From the NCBI GenBank assembly GCA_040297625.1, contig JBDUES010000208.1:1-48758 (forward strand): a stretch of 48,758 bases of DNA, read 5' to 3'. Positions within the stretch are counted from its first letter, which is position 1. Each line of letters begins with the position of its first letter. Below, in pieces: positions 1-48,758 of this stretch. The notes under the pieces were generated by a model. It did not search any database. It saw nothing but the letters and a program-made list of their open reading frames with translations, and was not told the DNA's origin. Position numbers and translations under genes: made by a program. The DNA comes from Candidatus Nitrosocosmicus sp. (GTDB lineage Archaea; Thermoproteota; Nitrososphaeria; Nitrososphaerales; Nitrososphaeraceae).

Positions 1-195
1 CTAGGAGCAACCATGATGATGTCATATAATCCTCATACAGTCTCGATTCAAATTTTTGAGGATAACGCAATTGGTGGACTACGACAGGCAATGCCTGATA
101 TAATTCTAGTTATTCTACTATCCATCATTGCTTTAGTGGTAGTTTCCACCATAAAGAAAAGAGACGAAAGCAGTGTGAAGATTGGGTGGTCCTGA
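1..195 (+). CDS. ABC transporter permease, C-terminal fragment (ModB/WtpB-like, molybdate/tungstate); 5' truncated by window
   Basis: Frame open from base 1 (LGATMMMSYNPHTVSIQIFEDNAIGG...) followed by a hydrophobic TM helix; lies directly upstream of an ABC ATPase with a TOBE domain. Confidence 0.75.
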   Translation, partial: LGATMMMSYNPHTVSIQIFEDNAIGGLRQAMPDIILVILLSIIALVVVSTIKKRDESSVKIGWS

Positions 196-201
196 TTTAA
201 A

Positions 202-1314
202 GTGGTATTAGAACTTGTTAATATTATTAAAAAATTTTCTGGATTTACTATAGGCCCTCTGAATTTGAAAATAGCCGACGATGAAATTTTAGTAATGATT
301 GGACCGACAGGAAATGGGAAAACCACCATTCTTAATCTGATTGTTGGATTGATAAAGCCCGACAGCGGTTCAATTTTCTTAGATGGCGTGGATATAACTA
401 ACATACCTGTAGAATCTCGTAATATAGGATATTCATTTCAAAGACCTAGTCTATTTCCGTTTTTGAATGTGTATAGGAATATTACATTTGGTCTTAAAAA
501 AAAAGATAGGAAGAATAAAGACTTTCAAATTAAAAGACTCTTTGTAAATCTTGGAATCTCACATCTTATTAATAGACGTATTCAAGGACTTAGCGGAGGA
601 GAAATGCAAAAGATATCTTTGGCAAGAACTCTCATAGTGGAACCCAAGATAATGCTGATGGATGAGCCTCTTGCAAATCTTGATGATCCCACCAAAAGAA
701 AGTTAAGAGTAGAGATTCGACAAGTGCTTAAAAAACATAGAATATCATGTATATATGTAACTCATTTTGAAGAAGACGTCTACGCACTTGCTGACTCTGT
801 AGCGATATTGAAAAATGGTCGCATAGAGATGGCAGATAAATTGAGAACATTATTATCATATTCTAATCACCCAACATCTCCTTTTTTATCCGAGATTCTT
901 AATGGAGGATACAATTACATAGAAGGCGATGTGGTAGAGTCAAAAAATGATGTTACTAAAATCAGAAATGGATCTCATATACTAGAGATGATAGGAAACC
1001 ATAGCATTGGTTCTATGGTCGGAGTTTTAGTTAGACCAGAAGATATAATCCTTTCAGTGGAAATGGTAAAAACAAGTGCACGCAATGTTATAAAGGCGAA
1101 AGTAATAAACATAACCTGCACCAAAATAGCAACAACAGGTTTTGTAGACATACACCTTGAGATAGATTGCATTCATTTGATATCTAGAATAACAAATGAA
1201 TCTAGAATTTACCTTGGAATTAAAGAAGGTGATCATATCTATGCTATGTTTAAAGCTACATCCCCTCAAGTCATTCGTGAAGGAAAATCAGTTAATGAGG
1301 ATAAATGCATATAA
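202..1314 (+). CDS. ABC transporter ATP-binding protein with C-terminal TOBE domain (ModC/WtpC-like)
   Basis: Walker A GPTGNGKT, signature LSGGE, Walker B MLMDEP, H-loop YVTH; TOBE-like tail VRPEDIILS...TSARN...AMFKAT. GTG start. Confidence 0.9.
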   Translation: MVLELVNIIKKFSGFTIGPLNLKIADDEILVMIGPTGNGKTTILNLIVGLIKPDSGSIFLDGVDITNIPVESRNIGYSFQRPSLFPFLNVYRNITFGLKKKDRKNKDFQIKRLFVNLGISHLINRRIQGLSGGEMQKISLARTLIVEPKIMLMDEPLANLDDPTKRKLRVEIRQVLKKHRISCIYVTHFEEDVYALADSVAILKNGRIEMADKLRTLLSYSNHPTSPFLSEILNGGYNYIEGDVVESKNDVTKIRNGSHILEMIGNHSIGSMVGVLVRPEDIILSVEMVKTSARNVIKAKVINITCTKIATTGFVDIHLEIDCIHLISRITNESRIYLGIKEGDHIYAMFKATSPQVIREGKSVNEDKCI

Positions 1315-1955
1315 AGTCAAGTATATAATCTACAATTATTCTATTATTATCCACTTAAGATGCGTTCTGATTTTTCAATCATTTAGTTTATTTATTTTTG
1401 TTAAATAAATCCAAGATCGAATATCACTAAAGACCTATTGGTAGTTCTTTAATTCATTGGCATCACAGTGAATCTACTTGGATGATAACTCATTCTTCTA
1501 GGTGTATACCGAGTATTTGAAAAACCATACAACAAAATATTGATATTATTTGTCAAAACACAAGGATTAATTTCATAGTCCACTTAGTTCATATTCTGAA
1601 GTAACGACCCTGATGTCCAAAAATATTACTCATATATTTTTTTGTTATTTTTTGTAGTTCTTTTCTCGAGATCAAAAGATTATTCTCCAAAATATATTTT
1701 AGTTCTAAAACAATAGATAAATCTAAATAGATAATGTTAAAGAATATTTATTTAAAATTAAGTTTGATATCATGATTAGGATTCTCCTATGCTCTTTAGT
1801 TTTTTCTCAAGAATATCTCTGAAAGAATTTGTCAAATAAAACAGATGGAATATATTTTATTTTAAAAAATTATAAATTAATTTGTTTGTTATTGGAACAC
1901 TCTCATAATTGCTGCCTTCATTTAGTATTCATAAATCAATTATAAAATAAATACA

Positions 1956-1970
1956 AGATCTCTTGCCTAA
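1956..1970 (+). repeat. Putative left terminal inverted repeat of the IS5/ISL2-type element
   Basis: AGATCTCTTGCCTAA; 14/15 match to the reverse complement of 5222-5236; about 55 bp upstream of the transposase remnant. Confidence 0.55.
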
Positions 1971-2023
1971 CCAATCACAAACAGAGTTATATCAATGATT
2001 CATCATCACTTTCTTGTCCTTCC

Positions 2024-2446
2024 TTTGTTTTCTGTGGCAGATTGTCAAAAAAATCCAGGTGTTTCAAGTCATTGACTGGTCTCGCATTAAATAGTTTGAT
2101 GACATTTACTATAACAGAATAGAAAAAGATATGAAAAATATGATATTTAAAGATTGCCCCAAAGAAAGAATAGAGAGGTCGATCTATAGAGGTGTGCAGG
2201 TGGATACATCAAATTATACCATTTAGCTTATGTGTTCAAACTTTATTGAAAATTTTTCTTCATATTTTAGAAATTCATAGTTTGTGTACTTATACTGATT
2301 GGTATAGATGTTAAGAACAGGTTACTCATGCTTTTAGTATATCATCGTCTTTACCTAACACACATGTTAACTGGATTTCTCTTTAGATTGGATCAGAGTA
2401 ACATTAGCAAAGATATACAAAAGATAGAGCCCAAGGATAGAAAAGT
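2024..2446 (+). pseudogene. IS5-family (ISL2-group-like) transposase N-terminal remnant, frameshifted and interrupted by IS6
   Basis: Manual translation across frameshifts: RLSKKSRCFKSLTGL / FDDIYYNRIEK ... DVKNRLLMLLVYHRLYLTHMLTGFLFRLDQSNISKDIQKIEP (from 2307), typical of the HTH preceding DDE_Tnp_4 domains. A KCV..FPQKI-like continuation appears after the IS6 at ~3150-3180. Confidence 0.7.
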
Positions 2447-3146
2447 GGGCTCTAAAGTTAAGCAATTAATTCTCTGTTATAATAGTCGGCAAACAGATTA
2501 AGCCATTGTTGAACATGCTTTAATTTATATTTCTTCTTTCTACAAGGAAAATTATCATCAAATTATCAGTTCTATCCTTGATGTACTGCATTATTCGCTC
2601 AAAGATACTTTTCTCGTAATCTTTACGTAATAAAATGAATGTGATGATGTATTTTTAAAAATTGACAGGCTTGTGAATACCATGTACCTCCATCCGTTGA
2701 AACAGAATGTTTGCCATACTCTTTTATAATATCGGATAGAAAGCGTTCTGCCACTACAAACATATTTCGCTCTTTTGATATGTTTAATCCTACAATTTCC
2801 TTACTTTCAGATTCAATAGCGACCCAGAGCCAGATGTATTCAGAGCCAACTTTGATTTGAGTTTCATCCTTTTGAATATTCAAAGAATTCAAAGACCTGG
2901 GTCTTCCTATAGAATAATCTTTCAGGTTTATACTTTGAATCCAATCTCTTATCGCACTATGGCTTCTTTTAACAATTTTTATACAAAAAGATGTTGCTTT
3001 AGATGTATTTCTTAACGATAGACCATTAAAGTAAAGATGTAAAGAATATACCATATCTTCAGGCTCGGTTCTCTTTCTTATTTGACATAACACATATGAT
3101 AAGCAATAGAGATGCCTAAAGCTTTTTCCTTAACTTTACAGAGCCC
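2447..3146 (-). mobile_element. IS6-family insertion sequence, degenerate, with TIRs and target duplication
   Basis: Ends GGGCTCT--AAAGTTAAG (2447-2462) and CTTAACTTTACAGAGCCC (3129-3146) are inverted repeats apart from a 2-nt deletion. GAAAAGT(G) is repeated at 2440-2446/7 and 3147-3153/4. Confidence 0.85.
2458..3093 (-). pseudogene. IS6-family (IS240-like DDE) transposase, frameshifted
   Basis: ORF 2623-3093 has LYFNGLSLR, DETQIKVG..YIWLWVAIE, STDGGTWY. The C-terminus YEKSIFERIMQYIKDRT / FDDNFPCRKKKYKLKHVQQWLNLF continues in shifted frames to a stop at 2458-2460. Confidence 0.85.
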
Positions 3147-3194
3147 GAAAAGTGTGTATATTTCCTCAAAAAATTTTAAAAAAAGAGGTAAATG

Positions 3195-4208
3195 TTACCC
3201 TATTGGAACAATTGACCACTGAACATGATATTTTGAATTGGGACCGCATCCAGGAGGCGATTCTGTCCCAAGATAAGATTTTTCCTGAGAATAAGTGCCG
3301 CTAGATAATATTTTTTTCAAATCATTAAAGGGTATAAAAATCTTATCTGAAAAAACAAGTCCATTACATCCATCAAGTAGTAAAGCAGGAGATAATGAAC
3401 GAATTAATAGATCTGCTTGATGTGTATTGGATACATCAAAGGAACTAAAGGAAGGATCAGATAATTGTATTAATGATTCTTCTAAATTAATTAGTGTCGA
3501 AGGAATATTAGGGTCATCTTTATTTATCCCCATAAATTCAATAGTAAAACCATTTCCTTTTGGGTCAAGCACAAATGGCCCTAAACTTAAATCTAGAGTA
3601 ATATTAGAATTTCCTTCTCTGTTTGCAAGATATCTAGTTGCAGTTATAGGATCATTATTATTTTTCTTCACGCTTAAACCCACAGATAAAACATCATATA
3701 TGGGAGATCGCGGGATTTCTACATTTATTCTATTTATAGTAACCATAAATTGTGGAATAACTTGAGTTTTGGGATTAAATTTTATCAATTGATTCATTGG
3801 AAATTTACCTTTGTCATTAGAAGATATTTTATTTATTGTAATATTGTCAATCGAGTTGGAGGATATAATTAAGTTTAATGAACCATTACCTAATGTTTTT
3901 TTTAATGGCGAATCAACCCATTGTCCATTTATGTTATTTCCATTAATAACTCCTTTGAAAATATTTTTAACATTCGAATTATTTTTATCTGTTCCAATCC
4001 ACCATAAAGAATTACCAACTTGTTTTAAAAAATATTTATCTTTATTGTCAGCTATATATATTCCACTCAGATCAAATGATTTATTCTTATTTATTGTTGA
4101 ATTATTTACAATTGTCGAATTATTCTGCTGTTGTCCAAAAGCTAATTGTGAAGTATAAATTACAAAAAACAAAAATACAATATAAAAAACTATTCTTATA
4201 CTTTTCAT
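3195..4208 (-). CDS. Secreted hypothetical protein (337 aa)
   Basis: N-terminal signal peptide/TM helix, Asn-rich linker, beta-rich domain (LSGIY...YFLKQVGNSLWWIG...GQWVD) and a Cys pair near the C-terminus. Confidence 0.8.
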   Translation of the reverse strand: MKSIRIVFYIVFLFFVIYTSQLAFGQQQNNSTIVNNSTINKNKSFDLSGIYIADNKDKYFLKQVGNSLWWIGTDKNNSNVKNIFKGVINGNNINGQWVDSPLKKTLGNGSLNLIISSNSIDNITINKISSNDKGKFPMNQLIKFNPKTQVIPQFMVTINRINVEIPRSPIYDVLSVGLSVKKNNNDPITATRYLANREGNSNITLDLSLGPFVLDPKGNGFTIEFMGINKDDPNIPSTLINLEESLIQLSDPSFSSFDVSNTHQADLLIRSLSPALLLDGCNGLVFSDKIFIPFNDLKKILSSGTYSQEKSYLGTESPPGCGPNSKYHVQWSIVPIG

Positions 4209-4369
4209 AAAACCTATATAATGATCTAATATTTAGATTTTTTTAGGTAGGAATTACAAACCTATTACAAAAATTTGACTTGATGTAAAATAATAGATTT
4301 AGTATTCTTGATATAATTGATACTATAATATTCTCAGTAGCCCTCACCATCACCTTGACATACACATTT

Positions 4370-4470
4370 ACAAATGATTTAACCAATTTGATAACATACT
4401 TTATTTACATATCCTTCTTTAACAAGGAAAATTATCATCCAATCCTCTAGTTCTATCCTTAATACATTAC
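4370..4470 (-). pseudogene. Second IS6 transposase 3' fragment, heavily decayed
   Basis: Minus strand reads CIKDRTRGLDDNFPC*RRICK*...SNWLN; shares CAAGGAAAATTATCATC and AGTTCTATCCTT with 2543-2579. Confidence 0.65.
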
Positions 4471-4529
4471 CTTTTTTTCTTTCTTTAGGAGATTTTACTC
4501 ACTTTTGAACCTATCTAATTATAGTTCTG

Positions 4530-4655
4530 TCAAGTCTTCGTTTGGCCCTGACCAATAACAAGACTATAAAAAACCGTTTGGTGAGATTAAAACCTGCTGA
4601 AAATCATCAGATGACCTCCATATCAACTAATAAAGATTTAGGAACGAAGTCTTGA
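4530..4655. repeat. 126-bp segment bounded by a 13-bp imperfect inverted repeat (MITE-like)
   Basis: TCAAGTCTTCGTT (4530-4542) vs AACGAAGTCTTGA (4643-4655; reverse complement TCAAGACTTCGTT), 12/13 match. Confidence 0.35.
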
Positions 4656-5221
4656 ATATATAAAACTTTTATGATTAATAATTGGTTAAAATTTAAATAT
4701 TTAAAAAATGAAAAAACTTTACCTATTAACAACAATATTAATCATAATTGTATTGATAGTAGGATTATAGGTATTACTAAAGTTTTATCCAAAGATTCAC
4801 TCGTCGGACAAATATTAATATCTATATACGCAATATTAGCAAGTATTGTTTCAGTTTTATAAAAATTCGACTATTTTTTAGTTTTTATGCCAGTCATTCA
4901 GAAAAATTGATTAACATAGATTTGGATGGTTATGGCAATTAGGATTATCTTGATTATATTAATGATTTCAAAATAACTTATCCCAAAGGCCGATCGGTTG
5001 CATATATGGGACTATTCAATAATCATATAAAAAAATGTTATCCAGACAAATGAAAATTGAAAGAGATGGCTATGGACAAATCTAAAAAACCTTAAAGAAA
5101 TGGATAAAATTATAAGAAAAATTTCTAAAAAGTTGAAACATCTTAATTGCAATTTGCAAATTAAAATGAAAATATTACAACTGATCATTGATAATTCTGT
5201 AAAAATTTGATACAGGTCTAA

Positions 5222-5236
5222 TTACGCAAGAGATCT
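5222..5236 (-). repeat. Putative right terminal inverted repeat of the IS5/ISL2-type element
   Basis: TTACGCAAGAGATCT, whose reverse complement AGATCTCTTGCGTAA matches 1956-1970 at 14/15. Confidence 0.55.
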
Positions 5237-5622
5237 AATCTTCAGAAATCTCTTTTGCTATTCGTATTGTTTGTTCTTGATAACTATTAACAATGACATT
5301 ATAACGTGGAATTTGATTTTTGGATTAATCAAGTAAACTTTTGATTGATTCTATAAAATTATCCTTATTTTGGTTAGTAGTATAATATAGATATTCTGTG
5401 TGACTTGTGATATTGTTTTTATAAACTATCAAATTTCTATGACATTTCTATTATATTATCGATGATACAATACGGATTTTGGATTCAAATAATTTTAATA
5501 ATTATTTCAACTAAAATATAATAAGATTTCTCTCTCATTGTCATTATTTTTAGTAATACTACTTCAGCTGTTAAATTGCAGTTAAATATTAATACAAAGT
5601 TAGGAGTGAGTGGTAAATTATG

Positions 5623-5644
5623 AAGGTTTCTAGTGAGAAACCTT
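5623..5644. repeat. Perfect 9-bp inverted repeat/hairpin
   Basis: AAGGTTTCT-AGTG-AGAAACCTT. Confidence 0.5.
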
Positions 5645-5790
5645 ACAGGCTATAAACAAATACAAAAGCAGTAAAACCCCTCTTTTCCTAAATAATCGCT
5701 TAATAAATAGAAGATAAAAATAGGATACAATATAACAAAACGACAAGTACATTACATATTGAAAAATATTAGATAATCCGCATCGTGTTT

Positions 5791-5850
5791 CTTAACAGTT
5801 ATGTAAAGAACTGCATGATTACATTTGTAAACTATTAGTGATTGTTTTCA
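5791..5850 (-). mobile_element. Short remnant of the 3' end of the IS630-type element
   Basis: TTAACAGTTATGTAAA...TGTAAACT.TT...TTGTTTT resembles 30568-30626. Confidence 0.5.
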
Positions 5851-6177
5851 TAAACAAAATGATTGATCTAAAATTTATTTGATGACAACCATATAAAAAA
5901 TAACTCAAATAAAACAACTACAAATATTTTACATTAAACATTATCCAGTATTTACAGAACTCTTAACGAAGGTCAATAAAGTAGCAGAAATATAAATAAT
6001 ATGCAAATCATCAAGGTTATTCTTTTTCTTGTTTAATATCACAAATAATTTAAAAATATACAACTATAGCTTTTTCTTTAACTTTATAAAAACATAATTT
6101 TGATATATAATATTATAAAAAATTAAGAACGGGAGAAACTTCTATTAATTGTCATGTATCAAATAAATACATAGAGA

Positions 6178-7794
6178 GTGCCCGCCATGATAGACAAAAA
6201 TATTAATTCCATTTCAAAATTAAGATCATTAAAACCAACGTTAATTGATAATATTACATTATTAAATAAAAGTAACAAAAACAATAATAATAATATTAAT
6301 ATTAATAATAATAATTTATCAACTTATTCAGAACCATTGCCAGATGAATCAAATAAAATTGCTAAAAAAAAACAAAAACAAAGTTTCTGGATTGAAGGGT
6401 ATGGATGTTCGGCTAGTTTTGCAGATATGGAAATGATCGCAGGGCAGTTAAAAAATAATGGTTTTGAAATTGCAAATAATCCTAATCAAGCTTCTATAAG
6501 CCTTATAGTAACTTGTTCAGTTAAAGAAAAAACAGAGCATCGGATGATCCACAGAATTAACAGATTGTCAAAAAACAACAAACCTCTTGTAATAGCAGGG
6601 TGTCTTCCCTCAGCTGATCAGAAATTAGTTGAAAAAATAAATCCTAATGCAAGTCTAATGGGCCCAAGCAGCATCAATAAGACACTTGAAATTGTAAATT
6701 CAACTTTAAAGGGACAAAAGGCCGTATTCTTACAAAATTCTGAGATAGAAAAGATAAATTTTCCAAAAATAAGGATTAATCCTATAATAAGTATCATAGA
6801 AATAGCTTCAGGATGTTTGAGCGAGTGTTCTTTTTGTCAAACAAAATTAGCAAAAGGAGTTCTTCAAAGTTATAGGATAGGTAAAATAATTAATCAAATA
6901 AATCATGATCTAAAGACTGGAACACGTGAAATATGGCTTACATCAACAGACAATGGTTGTTACGGACGAGATATTGGAACAAATTTAGTAGAATTATTAA
7001 AGAAATGTGATGAGTTAGAGGAGGAGAAGGAGGAAAATGAAGACTTTAAAATAAGGGTAGGCATGATGAATCCAATGTATCTTAAGGACATGATTAATGG
7101 TCTGATAGATATCTATTTAAAAAGTAACAAGATATTCAAATTTATTCACATTCCCGTTCAAAGCGGCAGTGAAGAGGTCTTGAGAAAAATGAAAAGAGGA
7201 CATACGGCAAAAATATTCAATGAGATAGTAAGCCGATTCAGAGAAAAGATTCCAGATATGACGATAGCTACTGATATAATAACAGGATTTCCAGATGAAA
7301 CCGAGGAAGATTTTGAATTAACTTTAAAAATGATAAAAGAATTGGAACCGGATATTATAAATTCATCAAAATTTAGTCCAAGACCTGGAACATCTGCATT
7401 TAAATTGAAAAGAACAGACCAAAAAATAATAACTCAAAGGTCCGCAAGGTTACACAGTGTTATAAAAAATATTGCAAAAAAAAGAAATTCAAGATGGTTA
7501 AACTGGGAAGGAAATATCCTTATTGATGAAATTAATAATGGAGAGCTAAAGGGAAGGAATCAGTATTATAAATCGATAATTATCAAAAATTTTAATGAAA
7601 AAATATTTACAAATACAAAACAGAAGGAAGGTTATTACAAAAATAACGGTTTTGTAAATTCTTCTGTGGGAGGAGGAGATCTGTACTCTATGAATTTAAA
7701 CAATCATAATAACAACTTGCCTTTAGGGAAAACCATGATGGTAAAGATAACGGGATATTCAAACCATACCTTGGAAGGAATTCAAATTACATAA
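6178..7794 (+). CDS. tRNA t6A37 methylthiotransferase (archaeal MtaB/CDKAL1-type radical SAM, MiaB-like family)
   Basis: UPF0004 cysteines (YGCSAS, VTCSVK, AGCLP), radical SAM CLSECSFC, HIPVQSGS, TDIITGFP, C-terminal TRAM-like domain. The start (GTG 6178 or ATG 6187) precedes an Asn-rich low-complexity leader. Confidence 0.9.
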   Translation: MPAMIDKNINSISKLRSLKPTLIDNITLLNKSNKNNNNNININNNNLSTYSEPLPDESNKIAKKKQKQSFWIEGYGCSASFADMEMIAGQLKNNGFEIANNPNQASISLIVTCSVKEKTEHRMIHRINRLSKNNKPLVIAGCLPSADQKLVEKINPNASLMGPSSINKTLEIVNSTLKGQKAVFLQNSEIEKINFPKIRINPIISIIEIASGCLSECSFCQTKLAKGVLQSYRIGKIINQINHDLKTGTREIWLTSTDNGCYGRDIGTNLVELLKKCDELEEEKEENEDFKIRVGMMNPMYLKDMINGLIDIYLKSNKIFKFIHIPVQSGSEEVLRKMKRGHTAKIFNEIVSRFREKIPDMTIATDIITGFPDETEEDFELTLKMIKELEPDIINSSKFSPRPGTSAFKLKRTDQKIITQRSARLHSVIKNIAKKRNSRWLNWEGNILIDEINNGELKGRNQYYKSIIIKNFNEKIFTNTKQKEGYYKNNGFVNSSVGGGDLYSMNLNNHNNNLPLGKTMMVKITGYSNHTLEGIQIT

Positions 7795-7861
7795 AATTAA
7801 TAACGAATCAATTTTTTTAATTCTATAACATTTTTATCCATTAAGATATTCCAATTTATGG

Positions 7862-8836
7862 TTGTTGGATAATAATAAAAATGGACATGGTCTCCTAATT
7901 ATTGGAGTAGGAGAAACTGGAAGTAAAATTACTCTCGATATCATTAAAGAAGTTAAATCCGAATATTTATTATTGAATACAAAAAAAAATTCTAAATATA
8001 TTACCAAAAATATTATGATTGACACCGCTTCACGGATTAACCCTTCAATCCATAAGATTAGAGAATCTTTTTTAGAAAAACTAGATAAAATTTCTGCAAT
8101 TGTTAACAATTATAATAACATAATAATAATTGGAAATCTGGCATCTAAATTCGGGATAGCCTTAATCCCACTATTAACAAATATTTTACATAAAATGGGA
8201 GAAAAGGAAATTTTTAGTTTTGTAATAATGCCATTTGGATTTGAAAAAGGCAAAATATTTAATTCTGGTGTTTCATTATCTTTTATTAACAATTATTCAA
8301 ATTCAACTGTGATTATAGACAACAATTCATTTCTTAAAAATAACCCCGAATTATCATTTCCCGAATGTTTTAGAATTACAAACAATGCCATCAAGGATAT
8401 CATCATTTCATCTTGTGAAAAAGGTTTTCCGAACGATTTCAATGTGATTGCAACCTGCAAAGAATCCGATAACATAGAAGATGTATTCAGTAATTCTTTA
8501 ACAATGTTCAATAATTCCAATATAAAAACAATAGAAAAAACGTTTATGTTTATTTACCCCGCTAAAGAAAAAATTGATAAAATTGATAGCGTAATTAAAA
8601 CAGTTGAAAGAATCTCAAATGAATCCGATAACGAAATAAATATCATTTCCTCCAACACAGACAATTTAACAAAAATACATTTGATGAGTAAGACAAATAT
8701 TTTATTATTTTCAGAATACGATCCCCTAAACCAGTTTATACCAATTAATAATTTTCTAGATTTTGAGCCTGAAACAAATCAGGATATAAAAGAAATATCC
8801 TATTTAAAGAATATTGAAGCAAAAACAATTCAATAG
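7862..8836 (+). CDS. Divergent FtsZ/tubulin-like protein
   Basis: N-terminal IIGVGETGSKI, MPFGFE, VIIDNNSFL and RITN motifs match the FtsZ GTPase fold; the tubulin signature is replaced by GNLASKFG. Confidence 0.7.
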   Translation: MLDNNKNGHGLLIIGVGETGSKITLDIIKEVKSEYLLLNTKKNSKYITKNIMIDTASRINPSIHKIRESFLEKLDKISAIVNNYNNIIIIGNLASKFGIALIPLLTNILHKMGEKEIFSFVIMPFGFEKGKIFNSGVSLSFINNYSNSTVIIDNNSFLKNNPELSFPECFRITNNAIKDIIISSCEKGFPNDFNVIATCKESDNIEDVFSNSLTMFNNSNIKTIEKTFMFIYPAKEKIDKIDSVIKTVERISNESDNEINIISSNTDNLTKIHLMSKTNILLFSEYDPLNQFIPINNFLDFEPETNQDIKEISYLKNIEAKTIQ

Positions 8837-8890
8837 TATTATATTATATTTATTGTTTACTAATAAAATCAAGAATAAAAAATAAGTTTA

Positions 8891-9304
8891 TTATTTGGTT
8901 TTAGATTTTTTCTTATTTACTTTTTGGTCAATGTCAACATCAGAATCAGATTTGTTTGAAGTATCATCATTATCACTTTCAACTGGTGACAAATCTGATT
9001 TTAATTCGGTCGCTTCGGTTGTTGATTCATTCAATATATCTTCATATAAAGACACAATAACTTGATCGTCTTCATCTTTTACAATTCTAACACGAACCTT
9101 TCTGGGAGGATTAGTTTTTCCTTTTTCCCAAATATATCTATTTAATTCTTGATCAATTTTTATTTGTGAGCTCTTCATATGTTTAATTGCAAATTCTTTA
9201 ATCATATTTACGACTCGGTCTGTTCTTTTATGTTTTGGAGTTAACCAAGCTTTACTGAAATTTATTGTGTATATCCTAGCTATTGTTTCTTCGACATTTG
9301 ACAT
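8891..9304 (-). CDS. rpl31e: 50S ribosomal protein L31e
   Basis: RIYTINFSKAW...IKIDQELNRYIWEKG..NPPRKVRVR; acidic C-terminal tail; AGGAG upstream. Confidence 0.95.
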   Translation of the reverse strand: MSNVEETIARIYTINFSKAWLTPKHKRTDRVVNMIKEFAIKHMKSSQIKIDQELNRYIWEKGKTNPPRKVRVRIVKDEDDQVIVSLYEDILNESTTEATELKSDLSPVESDNDDTSNKSDSDVDIDQKVNKKKSKTK

Positions 9305-9328
9305 GTTATTTTATCTCCTTTTTTATCA

Positions 9329-9487
9329 TTAACCAACATTCACATCCGAGCGACGCCATGACCTTCTTTTAGGATTAGTTCTAACTTGTCTATGTGTTCG
9401 AATAATAACCCAGGCTGGCACCGGTCTATTCTGTTTAACTTTTCTTAATAATCGAATTTTCCTTGAAGTATTTTTGCGGGCAGCCAT
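9329..9487 (-). CDS. rpl39e: 50S ribosomal protein L39e
   Basis: [14 protein letters not shown]...[10 protein letters not shown]; start re-called at ATG 9487 (52 aa). Confidence 0.95.
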
Positions 9488-9796
9488 AATAATTTCATTA
9501 CAATATAACCTATTTTTAAGTGTTAACATCAATCAATCAAACAATTATCGATAGACAACCACATCATTCAATTAAAATTAAAATTATAATCAACATCGAA
9601 AATAATAAATCCTAAATCAATCATTAAAAGGTAAATAATGCAAGTATGTAAAACCTGTTATAAATTTTTTCAAACAATTTATGATAATAAAAAGATGAAG
9701 AAATTGAAAATAATAACGGATGAACAGGAAGAAAAAATACAGTGTAATAGCAACTATCATAAAAAGTTGGTAGATAGTTTTAAAACATGATTTTTT

Positions 9797-10327
9797 TTAT
9801 TGTTTTGTTGTAGAATTAGTAATATTAAAAGAGACTGTATCTCCAACAGTAATATTATTTTTTGTTGTATAATTTGAATTCACTTCCAAAACATATTTTG
9901 AATTAGCATGAGGAGAATAAGAATTGCATAATAGGAAAAATATACATGGCTGGAGATTTTTTTCAATATGAACTATTTCGTGATTTGAATTAATCCATAT
10001 TATATCAAGCGGGAATTTCATATCCTTCATCCAAAAAGAATATTCACCTGGAGTATTAAATGGAAATAACATTCCTTCAGAGTCATTTAAGGTATTTTTG
10101 ATTGAAAGCCCTTTTGCTTGTTGATCGAGGGTGATAGCCAAATCTACATGAATAATCAAATCCTTAATCTTTACAGAGGAGGAGGCGGTAGAAGCTGTAT
10201 TATTCGTATCTTTTTGTGCATAAACTTTATGCTCATAATTCATCACAAATAAAAAAGAAAAAGTAGAAAAAATACATAATAATACAAAGATTCTAAAAAC
10301 ATCTCTTGAGAATTTACAATTTACCAT
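9797..10327 (-). CDS. DUF192 domain protein with N-terminal signal/TM anchor
   Basis: KGLS...GMLFPF...FWMKDMKFPLDIIWI...YVLEVN motifs. Confidence 0.9.
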   Translation of the reverse strand: MVNCKFSRDVFRIFVLLCIFSTFSFLFVMNYEHKVYAQKDTNNTASTASSSVKIKDLIIHVDLAITLDQQAKGLSIKNTLNDSEGMLFPFNTPGEYSFWMKDMKFPLDIIWINSNHEIVHIEKNLQPCIFFLLCNSYSPHANSKYVLEVNSNYTTKNNITVGDTVSFNITNSTTKQ

Positions 10328-10380
10328 AATTACAAGTATTTAATAGTACAATTTTTATATTTATGTATTTATTTTAAACC

Positions 10381-10560
10381 ATGATTTGTAGCTGCAGATG
10401 TATGAATTGTAAAAGTTCCTTCCTTGAAAGTAAAGAATTTTTGGCAGAAGATGGATATAATGATATTCACCATACTTGCAAAAATTGTGGAATACATTTT
10501 AACCATTTGGATGGGGAGAAATTTAAAACATGTACTATTTGTAATTATCCACAAACATAA
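10381..10560 (+). CDS. Small Cys/His-rich putative metal-binding (zinc-finger-like) protein, 59 aa; missed by the ORF track
   Basis: MICSCRCMNCKSSFLESKEFLAEDGYNDIHHTCKNCGIHFNHLDGEKFKTCTICNYPQT*: three CxxC pairs, 8 Cys, 4 His; TTTATATT box at 10354-10361. Confidence 0.8.
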   Translation: MICSCRCMNCKSSFLESKEFLAEDGYNDIHHTCKNCGIHFNHLDGEKFKTCTICNYPQT

Positions 10561-11078
10561 TAGAATTAATAAAATGTAGTTTGTTAATTTTTTATCAGTA
10601 TTAAAAATATCATTATTTGATCCAAGATTAACATGATCGGATTGGATTTACAACATCATCATACCTGCCCTTTGATTTACCAAATATGTTCAACCTCATG
10701 CAAGAAATAACCTCATTACAATTCATATCAAATGCTACTATACTAATCAACATAATTTCACACTGTCCATGCTTACCAATAATTCAAGTTTATAATGTGT
10801 TAAAGTGTTTCTACTAAAATCTAACGATCTGTGAGTACAATATCACTAGTAATATCATTTTAATAGATCTATAATCTCATTTAATAAAAGGATCTAATAG
10901 AATGACTTCGAATTTATGTTAGGCAATATAACAATGTTGATTAATGTTAAAGCAGCAATTGATAATAAAAAATCATTCTACCAATTTCGTATTTTTATCC
11001 ATCTTCTTCAATTTTGATGATTTTTGTCATATTATAAGTATATATTTATAACCACTATTTATATACCCAAGAAAGAGA

Positions 11079-11642
11079 ATGCCCCAAACAAAGCCGATGG
11101 TAAGTATAGAAAATGTCGTGGCATCAGCAACGGTTAATCAGACTATAAACTTAAATTTAATTACACAAATATTTCCTGATGTAGAATATCATCCAGATCA
11201 GTTTCCAGGTCTAGTATTTAGACTTAAAGCTCCTAAAACAGCTACATTGATTTTCAGTTCAGGTAAAATGGTATGTACTGGAGCTAAATCAGAAGAACAA
11301 GCTATCAAAGCAGTAAAAAATGTGGTACAAAAATTGAGAAAGGGAGGCATACCAGTAGAAAATGACCCAATAATAGAGATTCAAAATATTGTAGCATCCG
11401 CTAGCTTGGGAGGAAAAATTCATTTGGAACTAGCAGCGAGAATATTGCCAAGAAGTATGTATGAACCAGAACAATTTCCGGGTTTAATTCACAGAATGCT
11501 TGATCCCAAAACAGTGATATTATTATTTGCAAGTGGAAAACTGGTTTGTACCGGAGCTAAAAAAGAAACCGAGGTTTACAGAGCTGTAACAAACTTACAT
11601 ATATTGCTAGAAGAAAAGAATTTAATGATTTACGAAAGTTAA
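11079..11642 (+). CDS. tbp: TATA-box-binding protein
   Basis: Two repeats: ENVVAS...YHPDQFPGLVFRL...LIFSSGKMVCTGAK and QNIVAS...YEPEQFPGLIHRM...LLFASGKLVCTGAK. Confidence 0.98.
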   Translation: MPQTKPMVSIENVVASATVNQTINLNLITQIFPDVEYHPDQFPGLVFRLKAPKTATLIFSSGKMVCTGAKSEEQAIKAVKNVVQKLRKGGIPVENDPIIEIQNIVASASLGGKIHLELAARILPRSMYEPEQFPGLIHRMLDPKTVILLFASGKLVCTGAKKETEVYRAVTNLHILLEEKNLMIYES

Positions 11643-12280
11643 ATTTTTTCTAGTTCATTTTTTAAATCCAAATAATCCTTCTCATTTATTCTATTATTTT
11701 GATATAAAATTTCAAAAATATCATTCATAGAGATAATTTTATGGATTTTTATTTCATATTTTTTCAAAAGATCTTTAGTGCCTTGTTCTCTATCCACAAA
11801 CACCAGTAGATCATTTATAATGGATTTGTCTTTTAAAAGTTCAATTGAAGAAATTAATGAATTACCCGTAGTCATAACGTCATCGACAATTAATACTTTA
11901 GAATTAGAAATGAGATCACCTTCAAAAGTTTTTTGTGTCCCATAATTCTTAATATTTTTTCTAACATAAATATGAGGTCTAAATATCTCGTATGCAAGCG
12001 AAGAGCCAAAAATTGTTCCGGAAGTTGGAATAGAACATATATATTCAAAATTACGCAAACCAATATTATTCATTATATACTTTTTTAATAAAAAAATGCT
12101 ATTTCTAAAATATCTGGGATAGCTTTGTAAAATTCTCAGATCAAGATAAAATTTACTTTTTTTCCCGCTTGATAAAGTAAAATCACCACCCATCTTGATG
12201 GCTTCTTTTTTATGTAAAAATAAAATTAAATCTTTTAATATAGATATTTTGTTGTAGTCTTTACCTTCTTCCGCAGTCAT
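11639..12280 (-). CDS. pyrE: Orotate phosphoribosyltransferase
   Basis: FTLSSGKKSKFYLDLR, YVRK..KNYG, PRPP-binding motif VLIVDDVMTTGNS. Confidence 0.92.
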   Translation of the reverse strand: MTAEEGKDYNKISILKDLILFLHKKEAIKMGGDFTLSSGKKSKFYLDLRILQSYPRYFRNSIFLLKKYIMNNIGLRNFEYICSIPTSGTIFGSSLAYEIFRPHIYVRKNIKNYGTQKTFEGDLISNSKVLIVDDVMTTGNSLISSIELLKDKSIINDLLVFVDREQGTKDLLKKYEIKIHKIISMNDIFEILYQNNRINEKDYLDLKNELEKI

Positions 12281-12341
12281 ATTTAATTAAATTGATATTG
12301 TTTTATTTTATATGTTGCCTTTTTATTCATACCTTTAAAGA

Positions 12342-13469
12342 ATGCCAGAAATATGGTTAGGATATGGGGATTCTGAAGTTATTCTAGATATCAAATATGA
12401 AAACATATTAGACAATAATAAATCAGAATTCCTTTTACTAGATTATGAATCTCTAAATTCAGAATTAGAAAAAAAAATTCAATTGAAAAATTCTACATTA
12501 ATTATTACATTTAATCCATTCTTACAAATGATCCCTATTTTGAAATATATTACTGAAATCAGCAAAAGATATGAAATAGAAAATTTAGAAATTAGCACAT
12601 TGTCAAAAAATATACCACAAAAAATTAAAAGGATATTAAATGATAGTGGTATATCTATTAATAGAATAGAATATAATGAGATTTTAAACAAGTCAAAAAA
12701 TTTTGAAAAAACAATAATATTAGAAAAAATAGAATATGACCCATTTTTTGGATATAAGGGAGCAACAACAGAATTATTGAGATCAAGTTTTCCAAATGAA
12801 ATGAATCATGCATATTCAACCATAATTGACAAATACCCACAATCAGGAATGATAACCGAACCATTGAAAATTTCAATCGAGGTCTCAAAAACATTAAATT
12901 TTGAATCCATCAATGTAATAGCGAACAATGATGGAGTAAATTCCATTTATTCGGGAGATATAGAAGATTCATTTAAAAAATCAATTGAAAAATTTGATAA
13001 AATATCCAAGAAAGAAGTTGAAAAAACAAAATCAGTTTTTATTTCAGGGAATAGCAATTTTAACATCCAAGCTACTTTAGGCAATAGTTTAAATTTATTA
13101 TGGAATAACTATCAGGCAGTAAAAGAAAACGGTACTATAATATTACTATCAGAAAATAAAATGGGTTTGGGTAATGGCGCCCTTCTACAATACATTGAAA
13201 ATAGATTGGATCAAACGGGATTAAAAAAATATCAATACCTAAAAGATTTAGAACATATAAATTTTTTAAATTTAATTAAAGATAAATTCGATATTTATGC
13301 TATTTCAACATTACCTAAAGTTTATCTAAATAAATTAGGAATAAAAACAATTTCAAGGGTTAAAGAGGGGTTAGAAACTATTTTAATGAAACATGGCAAA
13401 AATTCTAAAATTTTAATAATTTCAAATTCAGAAATCACGCAGATTTTAGAACCAAGTGATAGAAATTAA
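12342..13469 (+). CDS. LarA/DUF2088 (lactate racemase-fold)-like protein, divergent
   Basis: IWLGYG start, PFFGYKG and GTIILLSE..MGLG motifs resemble the LarA family; catalytic motifs are not evident. Confidence 0.5.
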   Translation: MPEIWLGYGDSEVILDIKYENILDNNKSEFLLLDYESLNSELEKKIQLKNSTLIITFNPFLQMIPILKYITEISKRYEIENLEISTLSKNIPQKIKRILNDSGISINRIEYNEILNKSKNFEKTIILEKIEYDPFFGYKGATTELLRSSFPNEMNHAYSTIIDKYPQSGMITEPLKISIEVSKTLNFESINVIANNDGVNSIYSGDIEDSFKKSIEKFDKISKKEVEKTKSVFISGNSNFNIQATLGNSLNLLWNNYQAVKENGTIILLSENKMGLGNGALLQYIENRLDQTGLKKYQYLKDLEHINFLNLIKDKFDIYAISTLPKVYLNKLGIKTISRVKEGLETILMKHGKNSKILIISNSEITQILEPSDRN

Positions 13470-13544
13470 AATAAATTCAAGAATTAATAATAAATCACAA
13501 GGTTATTATCCTTTGTAAATTAATTTAATATGAATTATATTTAA

Positions 13545-14876
13545 ATGAAAGATGAAAACCTTCACTATATAATAACCTTTGAATTAGGAATTGCCATTTT
13601 AAATCCAGACAAAAATGTCACCTACTTTAAGAAATTTCAAGACCCATTGAATTCACATATAAAATTTAAAGATAAAGATTATAACGAGATTATTGAAACA
13701 ATTGAAAGTGTCGAGTTTTTAGAAAAGCATAAAAATATTAAAATTTTAACAAATTTCCCCGAGATAATTAATTTATTAAAAGATAAAGATTTTGAAGTGA
13801 TAGAAAAAATATCACCACTAATAGAAAAATATATACAAATACATAAATTGGACATTTACCTGCAATCAAACCATTTTTCAAACGAAAAAGAGACAATAAA
13901 AGAATTAAGAGATTTTTCTTTAAAATGGTCCTCATTAAAGATTCAAGAAGCATCAGAACAAATTGATCTACATATAAGCCAGTCCATCAATGCATTAGAT
14001 GAGATAGACAAAATATCAAACACGTTAGCAACCAGAATGAGAGAATGGTATGGATTACATTTCCCCGAACTTGACAATCTGTTACAAAACGCCAATACAT
14101 ATTCTCTTATAATATCTTGCTGTGGTAAAAGAGACGGTATAACCAAGGATTTTTTGAAAACAATTGACATCCCGGATAATAAAATTGAAATAATAACTGA
14201 AGTATCTCAGAGAAGCAGAGGAGGCAGAATTACAGAACAAAATCTATTAATTGTTCAAAATATAGCCGAACAGGTGATATCACTAAATAAAATAAGAAAG
14301 AATTTAGAAGAGCATATTGAAACCTCGATGGAGGAAATTGCCCCTAATGTCAAAGGTTTACTTACTGCGTCTGTAGGAGCAAGACTAATTTCAAAGGCAG
14401 GTAGTTTGAGGAAATTATCTTCACTATCAGCAAGTACAATTCAAATATTAGGAGCAGAAAAAGCTTTATTTAGAACTTTAAAAACAGGATCTAATCCACC
14501 AAAGCACGGAATTTTATTTCAACATCCTGTAATTCACTCAGCTCCTAAATGGCAAAGAGGTAAGATGGCTAGAGCAATTGCAGCTAAAACTGCCATTGCT
14601 TCCAGATTAGATGTATATGGACAAGATCCAGAAGTTAATCAGGCTCTATCAACTAAACTAAATAATAGAATTACAGAAATTCAAGAAAAATATAAAGAAC
14701 CCCCTACAATTGAACAAAGAACTTCATCAAATGCGAGAAATGATAAAAGGTTTGGATTTGGCAGAAATGCAAGAGGTAGAGACGATGGAAGCTGGAAAGG
14801 AAAAGGAAAAAATAGCGATTCAAAGTTTAAGAAAAACAAATTTAAAAAGAGATACCACAAATCAAATAAAAAGTGA
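13545..14876 (+). CDS. nop5: C/D box RNP protein Nop5 (Nop56/58)
   Basis: RMREWYGLHFPEL, APNV..L....VGARLI, STIQILGAEKALFR, PPKHGILFQ; basic tail. Confidence 0.96.
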   Translation: MKDENLHYIITFELGIAILNPDKNVTYFKKFQDPLNSHIKFKDKDYNEIIETIESVEFLEKHKNIKILTNFPEIINLLKDKDFEVIEKISPLIEKYIQIHKLDIYLQSNHFSNEKETIKELRDFSLKWSSLKIQEASEQIDLHISQSINALDEIDKISNTLATRMREWYGLHFPELDNLLQNANTYSLIISCCGKRDGITKDFLKTIDIPDNKIEIITEVSQRSRGGRITEQNLLIVQNIAEQVISLNKIRKNLEEHIETSMEEIAPNVKGLLTASVGARLISKAGSLRKLSSLSASTIQILGAEKALFRTLKTGSNPPKHGILFQHPVIHSAPKWQRGKMARAIAAKTAIASRLDVYGQDPEVNQALSTKLNNRITEIQEKYKEPPTIEQRTSSNARNDKRFGFGRNARGRDDGSWKGKGKNSDSKFKKNKFKKRYHKSNKK

Positions 14877-14931
14877 AAAATTATATGCATGTAAAATTAA
14901 TAATAACAATTAAAGGTAATGGTAAAAAATA

Positions 14932-15639
14932 ATGAACCAATTGAATATTCTTAAAAGTTTTGACAATGGTTCTTATATTATTTTAACAGATAATACAAAT
15001 GAAAAGCATCTTGCCACACAAAATCTTATTAATGGTAATAGCGTTTATGGCGAAAAAATAATAAAATTTGAAGATATAGAATATAGATTATGGGATCCGT
15101 TTAGAAGCAAACTTGCAGGAGCAATATTAAAAGGCCTTAAAGAAAATCCTATAAAAGAATCTTCAAAAGTACTGTATTTAGGAGCATCGACTGGAACAAC
15201 AGTAAGCCATGTATCAGATATTATAGGAAACAATGGAATAATATTTCCTGTAGAACCATCTGTTAGAGTAGCAAGAGAGTTATTAGAGAACGTATCTTCA
15301 AAAAGAAATAACATCATCCCTATATTGTCAGATGCAAGAAATTATTTAAAATATTATGGGTATTTTGGGATTGTCGATATTGTTTATTCAGACATAGCTC
15401 AACCAGATCAGACAATGATAGCAATAGATAACTGCAAGAGTTATTTAAAAGATAACGGCGATCTATTAATAATAATCAAAACAAGAAGTATAGACGTATT
15501 AACAGATCCAAAAATAGTTACCCAAAATGAAGCAAAAAAACTAGAAGACAACAATTTTACAATAATCCAGATAATAAATCTAGAACCTTTTGAAAAAGAC
15601 CATTCTCTAATACATGCAAAGTTAAAGAAAAATAACTAG
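14932..15639 (+). CDS. flpA: Fibrillarin-like rRNA/tRNA 2'-O-methyltransferase
   Basis: VYGEK, YRLWDPFRSKLAGAI, VLYLGASTGTTVSHVSD, DIAQPDQ. Confidence 0.97.
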   Translation: MNQLNILKSFDNGSYIILTDNTNEKHLATQNLINGNSVYGEKIIKFEDIEYRLWDPFRSKLAGAILKGLKENPIKESSKVLYLGASTGTTVSHVSDIIGNNGIIFPVEPSVRVARELLENVSSKRNNIIPILSDARNYLKYYGYFGIVDIVYSDIAQPDQTMIAIDNCKSYLKDNGDLLIIIKTRSIDVLTDPKIVTQNEAKKLEDNNFTIIQIINLEPFEKDHSLIHAKLKKNN

Positions 15640-15760
15640 GTCTTATGATAAAAAATAATAATTATTGAAACATACAATATAATTATTTTTCAATCAAAAT
15701 AACAAAAATAAATTTAGCCTTAATACGTATATTTAATATTCAAGTCTAGGTTTATAGATA

Positions 15761-16996
15761 TCAGTTTAATAAACTTTTTATATCCATTATCGATGCATTA
15801 GTTTTAAAACCATTTGATGCAAAAATAGTTTTACTAGACAAGTAGCCATTCTCATTTAATAGTTCAATTATATTGACAATACTCAATACGTTTTTTTTTA
15901 AAACTTTTCCTATTTCATCATTAATATAATGGTACGGATAATCGTCTAATTCATTTAACGCGATTGTAAAAAAATCTTTTAGAACATTGGAATGTAATTT
16001 GGTTGATTCTCTAGTATGGGAAGCAGATTCAACATCAATTGAATCTATTATTTGAGTAATTAATTCTTTATTAAATATACTGGATATCCACATTGGTCCT
16101 CCAATAGTTACCTTATTATGACAATTACTACAATCCATTATTCCATAAAGTTTATTTATCAAATATCTGTTTCCACAATTAAAACAATGAACAACGTATC
16201 CTAATTTTTCTTGAATCTTATTTGCAGAATAATTGCTTTTTACAACTTTACAATATACTCTTATATAATTTCTATAACCATGTGAAAAAATAGGATGTAT
16301 GGATAAATCTAATCTCGATGCAATCAAAGCAATCGACGATATTAATAATCTAATTCCTATTTCTCCAGAATATCGGGTTCTTAATGGATTTCCATAATAT
16401 TTTCTATAACAAACTTTTGGATAAACTCCACATAATACAGCAGTATCAGTTGCGGTAACTGAGATTAAACCACCATTTTCTACTGATCTTAAAACACAAT
16501 CCATATAGGGTGCAGGAGTGCCAAAAGGATCTATATCCACTATTGTAGCTCTTTTTTCAAAATTAAACTGTGTTGATAAAAAATTGCATATGTCTTTATT
16601 ATAAAAATCACATTTATTATACACATTATTTAAAGTGGCATTAATTTTGGAAACATAAATTGAAAAAGAATTAGTGTCATTAAAAATTATTCTGTTAATT
16701 TTTGGTATCTCGTTAGCTACCCTCAGGCCCCTTGCCCCAGACCCGGTCATAGCATCAACAAAAGAAATATCTTTTTCTTTTTTATCATATATAAAATTTT
16801 TGTAAATGTGGATTGAAATATCCCTATTAAATTTGGCAGCAGGATTAAAAAAGACTGGAAATTTTGATGGTTCTCTTTCTGTTATTGCATTTGACGGCAC
16901 TAAAAAACTAGTAATATTTTCAGATACAATTGACCAATTATTTTCTCGATAATCAGAAGGATAATTAGTTTGAGAATAGTGTGATGAAAAATTCAC
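15761..16996 (-). CDS. trm1: tRNA (guanine26-N2)-dimethyltransferase
   Basis: VFFNP...NRDIS, DAMTGSGARGLR, DIDPFGTP, TATDTAVLCG, zinc finger CFNC...CSNC, GGPMW. GTG start. Confidence 0.95.
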   Translation of the reverse strand: MNFSSHYSQTNYPSDYRENNWSIVSENITSFLVPSNAITEREPSKFPVFFNPAAKFNRDISIHIYKNFIYDKKEKDISFVDAMTGSGARGLRVANEIPKINRIIFNDTNSFSIYVSKINATLNNVYNKCDFYNKDICNFLSTQFNFEKRATIVDIDPFGTPAPYMDCVLRSVENGGLISVTATDTAVLCGVYPKVCYRKYYGNPLRTRYSGEIGIRLLISSIALIASRLDLSIHPIFSHGYRNYIRVYCKVVKSNYSANKIQEKLGYVVHCFNCGNRYLINKLYGIMDCSNCHNKVTIGGPMWISSIFNKELITQIIDSIDVESASHTRESTKLHSNVLKDFFTIALNELDDYPYHYINDEIGKVLKKNVLSIVNIIELLNENGYLSSKTIFASNGFKTNASIMDIKSLLN

Positions 16997-17055
16997 TTTA
17001 AATTTATTGAAATTAAGATATTATTATATAATTTTATTTTTCAAAATAATATCAA

Positions 17056-17706
17056 TTGTTTTTAGGCGGTATAGATGAAGCGGGAAGAGGATCTGTAGTT
17101 GGACCATTAGTTATTGCAGGGATTTCATTTGATTCAAAAAAAATAAATTTATTAAAACAGATGAGTATAACAGATTCTAAGAAAATATCTCCAAGAAAAC
17201 GTGAACTACTGTTTGACCAAATTTTGAATATGTGCGAATCTATTTTTATCTGTAAAATTAACTGCTCCACAATTGATAAATTTGTAAAATTGAATAATTT
17301 GAATAAGCTTGAATCAAAGTTTATGACCATTGTAGCAGATAATCTACATGCTGACAAAATTATTGTAGATTCATGCGATGTTAATCCCTTTAGATTTCAA
17401 CAAGAAATAAAGAAAAATTTAATAAATAAAAAAACATCCATTTATTCTTTTCACAAAGCAGACTCGGATAACATTATTGTTTCTTGTGCATCCATTATGG
17501 CCAAGGTAACGCGAGATAATGAAATTGATAAGCTGAAGGAAAAACTTGGAAAAGACATCGGATCTGGTTATCCCTCTGATCCTAAAACAAAACTATTTAT
17601 TCAAAATGAAGTTTTTGAAAATGGTTCTAAAAACTATATCAGATTTTCCTGGAAACCAGTAAAACAGATAATCCATAAAAATATCCAAACCAAACTATTT
17701 TGTTAA
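17056..17706 (+). CDS. rnhB: Ribonuclease HII
   Basis: GIDEAGRGSVVGPLV, DSKK, HKAD, ASIMAKVTRD, GSGYPSDP. TTG start. Confidence 0.96.
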   Translation: MFLGGIDEAGRGSVVGPLVIAGISFDSKKINLLKQMSITDSKKISPRKRELLFDQILNMCESIFICKINCSTIDKFVKLNNLNKLESKFMTIVADNLHADKIIVDSCDVNPFRFQQEIKKNLINKKTSIYSFHKADSDNIIVSCASIMAKVTRDNEIDKLKEKLGKDIGSGYPSDPKTKLFIQNEVFENGSKNYIRFSWKPVKQIIHKNIQTKLFC

Positions 17707-17939
17707 TAAGATAAAGACATAGATAAATACAAATAGAAATTACTAAAAAGTAAAAGGTAAAATTGGATAATATTATCAATTTTTGAAAATGATGAGAATA
17801 AGATTATTCCATTCTAACTAATTTTAAGCCTTACAACATATATTCATTCAAATATATTTTAAATTCAAAAATTCCAGATATAAAAATAAAATATAGTATC
17901 AAAAAAATTGATTGATAGTTGTTGTTATTTCATTAGATA

Positions 17940-19025
17940 TTAACCAAATGGAAGTGGAATATTGATACCCTGTTTACTCAGTTGGTTTTGGACATCATTA
18001 GCTATTTTGGATGCCATATCTTTAGCACCACTCTTACCATTGTTTTTGGTTCCGGTTGTCGAATTAGAACTTGAAGTTATATCAAATGTTGTACTAGCTT
18101 TATTTGATTTATATCCATCAGCAGTACCTGTTACTGTTATATCTATAGTGGAGGATGATTTTATAATACTTGAAGAGATTCCTTTACTAAATTTACCACT
18201 CGAGTTAGTTATTCCAGAGAAAGTTTCATTATTTATATTTCCAGATAGAGAAACACCACTAACAGGTTTATCGGTTATTGAATCTCTTACAGTTATTACT
18301 ATGGTCTGTCTGTTGCCACTTCCTTTTTTATCAATTACAATATTCATAGATTTGAATTCTAATGGAATAGTACTAGTAGGTTGGTCTTTAGTAGTAGTAG
18401 GGGCAGTAGTAGTAGTAGGGGCAGGAACTATACTTTTGGTGTTTAAATTGAGAGGAACTGCATTATTAAATGATTTACTTTGAACAATTAAAGGTGTTGT
18501 GCCCTTATTTGGAAATGTTCCATTAAATTTAGATCCAGTTACATTTACACTATAAAATGCAGCAGCAGTATTTCCTGGCTGGCATGTCAATTTTGAGGTT
18601 ATTTTGTTAGAACCTTCTTTAAGAGGAATATATAACGGGGTAAAACTATATTTCCATGTTGAATAATCATTATTACCTTTTGATCCAGTTCCAATAGCCG
18701 TTTGATATGGTTTAACACTATTAACAATTATGGAGACACTACATGCTGAAGAACTATTTGTATCAGATGCAGAAGTTCCCAGAATAGAGAGCTTTTCCCC
18801 ATTTTTGTTAAAATAATTTGTTCCGTTAATAAAAACTTGGTCTCCTGCCATAGGTGAAGTTATTCTTACACCAAAAGATTTTTTTGGAATTATCGTTGAT
18901 AGAGGTTTATTTTGACTATTACTACCATTATTAGTTCCAGGTGACTGAGCGTTAACAGTTGAAAAAATACCTGCAGTTAATAATATAGATGTTAAAAATA
19001 CTAAAAAGAATGTTTTAGAAATCAT
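17940..19025 (-). CDS. Secreted/surface Ser/Thr-rich protein with Ig-like beta domains
   Basis: Signal peptide (ATG 19025 preferred to TTG 19046), VRITSP...C...KPYQ...DYSTW...NKITSKLTC domain, PTTTT linker, second beta-sandwich-like domain. Confidence 0.75.
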   Translation of the reverse strand: MISKTFFLVFLTSILLTAGIFSTVNAQSPGTNNGSNSQNKPLSTIIPKKSFGVRITSPMAGDQVFINGTNYFNKNGEKLSILGTSASDTNSSSACSVSIIVNSVKPYQTAIGTGSKGNNDYSTWKYSFTPLYIPLKEGSNKITSKLTCQPGNTAAAFYSVNVTGSKFNGTFPNKGTTPLIVQSKSFNNAVPLNLNTKSIVPAPTTTTAPTTTKDQPTSTIPLEFKSMNIVIDKKGSGNRQTIVITVRDSITDKPVSGVSLSGNINNETFSGITNSSGKFSKGISSSIIKSSSTIDITVTGTADGYKSNKASTTFDITSSSNSTTGTKNNGKSGAKDMASKIANDVQNQLSKQGINIPLPFG

Positions 19026-19189
19026 GCTACAAATAATAGAATTCAAATATATTAAAAGATTATTCCTTTATTAGTAGAATAAAATAAACTTAACAAAACT
19101 CCACCACTATCTAATATAATATTTAACTAGAAAATTTAATTTATTGCTTACCCATAAAATATTTATTTTTTAAAGATAAAAAAATAACA

Positions 19190-19621
19190 GTGGATTTTAA
19201 TTTTTTTAAAAAAGATGAAAAATCGGATGATAAAAACCCATCTAAAAAAAATTTAATTACAATAACAAACAATGTTATTGACGGTATAATTTCATATTCA
19301 AAAATGCATCACCCTTATGAAGCAATATTAATTCTTGAAGGAAAGAGAAAAAAAGGAGAGATTTACATAAACAATCTTGTAATTCCGCCTTTTTCAATTC
19401 ACGGTCCATTTTATTCAGGTTTTTTAATAAACGAATTACCATTTGACTTGAGGTATGTTGGGACTGCACATTCACATCCAAGTGGAACCAGTCGCCCCTC
19501 AATAGAGGACTTGAACCATTTTTATGGCCTGGTTTCAATAATAATATGTCATCCATATGATGAAATGGATATTCATGCGTATAACGGCAATGGGAAAGAA
19601 ATTGAATTTTTCAGGAAATAA
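19190..19621 (+). CDS. JAMM/MPN+ metalloprotease (Mov34 family)
   Basis: HPYE (catalytic Glu) and JAMM motif HSHPSGTSRPSIED. Confidence 0.9.
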   Translation: MDFNFFKKDEKSDDKNPSKKNLITITNNVIDGIISYSKMHHPYEAILILEGKRKKGEIYINNLVIPPFSIHGPFYSGFLINELPFDLRYVGTAHSHPSGTSRPSIEDLNHFYGLVSIIICHPYDEMDIHAYNGNGKEIEFFRK

Positions 19622-19691
19622 CCTTGTAAATAGAATTATTATTGCTCAAATACAATAAATAGAAATTAATCATAATGAATTAGTTTCAAAT

Positions 19692-21119
19692 TTATCGTCT
19701 TTTGCCAATTTTTACCAAATTTTCCAGTGAACGACCTATTAAAATAAATGCAACGCTAGTTATAGAAATCATAATTCCAGGAGATATAATCCACCACCAA
19801 TACCCCAGTATTTCAGCTGAAGATGTATGTGCATCCTGAAGCATTTGACCCCAAGTTGGAAAAGATGGATCTCCAAACCCAAGAAAACTTAATGCAGATT
19901 CGCCCAGTATTGCAGCAGGAACAGATAATGCAAAATTGGCCAAAGTAAAAGGTAATAATTGGGGTACTATATGACGTAATACTATTTTAATATCGGATTC
20001 ACCCATCAATTTTGATGCTTCTACATAGGGGTAATTTTTTATTTGAATGCTAAATGTTCTATTTAATAATGCCAAACCAGGCCAACCAAATAGAATAAAA
20101 AGACCTATTAAAAATAATAAATTTCGTCCAAAATGCAGAGAAAGTATGATTAATAAAATCAATTGAGGAAGAGAGATAAAAATATCAATAATTGTCAACA
20201 TAAATGTTCCGGTTTTTTTTCCTTTATAACCTGAAATTAATCCGTAAAAAAGACCAATAAAAGTAGATGAGAAAGCAACAGTAACTCCTATAAAAAGATC
20301 AACAGGCGTTCCAATTAAGATTCCAAAAAAAACATCTCGTCTAAATTCATCTGTACCCAATAATCCAAAAACTTTTCCTTGCATAATTAATTTCAAGTCT
20401 TTTATAACTGTATTATTATCAAAAGAAGAAAGTGAAAATATAATTTCATATTTACCTTTTAAAGGTATATTAGAAGTTGTTTTTGAAAAAATTATTTTTT
20501 CAGAAGGAAGATCAGTAGTTGAGAACTTAAACAGATCAGAATATTGAGATAAAGAACTCTTTACTTCCTGAGAAGAAGAATAAATTCTTCCTGAGACAGA
20601 ATTGTTATTTATAACCTTATGGTTTAAGGTATTATTATTATTAAAATCATATGTAATGGTACTATTCATTAGATTATTCGAGTCCAAAGAATTTGAATAA
20701 ATTTTTAATTCCAAATTATCGGGTCTTTTAATATATACTTCTATTACAGGCGGAATATCGCCTAATGCTATCGTATAAGGAATATCGAAAGCAGTTGGAA
20801 ACTCATTAAAATTAAATTGATATGCGAAGGTATTATTTTCCATTTTGAAATCAGTATATTTTATAAAATTTGGAGATGCGTCTTTTTGATAATAAATTTT
20901 ATGTTCAGGAAGTTGGTGGTCAAATGGCTTTAGAATATAATTTATCCAGTTTGGTGCAGCATCTTTTGGATTATCTGACCAATAAAGTGGATTTGTCCAT
21001 TGCAGTCGCGATTGTGTCGGAATTAAAAATATAGTATAACAGGTCATTACAATTAAGAATAAAAGAAGCAAACCTCCAATAAATCCACCCTTATTTTCTT
21101 GTATTAATTTAAGATTCAT
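19692..21119 (-). CDS. Peptide/nickel ABC transporter permease (DppC/OppC-like) with large extracellular insert
   Basis: LLGTDEFRRD, YVEASKLMGES...RHIVP, ESALSFLGFG.PSFPTWGQML. Confidence 0.92.
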   Translation of the reverse strand: MNLKLIQENKGGFIGGLLLLFLIVMTCYTIFLIPTQSRLQWTNPLYWSDNPKDAAPNWINYILKPFDHQLPEHKIYYQKDASPNFIKYTDFKMENNTFAYQFNFNEFPTAFDIPYTIALGDIPPVIEVYIKRPDNLELKIYSNSLDSNNLMNSTITYDFNNNNTLNHKVINNNSVSGRIYSSSQEVKSSLSQYSDLFKFSTTDLPSEKIIFSKTTSNIPLKGKYEIIFSLSSFDNNTVIKDLKLIMQGKVFGLLGTDEFRRDVFFGILIGTPVDLFIGVTVAFSSTFIGLFYGLISGYKGKKTGTFMLTIIDIFISLPQLILLIILSLHFGRNLLFLIGLFILFGWPGLALLNRTFSIQIKNYPYVEASKLMGESDIKIVLRHIVPQLLPFTLANFALSVPAAILGESALSFLGFGDPSFPTWGQMLQDAHTSSAEILGYWWWIISPGIMISITSVAFILIGRSLENLVKIGKRR

Positions 21120-21140
21120 ATATCATTCTACACTCTAAAC

Positions 21141-22211
21141 CTATGATTCTTCAGATTTAATTCTAGGATCAAAATAGGTAAAACAAACATCCAAAATTAA
21201 CCTAGTCAATAAATAAATTAGTGTAAAAAAGTATGCAAGACCAATAATTAATGGAGAATCGTTTAGAATTATAGCATTATAAAACAAGTTTCCGATTCCA
21301 GGCCAATCAAAAATTTGTTCAATTAAAACAGAGCCACCTAATGACGCAGAAATACCCAAACCGAGCATTGTTGTTAGTTGAGGTCCAGCATTTTTTAAAG
21401 CGTGTTTATATAAAATACTTTTTTGAGGTATTCCCATAATTTTTAATGTTTTTATGTAATCTTCATCTAGAATTCTCAAAATTAAATACTTAACATAATA
21501 TGCAAAAGACGCAAACCCAATAATCACAATACTTATGAATGGTAGAGTCATGCGATAAAGCAAATCAATGATGTATCCGGGCCCGTTTGGGGAGATTAAA
21601 GGTGTTGCTCTAGAAGGAAAAATATGTAAAAAGAATGAAAAAGATACAAGCATTATCATTGAGAACCACCAAACAGGAACACCTTGACTGATAGAAGCCA
21701 AGCCTGAAACAAATTTATCAATTTTTTTACCCTCTTTTGATGCCAAATATGCACCAAAAAATAGTCCAATAATTACTATTGTAATTGATGAAGATGTAAA
21801 TAATAAAATAGTATAAGGCATCTTTTCCAGTATTAAATCATTTACATTACTCGAACCAGTATAAGTAGTAAAAAATCTAGATTTTCCCAGATCTAATGAA
21901 ACTATTTTAAAAATACTATTAAAAAGTTTTTTTGGAGAATACCATGGTTGATCTAAACCCAAACTTTGACTTTGAATTTTTATTTGTTGATCTACATATT
22001 TTTGTCTTTCATCAAAATTTTTAAATTGGAGTAATTTGGGATTATCTAAAGTAGTACTTGAGATAGAATTGAATACTTGTAATCTTATCTGATCCATCAT
22101 TATTTTATCAAAAGTAGAACCCAAAAGAAATATAGTCAACAATAAACTAATTAATAATACTATAAATAAAATTATTATTTTTTTTACTAAAAAGATAAGA
22201 AATACTTTCAC
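21141..22211 (-). CDS. Peptide/nickel ABC transporter permease (DppB/OppB-like)
   Basis: GLDQP, DLGKS, EDYIKT...KHALKNA, GSVLIEQIFDWPGIG. GTG start. Confidence 0.92.
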   Translation of the reverse strand: MKVFLIFLVKKIIILFIVLLISLLLTIFLLGSTFDKIMMDQIRLQVFNSISSTTLDNPKLLQFKNFDERQKYVDQQIKIQSQSLGLDQPWYSPKKLFNSIFKIVSLDLGKSRFFTTYTGSSNVNDLILEKMPYTILLFTSSSITIVIIGLFFGAYLASKEGKKIDKFVSGLASISQGVPVWWFSMIMLVSFSFFLHIFPSRATPLISPNGPGYIIDLLYRMTLPFISIVIIGFASFAYYVKYLILRILDEDYIKTLKIMGIPQKSILYKHALKNAGPQLTTMLGLGISASLGGSVLIEQIFDWPGIGNLFYNAIILNDSPLIIGLAYFFTLIYLLTRLILDVCFTYFDPRIKSEES

Positions 22212-22253
22212 CTATTAATCAAAATAATAAAATAAGATATTAATTAATTACTT

Positions 22254-24737
22254 TTATGGCCTGGCAATCAATGTATAGTCATAAATTGTAGGCCGCATAG
22301 AGTCCGTTGAAGTTATAAATAATTCAAGTTTAGCTGGACCTAGGGAAAGTAGTTTTGTTTCATTTGGTTCTATTTGCAAAGATATTTGATTTGTATTATT
22401 CTTCAGATTGTTTTGAGAAGTAGTAGGATTTTTATTCGTCGAAGGAATAGTACTAACATTTGAACTATTCACAGAGGTATTTATAACCACTTTGTCATTC
22501 CTATCCGATATAATATAATTTATTATCCCATTGAAAGGTTTAGTTTTATTAATACCATTTTCAACATTAACTCTGAAATCAAATTTAAAAGGACTACCAA
22601 TTTTAATAAATTTTGGAACATTAATTTTATCAATTATTATCTTTGGAGGATTTTCAAAGTTTGAAAAATATCCCTGTTTATAAGGATATGTATTATCATA
22701 AAATTTCTTAAGTATTATTATACCACCAGCAGGATTAAAAGAATCCAAATAATAAGGTCCGTTCCCAATCACAGCATTGTGATGAAGATTTATCCAATGT
22801 ATTGAAGAATCATATCTTTTTAAAACATAATCTATGGAAACCAATCCCTTTAACGGATTTGGTATGAATTTCTCTTGTTTCATTTTTTCTAATTCTTGTT
22901 TTATCAATTCAGCGTGAGATGGAAGAATCAAAGATAACTGTTCATTTTGTTTTATGTTAGAATCAGTTTTTGAATACGATAACTTGTTATCGGATACAAG
23001 TCTTTCTGTAGCGGCGGTTATTTCCCATGGTTCTGATGCCCATAAGGTACCAGACAATGGAAGTTGTTTTTTATCATAATGCCATAAATCAATATATGAT
23101 TCAAAGGTGTTATCATTGTTAAACTTGAGTCCTTTAATTAGTGACAAAGTTGGAAGTGTCAAGGATGAATACTCTGCATCGAATGTCCTATCATTATTTT
23201 TTGTGTCTATGGACCATTCATATTGAAAATAAAAAGGATACAATAAATCGTACCGGTCCATTGAAATTCCATTATGCCATTTTGAATATAATGGTGTCAT
23301 TTTTATTTTCGTTAATGCAGTTGTGTTACTGTCACCATTAAACTTCCAAGTCTGAGTAAAAGGATTCCAAACAATTACATCATGTGGTACTGCAATTTTA
23401 TCATGGGGTCCATTTGAGATAATTTGTGTCCAATTATTCCTAAACGGCATGGGATCTCCATTATATGGGTTTAAAAGTAATGCATTATCAGAAATCATTG
23501 AATTAATTATTTTACAATAAAAATCTTTACAACCATCAACATTATTCCATGCTCCCTGATAAATTTGGGATAATCCGATATTAAGCGAATTATCACCAGA
23601 ACCATTTTTTTGAGCATTCATAAATGATGGTTCGTTAGCTATACCGCTAGAATAATCATTAATTAGTCCACTAACCTTATTTGAAGTAATATATAGATCA
23701 TGAGATATGGCAAAAAATAATCTTACTGATTCTTGAATTCCAATTGATTCTGCTTTTCTTAATAAATCAGCTCTTTCTACTTTTGAAGTAAAATTGTTAA
23801 ATATTAATTTTTTTGTCAGGTTATCAATTGTTGAATTAGAGTATTGCCAAAAAGCAGGATTTTGAAAACCGGGCATATTACCCTGCCATGGTGCATACAT
23901 TTGGCCCACCTCGCCGGGGTTATAACGTAAAAAAGAGCTTGAAACATAGGATTCGGTGTAAATGTTCCAATTTAGATCTTTTGGATCTGATCCATAGACA
24001 ACCTGATTTGCCTTTATCAGGTCTCCATAATCTTTTATAATCGAAAAGCCGCTTTTATCAAGTTCAGAAGCAACAAGGTCCCCGAATGTTTTTCTTAAAG
24101 GATCATCATTTCTTATTAGTATTTTAATAATAATAGGTTTTCCATTGATATTCCATTTTCCATAATTATCGATTATTGCGCCGACTTTTTTCATCGAATC
24201 AGATACCAATGCCGAAGCAAATTCAGGGTCATATTTTATTTTTAATGGTGCAACAACATTGACAATATTCTGATACTCAGGGGAATATTGTCCATATGGT
24301 TCAACAATAGGATTACCAAAACCTTTTAAAATATCATTTACAATAAAATTCCTATCTATTAAAAAATTTAAAGCATATCTTATTTCTCTGATAGAAAATG
24401 GATTAAATGTTTGATCATTATTTGAAGGGTTCAACAAAAGGCCATATGACGAGCCATCCTTATCATAAACTTTTAAATTTGGATTCTTTTTTGCCTCATC
24501 AATCAATTGCAAAGGGATATGCGATAAATGAGTATCAAGATTACCATTGCTTACTTCTTGATAAGCAATATTATCATTAGAATAACGTATAAATTTTAAT
24601 TCATCAAGATAGCCTCCAGTAGCGTTTGAAGAGGAGGAAGAAGAGGAATAAGTGGAGGCTAATGAATAATTATTAAAATTAATACAAATCGAAGAGAAAA
24701 GAATAAAAAGTAATAAAAAAGTAATAAAAATTTTCAT
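22254..24737 (-). CDS. ABC transporter substrate-binding protein, family 5
   Basis: Signal peptide, NPFSIREIRYALNFLIDR, KWHNG, GNGPYYL; upstream of DppB/C-like permeases. Confidence 0.88.
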   Translation of the reverse strand: MKIFITFLLLFILFSSICINFNNYSLASTYSSSSSSSNATGGYLDELKFIRYSNDNIAYQEVSNGNLDTHLSHIPLQLIDEAKKNPNLKVYDKDGSSYGLLLNPSNNDQTFNPFSIREIRYALNFLIDRNFIVNDILKGFGNPIVEPYGQYSPEYQNIVNVVAPLKIKYDPEFASALVSDSMKKVGAIIDNYGKWNINGKPIIIKILIRNDDPLRKTFGDLVASELDKSGFSIIKDYGDLIKANQVVYGSDPKDLNWNIYTESYVSSSFLRYNPGEVGQMYAPWQGNMPGFQNPAFWQYSNSTIDNLTKKLIFNNFTSKVERADLLRKAESIGIQESVRLFFAISHDLYITSNKVSGLINDYSSGIANEPSFMNAQKNGSGDNSLNIGLSQIYQGAWNNVDGCKDFYCKIINSMISDNALLLNPYNGDPMPFRNNWTQIISNGPHDKIAVPHDVIVWNPFTQTWKFNGDSNTTALTKIKMTPLYSKWHNGISMDRYDLLYPFYFQYEWSIDTKNNDRTFDAEYSSLTLPTLSLIKGLKFNNDNTFESYIDLWHYDKKQLPLSGTLWASEPWEITAATERLVSDNKLSYSKTDSNIKQNEQLSLILPSHAELIKQELEKMKQEKFIPNPLKGLVSIDYVLKRYDSSIHWINLHHNAVIGNGPYYLDSFNPAGGIIILKKFYDNTYPYKQGYFSNFENPPKIIIDKINVPKFIKIGSPFKFDFRVNVENGINKTKPFNGIINYIISDRNDKVVINTSVNSSNVSTIPSTNKNPTTSQNNLKNNTNQISLQIEPNETKLLSLGPAKLELFITSTDSMRPTIYDYTLIARP

Positions 24738-24867
24738 AAAATAAATTTAAAATTCTGTCCTATAAACTTATATAGAAAATATATAATTTAACATAATTTT
24801 ATAAATTAATTCATTATAACAAGTTATCAACCATTAGTATATAAATACTAACCCTATATTTTTTTTT

Positions 24868-24972
24868 ATGATTAAAAATCAGAAAAGAACCCACGCATAT
24901 AGTGCTCAAAGGACTGAAAGCAAGAAATATGCCAAGGCTGAAAGGAGGAAAAGAAACAAAGCAAGATATTAA
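24868..24972 (+). CDS. Small highly basic peptide, 34 aa; missed by the ORF track
   Basis: MIKNQKRTHAYSAQRTESKKYAKAERRKRNKARY*; TATATAAATA at 24838-24847; T-rich tract after the stop; purine-rich, higher-GC island in an AT-rich spacer. Confidence 0.6.
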   Translation: MIKNQKRTHAYSAQRTESKKYAKAERRKRNKARY

Positions 24973-25289
24973 TTTTCATATTTTTTATACACATATAAAT
25001 TAAGAATAATACAAAATTGGTTTATAATCAAATTAAAAGGCATTATTATAACAAGTAATCATGGCATGCATGTTAAATAACTGTTGATTATTGAATATAC
25101 AGGTTTGATGTTATATCCCGTAAAAAAAAATATAAATTAAAACAGGAATCGAGTGATTAGATCTTCGCAAATTTTCAGAATAATAAATAACATTTGTTTG
25201 AAGTGCCTTTGTTTAAATCGATATATTTATATGAAAGTAAAGATATAAATACCTGTGAGAATGCTTTATAAGTTTTATGGTGATTTCGA

Positions 25290-26204
25290 ATGGTAAAAGA
25301 CATTTCCATGTTTGGCGACAAGTGTCCTAGATGTGGAAAAGGACCAATGGTTACAGATAATTCCACAGGTGAAATGTTTTGTGGTAATTGTGGTTTTGTG
25401 GTAACTGAAAGAATTGAAGAAACAGGTCCGGAATGGAGAGCATTTTCAAAAGAAGAACATGAAGATAGAAGTAGAGCAGGCGTTCCAACATCCTTAGCTA
25501 TGCATGACATGGGATTGGCTACAATTATAGGTCCTGTGGACAAAGACGCTTCAGGAAAACCCCTCTCAGCATCCATGAAAAGTACTATAGAGAGACTAAG
25601 AACATGGGATAGTAGAAGCCAGGTTCATGAACCAGTAGATAGAAACTTTCGACAGGCCTTTAGTGAATTAGATAGATTAAAAGACAAACTAGCCGTTGGT
25701 GATGCTGTAATTGAAAAAGCTGCCTATGTTTACAGAAAGGCCCTGGAAAAAGGATTAGTAAGAGGTAGATCTATTTCAGCATTGGTTGCAGCAGCACTCT
25801 ATGCAGCATGTAGAGATACAGAAACTCCCAGAACTCTAAAAGATGTAGCAAATGCTAGTAATATAAAGAAAAAGGATGTAGCCAGATGTTATAGGCTTTT
25901 AATAAGGGAGCTTGATTTGAAGATGCCCGTAGTTGACCCTGTTAAATGTGTTGCCAGAATTGCCAGCAAAGCTGGATTAACAGAAAAAACCAAAAGAAAA
26001 GCTCTTGAAATATTAAAGAAAGCAGAGGAAGGAAAAATTTCAGCAGGAAAGGATCCTATGGGATTGGCAGCAGCTGCATTATATGTTGCATGTGTAATGA
26101 ATGGAGAGAACAAAACACAAAAGGATGTAGCTGAAGCAGCAGGTGTAACAGAGGTAACAATAAGAAATAGATATAAAGGTCTCAAAACACATCTAAAATT
26201 ATAG
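25290..26204 (+). CDS. tfb: Transcription initiation factor IIB (canonical type)
   Basis: Zn ribbon CPRC...CGNC, GPEWRAF B-reader, two cyclin repeats, GVTEVTIRNRYK; GGTGAT 5 nt before the ATG. Confidence 0.98.
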   Translation: MVKDISMFGDKCPRCGKGPMVTDNSTGEMFCGNCGFVVTERIEETGPEWRAFSKEEHEDRSRAGVPTSLAMHDMGLATIIGPVDKDASGKPLSASMKSTIERLRTWDSRSQVHEPVDRNFRQAFSELDRLKDKLAVGDAVIEKAAYVYRKALEKGLVRGRSISALVAAALYAACRDTETPRTLKDVANASNIKKKDVARCYRLLIRELDLKMPVVDPVKCVARIASKAGLTEKTKRKALEILKKAEEGKISAGKDPMGLAAAALYVACVMNGENKTQKDVAEAAGVTEVTIRNRYKGLKTHLKL

Positions 26205-26209
26205 TTTTT

Positions 26210-27214
26210 TTAAACACTTTTTTTATTTGTTAATAAAAATTTTAAAAGTTTTTCAGAATATTTGTATATAAATATAACACCTGCAATAAAAAAAGCAATG
26301 GATATAGGCATTAGAAAATAGTTATTTGATTCTTCACTCCAAGAGACGTTAAACAAAACGGAACCAAATAAACCATATGAAAAGAGAACATAATTAGAAA
26401 TCCAGTGAAAAATGATGGAGGTTCCAAGACCATATCGATAATAAAGCCATCCCAAAAACAATCCACCTAAACTTGCTTGAGTTATTTTTCCAATCTCATA
26501 ATTACCTCCAAAAATAACATGAGCTAAACCAAAAAAAACAGAATTAAGAAATATAATTAAAAAAAGTATATTTTTATCCCTACTAGATTCAACAGATATA
26601 TTCTTGCTGGGATGGATTAATGCCGAAATAAATGAATTTTTATATCTAAAAAGGATTATCAATAATGGCATACCTAAAAAAATAACTCGAAATAAAATCT
26701 CCTCATTTAATGGCGCAGCAGTCAAGTACAAAAAAGATACAAGGGGATTATTCATCGTAGGATTTCCAATATGTATCCCAAATGTTTGCTGAACTAAATC
26801 TACAATAATTGAAAGTACAAAATAACCTGAAAACCATTGTATTACAATATAAAGATAATTAGAGGAAGATAAGGTAAAATTTTTAAACTTGTTTTTAGAG
26901 ATTAATTTATGCTTGAACTTCTCAAATAAAAAAACGGGTTTATATACAAAGAATAAGTATACAACAAGATAAATAAACCAGAAAAAAATAAAGGTTATTC
27001 CAAGATTGAATTGGAGATTAGATATACCTGAAATATTTAATAATAAAAAATTTAATGAAACATTACTATGCCATGTAATATCTTTTCCTATATTTGTAAA
27101 AAAAACTACAAAAATACCAATAAAAATTGATCCTGTTATTATTAGAAATAGAAAGAATATAATTATTTTACTTACATTATCAATAAGTTTTTTTAAACAA
27201 ATTTTTTTAATCAA
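26210..27214 (-). CDS. CPBP family (CAAX/Abi) intramembrane protease
   Basis: APLNEEILFR, FFGLAH, SIIFHWISN motifs; multiple TM helices. TTG start. Confidence 0.88.
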   Translation of the reverse strand: MIKKICLKKLIDNVSKIIIFFLFLIITGSIFIGIFVVFFTNIGKDITWHSNVSLNFLLLNISGISNLQFNLGITFIFFWFIYLVVYLFFVYKPVFLFEKFKHKLISKNKFKNFTLSSSNYLYIVIQWFSGYFVLSIIVDLVQQTFGIHIGNPTMNNPLVSFLYLTAAPLNEEILFRVIFLGMPLLIILFRYKNSFISALIHPSKNISVESSRDKNILFLIIFLNSVFFGLAHVIFGGNYEIGKITQASLGGLFLGWLYYRYGLGTSIIFHWISNYVLFSYGLFGSVLFNVSWSEESNNYFLMPISIAFFIAGVIFIYKYSEKLLKFLLTNKKSV

Positions 27215-27229
27215 ATAGAATACTTTTAA

Positions 27230-27538
27230 TTACATAACTTCAATTGAAGATGAATTAAAGCCTTTTACAACCAAATAGTCTTTAACATGGTCTCTATGAT
27301 CGCCTTGTAATAAAATGAATCCATCTTTAGCTGTTCCTCCACAAGCCAATCTACTTTTTAACTCTTTAACTATTGTGTGAATATCATTTATTTTGGGATC
27401 CAGACCTTCAATCATGGTGGTAGTTTTGGAAAATCGTCGTGTTTCCAGTCTCACAACAATACGGGTATCTTCTTTATCTAACTCTCCACAAGCGCATAAA
27501 TCATCCGGAAGGCCACATTTTTTGCATATTACAGCCAT
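27230..27538 (-). CDS. Translation initiation factor aIF-1 (SUI1)
   Basis: CKKCGLPDDLCAC, ELKSRLACGGTAKDG.ILLQGDHR. Confidence 0.95.
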   Translation of the reverse strand: MAVICKKCGLPDDLCACGELDKEDTRIVVRLETRRFSKTTTMIEGLDPKINDIHTIVKELKSRLACGGTAKDGFILLQGDHRDHVKDYLVVKGFNSSSIEVM

Positions 27539-27793
27539 CTATAGTTACCTTTCTTACCTAAATGCTATTATTAAGCCTTCCCTAACAAGTGTCATGAGAT
27601 ATTTAATGATTTATCTCTATTTGGACAATAGCCTTTAAAATTTGAAAAGTTATAATAATATTTTTCTCAAAAAAATACAATGAATTATTAGATCAACTGT
27701 TTAATTATTCCTTTGCCAGCTAATCAATTAATAAAAATATTTAAGAACAGTTTTTATAAAAAGAACTAATAAAAAACAATAGCAGATTTTTAT

Positions 27794-29104
27794 ATGTCCG
27801 CAGCAATTCTAAACCTGAAATTTCCATTTAATTTGACAAATGATCAAGAAGATGCAGTAGCGGCCTGGACCAAGAATAAATACAAGGGTTCAATAATCTA
27901 TTCCACCGGGACTGGAAAAACAGAAATAGCATTTGAATGTGCCAAAAGAGCTGCAACTACCAATTCCATCCTTTTTGAAAAAAAAAATAAAAATCTTCAA
28001 GATTTTAAAATATTATTTCTAGTTCCAAGAATTATTTTAATAGAACAAAATACAGAAAGGCTGCTTAAATATAATATTAACAAAGAATCAATAGGAACAT
28101 ACTTTGGAGAAAAAAAGAATGAACGCGAAATAACTATTTCTACCTATCAAAGCGTTATTAACAATCATTTTTTAATTAGAAATTCAGATATGATCATCCT
28201 TGATGAGGTTCATTTTATTAGTAACACAGCATTTTCTTATACCAAACTGTTTAAAATAATAAAAGAAGATCCCAATAAAATGATCCTTGGTTTAACAGCA
28301 ACAATAAATGAAATGGATCCAAAATATCATGATATAATCGATACTATTCCTCCTGTAAAAAAATATCTAATTCAAGAAGCTGTTGATGATAAAAGATTAG
28401 CAAAACCTGAAATATTGTCAATGGAAGTATCCCTTACCAGTGCAGAAAAAGACATCTATAACAAAACAAGTGAACTGATAAAAAATATATCTTTTAAACT
28501 AAACGCATACGAACCTGACTTAATTTCCAAAATTCTTTTTCAGGGAGGAATAAGATCAAAATATGCAAAAGAATGGTTTAATCAGGTAAAGATTAGAAAA
28601 GAATTATTAAATTCCTCACAGAACAAGTTAGAAAAGGCTGTTCAAATAGTAAAGAATCACAATAATGAAAAAATAATGATTTTTAGTGAAACAATTGATT
28701 CCATTACCAAATTAAAAAACATTTTAGAAAAAAACCATATACCTTCTGAGATAATACATTCCAAAATAAAGATAAAAGATAGAAAAGTAATATTAGAAAA
28801 CTGGGGAACAAATTTTTTCCCTCTATTATCAGTCCACACATTAGAAATAGGATACGATATTCCACATGTAAAAATAGCTATCATCTTATCAAATACATCA
28901 AATATTAATCAAGTAGTACAACGAATTGGAAGAGTAATTAGAAAAACAGAGAATAAAGAAAAAGCTTTGATATATATAATTTATGCAAAGGAAACAAAAG
29001 ATAAGAACATTGTAAGAATGGTAGATAAAGCAGTAGGAAAAAAAAGCGATAAAACAGCCAGAAAAACAACTAAACAAACCAGAATCACAGATAATTTTAA
29101 ATAA
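27794..29104 (+). CDS. SF2 DExH helicase, XPB/Rad25-like
   Basis: TGTGKT, LVPR, STYQS, DEVH, GLTAT, GYDIP, QRIGR. Confidence 0.9.
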   Translation: MSAAILNLKFPFNLTNDQEDAVAAWTKNKYKGSIIYSTGTGKTEIAFECAKRAATTNSILFEKKNKNLQDFKILFLVPRIILIEQNTERLLKYNINKESIGTYFGEKKNEREITISTYQSVINNHFLIRNSDMIILDEVHFISNTAFSYTKLFKIIKEDPNKMILGLTATINEMDPKYHDIIDTIPPVKKYLIQEAVDDKRLAKPEILSMEVSLTSAEKDIYNKTSELIKNISFKLNAYEPDLISKILFQGGIRSKYAKEWFNQVKIRKELLNSSQNKLEKAVQIVKNHNNEKIMIFSETIDSITKLKNILEKNHIPSEIIHSKIKIKDRKVILENWGTNFFPLLSVHTLEIGYDIPHVKIAIILSNTSNINQVVQRIGRVIRKTENKEKALIYIIYAKETKDKNIVRMVDKAVGKKSDKTARKTTKQTRITDNFK

Positions 29105-29183
29105 TATAAGTCATTGCCCTAAGCAAATATACCAATTAAAATAAAAATAAGAATATATTTTCAATTAACATTCTGGTTAAAAT

Positions 29184-30323
29184 ATGACGTTAAAAAATAT
29201 TACAGTTTTAGGTTCAGGTATTATGGGTCATGGAATTGCACAAATTTCTGCCATGTCTGGATATCAAGTAATTCTAAGAGACATTGAAAAACAATTTCTG
29301 GATAAAGCTATGGAAAAAGTAAAATGGTCTTTGCAAAAATTGTCGGAGAAAAATAAAATCACAATTGATCAAGTTAACGAATTCTATAACAATATAACTC
29401 CAGTAATAGATCTCAAAGAAGCCATTAAGGAAGCTGATCTAATAATAGAAGCTGTTCCAGAGGATTATAATCTAAAAAAGACCGTATATAAAGAACTAGA
29501 TGAAATATCAAATAATAGAGTAATATACGCGTCTAATACAAGCACTCTACCTATTACTGAACTAAGTAAACTAACCAAAAATCCTACCAAATTTATCGGA
29601 ATTCATTTTTTTAACCCGCCTCAATTAATGAAATTAGTTGAAATAATACCCGGTACAGAAACAGATCCTACAATAACAAATGAAATTATTAATTTTGTAA
29701 AAAAACTCGATAAAACTCCGATCCTATGTAAAAAAGACGTAGTTGGATTCATTGTGAACAGAATTTTCATTCCATTAGTTCATGAAGCTGCATATTGTTT
29801 AGATAGAGACAATGTTTCAATGACAATAATAGATTCTTCCGTAAAATACAAATTAGATTTCCCTATGGGAATATTTGAGTTAGCAGATTACACCGGTATA
29901 GATGTAATTTATAAAGCTACACATGAAATGAGCATAAGAGATAAAAAAGTAATATTGTCCCATCCAAAAATAAAAGAACTATATGAATTAAAATATTTTG
30001 GTCAAAAATCAGGTAAAGGTTTTTATGAATACAAGGGTGACAAATATGAAAGAATAGATTTATCGGAAGAAAAAGCATTACAGTACGACCCAATTTCAAT
30101 TTTAGGAGTTGCATGTAATAATGCCGCATGGTTAATCAGAAATCAAGTTTGCAGCATTGAAGATTTAGAAATTGCCTTAAAATTAGGGATGGGACTGAAA
30201 ACCGACTTATTCAAATTGATTGATAAGTTTGGTATTCAAAGAGTAGTAGATGAATTAAAAAGCCTTGAAAAAAGATATGGAGAATTTTATCATCCTGATG
30301 AGTATCTGTTGTCTTTAAAATAA
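29184..30323 (+). CDS. 3-hydroxyacyl-CoA (probably 3-hydroxybutyryl-CoA) dehydrogenase
   Basis: GSGIMGHGIA, EAVPE, ASNTSTL, GIHFFNPP..MKLVE, GFIVNR, PMGIFELADYTGID. A role in the 3HP/4HB cycle is inferred from the lineage. Confidence 0.92.
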   Translation: MTLKNITVLGSGIMGHGIAQISAMSGYQVILRDIEKQFLDKAMEKVKWSLQKLSEKNKITIDQVNEFYNNITPVIDLKEAIKEADLIIEAVPEDYNLKKTVYKELDEISNNRVIYASNTSTLPITELSKLTKNPTKFIGIHFFNPPQLMKLVEIIPGTETDPTITNEIINFVKKLDKTPILCKKDVVGFIVNRIFIPLVHEAAYCLDRDNVSMTIIDSSVKYKLDFPMGIFELADYTGIDVIYKATHEMSIRDKKVILSHPKIKELYELKYFGQKSGKGFYEYKGDKYERIDLSEEKALQYDPISILGVACNNAAWLIRNQVCSIEDLEIALKLGMGLKTDLFKLIDKFGIQRVVDELKSLEKRYGEFYHPDEYLLSLK

Positions 30324-30560
30324 AATATTGAACATAAAAGATAGAAAATATTTATTTTTTATTCATTTATGAGAAATATATCAAGTAATTTATTAATTTT
30401 CAATTGTTAATTTTAAAAAAAACAATAATAAACTGTGTCGGTCGGTCTGTAAAAAATTACACTGGTAATATCTCTATTTTAAATAAGAATTGAGGAAAAT
30501 AACTGAATTTTATGACTACCCTATTTATTGCAGTTTCCCTCAAATTTGGTCCATTAGGTA

Positions 30561-31811
30561 GGTTCTGTTAACAGTTATGTAAATAGACATATACGCTCTT
30601 TATGTAAACTGTTTATAGTTGTTTTATCTGCATGTTTTTTTTATTATAATTATATGTCCAATTTGATACTGCTTTACTTATATCATATCCATTTCTGAAA
30701 TTTGAATTGTTTATCGCTTACTTACATGTAAATCCACATCCATCGACTTCAGTCAGGTTTAGTTCTGGAGATCTAATTGGCAGAAATACTAGGTGTATTC
30801 TTGAATAGTAGTTTGATATTGTTTGCATTACCTTGTTGGATTTGTGTATCGATATGTTACCAATATCATAAATATCTGCTATATACCAGAATCACATTTT
30901 CCGTCCACTATTCTTTTAATAAAACCTATGAATGGATTTCCCGCTGCCATCCTTTGATAACCATGTGTCCATATTTGGTTATCGTGGTATGAACATAGAC
31001 ACGGACACCCACAAACACATTCAAAATTCCTTTTATCTTTTAAGCCTTGGATACATTCCTTGGACTGTATCAATGACCACGATGTACCATCATCTGTCTT
31101 TGCTGCGATAGGTCCATTTTCATCTTCATAAAGTAGGATCGAGTCTAGAGGAGGTCGTACCTTAGGTCTTCAATCCTCTTTTTTTCCAAATAGTATTCTG
31201 CTGGATCTAGGCTGCAGGCGCCCAAAGTCATCTTTGACCGTCTCCATTTTAATCCATGTTTTAGTAGAACGATTTCTATTTCAGGATGACTGATATACTA
31301 CTATCTACCAGTTTTATGTCTATTGTATTAAATCCAGCAATTACACATAACGACCGCATGGAAAATAGTAGTCCATAATCTTTTCGTGGATTTCTGGTTA
31401 CTGTTTTTATACTTTCTTTTTCAATAACGTTCGTAATTTTGATTGGTTTGTGTTTGTGTATTTTGGATACTGTTCTATCCATACGTTTTTCATTAAAATG
31501 ATGAAACCATTTTCTAATGTTGTGTTGTCATGATGGTTAGTAATCCGTCTAATTTCTGGAACTGCGTATCCGTCATCTTTAAGCAGGATAATCTTGGCCC
31601 TATAATCTTCAATTAGTTTATTATCCTCAATTAGATTGTGAAGTATATTTCTCTCCCCTTTTAGTGATACTCCTGATGAATGTATCACTCATATGATATT
31701 ATTACTGTTGTTATTAGCTAAAGATGTTGTTATAAAATTATTTTGTCATAATAATCATTTTTTGTGTACAATAATCATTAGTATACCTATTACATACCTA
31801 TTAACAGCGCC
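30561..31811 (-). mobile_element. Degenerate IS630-type insertion sequence
   Basis: Contains a transposase pseudogene; imperfect inverted ends GGTTCTGTTAACAG (30561-30574) and CTATTAACAGCGCC (31798-31811), 11/14 match. Confidence 0.65.
30575..31688 (-). pseudogene. IS630-family transposase, multiple frameshifts and stops
   Basis: Fragments YRAKIILLKDDGYAVPEI (HTH), RNPRKDYGL, ILLYEDENGPIAAKT, SPELNL.EV-like and ...SLHKERICLFT* across several frames. Confidence 0.8.
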
Positions 31812-32070
31812 AGTGCGCATCCAATATTTATAAAAAGTGGCATAAACAATTTATCTGATAACAATAATAGAGATAGAAACTAAATAAGAATAAACAGTTA
31901 TTACAATAGAAAAAATATTAAAATATCATTACTGTGGATAGGATAAATAATTTATTTTAAATTATAAATTAATATAGAAAAAATGGTAATATATGCAAAG
32001 TTTTAGGTTTTTAAACTAAATTCAAAAGTAAAAAACATTATAAATCTTCTCTCTGCTCCCCCACTACCTG

Positions 32071-32589
32071 TTAAGTATCAAAATTATTTTGAAATTTATT
32101 AATTATAAAATCAACAGCATAACTTGGAGATTTGTATTTTTCTATCAGGATTCGCTTCCTTTCATCCAAAAATTTTCCACCATACATGTCGGAGGTACCT
32201 CCACTATCTTCAATTGAAACCATAATCTTTTTAGCCATATATCCTACACATAATTCAATTAAAGTTCCTACTCCACCACCTACAGATATTATGCCATCTG
32301 ATGAATAAGATACTATGAAGTCCCTTGAATAACCAACTCCAGTACAAATAACTATTTCACAATATTCATTAGCTTTGGAATAATCATCTTGAGGAACAAT
32401 TCCCACGGTTAAACCCCCCTGATCTTTCGCACCCTTGCAAGCATATTCCATTACACCACCAAGCCCACCACAAATTAAAACAGCTTTTTTTTTAGCTATC
32501 TCTCTACCTACATCATATGCAAGATCCAAGGTTTTTAACGGTAATGAATTATCGTTATAGCCTATAACACCAATCTGAATTTTTTTCAA
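32071..32589 (-). CDS. TIGR00725/LOG (SLOG superfamily) Rossmann-fold protein
   Basis: IGVIG, LICGGLGGVME, TVGIVP, GGGVGTLIE. TTG start. Confidence 0.88.
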   Translation of the reverse strand: MKKIQIGVIGYNDNSLPLKTLDLAYDVGREIAKKKAVLICGGLGGVMEYACKGAKDQGGLTVGIVPQDDYSKANEYCEIVICTGVGYSRDFIVSYSSDGIISVGGGVGTLIELCVGYMAKKIMVSIEDSGGTSDMYGGKFLDERKRILIEKYKSPSYAVDFIINKFQNNFDT

Positions 32590-32711
32590 TTTATATTTAG
32601 ACTATGAATTTCTAATTAAATTGTTGGATTTAAATCATCATTGATGAATATATATAATGGGTCTCATTTGATACAGAAATGTATTTATTCCCATGTTTGG
32701 ATTTTTTATGT

Positions 32712-32882
32712 ATGAGTAAGAAGGCAAAAAAGAATGCACCTTTACCCGCTTCAAGCGCTGGCCTATTGAGATTTTTTGAGGATGAAACAAAAGGAATAAA
32801 GGTAAAGCCAGAAATTATTTTAGGCGTATCAGGAGCTTTGATTGCCATCTCAGTAGCAATAAAGATTTTATTTCCGGTATAA
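32712..32882 (+). CDS. Preprotein translocase subunit Sec61-beta (archaeal SecG)
   Basis: APLPASSAGLLRFFEDE..GIKVKP followed by one TM helix; start re-called at ATG 32712 (56 aa). Confidence 0.92.
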   Translation: MSKKAKKNAPLPASSAGLLRFFEDETKGIKVKPEIILGVSGALIAISVAIKILFPV

Positions 32883-32903
32883 TATCTCTTTTTCTGACTT
32901 TTA

Positions 32904-34667
32904 ATGAGCGATTCAGAATCAGACAGTATTTCAAGCCTGCATAAAAGATGGATATTTACAAACATAAACCCAACTTCCAAAAAGTTTTCTTATATAATTG
33001 CAATTGCGAGCTTGATCACAAATATACTAGTAATTAATTTTATAATAACGCCTCACAACCTGTTAGAATTTCTTAAATCTTCTCCCATAATTGTAAGTAT
33101 TTTTTCAGCAACCCTATTGTTTGATTATCTTTCCCTTAAAGGGACCCCACTCAACAGATTTTCAAAGGTTTTACATGTAGCAGCGTTTGCTAGCCTACTA
33201 TGGACAATAACAGTAATCCTTAGCTATATTTCAGGATTTATAATTTATACAAATCACGCAGCCATCAATTCGGTCATGCAAGGAATGTTTATGGCAATCG
33301 GATTACGAATAGGAATTTTTACATCCGTATTCGGTGCATCATTAAAGAGAGCAATTCCAATATCATTTATACAACCATTAATCATTTTTATCATAATATC
33401 ATTTTTATACTTTAATCACATCTTTTTTACAAATCTTTCAGTTTATTTGTTTGGAGCAATAATTTTAACCACAGGAATATTGTGGGCAATAATAATAGAC
33501 AGACTAGGAAGACCTCGTTTTGCAAGTGCCTTTAAGATATTACAAGCTTTTCTGAAAGCATGGACTGAAAATAAATCGGAGGAAATGGAGAGGATAGCAG
33601 AAGAGAAAGCAAATTCAAGACTCGTTAAAACTTTTTTAGTGAAATTAAAATCTCAAAAAAATGTTACAATAGTGCTTCCAGAACTGCACCCCGGTCCATT
33701 TAATCCAATTGGAGGAAGTAATCTTCCTTATGATATTTTCAAATTTTATTCAAATTCAGCTATGGTTATGCACAGTATTTCAGATCATTCGCTGAATATC
33801 CCTTCGCATAGAGAAGTAAAAAAATATCTGGATTCACTAAATCAATCAGAATTTCTAGAATCAGGTGATAAATGCACAATACCAATTGCACATTCAATAA
33901 ACGATTGCAATTGTACTGGGTTTGCCCTTGGTAAGAATGTTATTATATTTTTATCTAAATCACCATCAGGAATGGAAGATATTCCTCAAGAGGTTAAATT
34001 ATCTCTCGAACAATATTCAAAAGAATTAGGTTTTGAACAAATTTTAATAATTGATGCTCACAACTCTATGGGAGAAAAAATCGAAAAACAAGACATAAAC
34101 AATTTTGTATATGTGGGGAGAAAATGTCTGGAAAAAATAACAGAATCAGAACAATTTCCATTCAAAGTTGGATATTCAAATAGTTTTCAAATAAAAGATC
34201 AAATAACCAAATCTCCTGATTTAGGAGACGGTCAATTCGGTTTACTAACTATTTCAATAAAAAATAAAGAATATGGTTTATGTTGGTGTGATTCTAACAA
34301 CATGAAAAATGGAATAAGAGAAAAAATTATAGCCATGTTAAAAACTGAAGGATATAATATTATAGAAATTTGTACATCAGACTCACATTCAACATCAGGT
34401 AAAAGAAATACCAAAGGATATTATACTTTGGGAGATATAATAAATGAAACAAAAATAATAAACATATTTAGTCAACTAGTAAAACTATCTAGAGAATCAA
34501 TTAATGATTCTATCTATGAGATACATAAATCAGAAAGCCAGGTAATGGTTATGGGAAATGATCAGTTTGATGACTATTCTATTGCTTTAGAAAAGTCTTT
34601 TAAGGTTACTAAAGTTTTTCTTGCAGTAACATTTGTCATTTATATTGCAATGTTACTTGTTACCTGA
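32904..34667 (+). CDS. DUF2070 family membrane protein
   Basis: N-terminal TM bundle; HPGPF..IGGSNLP, MHSISDH, IDAHN, DSNNM, TSDSH motifs. Confidence 0.85.
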   Translation: MSDSESDSISSLHKRWIFTNINPTSKKFSYIIAIASLITNILVINFIITPHNLLEFLKSSPIIVSIFSATLLFDYLSLKGTPLNRFSKVLHVAAFASLLWTITVILSYISGFIIYTNHAAINSVMQGMFMAIGLRIGIFTSVFGASLKRAIPISFIQPLIIFIIISFLYFNHIFFTNLSVYLFGAIILTTGILWAIIIDRLGRPRFASAFKILQAFLKAWTENKSEEMERIAEEKANSRLVKTFLVKLKSQKNVTIVLPELHPGPFNPIGGSNLPYDIFKFYSNSAMVMHSISDHSLNIPSHREVKKYLDSLNQSEFLESGDKCTIPIAHSINDCNCTGFALGKNVIIFLSKSPSGMEDIPQEVKLSLEQYSKELGFEQILIIDAHNSMGEKIEKQDINNFVYVGRKCLEKITESEQFPFKVGYSNSFQIKDQITKSPDLGDGQFGLLTISIKNKEYGLCWCDSNNMKNGIREKIIAMLKTEGYNIIEICTSDSHSTSGKRNTKGYYTLGDIINETKIINIFSQLVKLSRESINDSIYEIHKSESQVMVMGNDQFDDYSIALEKSFKVTKVFLAVTFVIYIAMLLVT

Positions 34668-34708
34668 GTACAAAATTTATTTTTTAAATTTACCAATGAA
34701 AATTATAA

Positions 34709-34781
34709 TGGATGGAGAGAGATTTGAACTCTCGATCACCTGTGTGTGAGACAGGTATCTTAACCACTAGACTACCCATCC
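34709..34781 (-). tRNA. tRNA-Val (anticodon CAC)
   Basis: GGATGGG/TCCATCC acceptor stem, GTCT-AGTGGTTA-AGAT D arm, CCTGT-CT-CAC-AC-ACAGG anticodon arm, GAGAG-TTCAAAT-CTCTC T arm; CCA not encoded. Confidence 0.95.
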
Positions 34782-34882
34782 AAAGATGATTTATTTATGG
34801 ATACCTAATTTTATATTTTTTTCATTTATTTATAAATTTAACACTTGCATATCATCTTGACAATATAATAAAAAGATAGAAT

Positions 34883-36139
34883 TCAAGTCCCTTCGCCATA
34901 ATCATGGAGATATTTGTATTGATTCTCAGTCAAGTTATCGATTTTGATATCCATAGATTCTAATTTCAATCGTGCAATATTAAGATCTTGCTCTCTATCG
35001 ATTTCATATATTTTATTTTCAAAAGAGCCTTTATTTTCTGCAAGGTGTAAAACAGAAAGAAACTGGTTGGCAAAACTCATATCCATAACTTCAGAAGGAT
35101 GACCTTCAGCAGCAACCAAATTTACTAGTCTGCCTTCTCCGATTAGATTGATTTTATTACCATTTTTAAGAATAAATTGTTCTACGTTTTCATTTAGATT
35201 ACGTGTAGAATTTGATAAACTCTCTAGATCATTTATTGATATTTCAACATTAAAATGACCTGCATTTGCAAGGATTGTACCGTTGTTCATTTTCTCAATA
35301 TGAGAACCAGTTATTACATCTTTACAACCAGTAGATGTAATAAATATGTCACCTAAAGAAGATGCTTCTAGCATCGGTTTAACAATATATCCATCCATTT
35401 TTGCCTTTAACGCATTAATAGGATCCACTTCGGTTACAACAACAGATGAACCATGTCCACTACACCTAGATGCTATTCCTTTTCCTACATGCCCATAGCC
35501 AGCAACAACAACGGTTTTCCCTGCCATAAGAATATTAGTAGATCGTATAATCCCATCCAGAGCAGATTGTCCTGTTCCATATACGTTATCAAAATCATGT
35601 TTAGTCTCAGCATCATTCACTGCAATGATAGGATATTGTAGTTTATTGTTTCTTTCAAGGGCCCTTAAACGCATAACACCTGTTGTAGTTTCCTCTGTTC
35701 CTCCTATGACATTATCACCATATTTATCCATTGTTTTATGAAATTCGATTGTTAGATCGGCGCCATCATCAATAGTTATATGAGGTTTAAATTTTAAAAC
35801 TGAATAAATATCTTCATAATATTCTTCATTATTAACGCCTCTACTTGCAAATACAGATAATCCATCATCTACCACTAACGAAGCAGCGATATCATCACTA
35901 GTACTTAAGGGATTGCACCCTGACCAAGCTATTTCCGCACCTGCAGAATGTAATGTTTTAATTAATACAGCTGTTTCTTTTGTGACATGTAAACAACCTC
36001 CAATAACCATATTTTCCAATGGTTTAGAATCTTGATATTTCTTTTGTAAAGATAGTAATACAGGCATATGAGATTCTGCCCATTCTATTTTTTTCTTACC
36101 ATAAGAAGACAAAGACTTGTCTTTGATTCGATATTCCAT
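34883..36139 (-). CDS. ahcY: S-adenosylhomocysteine hydrolase
   Basis: GCLHVTKETAVL, CNPLST, DDGADL, EETTTG, DNVYGTGQS, GYGHVGKG, GRLVNL, GHPSEVMDMSFANQ; start probably ATG 36139. Confidence 0.96.
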   Translation of the reverse strand: MEYRIKDKSLSSYGKKKIEWAESHMPVLLSLQKKYQDSKPLENMVIGGCLHVTKETAVLIKTLHSAGAEIAWSGCNPLSTSDDIAASLVVDDGLSVFASRGVNNEEYYEDIYSVLKFKPHITIDDGADLTIEFHKTMDKYGDNVIGGTEETTTGVMRLRALERNNKLQYPIIAVNDAETKHDFDNVYGTGQSALDGIIRSTNILMAGKTVVVAGYGHVGKGIASRCSGHGSSVVVTEVDPINALKAKMDGYIVKPMLEASSLGDIFITSTGCKDVITGSHIEKMNNGTILANAGHFNVEISINDLESLSNSTRNLNENVEQFILKNGNKINLIGEGRLVNLVAAEGHPSEVMDMSFANQFLSVLHLAENKGSFENKIYEIDREQDLNIARLKLESMDIKIDNLTENQYKYLHDYGEGT

Positions 36140-36181
36140 AAGTAAAAAAAATATAGAGTCCATATATTACTCTAACATAAT

Positions 36182-36847
36182 CTGAAAATCCAAAGAGAAT
36201 TTTTTGAAAGAGATACTTCCAAGGTAGCTTATGACCTTATTGGAAAAAAACTAGTAAGATATGTGGATTTTTTTGGAAAATATTACAAACTAAGTGGAAT
36301 AATAGTAGAAACTGAAGCTTATGGTTGCGATAATGATCCAGCAAGTCATGCATTTAAAAAAATGACTAATCGTAATAAAGTAATGTTTGGCGATGTAGGA
36401 AAGGTGTATGTTTATTTTATTTATGGGAATCACTATTGTTTTAACATAGTAGCAAAAAATAATGATTGTGTAGCAGGTGCTATTTTAATAAGATCTATCC
36501 AACCCCTGGAAGGAGTGAATTTGATGAGAATTTTTAGAAGAACAAACAATATATTGAATTTAACATCAGGTCCAGGAAAACTATCACAGGCTTTTAAAAT
36601 ATCGAAGAATCATAATAAAGTTGACATTACAGACAGTAAAAATAATTTTTTCTATTTGGAAGAAGGAGAAATATACAACCAAGAAAATAGAAATTTTAAT
36701 GGATTCAAAGTCTTGGAGACAAGCAGGATTGGCATATCTAATGCATTAGAAAAAAAATGGAGATTCATTATGATGAATCCAAAGAATAGAAAAACAAATA
36801 GTTCGGATGAGTATATTCCCAATCTCTTTCTATCCAAAAGAGGTTAA
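36182..36847 (+). CDS. DNA-3-methyladenine glycosylase (MPG/AAG family); start extended to a putative non-canonical CTG
   Basis: GIIVETEAY, DPASHA, YVYFIYGNHYCFNIV, GAILIR, LTSGPGKL, RIGIS, WRF. The conserved N-terminal FFERDTSKVAYDLIGKKLVR lies upstream of GTG 36263 in the same frame. Confidence 0.88.
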   Translation: MKIQREFFERDTSKVAYDLIGKKLVRYVDFFGKYYKLSGIIVETEAYGCDNDPASHAFKKMTNRNKVMFGDVGKVYVYFIYGNHYCFNIVAKNNDCVAGAILIRSIQPLEGVNLMRIFRRTNNILNLTSGPGKLSQAFKISKNHNKVDITDSKNNFFYLEEGEIYNQENRNFNGFKVLETSRIGISNALEKKWRFIMMNPKNRKTNSSDEYIPNLFLSKRG

Positions 36848-36918
36848 TTTTTAATTACAAATTAGATTAAAACCTTAAACAATTTTTTATAAATATTACA
36901 ATTAAAATGTTTTAATAA

Positions 36919-37245
36919 ATGCCACTCAGAGATTTCCTGGTACCCGAAGAACAAATTAAATTTATTTGTAAAAGAGACATAGAATATGCTAACAAGAAAT
37001 ATGAGTTGTTTATCACAAATAAAAGAATTTTATTATATAAAAAAAGGGGAATCTTAAATAAATCTGAGGATGTTATTTGTGAAAAGATAGAAAGGCTTGC
37101 AGGTTTAGAATACAAAGAAAAGGGAGGATTATTTAATCTAGCAAAAATATCTATCAAAGGAGGAATAAAAATAGATATCAAAGGTCCATCCAAAGAAGTA
37201 AAAAATATGTTTCAAATATTAGAGTGTTTAATAAATGTGAAATAA
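36919..37245 (+). CDS. Small PH-domain-like (bPH) hypothetical protein
   Basis: L.PEEQI...LFITNKRILLYKKRGIL...I.GLEYKEKGGLF..AKISI pattern. Confidence 0.65.
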   Translation: MPLRDFLVPEEQIKFICKRDIEYANKKYELFITNKRILLYKKRGILNKSEDVICEKIERLAGLEYKEKGGLFNLAKISIKGGIKIDIKGPSKEVKNMFQILECLINVK

Positions 37246-37504
37246 AAATTCGTTTCATAAGGTTATAATATGTCGGTATTTTTTTAGGAAAAGCCGTTAA
37301 AGGATCATTTGAATTATTTTGTGTATGTTTTTGTTTATAACACGTATCTACCTTGGTTGTTATTGTTCTATGAATTTTGGTTTTAATATAATTAATAACA
37401 TTCAACAACAACAATAACAACAAATGTTAACAAATAAAACCCAAGAAGTTGAATCGAATTAAAAAGGAAAAAAGAACAAAAGGATTCAGATAAATTATAG
37501 TTAA

Positions 37505-37804
37505 TTATACATCCAAAACAGTTAATTTCCCGTAGCGTCCAATATTCAAGCTATTATCTCCACGAAATGCCTGAGTATAACCGTTTTCTATCAAGATTTT
37601 ATCACCTTCTTTTATCATCTTTATTTGATCATCCCACAATGATAACTTGATATTTCCGGTATTGTCCGCAATTATAGCATCAGCAACCTGGGCTGAACCC
37701 CCTGCTCTCAAATTTACTGTTCGGGGTTCTGTTATTTTTTCTACAGTGCCTTCAACCGTTACATGTCTCATATCATTTGTTAATTCACTAATATTCATAC
37801 TCAT
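37505..37804 (-). CDS. Single-OB-fold ssDNA-binding protein (SSB/RPA)
   Basis: ISEL...VTVEG.V...VADAIIADNTGNIKLSLWD...ENGY...LNIGRYG. Confidence 0.9.
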   Translation of the reverse strand: MSMNISELTNDMRHVTVEGTVEKITEPRTVNLRAGGSAQVADAIIADNTGNIKLSLWDDQIKMIKEGDKILIENGYTQAFRGDNSLNIGRYGKLTVLDV

Positions 37805-37936
37805 CTTTTAGAATATGTTTTATTTTAATTAATATTAAATTTTCTCATTTCTTATAAAGATGTGAATTTACACCATAATAGATATAATAAGCAAAAGAAA
37901 TAAAAATAATGATTATAATCCATTATTTCTAAACGA

Positions 37937-38040
37937 GGAGGAGTCGCGAAGCCAGGTCAAACGCGCAGGACTCAAGATTATAAAAAAGGGAAATCCCGTC
38001 CTTTAGGGGTTCGTGGGTTCGAATCCCACCTCCTCCACCA
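37937..38040 (+). tRNA. tRNA-Leu (anticodon CAA) with a 16-nt intron at 37/38 (37977-37992) and encoded CCA
   Basis: GGAGGAG/CTCCTCC acceptor stem plus ACCA; CAGGA-CT-CAA-G[intron]A-TCCCG; long variable arm; GTGGG-TTCGAAT-CCCAC T arm. Confidence 0.9.
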
Positions 38041-38590
38041 TTAAAATTACATTGATTTATACTAAAATCAAAAAATTAAGAAATATTTCAATAAACTGCA
38101 TATGATATTTTACAAACAATATTAAACAAATCATATGTTTTTAATTTCTCATGACAATCATTAAATGTTATAATAAAACATAATATGTTTCAAATTATAA
38201 ATATTAGAAAATATTATACCAACAGTGACTGTTCATCCCTCAATACATATTATCAAACCTTTATCGTAAAGATGTAGAAGGTATATGGATGGATACAGAG
38301 AATATAAAAAATAAATCTAGTGATACCATTATTTGAATTCGTTATGAAATTACCAATTTAGAATATAAAAAAACGATATTTTTTAAATGGAATAGAGAGA
38401 TCACCAATAGATTGCTATGGAAAAGTCCTCTGATTTAATATAACATATTAGCACCATCGTCCCTCTCTGATAACAATACCATGTTTTTAAAAAACAATGT
38501 GGAAAAATTTTACAATTATGGAATAAAAATATAAAATCAGGAAATATAACCGAATATAAATAATAAAAATTATATCTTTTTAATCATATA

Positions 38591-39979
38591 TTATTTTTTA
38601 ACTACATAAAAATCTAAGAATTTAAGATTATTTTTTCCAAGAGCTTTAGAAAGATAATATTCAATAACAGAATAAAAACCCGGGAATGATTCAATCAGTC
38701 CTATTATAGGACACAATATTAATGTTTGAATATGTAAAAGAATTCTTTTATAGAAACTCATCTTTGTATATCTAAGATTTAGGAATAAACCAATTTGATA
38801 AGACATTATCCAAATCAGGCTTGAAAATAATAATATCAAACCCAAACTACTATCGAAAATTTGAATGTCAGTTAACGGTTTAAAAACATCACCGGATGAA
38901 TTTGAAATATGGTTCAATCTATCCATCCAAACGGAAATATCAAATCCCATATTATAGGTCCAATCAAAACGAATAAATGAAAAAATACTTGATATTTTTG
39001 GAATATTCACATATAATGTCAAACTAAGAGAAATTATACCAGAAATAAAAGATAAAAAGAAAGATGTACATCTATATATCAATCGTAATTTAAATAATTT
39101 AGAAAAATTTTCAATATTTTGTAAATTGCCTATAATCCATCTTCTTCTTTGCATAAAATGATCTTTTATATTAAGAGGTGGCTGTTCCAATAGGATGCCA
39201 CCATGCCAACCCATCGATTTTTTTCCATATTTTTTATAAACTTCATATCCAAATCTCTGGTCTTCTGCTAAAATCGGACCAAATTCCCACCCAATTAAAT
39301 CCTCAACATCGGATCGGACTAACAAATTACTTCCATGCATATGTATGGGAGGGGGATTATTCATATGAGTTACACATTCAAAACAACCAAAAGATCTAGG
39401 AGATTCTGCCAATGCAGTAATTCTATTTGCGACTTCAAATTTTAATGGATAGAAAATTGGGCCTTCTCCAGCAACCCCCCTTTTTTCACGAATGAATTTC
39501 AATAGTGAAAGTACAGTTTGACGAACAACATAACTTTCATCATCCATATGAAAAATCCAATAATCAGAGGAATGTTGATTATTTTTTCTTCTGTATTCTA
39601 CGGCATACTGTAATGCCCTTGCTTTTTTAATTGCATTAGGTTTAAATTTTTTACTTACACATATAACCTTACATAATGAAGAATTTAATGTATTAATATC
39701 ATTGTAATCCTCAGTTACGACAGATATCTCATATTTATAATATTTTATTCCATTACAAGAATCGATAATAGAATCTATTCCTCTTTTTACAACAGAAGTT
39801 TTTGTTGCAGAACGAGTGGTTATCTGGAAAATAATTTGAGGATCATTAGATACTCTTGTCAAATCCTTTTCAATAAATCTTTGACTATTTTTAACAAATC
39901 GATAAAATAAAATAATGGCTTTAGGTATAAAAAATATCCATAAAATAGTAGCAAATAAAATTGCAGGATTACTAATCAA
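38591..39979 (-). CDS. GT2-family membrane glycosyltransferase (egghead-like)
   Basis: KKARALQY, FHMDDES, AED, QRRRW; N-terminal TM helix and C-terminal TM helices. TTG start. Confidence 0.85.
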   Translation of the reverse strand: MISNPAILFATILWIFFIPKAIILFYRFVKNSQRFIEKDLTRVSNDPQIIFQITTRSATKTSVVKRGIDSIIDSCNGIKYYKYEISVVTEDYNDINTLNSSLCKVICVSKKFKPNAIKKARALQYAVEYRRKNNQHSSDYWIFHMDDESYVVRQTVLSLLKFIREKRGVAGEGPIFYPLKFEVANRITALAESPRSFGCFECVTHMNNPPPIHMHGSNLLVRSDVEDLIGWEFGPILAEDQRFGYEVYKKYGKKSMGWHGGILLEQPPLNIKDHFMQRRRWIIGNLQNIENFSKLFKLRLIYRCTSFFLSFISGIISLSLTLYVNIPKISSIFSFIRFDWTYNMGFDISVWMDRLNHISNSSGDVFKPLTDIQIFDSSLGLILLFSSLIWIMSYQIGLFLNLRYTKMSFYKRILLHIQTLILCPIIGLIESFPGFYSVIEYYLSKALGKNNLKFLDFYVVKK

Positions 39980-40295
39980 ACAATTGACTATAATATTCTC
40001 TTTTATAATAATTTAATCGTTAATTTAATTTATAACTTCAATCTTCTTTGTTGCATGATTAGTAAATCGTTTTTTAAGTTAAGGTTTTAATATTATATTG
40101 GAAAAGTATATAGTCATGATTTAATATGATTTGCTAAAAATATGGCATAGTTTTAACTGTTTTTCTAATAATGTAACAAAACAACTTTAATACCATCTAA
40201 TTAATAATTTCTTTTTGCAATTACTATTAAAGTAAATTTCTAGAAAAAGCATATATAATAACTTTTATAAGTAATATAATAATGAATAATAATTT

Positions 40296-41216
40296 ATGCT
40301 TCCTGAAGGCAAAATAGGGAACTCAAAGCCAATAGTTTGCGAATTTTGTAAAAGCGATTCTGTTATTTTTGATACTGTTTCATTTGAATATGTTTGTTCT
40401 TCTTGTGGATGTGTTTCAAATCAAGATCCTAATTCAGACTCTGCTGTAAATAATAGAAGTAATTCAGGATATACGGATAGAACAAGAACCGGCATGCCGG
40501 ATTCTCTGGCTTCTCATAACAAAGGATTATCTACTCTTATTGGTATTGGGGATACAGATGCTAGAGGCAAGGCTTTGGAACCATCTCAAAAAAACAATAT
40601 TCAAAGGTTAAGAACTTGGAATAATAGAGCTCAATTAAATGATTCGATTTCGAGAAATTTAGAAAAAGCTTTAAAACTATTAAATAACTACGGAGACAAA
40701 TTATATTTAAGTCAAGCAGTGATTGAGGGAGCTGCCTACATATACAGAAAAGCAGCTATAAAAAAACTTGCCAAAGGCAGATCTACATTAGGATTGGTTG
40801 GGGCAGCACTATATGTGGCCTGTCGCGAAACTGCAACACCTAAAACTATAACTGATATAGCTAATACATGTAATATTAGTACAAAAGATATAATGTCTCA
40901 TTATAAATTAATATTAAAAGAACTTTCTCTACAAATGCCTGTATTACATGGTCCAGATTATGTAACATTAATATGTAATAGATTACAAATGAGCGAAAAG
41001 ACCAAAAGAGAATCTTTAAGGATATATTCCATGGTACAACAATGCAGAATATCAATTGGAAAAAATCCCCGAGCACTTGCAGGTTCAATAATTTATCTAG
41101 CTTCACAAAACTGCAATGAATTTTTAAGACAGGTCGAAATTTGCCAGGTTGCAGAAATTTCTACAGTATCACTAAGGAAAAGATGTAAAGAAATAAAATC
41201 AAGAATTGAAATTTAA
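40296..41216 (+). CDS. tfb: Transcription initiation factor IIB paralog (divergent)
   Basis: CEFC...CSSC ribbon, RTG.P...HNKGLST.IG, QRLRTW, AAYIYRKA, KGRS, LYVACR, GKNP..LA. Confidence 0.92.
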   Translation: MLPEGKIGNSKPIVCEFCKSDSVIFDTVSFEYVCSSCGCVSNQDPNSDSAVNNRSNSGYTDRTRTGMPDSLASHNKGLSTLIGIGDTDARGKALEPSQKNNIQRLRTWNNRAQLNDSISRNLEKALKLLNNYGDKLYLSQAVIEGAAYIYRKAAIKKLAKGRSTLGLVGAALYVACRETATPKTITDIANTCNISTKDIMSHYKLILKELSLQMPVLHGPDYVTLICNRLQMSEKTKRESLRIYSMVQQCRISIGKNPRALAGSIIYLASQNCNEFLRQVEICQVAEISTVSLRKRCKEIKSRIEI

Positions 41217-41248
41217 AAAATATGTAGATTATTATAATTTACTAGCCA

Positions 41249-42190
41249 TCAAATAACATGAATATACCTTGGAAATGATGAGCCATCATCATCTATTTCA
41301 CTCATCTCTACTTGTGACATTTTTAAAAATGAAGATTTAAACTTTGGATACGGTTCTTTTGATGAAAAAATAGTAAGAACTTTGCTTTCATGGATCAATT
41401 TATAACCCATACACGGTTCATGCCCTCTAAAAAGAAATTTGCATCCTGTGTTTGCTAGCCATGTATTTGTTACGCCGATTCCAAAATATTTTCCTAGTCC
41501 CCGATTAGAAAAACTCCAAGGTTTATCAAAAGGTAGATCACGAGGGTCATTCCATAAAATTTCTTCTAATAATGGCTTATTATTCAAGATAGTAGATAAA
41601 TGATACTTGTAATTTTTAAAAAAGTCAGTATTTTCAATGACAGGTAAACCACCATGGGTTAAAAGGGAAAATCCATTTATTTCACAAAATAGTGATAATG
41701 AATCGAAAAATGGTAAAATATAATAATCATAAAGAACATCTGTCGATTTTTCAAATTTATTCAAAAGTTCCGAATAAAAATCATAAGAAGAGAAAGGAAA
41801 ATGATTATAAGATTCATGATTTCCTCTCAGCAGAAAAACATTATTTGGATATGAATTTTTTAGTTTGCATAGAAAAATCAAAACCTCTAGAGAATATTTA
41901 CCTCTATCTATATAATCACCTAGAAAAAGTAATAGGTTTGATTCATTCTTTAAATAATTTGAAAAATCTATTCGCTCCATTATTTTTTCCAATGTATAAA
42001 AATCACCATGTATATCACCAACAATTACCAAATTTTCCGGAGGTTGAAAATTAACATAATTACCAGAGATCATACCTATATCTGAAAAAAAACCCTGGAA
42101 TCGTTGATTTTCATGAATAGACATTGTTTTATTTATTATATTTATACAATCGTCAAAAGTGTAATCGAAAACAGAAAATAGATCAATCAT
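41249..42190 (-). CDS. PPP-family Ser/Thr protein phosphatase (metallophosphoesterase)
   Basis: GDIHG, LGDYIDRG, LRGNHE, HGG, LWNDP, RGHE, TIFS; ATG 42190 preferred. Confidence 0.93.
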   Translation of the reverse strand: MIDLFSVFDYTFDDCINIINKTMSIHENQRFQGFFSDIGMISGNYVNFQPPENLVIVGDIHGDFYTLEKIMERIDFSNYLKNESNLLLFLGDYIDRGKYSLEVLIFLCKLKNSYPNNVFLLRGNHESYNHFPFSSYDFYSELLNKFEKSTDVLYDYYILPFFDSLSLFCEINGFSLLTHGGLPVIENTDFFKNYKYHLSTILNNKPLLEEILWNDPRDLPFDKPWSFSNRGLGKYFGIGVTNTWLANTGCKFLFRGHEPCMGYKLIHESKVLTIFSSKEPYPKFKSSFLKMSQVEMSEIDDDGSSFPRYIHVI

Positions 42191-42247
42191 AAAAAATAAC
42201 AAACACTGCAATAAAATAAAGGTATACCGATTTTTGGTTTATTTATT

Positions 42248-43780
42248 TCAATACAACGGACACCAGTCAACAAAATAATTATCATGTTTTTTAATTGCAC
42301 CAAAAACAGATGTTGGTGGATTCATCGACTTTATTAAAATATTTTTACCTTTTAAAATAATTTTATAATAAGTACTTTCGGATAATAAGATATCAGTATC
42401 GATAGAAGTTCCGTTTTTTAATATAATTAGATTATTGACTGGACTTTGTTTTATAAAATCTACAAATTTAAAATTGGAAATCAAATGGCTTATATTATTA
42501 CCGTTTATTATATTTAAAACATTATTATAGTTATGATTCTTATTTTTATTTTTATTTTTCGATATCTCGGATAAAATTTTATTTATTGAATTTTTGAAAT
42601 TTTCAAAATTATCTTTTTCTTCTTTAAATGAAGACTTGTTTTGCTCGCCATTAACTTCATACTCTGCAGCAAATTTTAGATAATCCAATTTATCATTTAA
42701 TAAATTATTAGCAAGCAATTCAGGATATACAAAAAAGAACATTATCTTTTTTAAAATTGAATAGAAATTGCACTGAAAGTTATTTATTAAAATCAAATTA
42801 TTAGATACAATCCAACAAAAAAGTGGTTTAAAGAGTATAGACAAAATCAATTCATTATGCAAATTCGAATCAAATTCAATGGTTATAAGTTGGTTACTAT
42901 TAAAAAGTGTACTCAAAAAATCATCATTATTTTTTTGATATTTATTATATTTATTATATAATTTGTTTTTATTAATTACAAATTTACCTTGAGAAAATTT
43001 ATTTATTTTGAACTCTTCGAATAAATTTAAATCATTTAATGAATCAAAAACAAAAAATAATCCATTAAATAAAGAAAAATAGTATTTTGAGCAATCAATT
43101 GATATTCCTCGAAGTTTACTAATACATAATTTTCTATAGTGATTTGAATTTTTAACTTCATGTCTTAATGTAACTACTCCATCGACAATTGAATCCAAGA
43201 GAGTCACATCGCATGATTCACTTAAAAAAATTAATTTTGCGCCTGCTCTTTCTCTCCATATTTGTAAAACTCTTTCATTATTTAATCTTGATTCTCTATC
43301 CATAAATGAAGCAATAGCATCCCAAGTATCAATTATTATTATTGGAGATTTTACATCCATTAATTGATTAGTAATTCTTTCAAATAGAGATTCAGGCTCG
43401 TCCAATCGTGCATCTTCAAATTTATATTCATATTTTGATCCATTTTTTGATGTAAATTTGTTGATCCAAGGATAAAAATATGAAAGTTGTTTGATTGAGA
43501 GCCTTGTGGATATATAAAAATAATTACTATCATGATTCAAATTATCCATTAATGTTAATGCAAAAGTTGTTTTACCTGTTCCAGGTGTCCCTTTAACAAG
43601 TAACGAATAAGAATCACTCTTAACAAATTTTAATAGTTCGCTAGGTAAATGTCCCACTGGGTTTTTTTTTATCGTTATTTTCTTTTTATTATTATCATAA
43701 TTATCATAACTGTTATCATCATATTCCGAGTTATGATTAGCATTTTTGTCTTCTGTGGGATTGGGATTGATATCATACAT
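42248..43780 (-). CDS. GvpD/KaiC/RAD55-like P-loop ATPase with a degenerate C-terminal half
   Basis: SLLVKGTPGTGKTT, YISTR, IIIDTW, LIFLSE, VDGVVTL, KLRG. Confidence 0.8.
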   Translation of the reverse strand: MYDINPNPTEDKNANHNSEYDDNSYDNYDNNKKKITIKKNPVGHLPSELLKFVKSDSYSLLVKGTPGTGKTTFALTLMDNLNHDSNYFYISTRLSIKQLSYFYPWINKFTSKNGSKYEYKFEDARLDEPESLFERITNQLMDVKSPIIIIDTWDAIASFMDRESRLNNERVLQIWRERAGAKLIFLSESCDVTLLDSIVDGVVTLRHEVKNSNHYRKLCISKLRGISIDCSKYYFSLFNGLFFVFDSLNDLNLFEEFKINKFSQGKFVINKNKLYNKYNKYQKNNDDFLSTLFNSNQLITIEFDSNLHNELILSILFKPLFCWIVSNNLILINNFQCNFYSILKKIMFFFVYPELLANNLLNDKLDYLKFAAEYEVNGEQNKSSFKEEKDNFENFKNSINKILSEISKNKNKNKNHNYNNVLNIINGNNISHLISNFKFVDFIKQSPVNNLIILKNGTSIDTDILLSESTYYKIILKGKNILIKSMNPPTSVFGAIKKHDNYFVDWCPLY

Positions 43781-43856
43781 TCTTTATAATATTTTTAAAA
43801 AAATATTCTATTAACAATTCTAAACTATCATACATAAAAAATGTATATTCATACAC

Positions 43857-44969
43857 TTACCAAGGATTCATGCCTTTTTGAAATCGGATAGAATCTATTA
43901 AACCCTCAGCATAACCAACACTCAGTATAGCAAGTTCAAGCTGACCTTGTTTATAGAAATGCTCAGCATCAAAAAGATAATTTTCAGCATTTTCTAGAAC
44001 AACAGAATACTCTTTTTCAGATAAATTTTTTTCATTTTTAATTAAAGTTGTTAAATTAGCTAATGCTTTTTTTGCATTTGGGATATACCTATTTAACATG
44101 CGGTTAGATAATCTATCAACTTTTATAGTATTATCAATAGGATCATCAAATATAATAGTTAAATTCTGAAGAGAATCAATTTCTGTAAAATGTAATTGAC
44201 CCGGTATAATTATAGAATTAAACCCGCTTTTAAATTGATAGTTTAGTAAAGATTTTATCTTCCCACATATTATTTTTGAATTATCGGTTCCTATTTGAGA
44301 GGCTACAATTACAAAAGAATTTTCAGATAGATTTAATAATTTTAATTCATTTTCTCTTTCTAATAATAACTCAAAAACTTTTTTAGGAGGCAAAAAAAAT
44401 GGTCCATTATTATTTAACTTTAAATCAGTGTTTCCATCATCATTATTATATTCAGTTAAAATTAAAGTATGCAAACCGAGGCATATATTGTTATATATAG
44501 TATCATACACAGTAATCGATGACATAGGATCTGACATCATAGTAACCATTTTTCCAAATTTATAATAATGTAATCCCGATTCACCTATCAATGATGTAAT
44601 GCCAGATGATGAATGAATTACTTTGTAAGGGATTGATTGCTTGCTTGCTCTTACTACAAGTTCATTATATGTTGTCGCTACAAGTGGATCTCCATAAATT
44701 AATACACATATAGTTTTTTCTGATGAATTTTTCAATATTTCTCTTCCATCTTCTACAAACCATCTCTTAACAACTTTAATCTCAATTCTATTTTCTTGAT
44801 TTGAATCTCTAGTTATATTTAAAAGAGTTTTAATTTTTGTAACAAATTCATCAGATAAAAATCCTGTAAACTTATCAATATAAGTTATATTACTATGCTT
44901 TAATAATTCAATAGAACCAATACTCAAAGAGTCATATTCATTTATTCCTATACCTATCAAATAAAGCAT
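43857..44969 (-). CDS. dph5: Diphthine synthase with C-terminal DUF357-like domain
   Basis: MLYLIGIG, GDPLVATT, GLHYYKFGK, GLHTL, IIPGQLHFTE; tail AENYLFDAEHF...AILSVGYAEGLID. Confidence 0.92.
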   Translation of the reverse strand: MLYLIGIGINEYDSLSIGSIELLKHSNITYIDKFTGFLSDEFVTKIKTLLNITRDSNQENRIEIKVVKRWFVEDGREILKNSSEKTICVLIYGDPLVATTYNELVVRASKQSIPYKVIHSSSGITSLIGESGLHYYKFGKMVTMMSDPMSSITVYDTIYNNICLGLHTLILTEYNNDDGNTDLKLNNNGPFFLPPKKVFELLLERENELKLLNLSENSFVIVASQIGTDNSKIICGKIKSLLNYQFKSGFNSIIIPGQLHFTEIDSLQNLTIIFDDPIDNTIKVDRLSNRMLNRYIPNAKKALANLTTLIKNEKNLSEKEYSVVLENAENYLFDAEHFYKQGQLELAILSVGYAEGLIDSIRFQKGMNPW

Positions 44970-45055
44970 TTATTATCAAATATCGTATATTGTTATAATT
45001 TATTTATATATTTTTAAAATGACTTTTTAAGTTTAAGAAATAAAAAACAAATTAG

Positions 45056-46183
45056 TTATTTATTTTGTAAATTTTTATGCAACCGCACCATATGAAATAA
45101 AGTATTTTTATAAATTTCAATACCTGTTAAATACTCTTGAATATAAATTCGTTCATCCACTGTATGAGAGGAATGTGGATCCCCTGGACCATATGTAACC
45201 ACTGGAATGTTAAGAACGTTACCCAAGATATTCATATCCCCTGTTCCTGTTTTTTTTAACAACAATGGCCTTTTTTTTCTATTGTCCAAAATGGATAATA
45301 CCAATGATCTCACTAAAGGAGAAGAAGCATTTGCCTGAAAAGGTTCGGTTTTATCCTCTACATGATACTTTATTATAATATCATTTTTATCTTTTTTAAT
45401 TTCGTTTATATTAATATCAATTAAATTCAAAATTTCATCACAAGATAGATGAGCAGGTATTCTAATATCAATTGTCATTCTACATTTTTGAGGAGTAACA
45501 TTATGACTTGACCCTCCATCTACTTCAGTTACACTGTAACTCACAAGGTTTGCTTTATTTTTAGATTTATTCATATCATGGTTATCTAAAACTTTTTTTA
45601 GATTAGCCCATATGCTATAAATCTCTTCAATAGCATTCAAAGAAATCCAAGGTGCACTTGCATGTGCACTATTATTTACATCACATAATAAACGAATCTC
45701 TAAACGGCCTTTATAAGAAATAGTAATGTTATCAATCCCACTCGGCTCACCAAAAATTGCATAATGAGGGTTTAAATTTTTATCCTTTACAAGATTTTTT
45801 ATACCTGTTGCATTACCTTCTTCATCTACCACTCCGGCAAAAATTATCGTTCCATTTTGTTTTGGAAAATCTGCGGCCCCTAATAACATAGCTATCAAAG
45901 GTGCCTTTGCATCGGAAGCTCCTCTACCAAACATATAATTACCATCTATTCGAACCGGAACAATACCAGGAACTGTATCCATATGACCACAAAGTAATAT
46001 TACCGGATTTCCCGTACCCTTTACTGCAATAATGTTTCCTACGCTATCAATATTTGCTTGCTCAAATCCAAGATCCAAACAAACATCTTTTAAAAAATTA
46101 GCAAGTTTTGTTTCCGATCTTGAAGGTGAATAAATTTCCAATGAATTTTTTAATAACTCGATAGCAAAAGCAGAAGAGACCAT
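45056..46183 (-). CDS. lysK: [LysW]-lysine/ornithine hydrolase (M20 family)
   Basis: IYSPS..E, LLCGHMDTVPG, GRGASDAK, VDEE, GEPS, GTGDMN, YGPGD..SHT; start probably ATG 46183. Confidence 0.9.
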   Translation of the reverse strand: MVSSAFAIELLKNSLEIYSPSRSETKLANFLKDVCLDLGFEQANIDSVGNIIAVKGTGNPVILLCGHMDTVPGIVPVRIDGNYMFGRGASDAKAPLIAMLLGAADFPKQNGTIIFAGVVDEEGNATGIKNLVKDKNLNPHYAIFGEPSGIDNITISYKGRLEIRLLCDVNNSAHASAPWISLNAIEEIYSIWANLKKVLDNHDMNKSKNKANLVSYSVTEVDGGSSHNVTPQKCRMTIDIRIPAHLSCDEILNLIDININEIKKDKNDIIIKYHVEDKTEPFQANASSPLVRSLVLSILDNRKKRPLLLKKTGTGDMNILGNVLNIPVVTYGPGDPHSSHTVDERIYIQEYLTGIEIYKNTLFHMVRLHKNLQNK

Positions 46184-46190
46184 ATTTTTT

Positions 46191-47072
46191 TTAATTTTTT
46201 GAAATATTAACCATATAATCAACAATTAATGAGGGTATATCAATTCCAGTCACTCTTACTGTATTTTTAAATTCGGTAGTATTATTTACCTCATGAACCA
46301 ATAAACCATGATTCTTACTTTCCATTAAATCTACACCAACTATATCACCTTTAAAAATTTTTGCCGCATTAAGACAAATATCTTCCAATTCCTTAGTAAT
46401 AGGACATGTTTCTGCAAAGCCTCCTAGGGCCATATTTGTCTTCCATTCTTTGTTCCCGGAATATCTATATATAGCAGCTACTACCTCGTCGCCTACTACA
46501 ATTGCCCTTATATCCCTAGGAGGCCTCTTGACAAACTCCTCAAAATAATTAATATGGTATATTGGGAACATGTGTTCTCGATCTTCTAAAACAGTTTTTG
46601 CGGCTTCTTCATCATTCAATAGGCCAATCAATCGCCCCCAGCTTCCTACAGTGGGTTTAATCACAACAGGATAACCCCACCGATTAATACCTTCAATAGC
46701 AGAAGAAGTAGAAAAAGAGCAAAAAGCATTGGGTGTAACAACTCCTTGTTTTTGGAGCTCCATATGAGAAAATAATTTGTTACCACACATAATAGAAGTA
46801 TAAAGAGAATTTATCATTCGCGCTCCAAGTCCTTCCAAAGCAGCAGTAGAATGCATACTTTTAAAATAACTTACACATCGCTGTAAAATAACTTTATTTT
46901 TAAACTCTGTATTTTCATCATTCAAAAATAAAATCAGTTCTTTACAATTGAGTGTTTTTAAATCAATATCATTTTTTTTTGCAGTTTCAATTATAGATTT
47001 TTCTTCCCATCTTATACTATCAAAAAGAATAACAAGGGAAGAATTTTCTTCCCTGGAATTTATTGTCCCCAA
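46191..47072 (-). CDS. lysX: Alpha-aminoadipate--LysW ligase (RimK-family ATP-grasp)
   Basis: IRWEEK, LQRCVS, KPTVGSWGRL, PPRDIR, WKTNMALGG, HEVNNTTEFK. The TTG start overlaps the 3' end of lysW. Confidence 0.93.
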   Translation of the reverse strand: MGTINSREENSSLVILFDSIRWEEKSIIETAKKNDIDLKTLNCKELILFLNDENTEFKNKVILQRCVSYFKSMHSTAALEGLGARMINSLYTSIMCGNKLFSHMELQKQGVVTPNAFCSFSTSSAIEGINRWGYPVVIKPTVGSWGRLIGLLNDEEAAKTVLEDREHMFPIYHINYFEEFVKRPPRDIRAIVVGDEVVAAIYRYSGNKEWKTNMALGGFAETCPITKELEDICLNAAKIFKGDIVGVDLMESKNHGLLVHEVNNTTEFKNTVRVTGIDIPSLIVDYMVNISKN

Positions 47073-47233
47073 TCTTCTCCAACTACTTGTGCAGGCTTTA
47101 TACTAAAATCATCACCCGTTTTTACTAATTCAAAACTCTCTCCACAATCAGGACAGGTAACGATTTCTCCTTGCATCGAGTCATTGGGTATTGGGATTTC
47201 TGCATCACATTCAATACAATTAACTTTTGACAT
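47060..47233 (-). CDS. lysW: Amino-group carrier protein LysW, 57 aa, ending in EDWGQ; missed by the ORF track
   Basis: MSKVNCIECDAEIPIPNDSMQGEIVTCPDCGESFELVKTGDDFSIKPAQVVGEDWGQ*; two CxxC pairs; located between homocitrate synthase and lysX. Confidence 0.95.
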   Translation of the reverse strand: MSKVNCIECDAEIPIPNDSMQGEIVTCPDCGESFELVKTGDDFSIKPAQVVGEDWGQ

Positions 47234-47236
47234 TTT

Positions 47237-48445
47237 TTAATCCTTATTTGTTTTCATATTACCCTCATTAAGTATTTTTCTCTCCAATTTTTCATCTAAA
47301 TATAATTCTAGAATATCACCCATACGTAATTCTTTTAATCCCTTTGCTAAAGATTCAGCATTTTCTTTTGATGCTCCTAATCCGAGTATAGATAAAAGAT
47401 ACGCAGAGCCGTTTTTACCAGATAATTCACCAAAGACAATTTTACGCCTGTTGCCTACTTGTTTTGGTTCAATTATTTCATAAGCAGAAGGATTCCGCAA
47501 AATAGCTGCAAGGTGGGTTCCCGCTTTGTGTTTATAGGAACTATCACCTACTAACGGTTTAGATTCATGGACAGGTATTTTAGTATAATCAGAAATAGTT
47601 TTTGACAAGTCCTTTAACATATGTAATCGAAAATCATTATTGGATTTATAAATAAGATTTAACGCAACGGCAGTTTCTGCCAATGTAGGAATGCCAGTTC
47701 GTTCACCAAGCCCGTCTATAGTAGTATGAATTTGATCTGCTCCGCCCTCACAACCGGATAATGCATTGGATAATGCTAAACCAACGTCATTATGACAATG
47801 AACATCTAAAGAAGTTTTTGAGTTATCTATATTATCATGAACTAATTTTACAATATTATACATACCACGAGGTCTCATAATTCCCACTGTATCAGGAATA
47901 CTAATTCTTTCAATTCCACGATTATTTATTTCCTTACATAAATCCAATAGAAATTCAGGGTCTGTCCTACTCGCATCTTCCATGGTAAATCGAGATTTCA
48001 ATCCATGAGATTTAATGTAATCAGCCACATCTAAAGCTCTAATTTTAGCTTCTTCTCTAGAAATTCGTAGTTTGGAAGACAAATGAATATCTGAGATACC
48101 AAGATAGGTAGCAACCCAAATTGCATCACAATCTATTGCTATATCAACATCCGATTTTATTGCACGTACATGTGCTACAATATCAGCCTTTAGTCCTTGT
48201 CTAAGAATTATTTTTGTAGCATCACGATGATCTAGAGAAACTATTGGACTTATTTCTATTTGGTCTACCCCAAATGAATCAAGCATCCATGCAATTTGAA
48301 TTCGTTGCTTGTTAGAAAAAGAAACACCTGGATGCTGCTCTCCTTCTCGCAATGTAGAATCCAAAATTTTAATATTTTTTTTATCCTTTTCAGAATCGTT
48401 ATACAAATGTGCAAAATAATTGGGATCGTCTGATTTTAGTGACAT
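47237..48445 (-). CDS. Homocitrate synthase (LeuA/DRE-TIM family)
   Basis: DSTLREGEQHPG, DTVG, HCHND.GLA..N, GLGERTG, HKAGTH; no LeuA regulatory domain; heads the lysW-lysX-lysK cluster. Confidence 0.88.
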   Translation of the reverse strand: MSLKSDDPNYFAHLYNDSEKDKKNIKILDSTLREGEQHPGVSFSNKQRIQIAWMLDSFGVDQIEISPIVSLDHRDATKIILRQGLKADIVAHVRAIKSDVDIAIDCDAIWVATYLGISDIHLSSKLRISREEAKIRALDVADYIKSHGLKSRFTMEDASRTDPEFLLDLCKEINNRGIERISIPDTVGIMRPRGMYNIVKLVHDNIDNSKTSLDVHCHNDVGLALSNALSGCEGGADQIHTTIDGLGERTGIPTLAETAVALNLIYKSNNDFRLHMLKDLSKTISDYTKIPVHESKPLVGDSSYKHKAGTHLAAILRNPSAYEIIEPKQVGNRRKIVFGELSGKNGSAYLLSILGLGASKENAESLAKGLKELRMGDILELYLDEKLERKILNEGNMKTNKD

Positions 48446-48462
48446 AACTTGATTAATAATAC

Positions 48463-48496
48463 TGTTATCGGTTAATTTATAAATGTTATCGGTTAA
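48463..48496 (-). promoter_or_regulatory. lys operon promoter: TATA box flanked by two 13-bp direct repeats (candidate operator)
   Basis: Minus strand TTAACCGATAACA-TTTATAAA-TTAACCGATAACA, 18-51 bp upstream of the ATG at 48445. Confidence 0.7.
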
Positions 48497-48614
48497 AAAT
48501 ATAGGATTTCTTATGTAAAAATACAGTAATACATGAAATTCACCTGTAGTATATCACACAAAAAATTTAGGTAATTGAGGCATGGTCATAATTCAAATTA
48601 TCTTTTGATACATG

Positions 48615-48758
48615 TCATAACAGCTTAAAGCTAACCCCTGGGATATAATTTTGACAAACACTGTCCCAAAGATTATCTCTTGATAGATTAAAGGAATCCA
48701 TCCTTTTTAACATTCTGTATATGATAGGTTGCATACCGTGGCCTATTGCACCAAGAAA
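48615..48758 (-). other. Possible 3' end of an unidentified ORF running in from beyond the window
   Basis: Frame open from the window end (FLGAIGHGMQPIIYRMLKRMDSF...FKLL*); not recognised. Confidence 0.3.

What the first reader, a model, noticed from the sequence alone, without database searches (positions are those of the whole stretch)
47060..47233. LysW carrier protein ends in EDWGQ, not EDWGE
Seen: the last codons are GAA GAT TGG GGA CAA TAA, giving a C-terminal Gln, in an otherwise intact homocitrate synthase-lysW-lysX-lysK cluster. Established: in Thermus and Sulfolobus, LysX/ArgX ligate the substrate amino group to the gamma-carboxyl of the C-terminal Glu of EDWGE; Gln has no such carboxyl. 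Inference: this carrier needs different chemistry, such as prior deamidation, ligation to the terminal alpha-carboxyl (RimK-like) or transamidation. Alternatively it is a regulatory or decoy paralog used alongside an EDWGE copy elsewhere. I recall Q-ending LysW paralogs in other thaumarchaea but cannot verify that here.
Basis: partly seen in the sequence, partly recalled or inferred. Interest (0 to 1): 0.8.

Follow-up and report, generated by a model that had tools for sequence, protein, structure and literature searches.

The report
Glutamine-capped LysW amino-acid carrier
The only carrier protein found in this ammonia-oxidising archaeon's genome for building lysine and arginine is encoded with a terminal glutamine where the known chemistry needs a glutamate, and because glutamine and glutamate swap repeatedly at this site across archaea, it is likely a pro-form that would be switched on by an undescribed one-time removal of ammonia.

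Summary
Confirmed and not an error. The 57-aa LysW ends EDWGQ, contigs from three other runs carry the same codon, and it is the only carrier gene in this 97.8%-complete Nitrosocosmicus-like genome, which has both LysX and ArgX. Among 200 sampled genomes of the order, EDWGQ occurs in 134 of 143 from the four amoA-bearing families and 0 of 57 others. In 42 of 63 family members no EDWGE gene was found, including six single-contig genomes, so the decoy reading fails. Q also arose in other Thermoproteota and flips within genera. The last residue was always E or Q. E/Q exchange runs at about the rate of neighbouring synonymous sites, and no LysX or LysK residue covaries with it. Best reading (inferred, 0.52): a Pup-like pro-carrier deamidated once to Glu, likely by LysK, then the normal gamma-linked cycle. 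Rivals: ligase transamidation, another amidase, alpha-carboxyl ligation. No biochemistry was possible. A full-text search for EDWGQ found no paper, but the key structural papers were not held. This scan has reported the trait before in at least nine other windows.

The parts
47060..47233 (-). lysW-family amino-group carrier, 57 aa: zinc ribbon C6xxC9...C27xxC30, 12 Asp/Glu against 3 Lys, tail EDWGQ
   Evidence: sole carrier in the genome
47063..47065 (-). terminal Gln57 codon CAA, at the position of the substrate-bearing Glu
   Evidence: same base in contigs of 3 of 4 runs
46191..47072 (-). lysX ATP-grasp ligase. The only ATG/GTG/TTG start ahead of the conserved N-terminus is the TTG at 47072, overlapping the last 13 nt of lysW. 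Specificity signature I-I-M-NT; GSWGR and RDIR motifs intact
   Evidence: (TIGR02144 316.9 > 275.6)
45056..46225 (-). lysK/argE M20 hydrolase, the candidate deamidase (inferred). H81, D105, E135, E136, E160 and H354 retained; probable start ATG at 46183
   Evidence: TIGR01902 286.6 > 163.1; best solved match 5xoy LysK
47237..48445 (-). homocitrate-synthase-like gene, first step of the aminoadipate route (name from context)
   Evidence: (TIGR02146 347.5, below cut-off 413.55)

Best explanation
This LysW is encoded with a terminal Gln and is the only carrier found for the genome's LysX and ArgX; it is likely a pro-carrier whose Gln57 side-chain amide would be hydrolysed once to Glu, most likely by the pathway's own M20 hydrolase LysK, after which it would run the standard gamma-linked cycle. 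Shown: the Gln, the single copy, the intact ligases, kinase, reductase, transaminase and LysK, and no dapB, dapF or argJ match. Established elsewhere: LysX/ArgX attach aminoadipate or glutamate to the gamma-carboxyl of the terminal Glu, and LysK cleaves that gamma-amide to release lysine or ornithine and return LysW-Glu. Inferred: LysW-Gln is the same gamma-amide with ammonia as the leaving group, so LysK could cleave it, as Dop both deamidates and deconjugates Pup. The carrier is recycled in the Glu form, so each molecule needs the step only once. A slow side activity would then suffice, and E and Q would be nearly interchangeable in evolution, as observed.
For: (1) Q carriers must work. 42 of 63 family relatives plus this genome have no EDWGE gene, including single-contig G011, G014, G084, G089, G133, G145. 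dapB, dapF and argJ were found in 0 of 5 Q-only genomes each. (2) Only E or Q occurs at the last position: 105 E, 19 Q, 0 other among 124 of 150 cluster representatives that end D[WF]G-x (26 lack the tail), and 163 Q, 140 E, 0 other among 303 distinct carrier genes in fetched loci (sampling partly chosen by E/Q patterns). (3) Exchange looks near-neutral: 7 C/G changes at the Q/E base on a 115-row ammonia-oxidiser LysX tree, against 9 C/G changes over five neighbouring fourfold sites (96 changes in all), while E53 never changes. (4) Sole carriers differ within one genus: g96 has 2 Q and 4 E genomes with cognate ligases 73-84% identical; g111 has 1 Q and 2 E, 74-75%. (5) No LysX or LysK column separates Q from E in more than 4 of 7 lineage contrasts, and GSWGR, R65, R189, R203, N213, D248, E261, N263 and E267 are invariant in 57 of 57 ligases. 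(6) Q loci outside the order share no extra gene. (7) Precedent: Pup ends in Q or E by species, and Dop performs both reactions (PMC3511204, passages). (8) ArgW E54A is an arginine auxotroph in Natrinema, so a free alpha-carboxyl alone did not suffice there (PMC10433800, passages).
Against: No experiment shows deamidation or names the enzyme. Ammonia lacks the alpha-carboxylate that M20 enzymes normally bind (own knowledge; R255 is invariant), so LysW-Gln may be a poor LysK substrate. No LysK residue is shared uniquely by Q-tolerant lineages. A universal side activity does not explain why Q is missing from 0 of 57 non-amoA genomes of the order and from whole families elsewhere (f24 0/12, f25 0/23, f36 0/18). 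Q in 63 of 64 genomes of family f13 could reflect selection for Q rather than drift. The rate comparison is parsimony on a FastTree gene tree with uneven sampling, and saturation undercounts the synonymous sites.
Confidence: 0.52

Rival explanations
1. LysX and ArgX use the amide directly: with ADP and phosphate they would convert Gln57 to the gamma-acyl phosphate, release ammonia and transfer the acyl group to aminoadipate or glutamate. The product is the same gamma-linked conjugate.
For: Predicts the same E/Q-only pattern and unchanged active sites. Needs no extra gene. Gamma-glutamyl transfer with ADP and phosphate is known for glutamine synthetase (own knowledge).
Against: Phosphorolysis of a primary amide is uphill and slow (own knowledge). 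In Q-only genomes both ligases would need it, and neither differs in its catalytic residues from E-only relatives.
Confidence: 0.15
2. An unlinked amidase or, in thermophiles, spontaneous hydrolysis converts Gln57 to Glu; LysK is not involved.
For: Would explain why Q tolerance is patchy across lineages that all have LysK.
Against: No shared neighbour gene. The one Dop-like candidate found, a GCS2-like protein, is confined to the family (16 of 20) and was not found with this query in f4, f9, f13 or 5 Q-only outside genomes. Uncatalysed Gln deamidation is very slow at soil temperatures (own knowledge).
Confidence: 0.14
3. The ligases attach substrate to the terminal alpha-carboxyl, RimK-style, leaving Gln57 intact; LysK would then act as an ordinary carboxypeptidase.
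For: LysX/ArgX belong to the RimK superfamily, and the arginine that binds the acceptor's last residue is shared with RimK (PMC10375531, passages). Long retention of Q in f13 could mean Q is preferred.
Against: The side chain would be free to drift, yet only E and Q occur. The switch flips within genera with no covarying ligase change. E and Q carriers coexist with one shared set of downstream enzymes. E54A is inactive in Natrinema.
Confidence: 0.12
4. A small fraction of carrier is made with Glu because Glu-tRNA(Gln) escapes GatDE amidation and reads the Gln codon, and this fraction carries the flux.
For: Archaea make Gln-tRNA indirectly and the carrier is catalytic (own knowledge); predicts the E/Q-only pattern.
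Against: About 99% of the protein would be an inactive competitor, which fits poorly with near-neutral exchange. All archaea share this route, yet Q is patchy.
Confidence: 0.04
5. Assembly error, dead gene, or decoy beside an EDWGE copy.
For: This genome is a 245-contig assembly at 97.8% completeness, so a gene could be missing. A lysA-like decarboxylase below cut-off exists.
Against: Same base in other runs. 25 of 25 genus members have one Q carrier. Six single-contig genomes have only Q carriers. argG ends 3 nt from argX in relatives, leaving no room for argW. dapB and dapF were not found.
Confidence: 0.02

Closest known systems
LysW/ArgW amino-group carriers of Thermus thermophilus (3wwl), Sulfurisphaera tokodaii/Sulfolobus (3vpb), Thermococcus kodakarensis (5k2m) and Natrinema gari ArgW
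   Same: Zinc-ribbon domain, acidic surface, EDWG tail in register, LysX/ArgX plus kinase, reductase, transaminase and LysK; one carrier for two ligases as in Sulfolobus.
   Different: The encoded last residue is Gln, so no gamma-carboxyl exists as translated. All three solved chains end in Glu.
Pup(Q)/Dop/PafA of Actinobacteria
   Same: A small protein tag conjugated through the gamma-carboxyl of its last residue; encoded as Q or E by species, some organisms having both; the deconjugating enzyme is also the deamidase (PMC3511204, passages).
   Different: Analogy only: a folded zinc ribbon rather than a disordered tag, an ATP-grasp ligase, an M20 hydrolase, and a metabolite rather than a protein lysine as partner. 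Deamidation is untested here.
RimK, MptN and CofF alpha-L-glutamate ligases
   Same: ATP-grasp superfamily (TIGR00768 above cut-off).
   Different: The window's ligase passes the LysX model and is far below the RimK, MptN and CofF cut-offs (78/331, 157/350, 68/300).

Membership tests
LysW/ArgW amino-group carrier | Zinc-ribbon globular domain, profile above cut-off | tested here: met
   NF041070 83.7 > 75; PF21344 49.9 > 27. TIGR01206 is 31.4, below its 53.2 cut-off.
LysW/ArgW amino-group carrier | Encoded C-terminal EDWGE with a free gamma-carboxyl | tested here: not met
   Ends EDWGQ; filed as a variant that likely works like LysW, not as a canonical member.
LysW/ArgW amino-group carrier | Co-occurs with LysX/ArgX, kinase, reductase, transaminase and LysK | tested here: met
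   lysX and lysK adjacent; argX, argC, kinase and argD on contig C160.
LysW/ArgW amino-group carrier | Substrate attached by an isopeptide bond to the last residue's gamma-carbonyl | not testable with these tools
   Needs mass spectrometry or NMR.
LysX (aminoadipate-LysW ligase) | TIGR02144 above cut-off; GSWGR carrier-binding motif; RDIR arginine | tested here: met
   316.9 > 275.6; motifs invariant in 57 of 57 ligases; roles from PMC10433800 and PMC10375531 passages.
LysK (M20 LysW-lysine hydrolase) | M20 metal ligands and catalytic glutamate; best solved match LysK | tested here: met
   H81, D105, E135, E136, E160, H354 invariant in 54 of 54; 5xoy at E 6.5e-50. NF003367 is 282.7, below its 363 cut-off. 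Ligand roles are recalled.
LysK (M20 LysW-lysine hydrolase) | Deamidase activity on LysW-Gln | not testable with these tools
   Inferred by analogy only.
Pup/Dop system | A Dop-like GS/GCS-fold deamidase in every Q-carrier genome | tested here: not met
   A GCS2-like protein occurs in 16 of 20 family members but was not found with this query in f4 0/6, f9 0/10, f13 0/20 or 0/5 outside Q-only genomes.
RimK alpha-glutamate ligase | RimK equivalog score above cut-off | tested here: not met
   NF007764 78 bits against 331.

The most novel reading that the evidence does not exclude
No hydrolysis step exists: LysX and ArgX in these archaea load aminoadipate and glutamate straight onto a glutamine-ended carrier, by ADP/phosphate-driven transamidation or through the alpha-carboxyl. 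That would be a second, undescribed chemistry of amino-group carrier proteins, used by one of the most abundant microbial groups on Earth.
Probability: 0.25. Interest if true: 0.82.

Novelty: new variant of a known kind. Interest (0 to 1): 0.64.

Why it matters
In the Q-only ammonia-oxidising archaea tested, the LysW route is the only lysine and arginine route found, and a published metabolic model fills this route in by analogy to Sulfolobus without the terminal residue coming up in the passages read (PMC6038301). In 42 of 63 sampled relatives of this family no encoded carrier can do the textbook first step, so a reaction is missing from the pathway. If LysK is the deamidase, it is a convergent twin of Dop, and carrier maturation could be a control point. 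If the ligase does it, the carrier chemistry itself is new. Three purified proteins and a mass spectrometer can decide it. It also warns that EDWGE-based searches for carrier proteins will miss Q-ended ones (19 of 124 intact cluster representatives).

Tried and rejected
Hidden second carrier: tblastn, a six-frame [ED]DWG scan and PF21344 at E<=1 found none. Constraint from the lysX overlap: in most ammonia oxidisers the Q/E base lies upstream of the overlapping GTG start, GAG TGA keeps that start equally well, and arg-linked copies with other overlaps also carry Q. The top covarying LysX column (R/T at position 3) is an artefact of that overlap. LysX loop WKTNxALG as a Q-enabling motif: Leu216 is invariant in 57 of 57 ligases from Q-tolerant lineages, but it is also common in E-only families f36, f44, f45, f51 and f61, and this genome's own ArgX has Arg there; rejected. 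ArgX S59/C59 tracks lineage, and LysX partnered with Q keeps Cys. Dedicated deamidase beside the operon: none shared. GCS2-like protein as a Dop equivalent: range too narrow. 'Q is tied to ammonia oxidation': true within the order, false across the phylum. Two pattern hits were chance: G011's second (ends TGG) and G255's (not a carrier frame). Q-ended carriers in bacteria: 10 look-ups returned no organism names, so this is not established here. RNA evidence and raw reads: none obtained. No structure or complex prediction was run, since LysK and LysX bind the carrier under every rival. Four look-ups for three structural papers (Yoshida 2016 twice, LysZ-LysW, LysY-LysW) found none held.

Full report
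Observation. The minus-strand gene at 47060-47233 encodes a 57-aa protein ending GAA GAT TGG GGA CAA TAA, EDWGQ*. It passes NF041070 LysW/ArgW (83.7 against 75) and PF21344. Gln57 aligns with the terminal Glu of all three solved LysW sequences found. It lies between a homocitrate-synthase-like gene and lysX-lysK. In 3 of 4 public runs laid, a listed contig spans base 47065 with no differing letter; one of these three is flagged as a possible source of the window. The closest named records are Ca. Nitrosocosmicus and Nitrososphaeraceae, and the genome has amoA.

No EDWGE copy stands behind it. The genome (97.8% complete, 245 contigs) has one carrier by tblastn, six-frame motif scan and profile search. 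It has a second ligase, ArgX, in argG-argX-argC-argB-argD-lrp on contig C160, with argG running into argX. In relatives this block joins the window's block as one operon. All 25 of 25 genus members searched have one carrier, each ending EDWGQ. dapB, dapF and argJ were each found in 0 of 5 Q-only genomes, four of them single contigs; a lysA-like decarboxylase is present in 5 of 5 but below cut-off.

Range within the order. In 200 genomes at least 90% complete, a pattern for EDWGQ-stop matched f1 63/63, f4 2/6, f9 6/10, f13 63/64, and 0 of 57 in the ten other families. The same four families carry amoA (140 of 143; 0 of 57 elsewhere). This is one clade, so it counts as one association. The EDWGE-stop pattern matched only 21 of 63 in f1, leaving 42 genomes without an E carrier, among them single-contig G011, G014, G084 (one Q gene) and G089, G133, G145 (two Q genes). 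Reading the operons gave every combination: E/Q, Q/Q, Q/E, E/E and Q alone. In six loci a decayed argW remnant lies between argG and argX while the Q-ending lysW is intact. On the ArgX tree argW loss falls in three separate clades.

Range beyond the order. An earlier scan note (e1-6505470) suggested looking wider. In 400 genomes of the phylum the Q pattern matched f27 10/13, f33 9/24 and three single genomes. Of 20 loci fetched, 19 held a true EDWGQ carrier and one was chance; two matches were not fetched. Twenty of these genomes have no E match. Sole carriers differ within genus g96 (2 Q, 4 E; cognate ligases 73-84% identical) and g111 (1 Q, 2 E; 74-75%). Among the best 150 of 1101 cluster representatives, 124 end D[WF]G-x: 105 E, 19 Q, none other; 26 lack the tail. 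Whether any are bacterial was not established.

What the pattern says about mechanism. On a FastTree LysX tree the lysine-linked carrier changes between E and Q 7 times among 115 ammonia-oxidiser rows. Five neighbouring fourfold sites show 96 changes, 9 of them C/G. These sites are C or G about 45% of the time, so roughly 4 would be expected at a free C/G site (my estimate), against 7 seen, while E53 never changes. E and Q thus look close to interchangeable, and no other residue was seen. Seven Q-versus-E lineage contrasts showed no LysX or LysK column separating more than 4 of 7. The top LysX column was an overlap artefact, and the others are variable positions. The GSWGR motif reported to recognise EDWGE (PMC10433800, passages) and the arginine reported to bind the carrier's last residue (R173 in 5K2M, R189 here; PMC10375531, passages; alignment) are invariant in 57 of 57 ligases. 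A loop motif that looked promising (Leu216) failed against E-only families. Q loci share no extra gene.

Best explanation. These results fit a carrier whose Gln is converted to Glu or to the same gamma-acyl product, with unchanged enzymes. They fit poorly with a move to the alpha-carboxyl, which should free the side chain and leave marks in the ligases; E54A is also an arginine auxotroph in Natrinema. LysK already cleaves the gamma-amide of LysW-Lys and LysW-Orn, LysW-Gln is that amide with ammonia as leaving group, and the carrier is returned as Glu, so one slow event per molecule would do. Pup gives the precedent: Q or E by species, sometimes both, and one enzyme for deamidation and deconjugation (PMC3511204, passages). 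I put LysK priming at 0.52, ligase transamidation at 0.15, another amidase or spontaneous loss at 0.14, alpha-ligation at 0.12, mistranslation at 0.04 and decoy or error at 0.02. Every mechanistic step is inferred.

Against this reading. No LysK feature marks Q-tolerant lineages. Many LysK-bearing families show no Q (0 of 57 in the order; f24 0/12, f25 0/23, f36 0/18), which a universal side activity does not predict. Q in 63 of 64 f13 genomes could be selection rather than inheritance. The deep-branching families f4 and f9 are mixed, so the ancestral state in ammonia oxidisers is unresolved. The tree counts rest on parsimony, one gene and uneven sampling.

Literature. A full-text search for EDWGQ returned 0 papers; LysW with Nitrososphaera viennensis and proteom returned 0; LysW with E54Q-type terms returned none on LysW. 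Searches listed nothing on a Gln-ended carrier by title or abstract start; one search was for Pup. Read as passages: PMC6038301, PMC3511204, PMC10433800, PMC10375531, and PMC12998189 (plus section 6). Yoshida 2016, Yoshida 2015 and Shimizu 2016 were not held. Horie 2009 and the LysK structure paper (both recalled) and Ouchi 2013 (seen as a reference) were not looked up. No supplements were read, and alignments in figures are not searchable, so a prior remark on EDWGQ or a tested E-to-Q mutant cannot be excluded. The scan itself has reported the trait in at least nine other windows; those notes are not independent evidence.

Verdict. A real, inherited variant of a known carrier that exposes a missing step in archaeal lysine and arginine synthesis and is cheap to test. 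New variant of a known kind; interest 0.64.

Noticed in passing
L167 (G171:C150); genomes G171, G186, G212: Genus g24 has one LysX-type ligase (3 of 3 genomes) and one Q carrier; argX is missing from the operon in L167. Most ammonia-oxidiser LysX have Ile at the Thermus F182 position (107 of 109), a change that added glutamate loading in Thermus (PMC12998189 section 6), so this LysX may serve both pathways.
   Followed up: partly
L064, L083, L099, L103, L107, L168, between argG and argX: Decayed argW remnants in gaps of about 170-210 nt, most still showing a W-G-like tail.
   Followed up: partly
L371:2036-3277 (G000:C158): A 413-aa protein with no Pfam hit whose atlas neighbours are GCS2 carboxylate-amine ligases, next to an M20 peptidase; found in 16 of 20 family members and, apart from one weak hit, not elsewhere in the order. 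Function unknown.
   Followed up: partly
L370:1235-2593 (G000:C235): lysA-like PLP decarboxylase below the lysA cut-off, with no dapB or dapF found in the genome; its substrate is unclear.
   Followed up: partly
window:47060-47072: lysX appears to start at a TTG inside the D-W codons of lysW, a 13-nt overlap; the same TTG context is seen in all 25 genus members, whereas most other ammonia oxidisers have a GTG inside CAG/GAG TGA.
   Followed up: partly
window; G000:C160: The arg block ends 220 nt from the end of contig C160 and the lys block starts about 310 nt from the end of the window; relatives have them contiguous, so the two contigs probably join.
   Followed up: no
window:41249-43780: A PPP-type phosphatase-like gene (weak hits only) beside a 510-aa P-loop protein with a weak KaiC match, downstream of dph5.
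   Followed up: no
L240-L248: A 404-aa gene with a CobW/HypB-type nucleotide-binding hit is inserted on the opposite strand between argD and lysK in family f27 operons.
   Followed up: no
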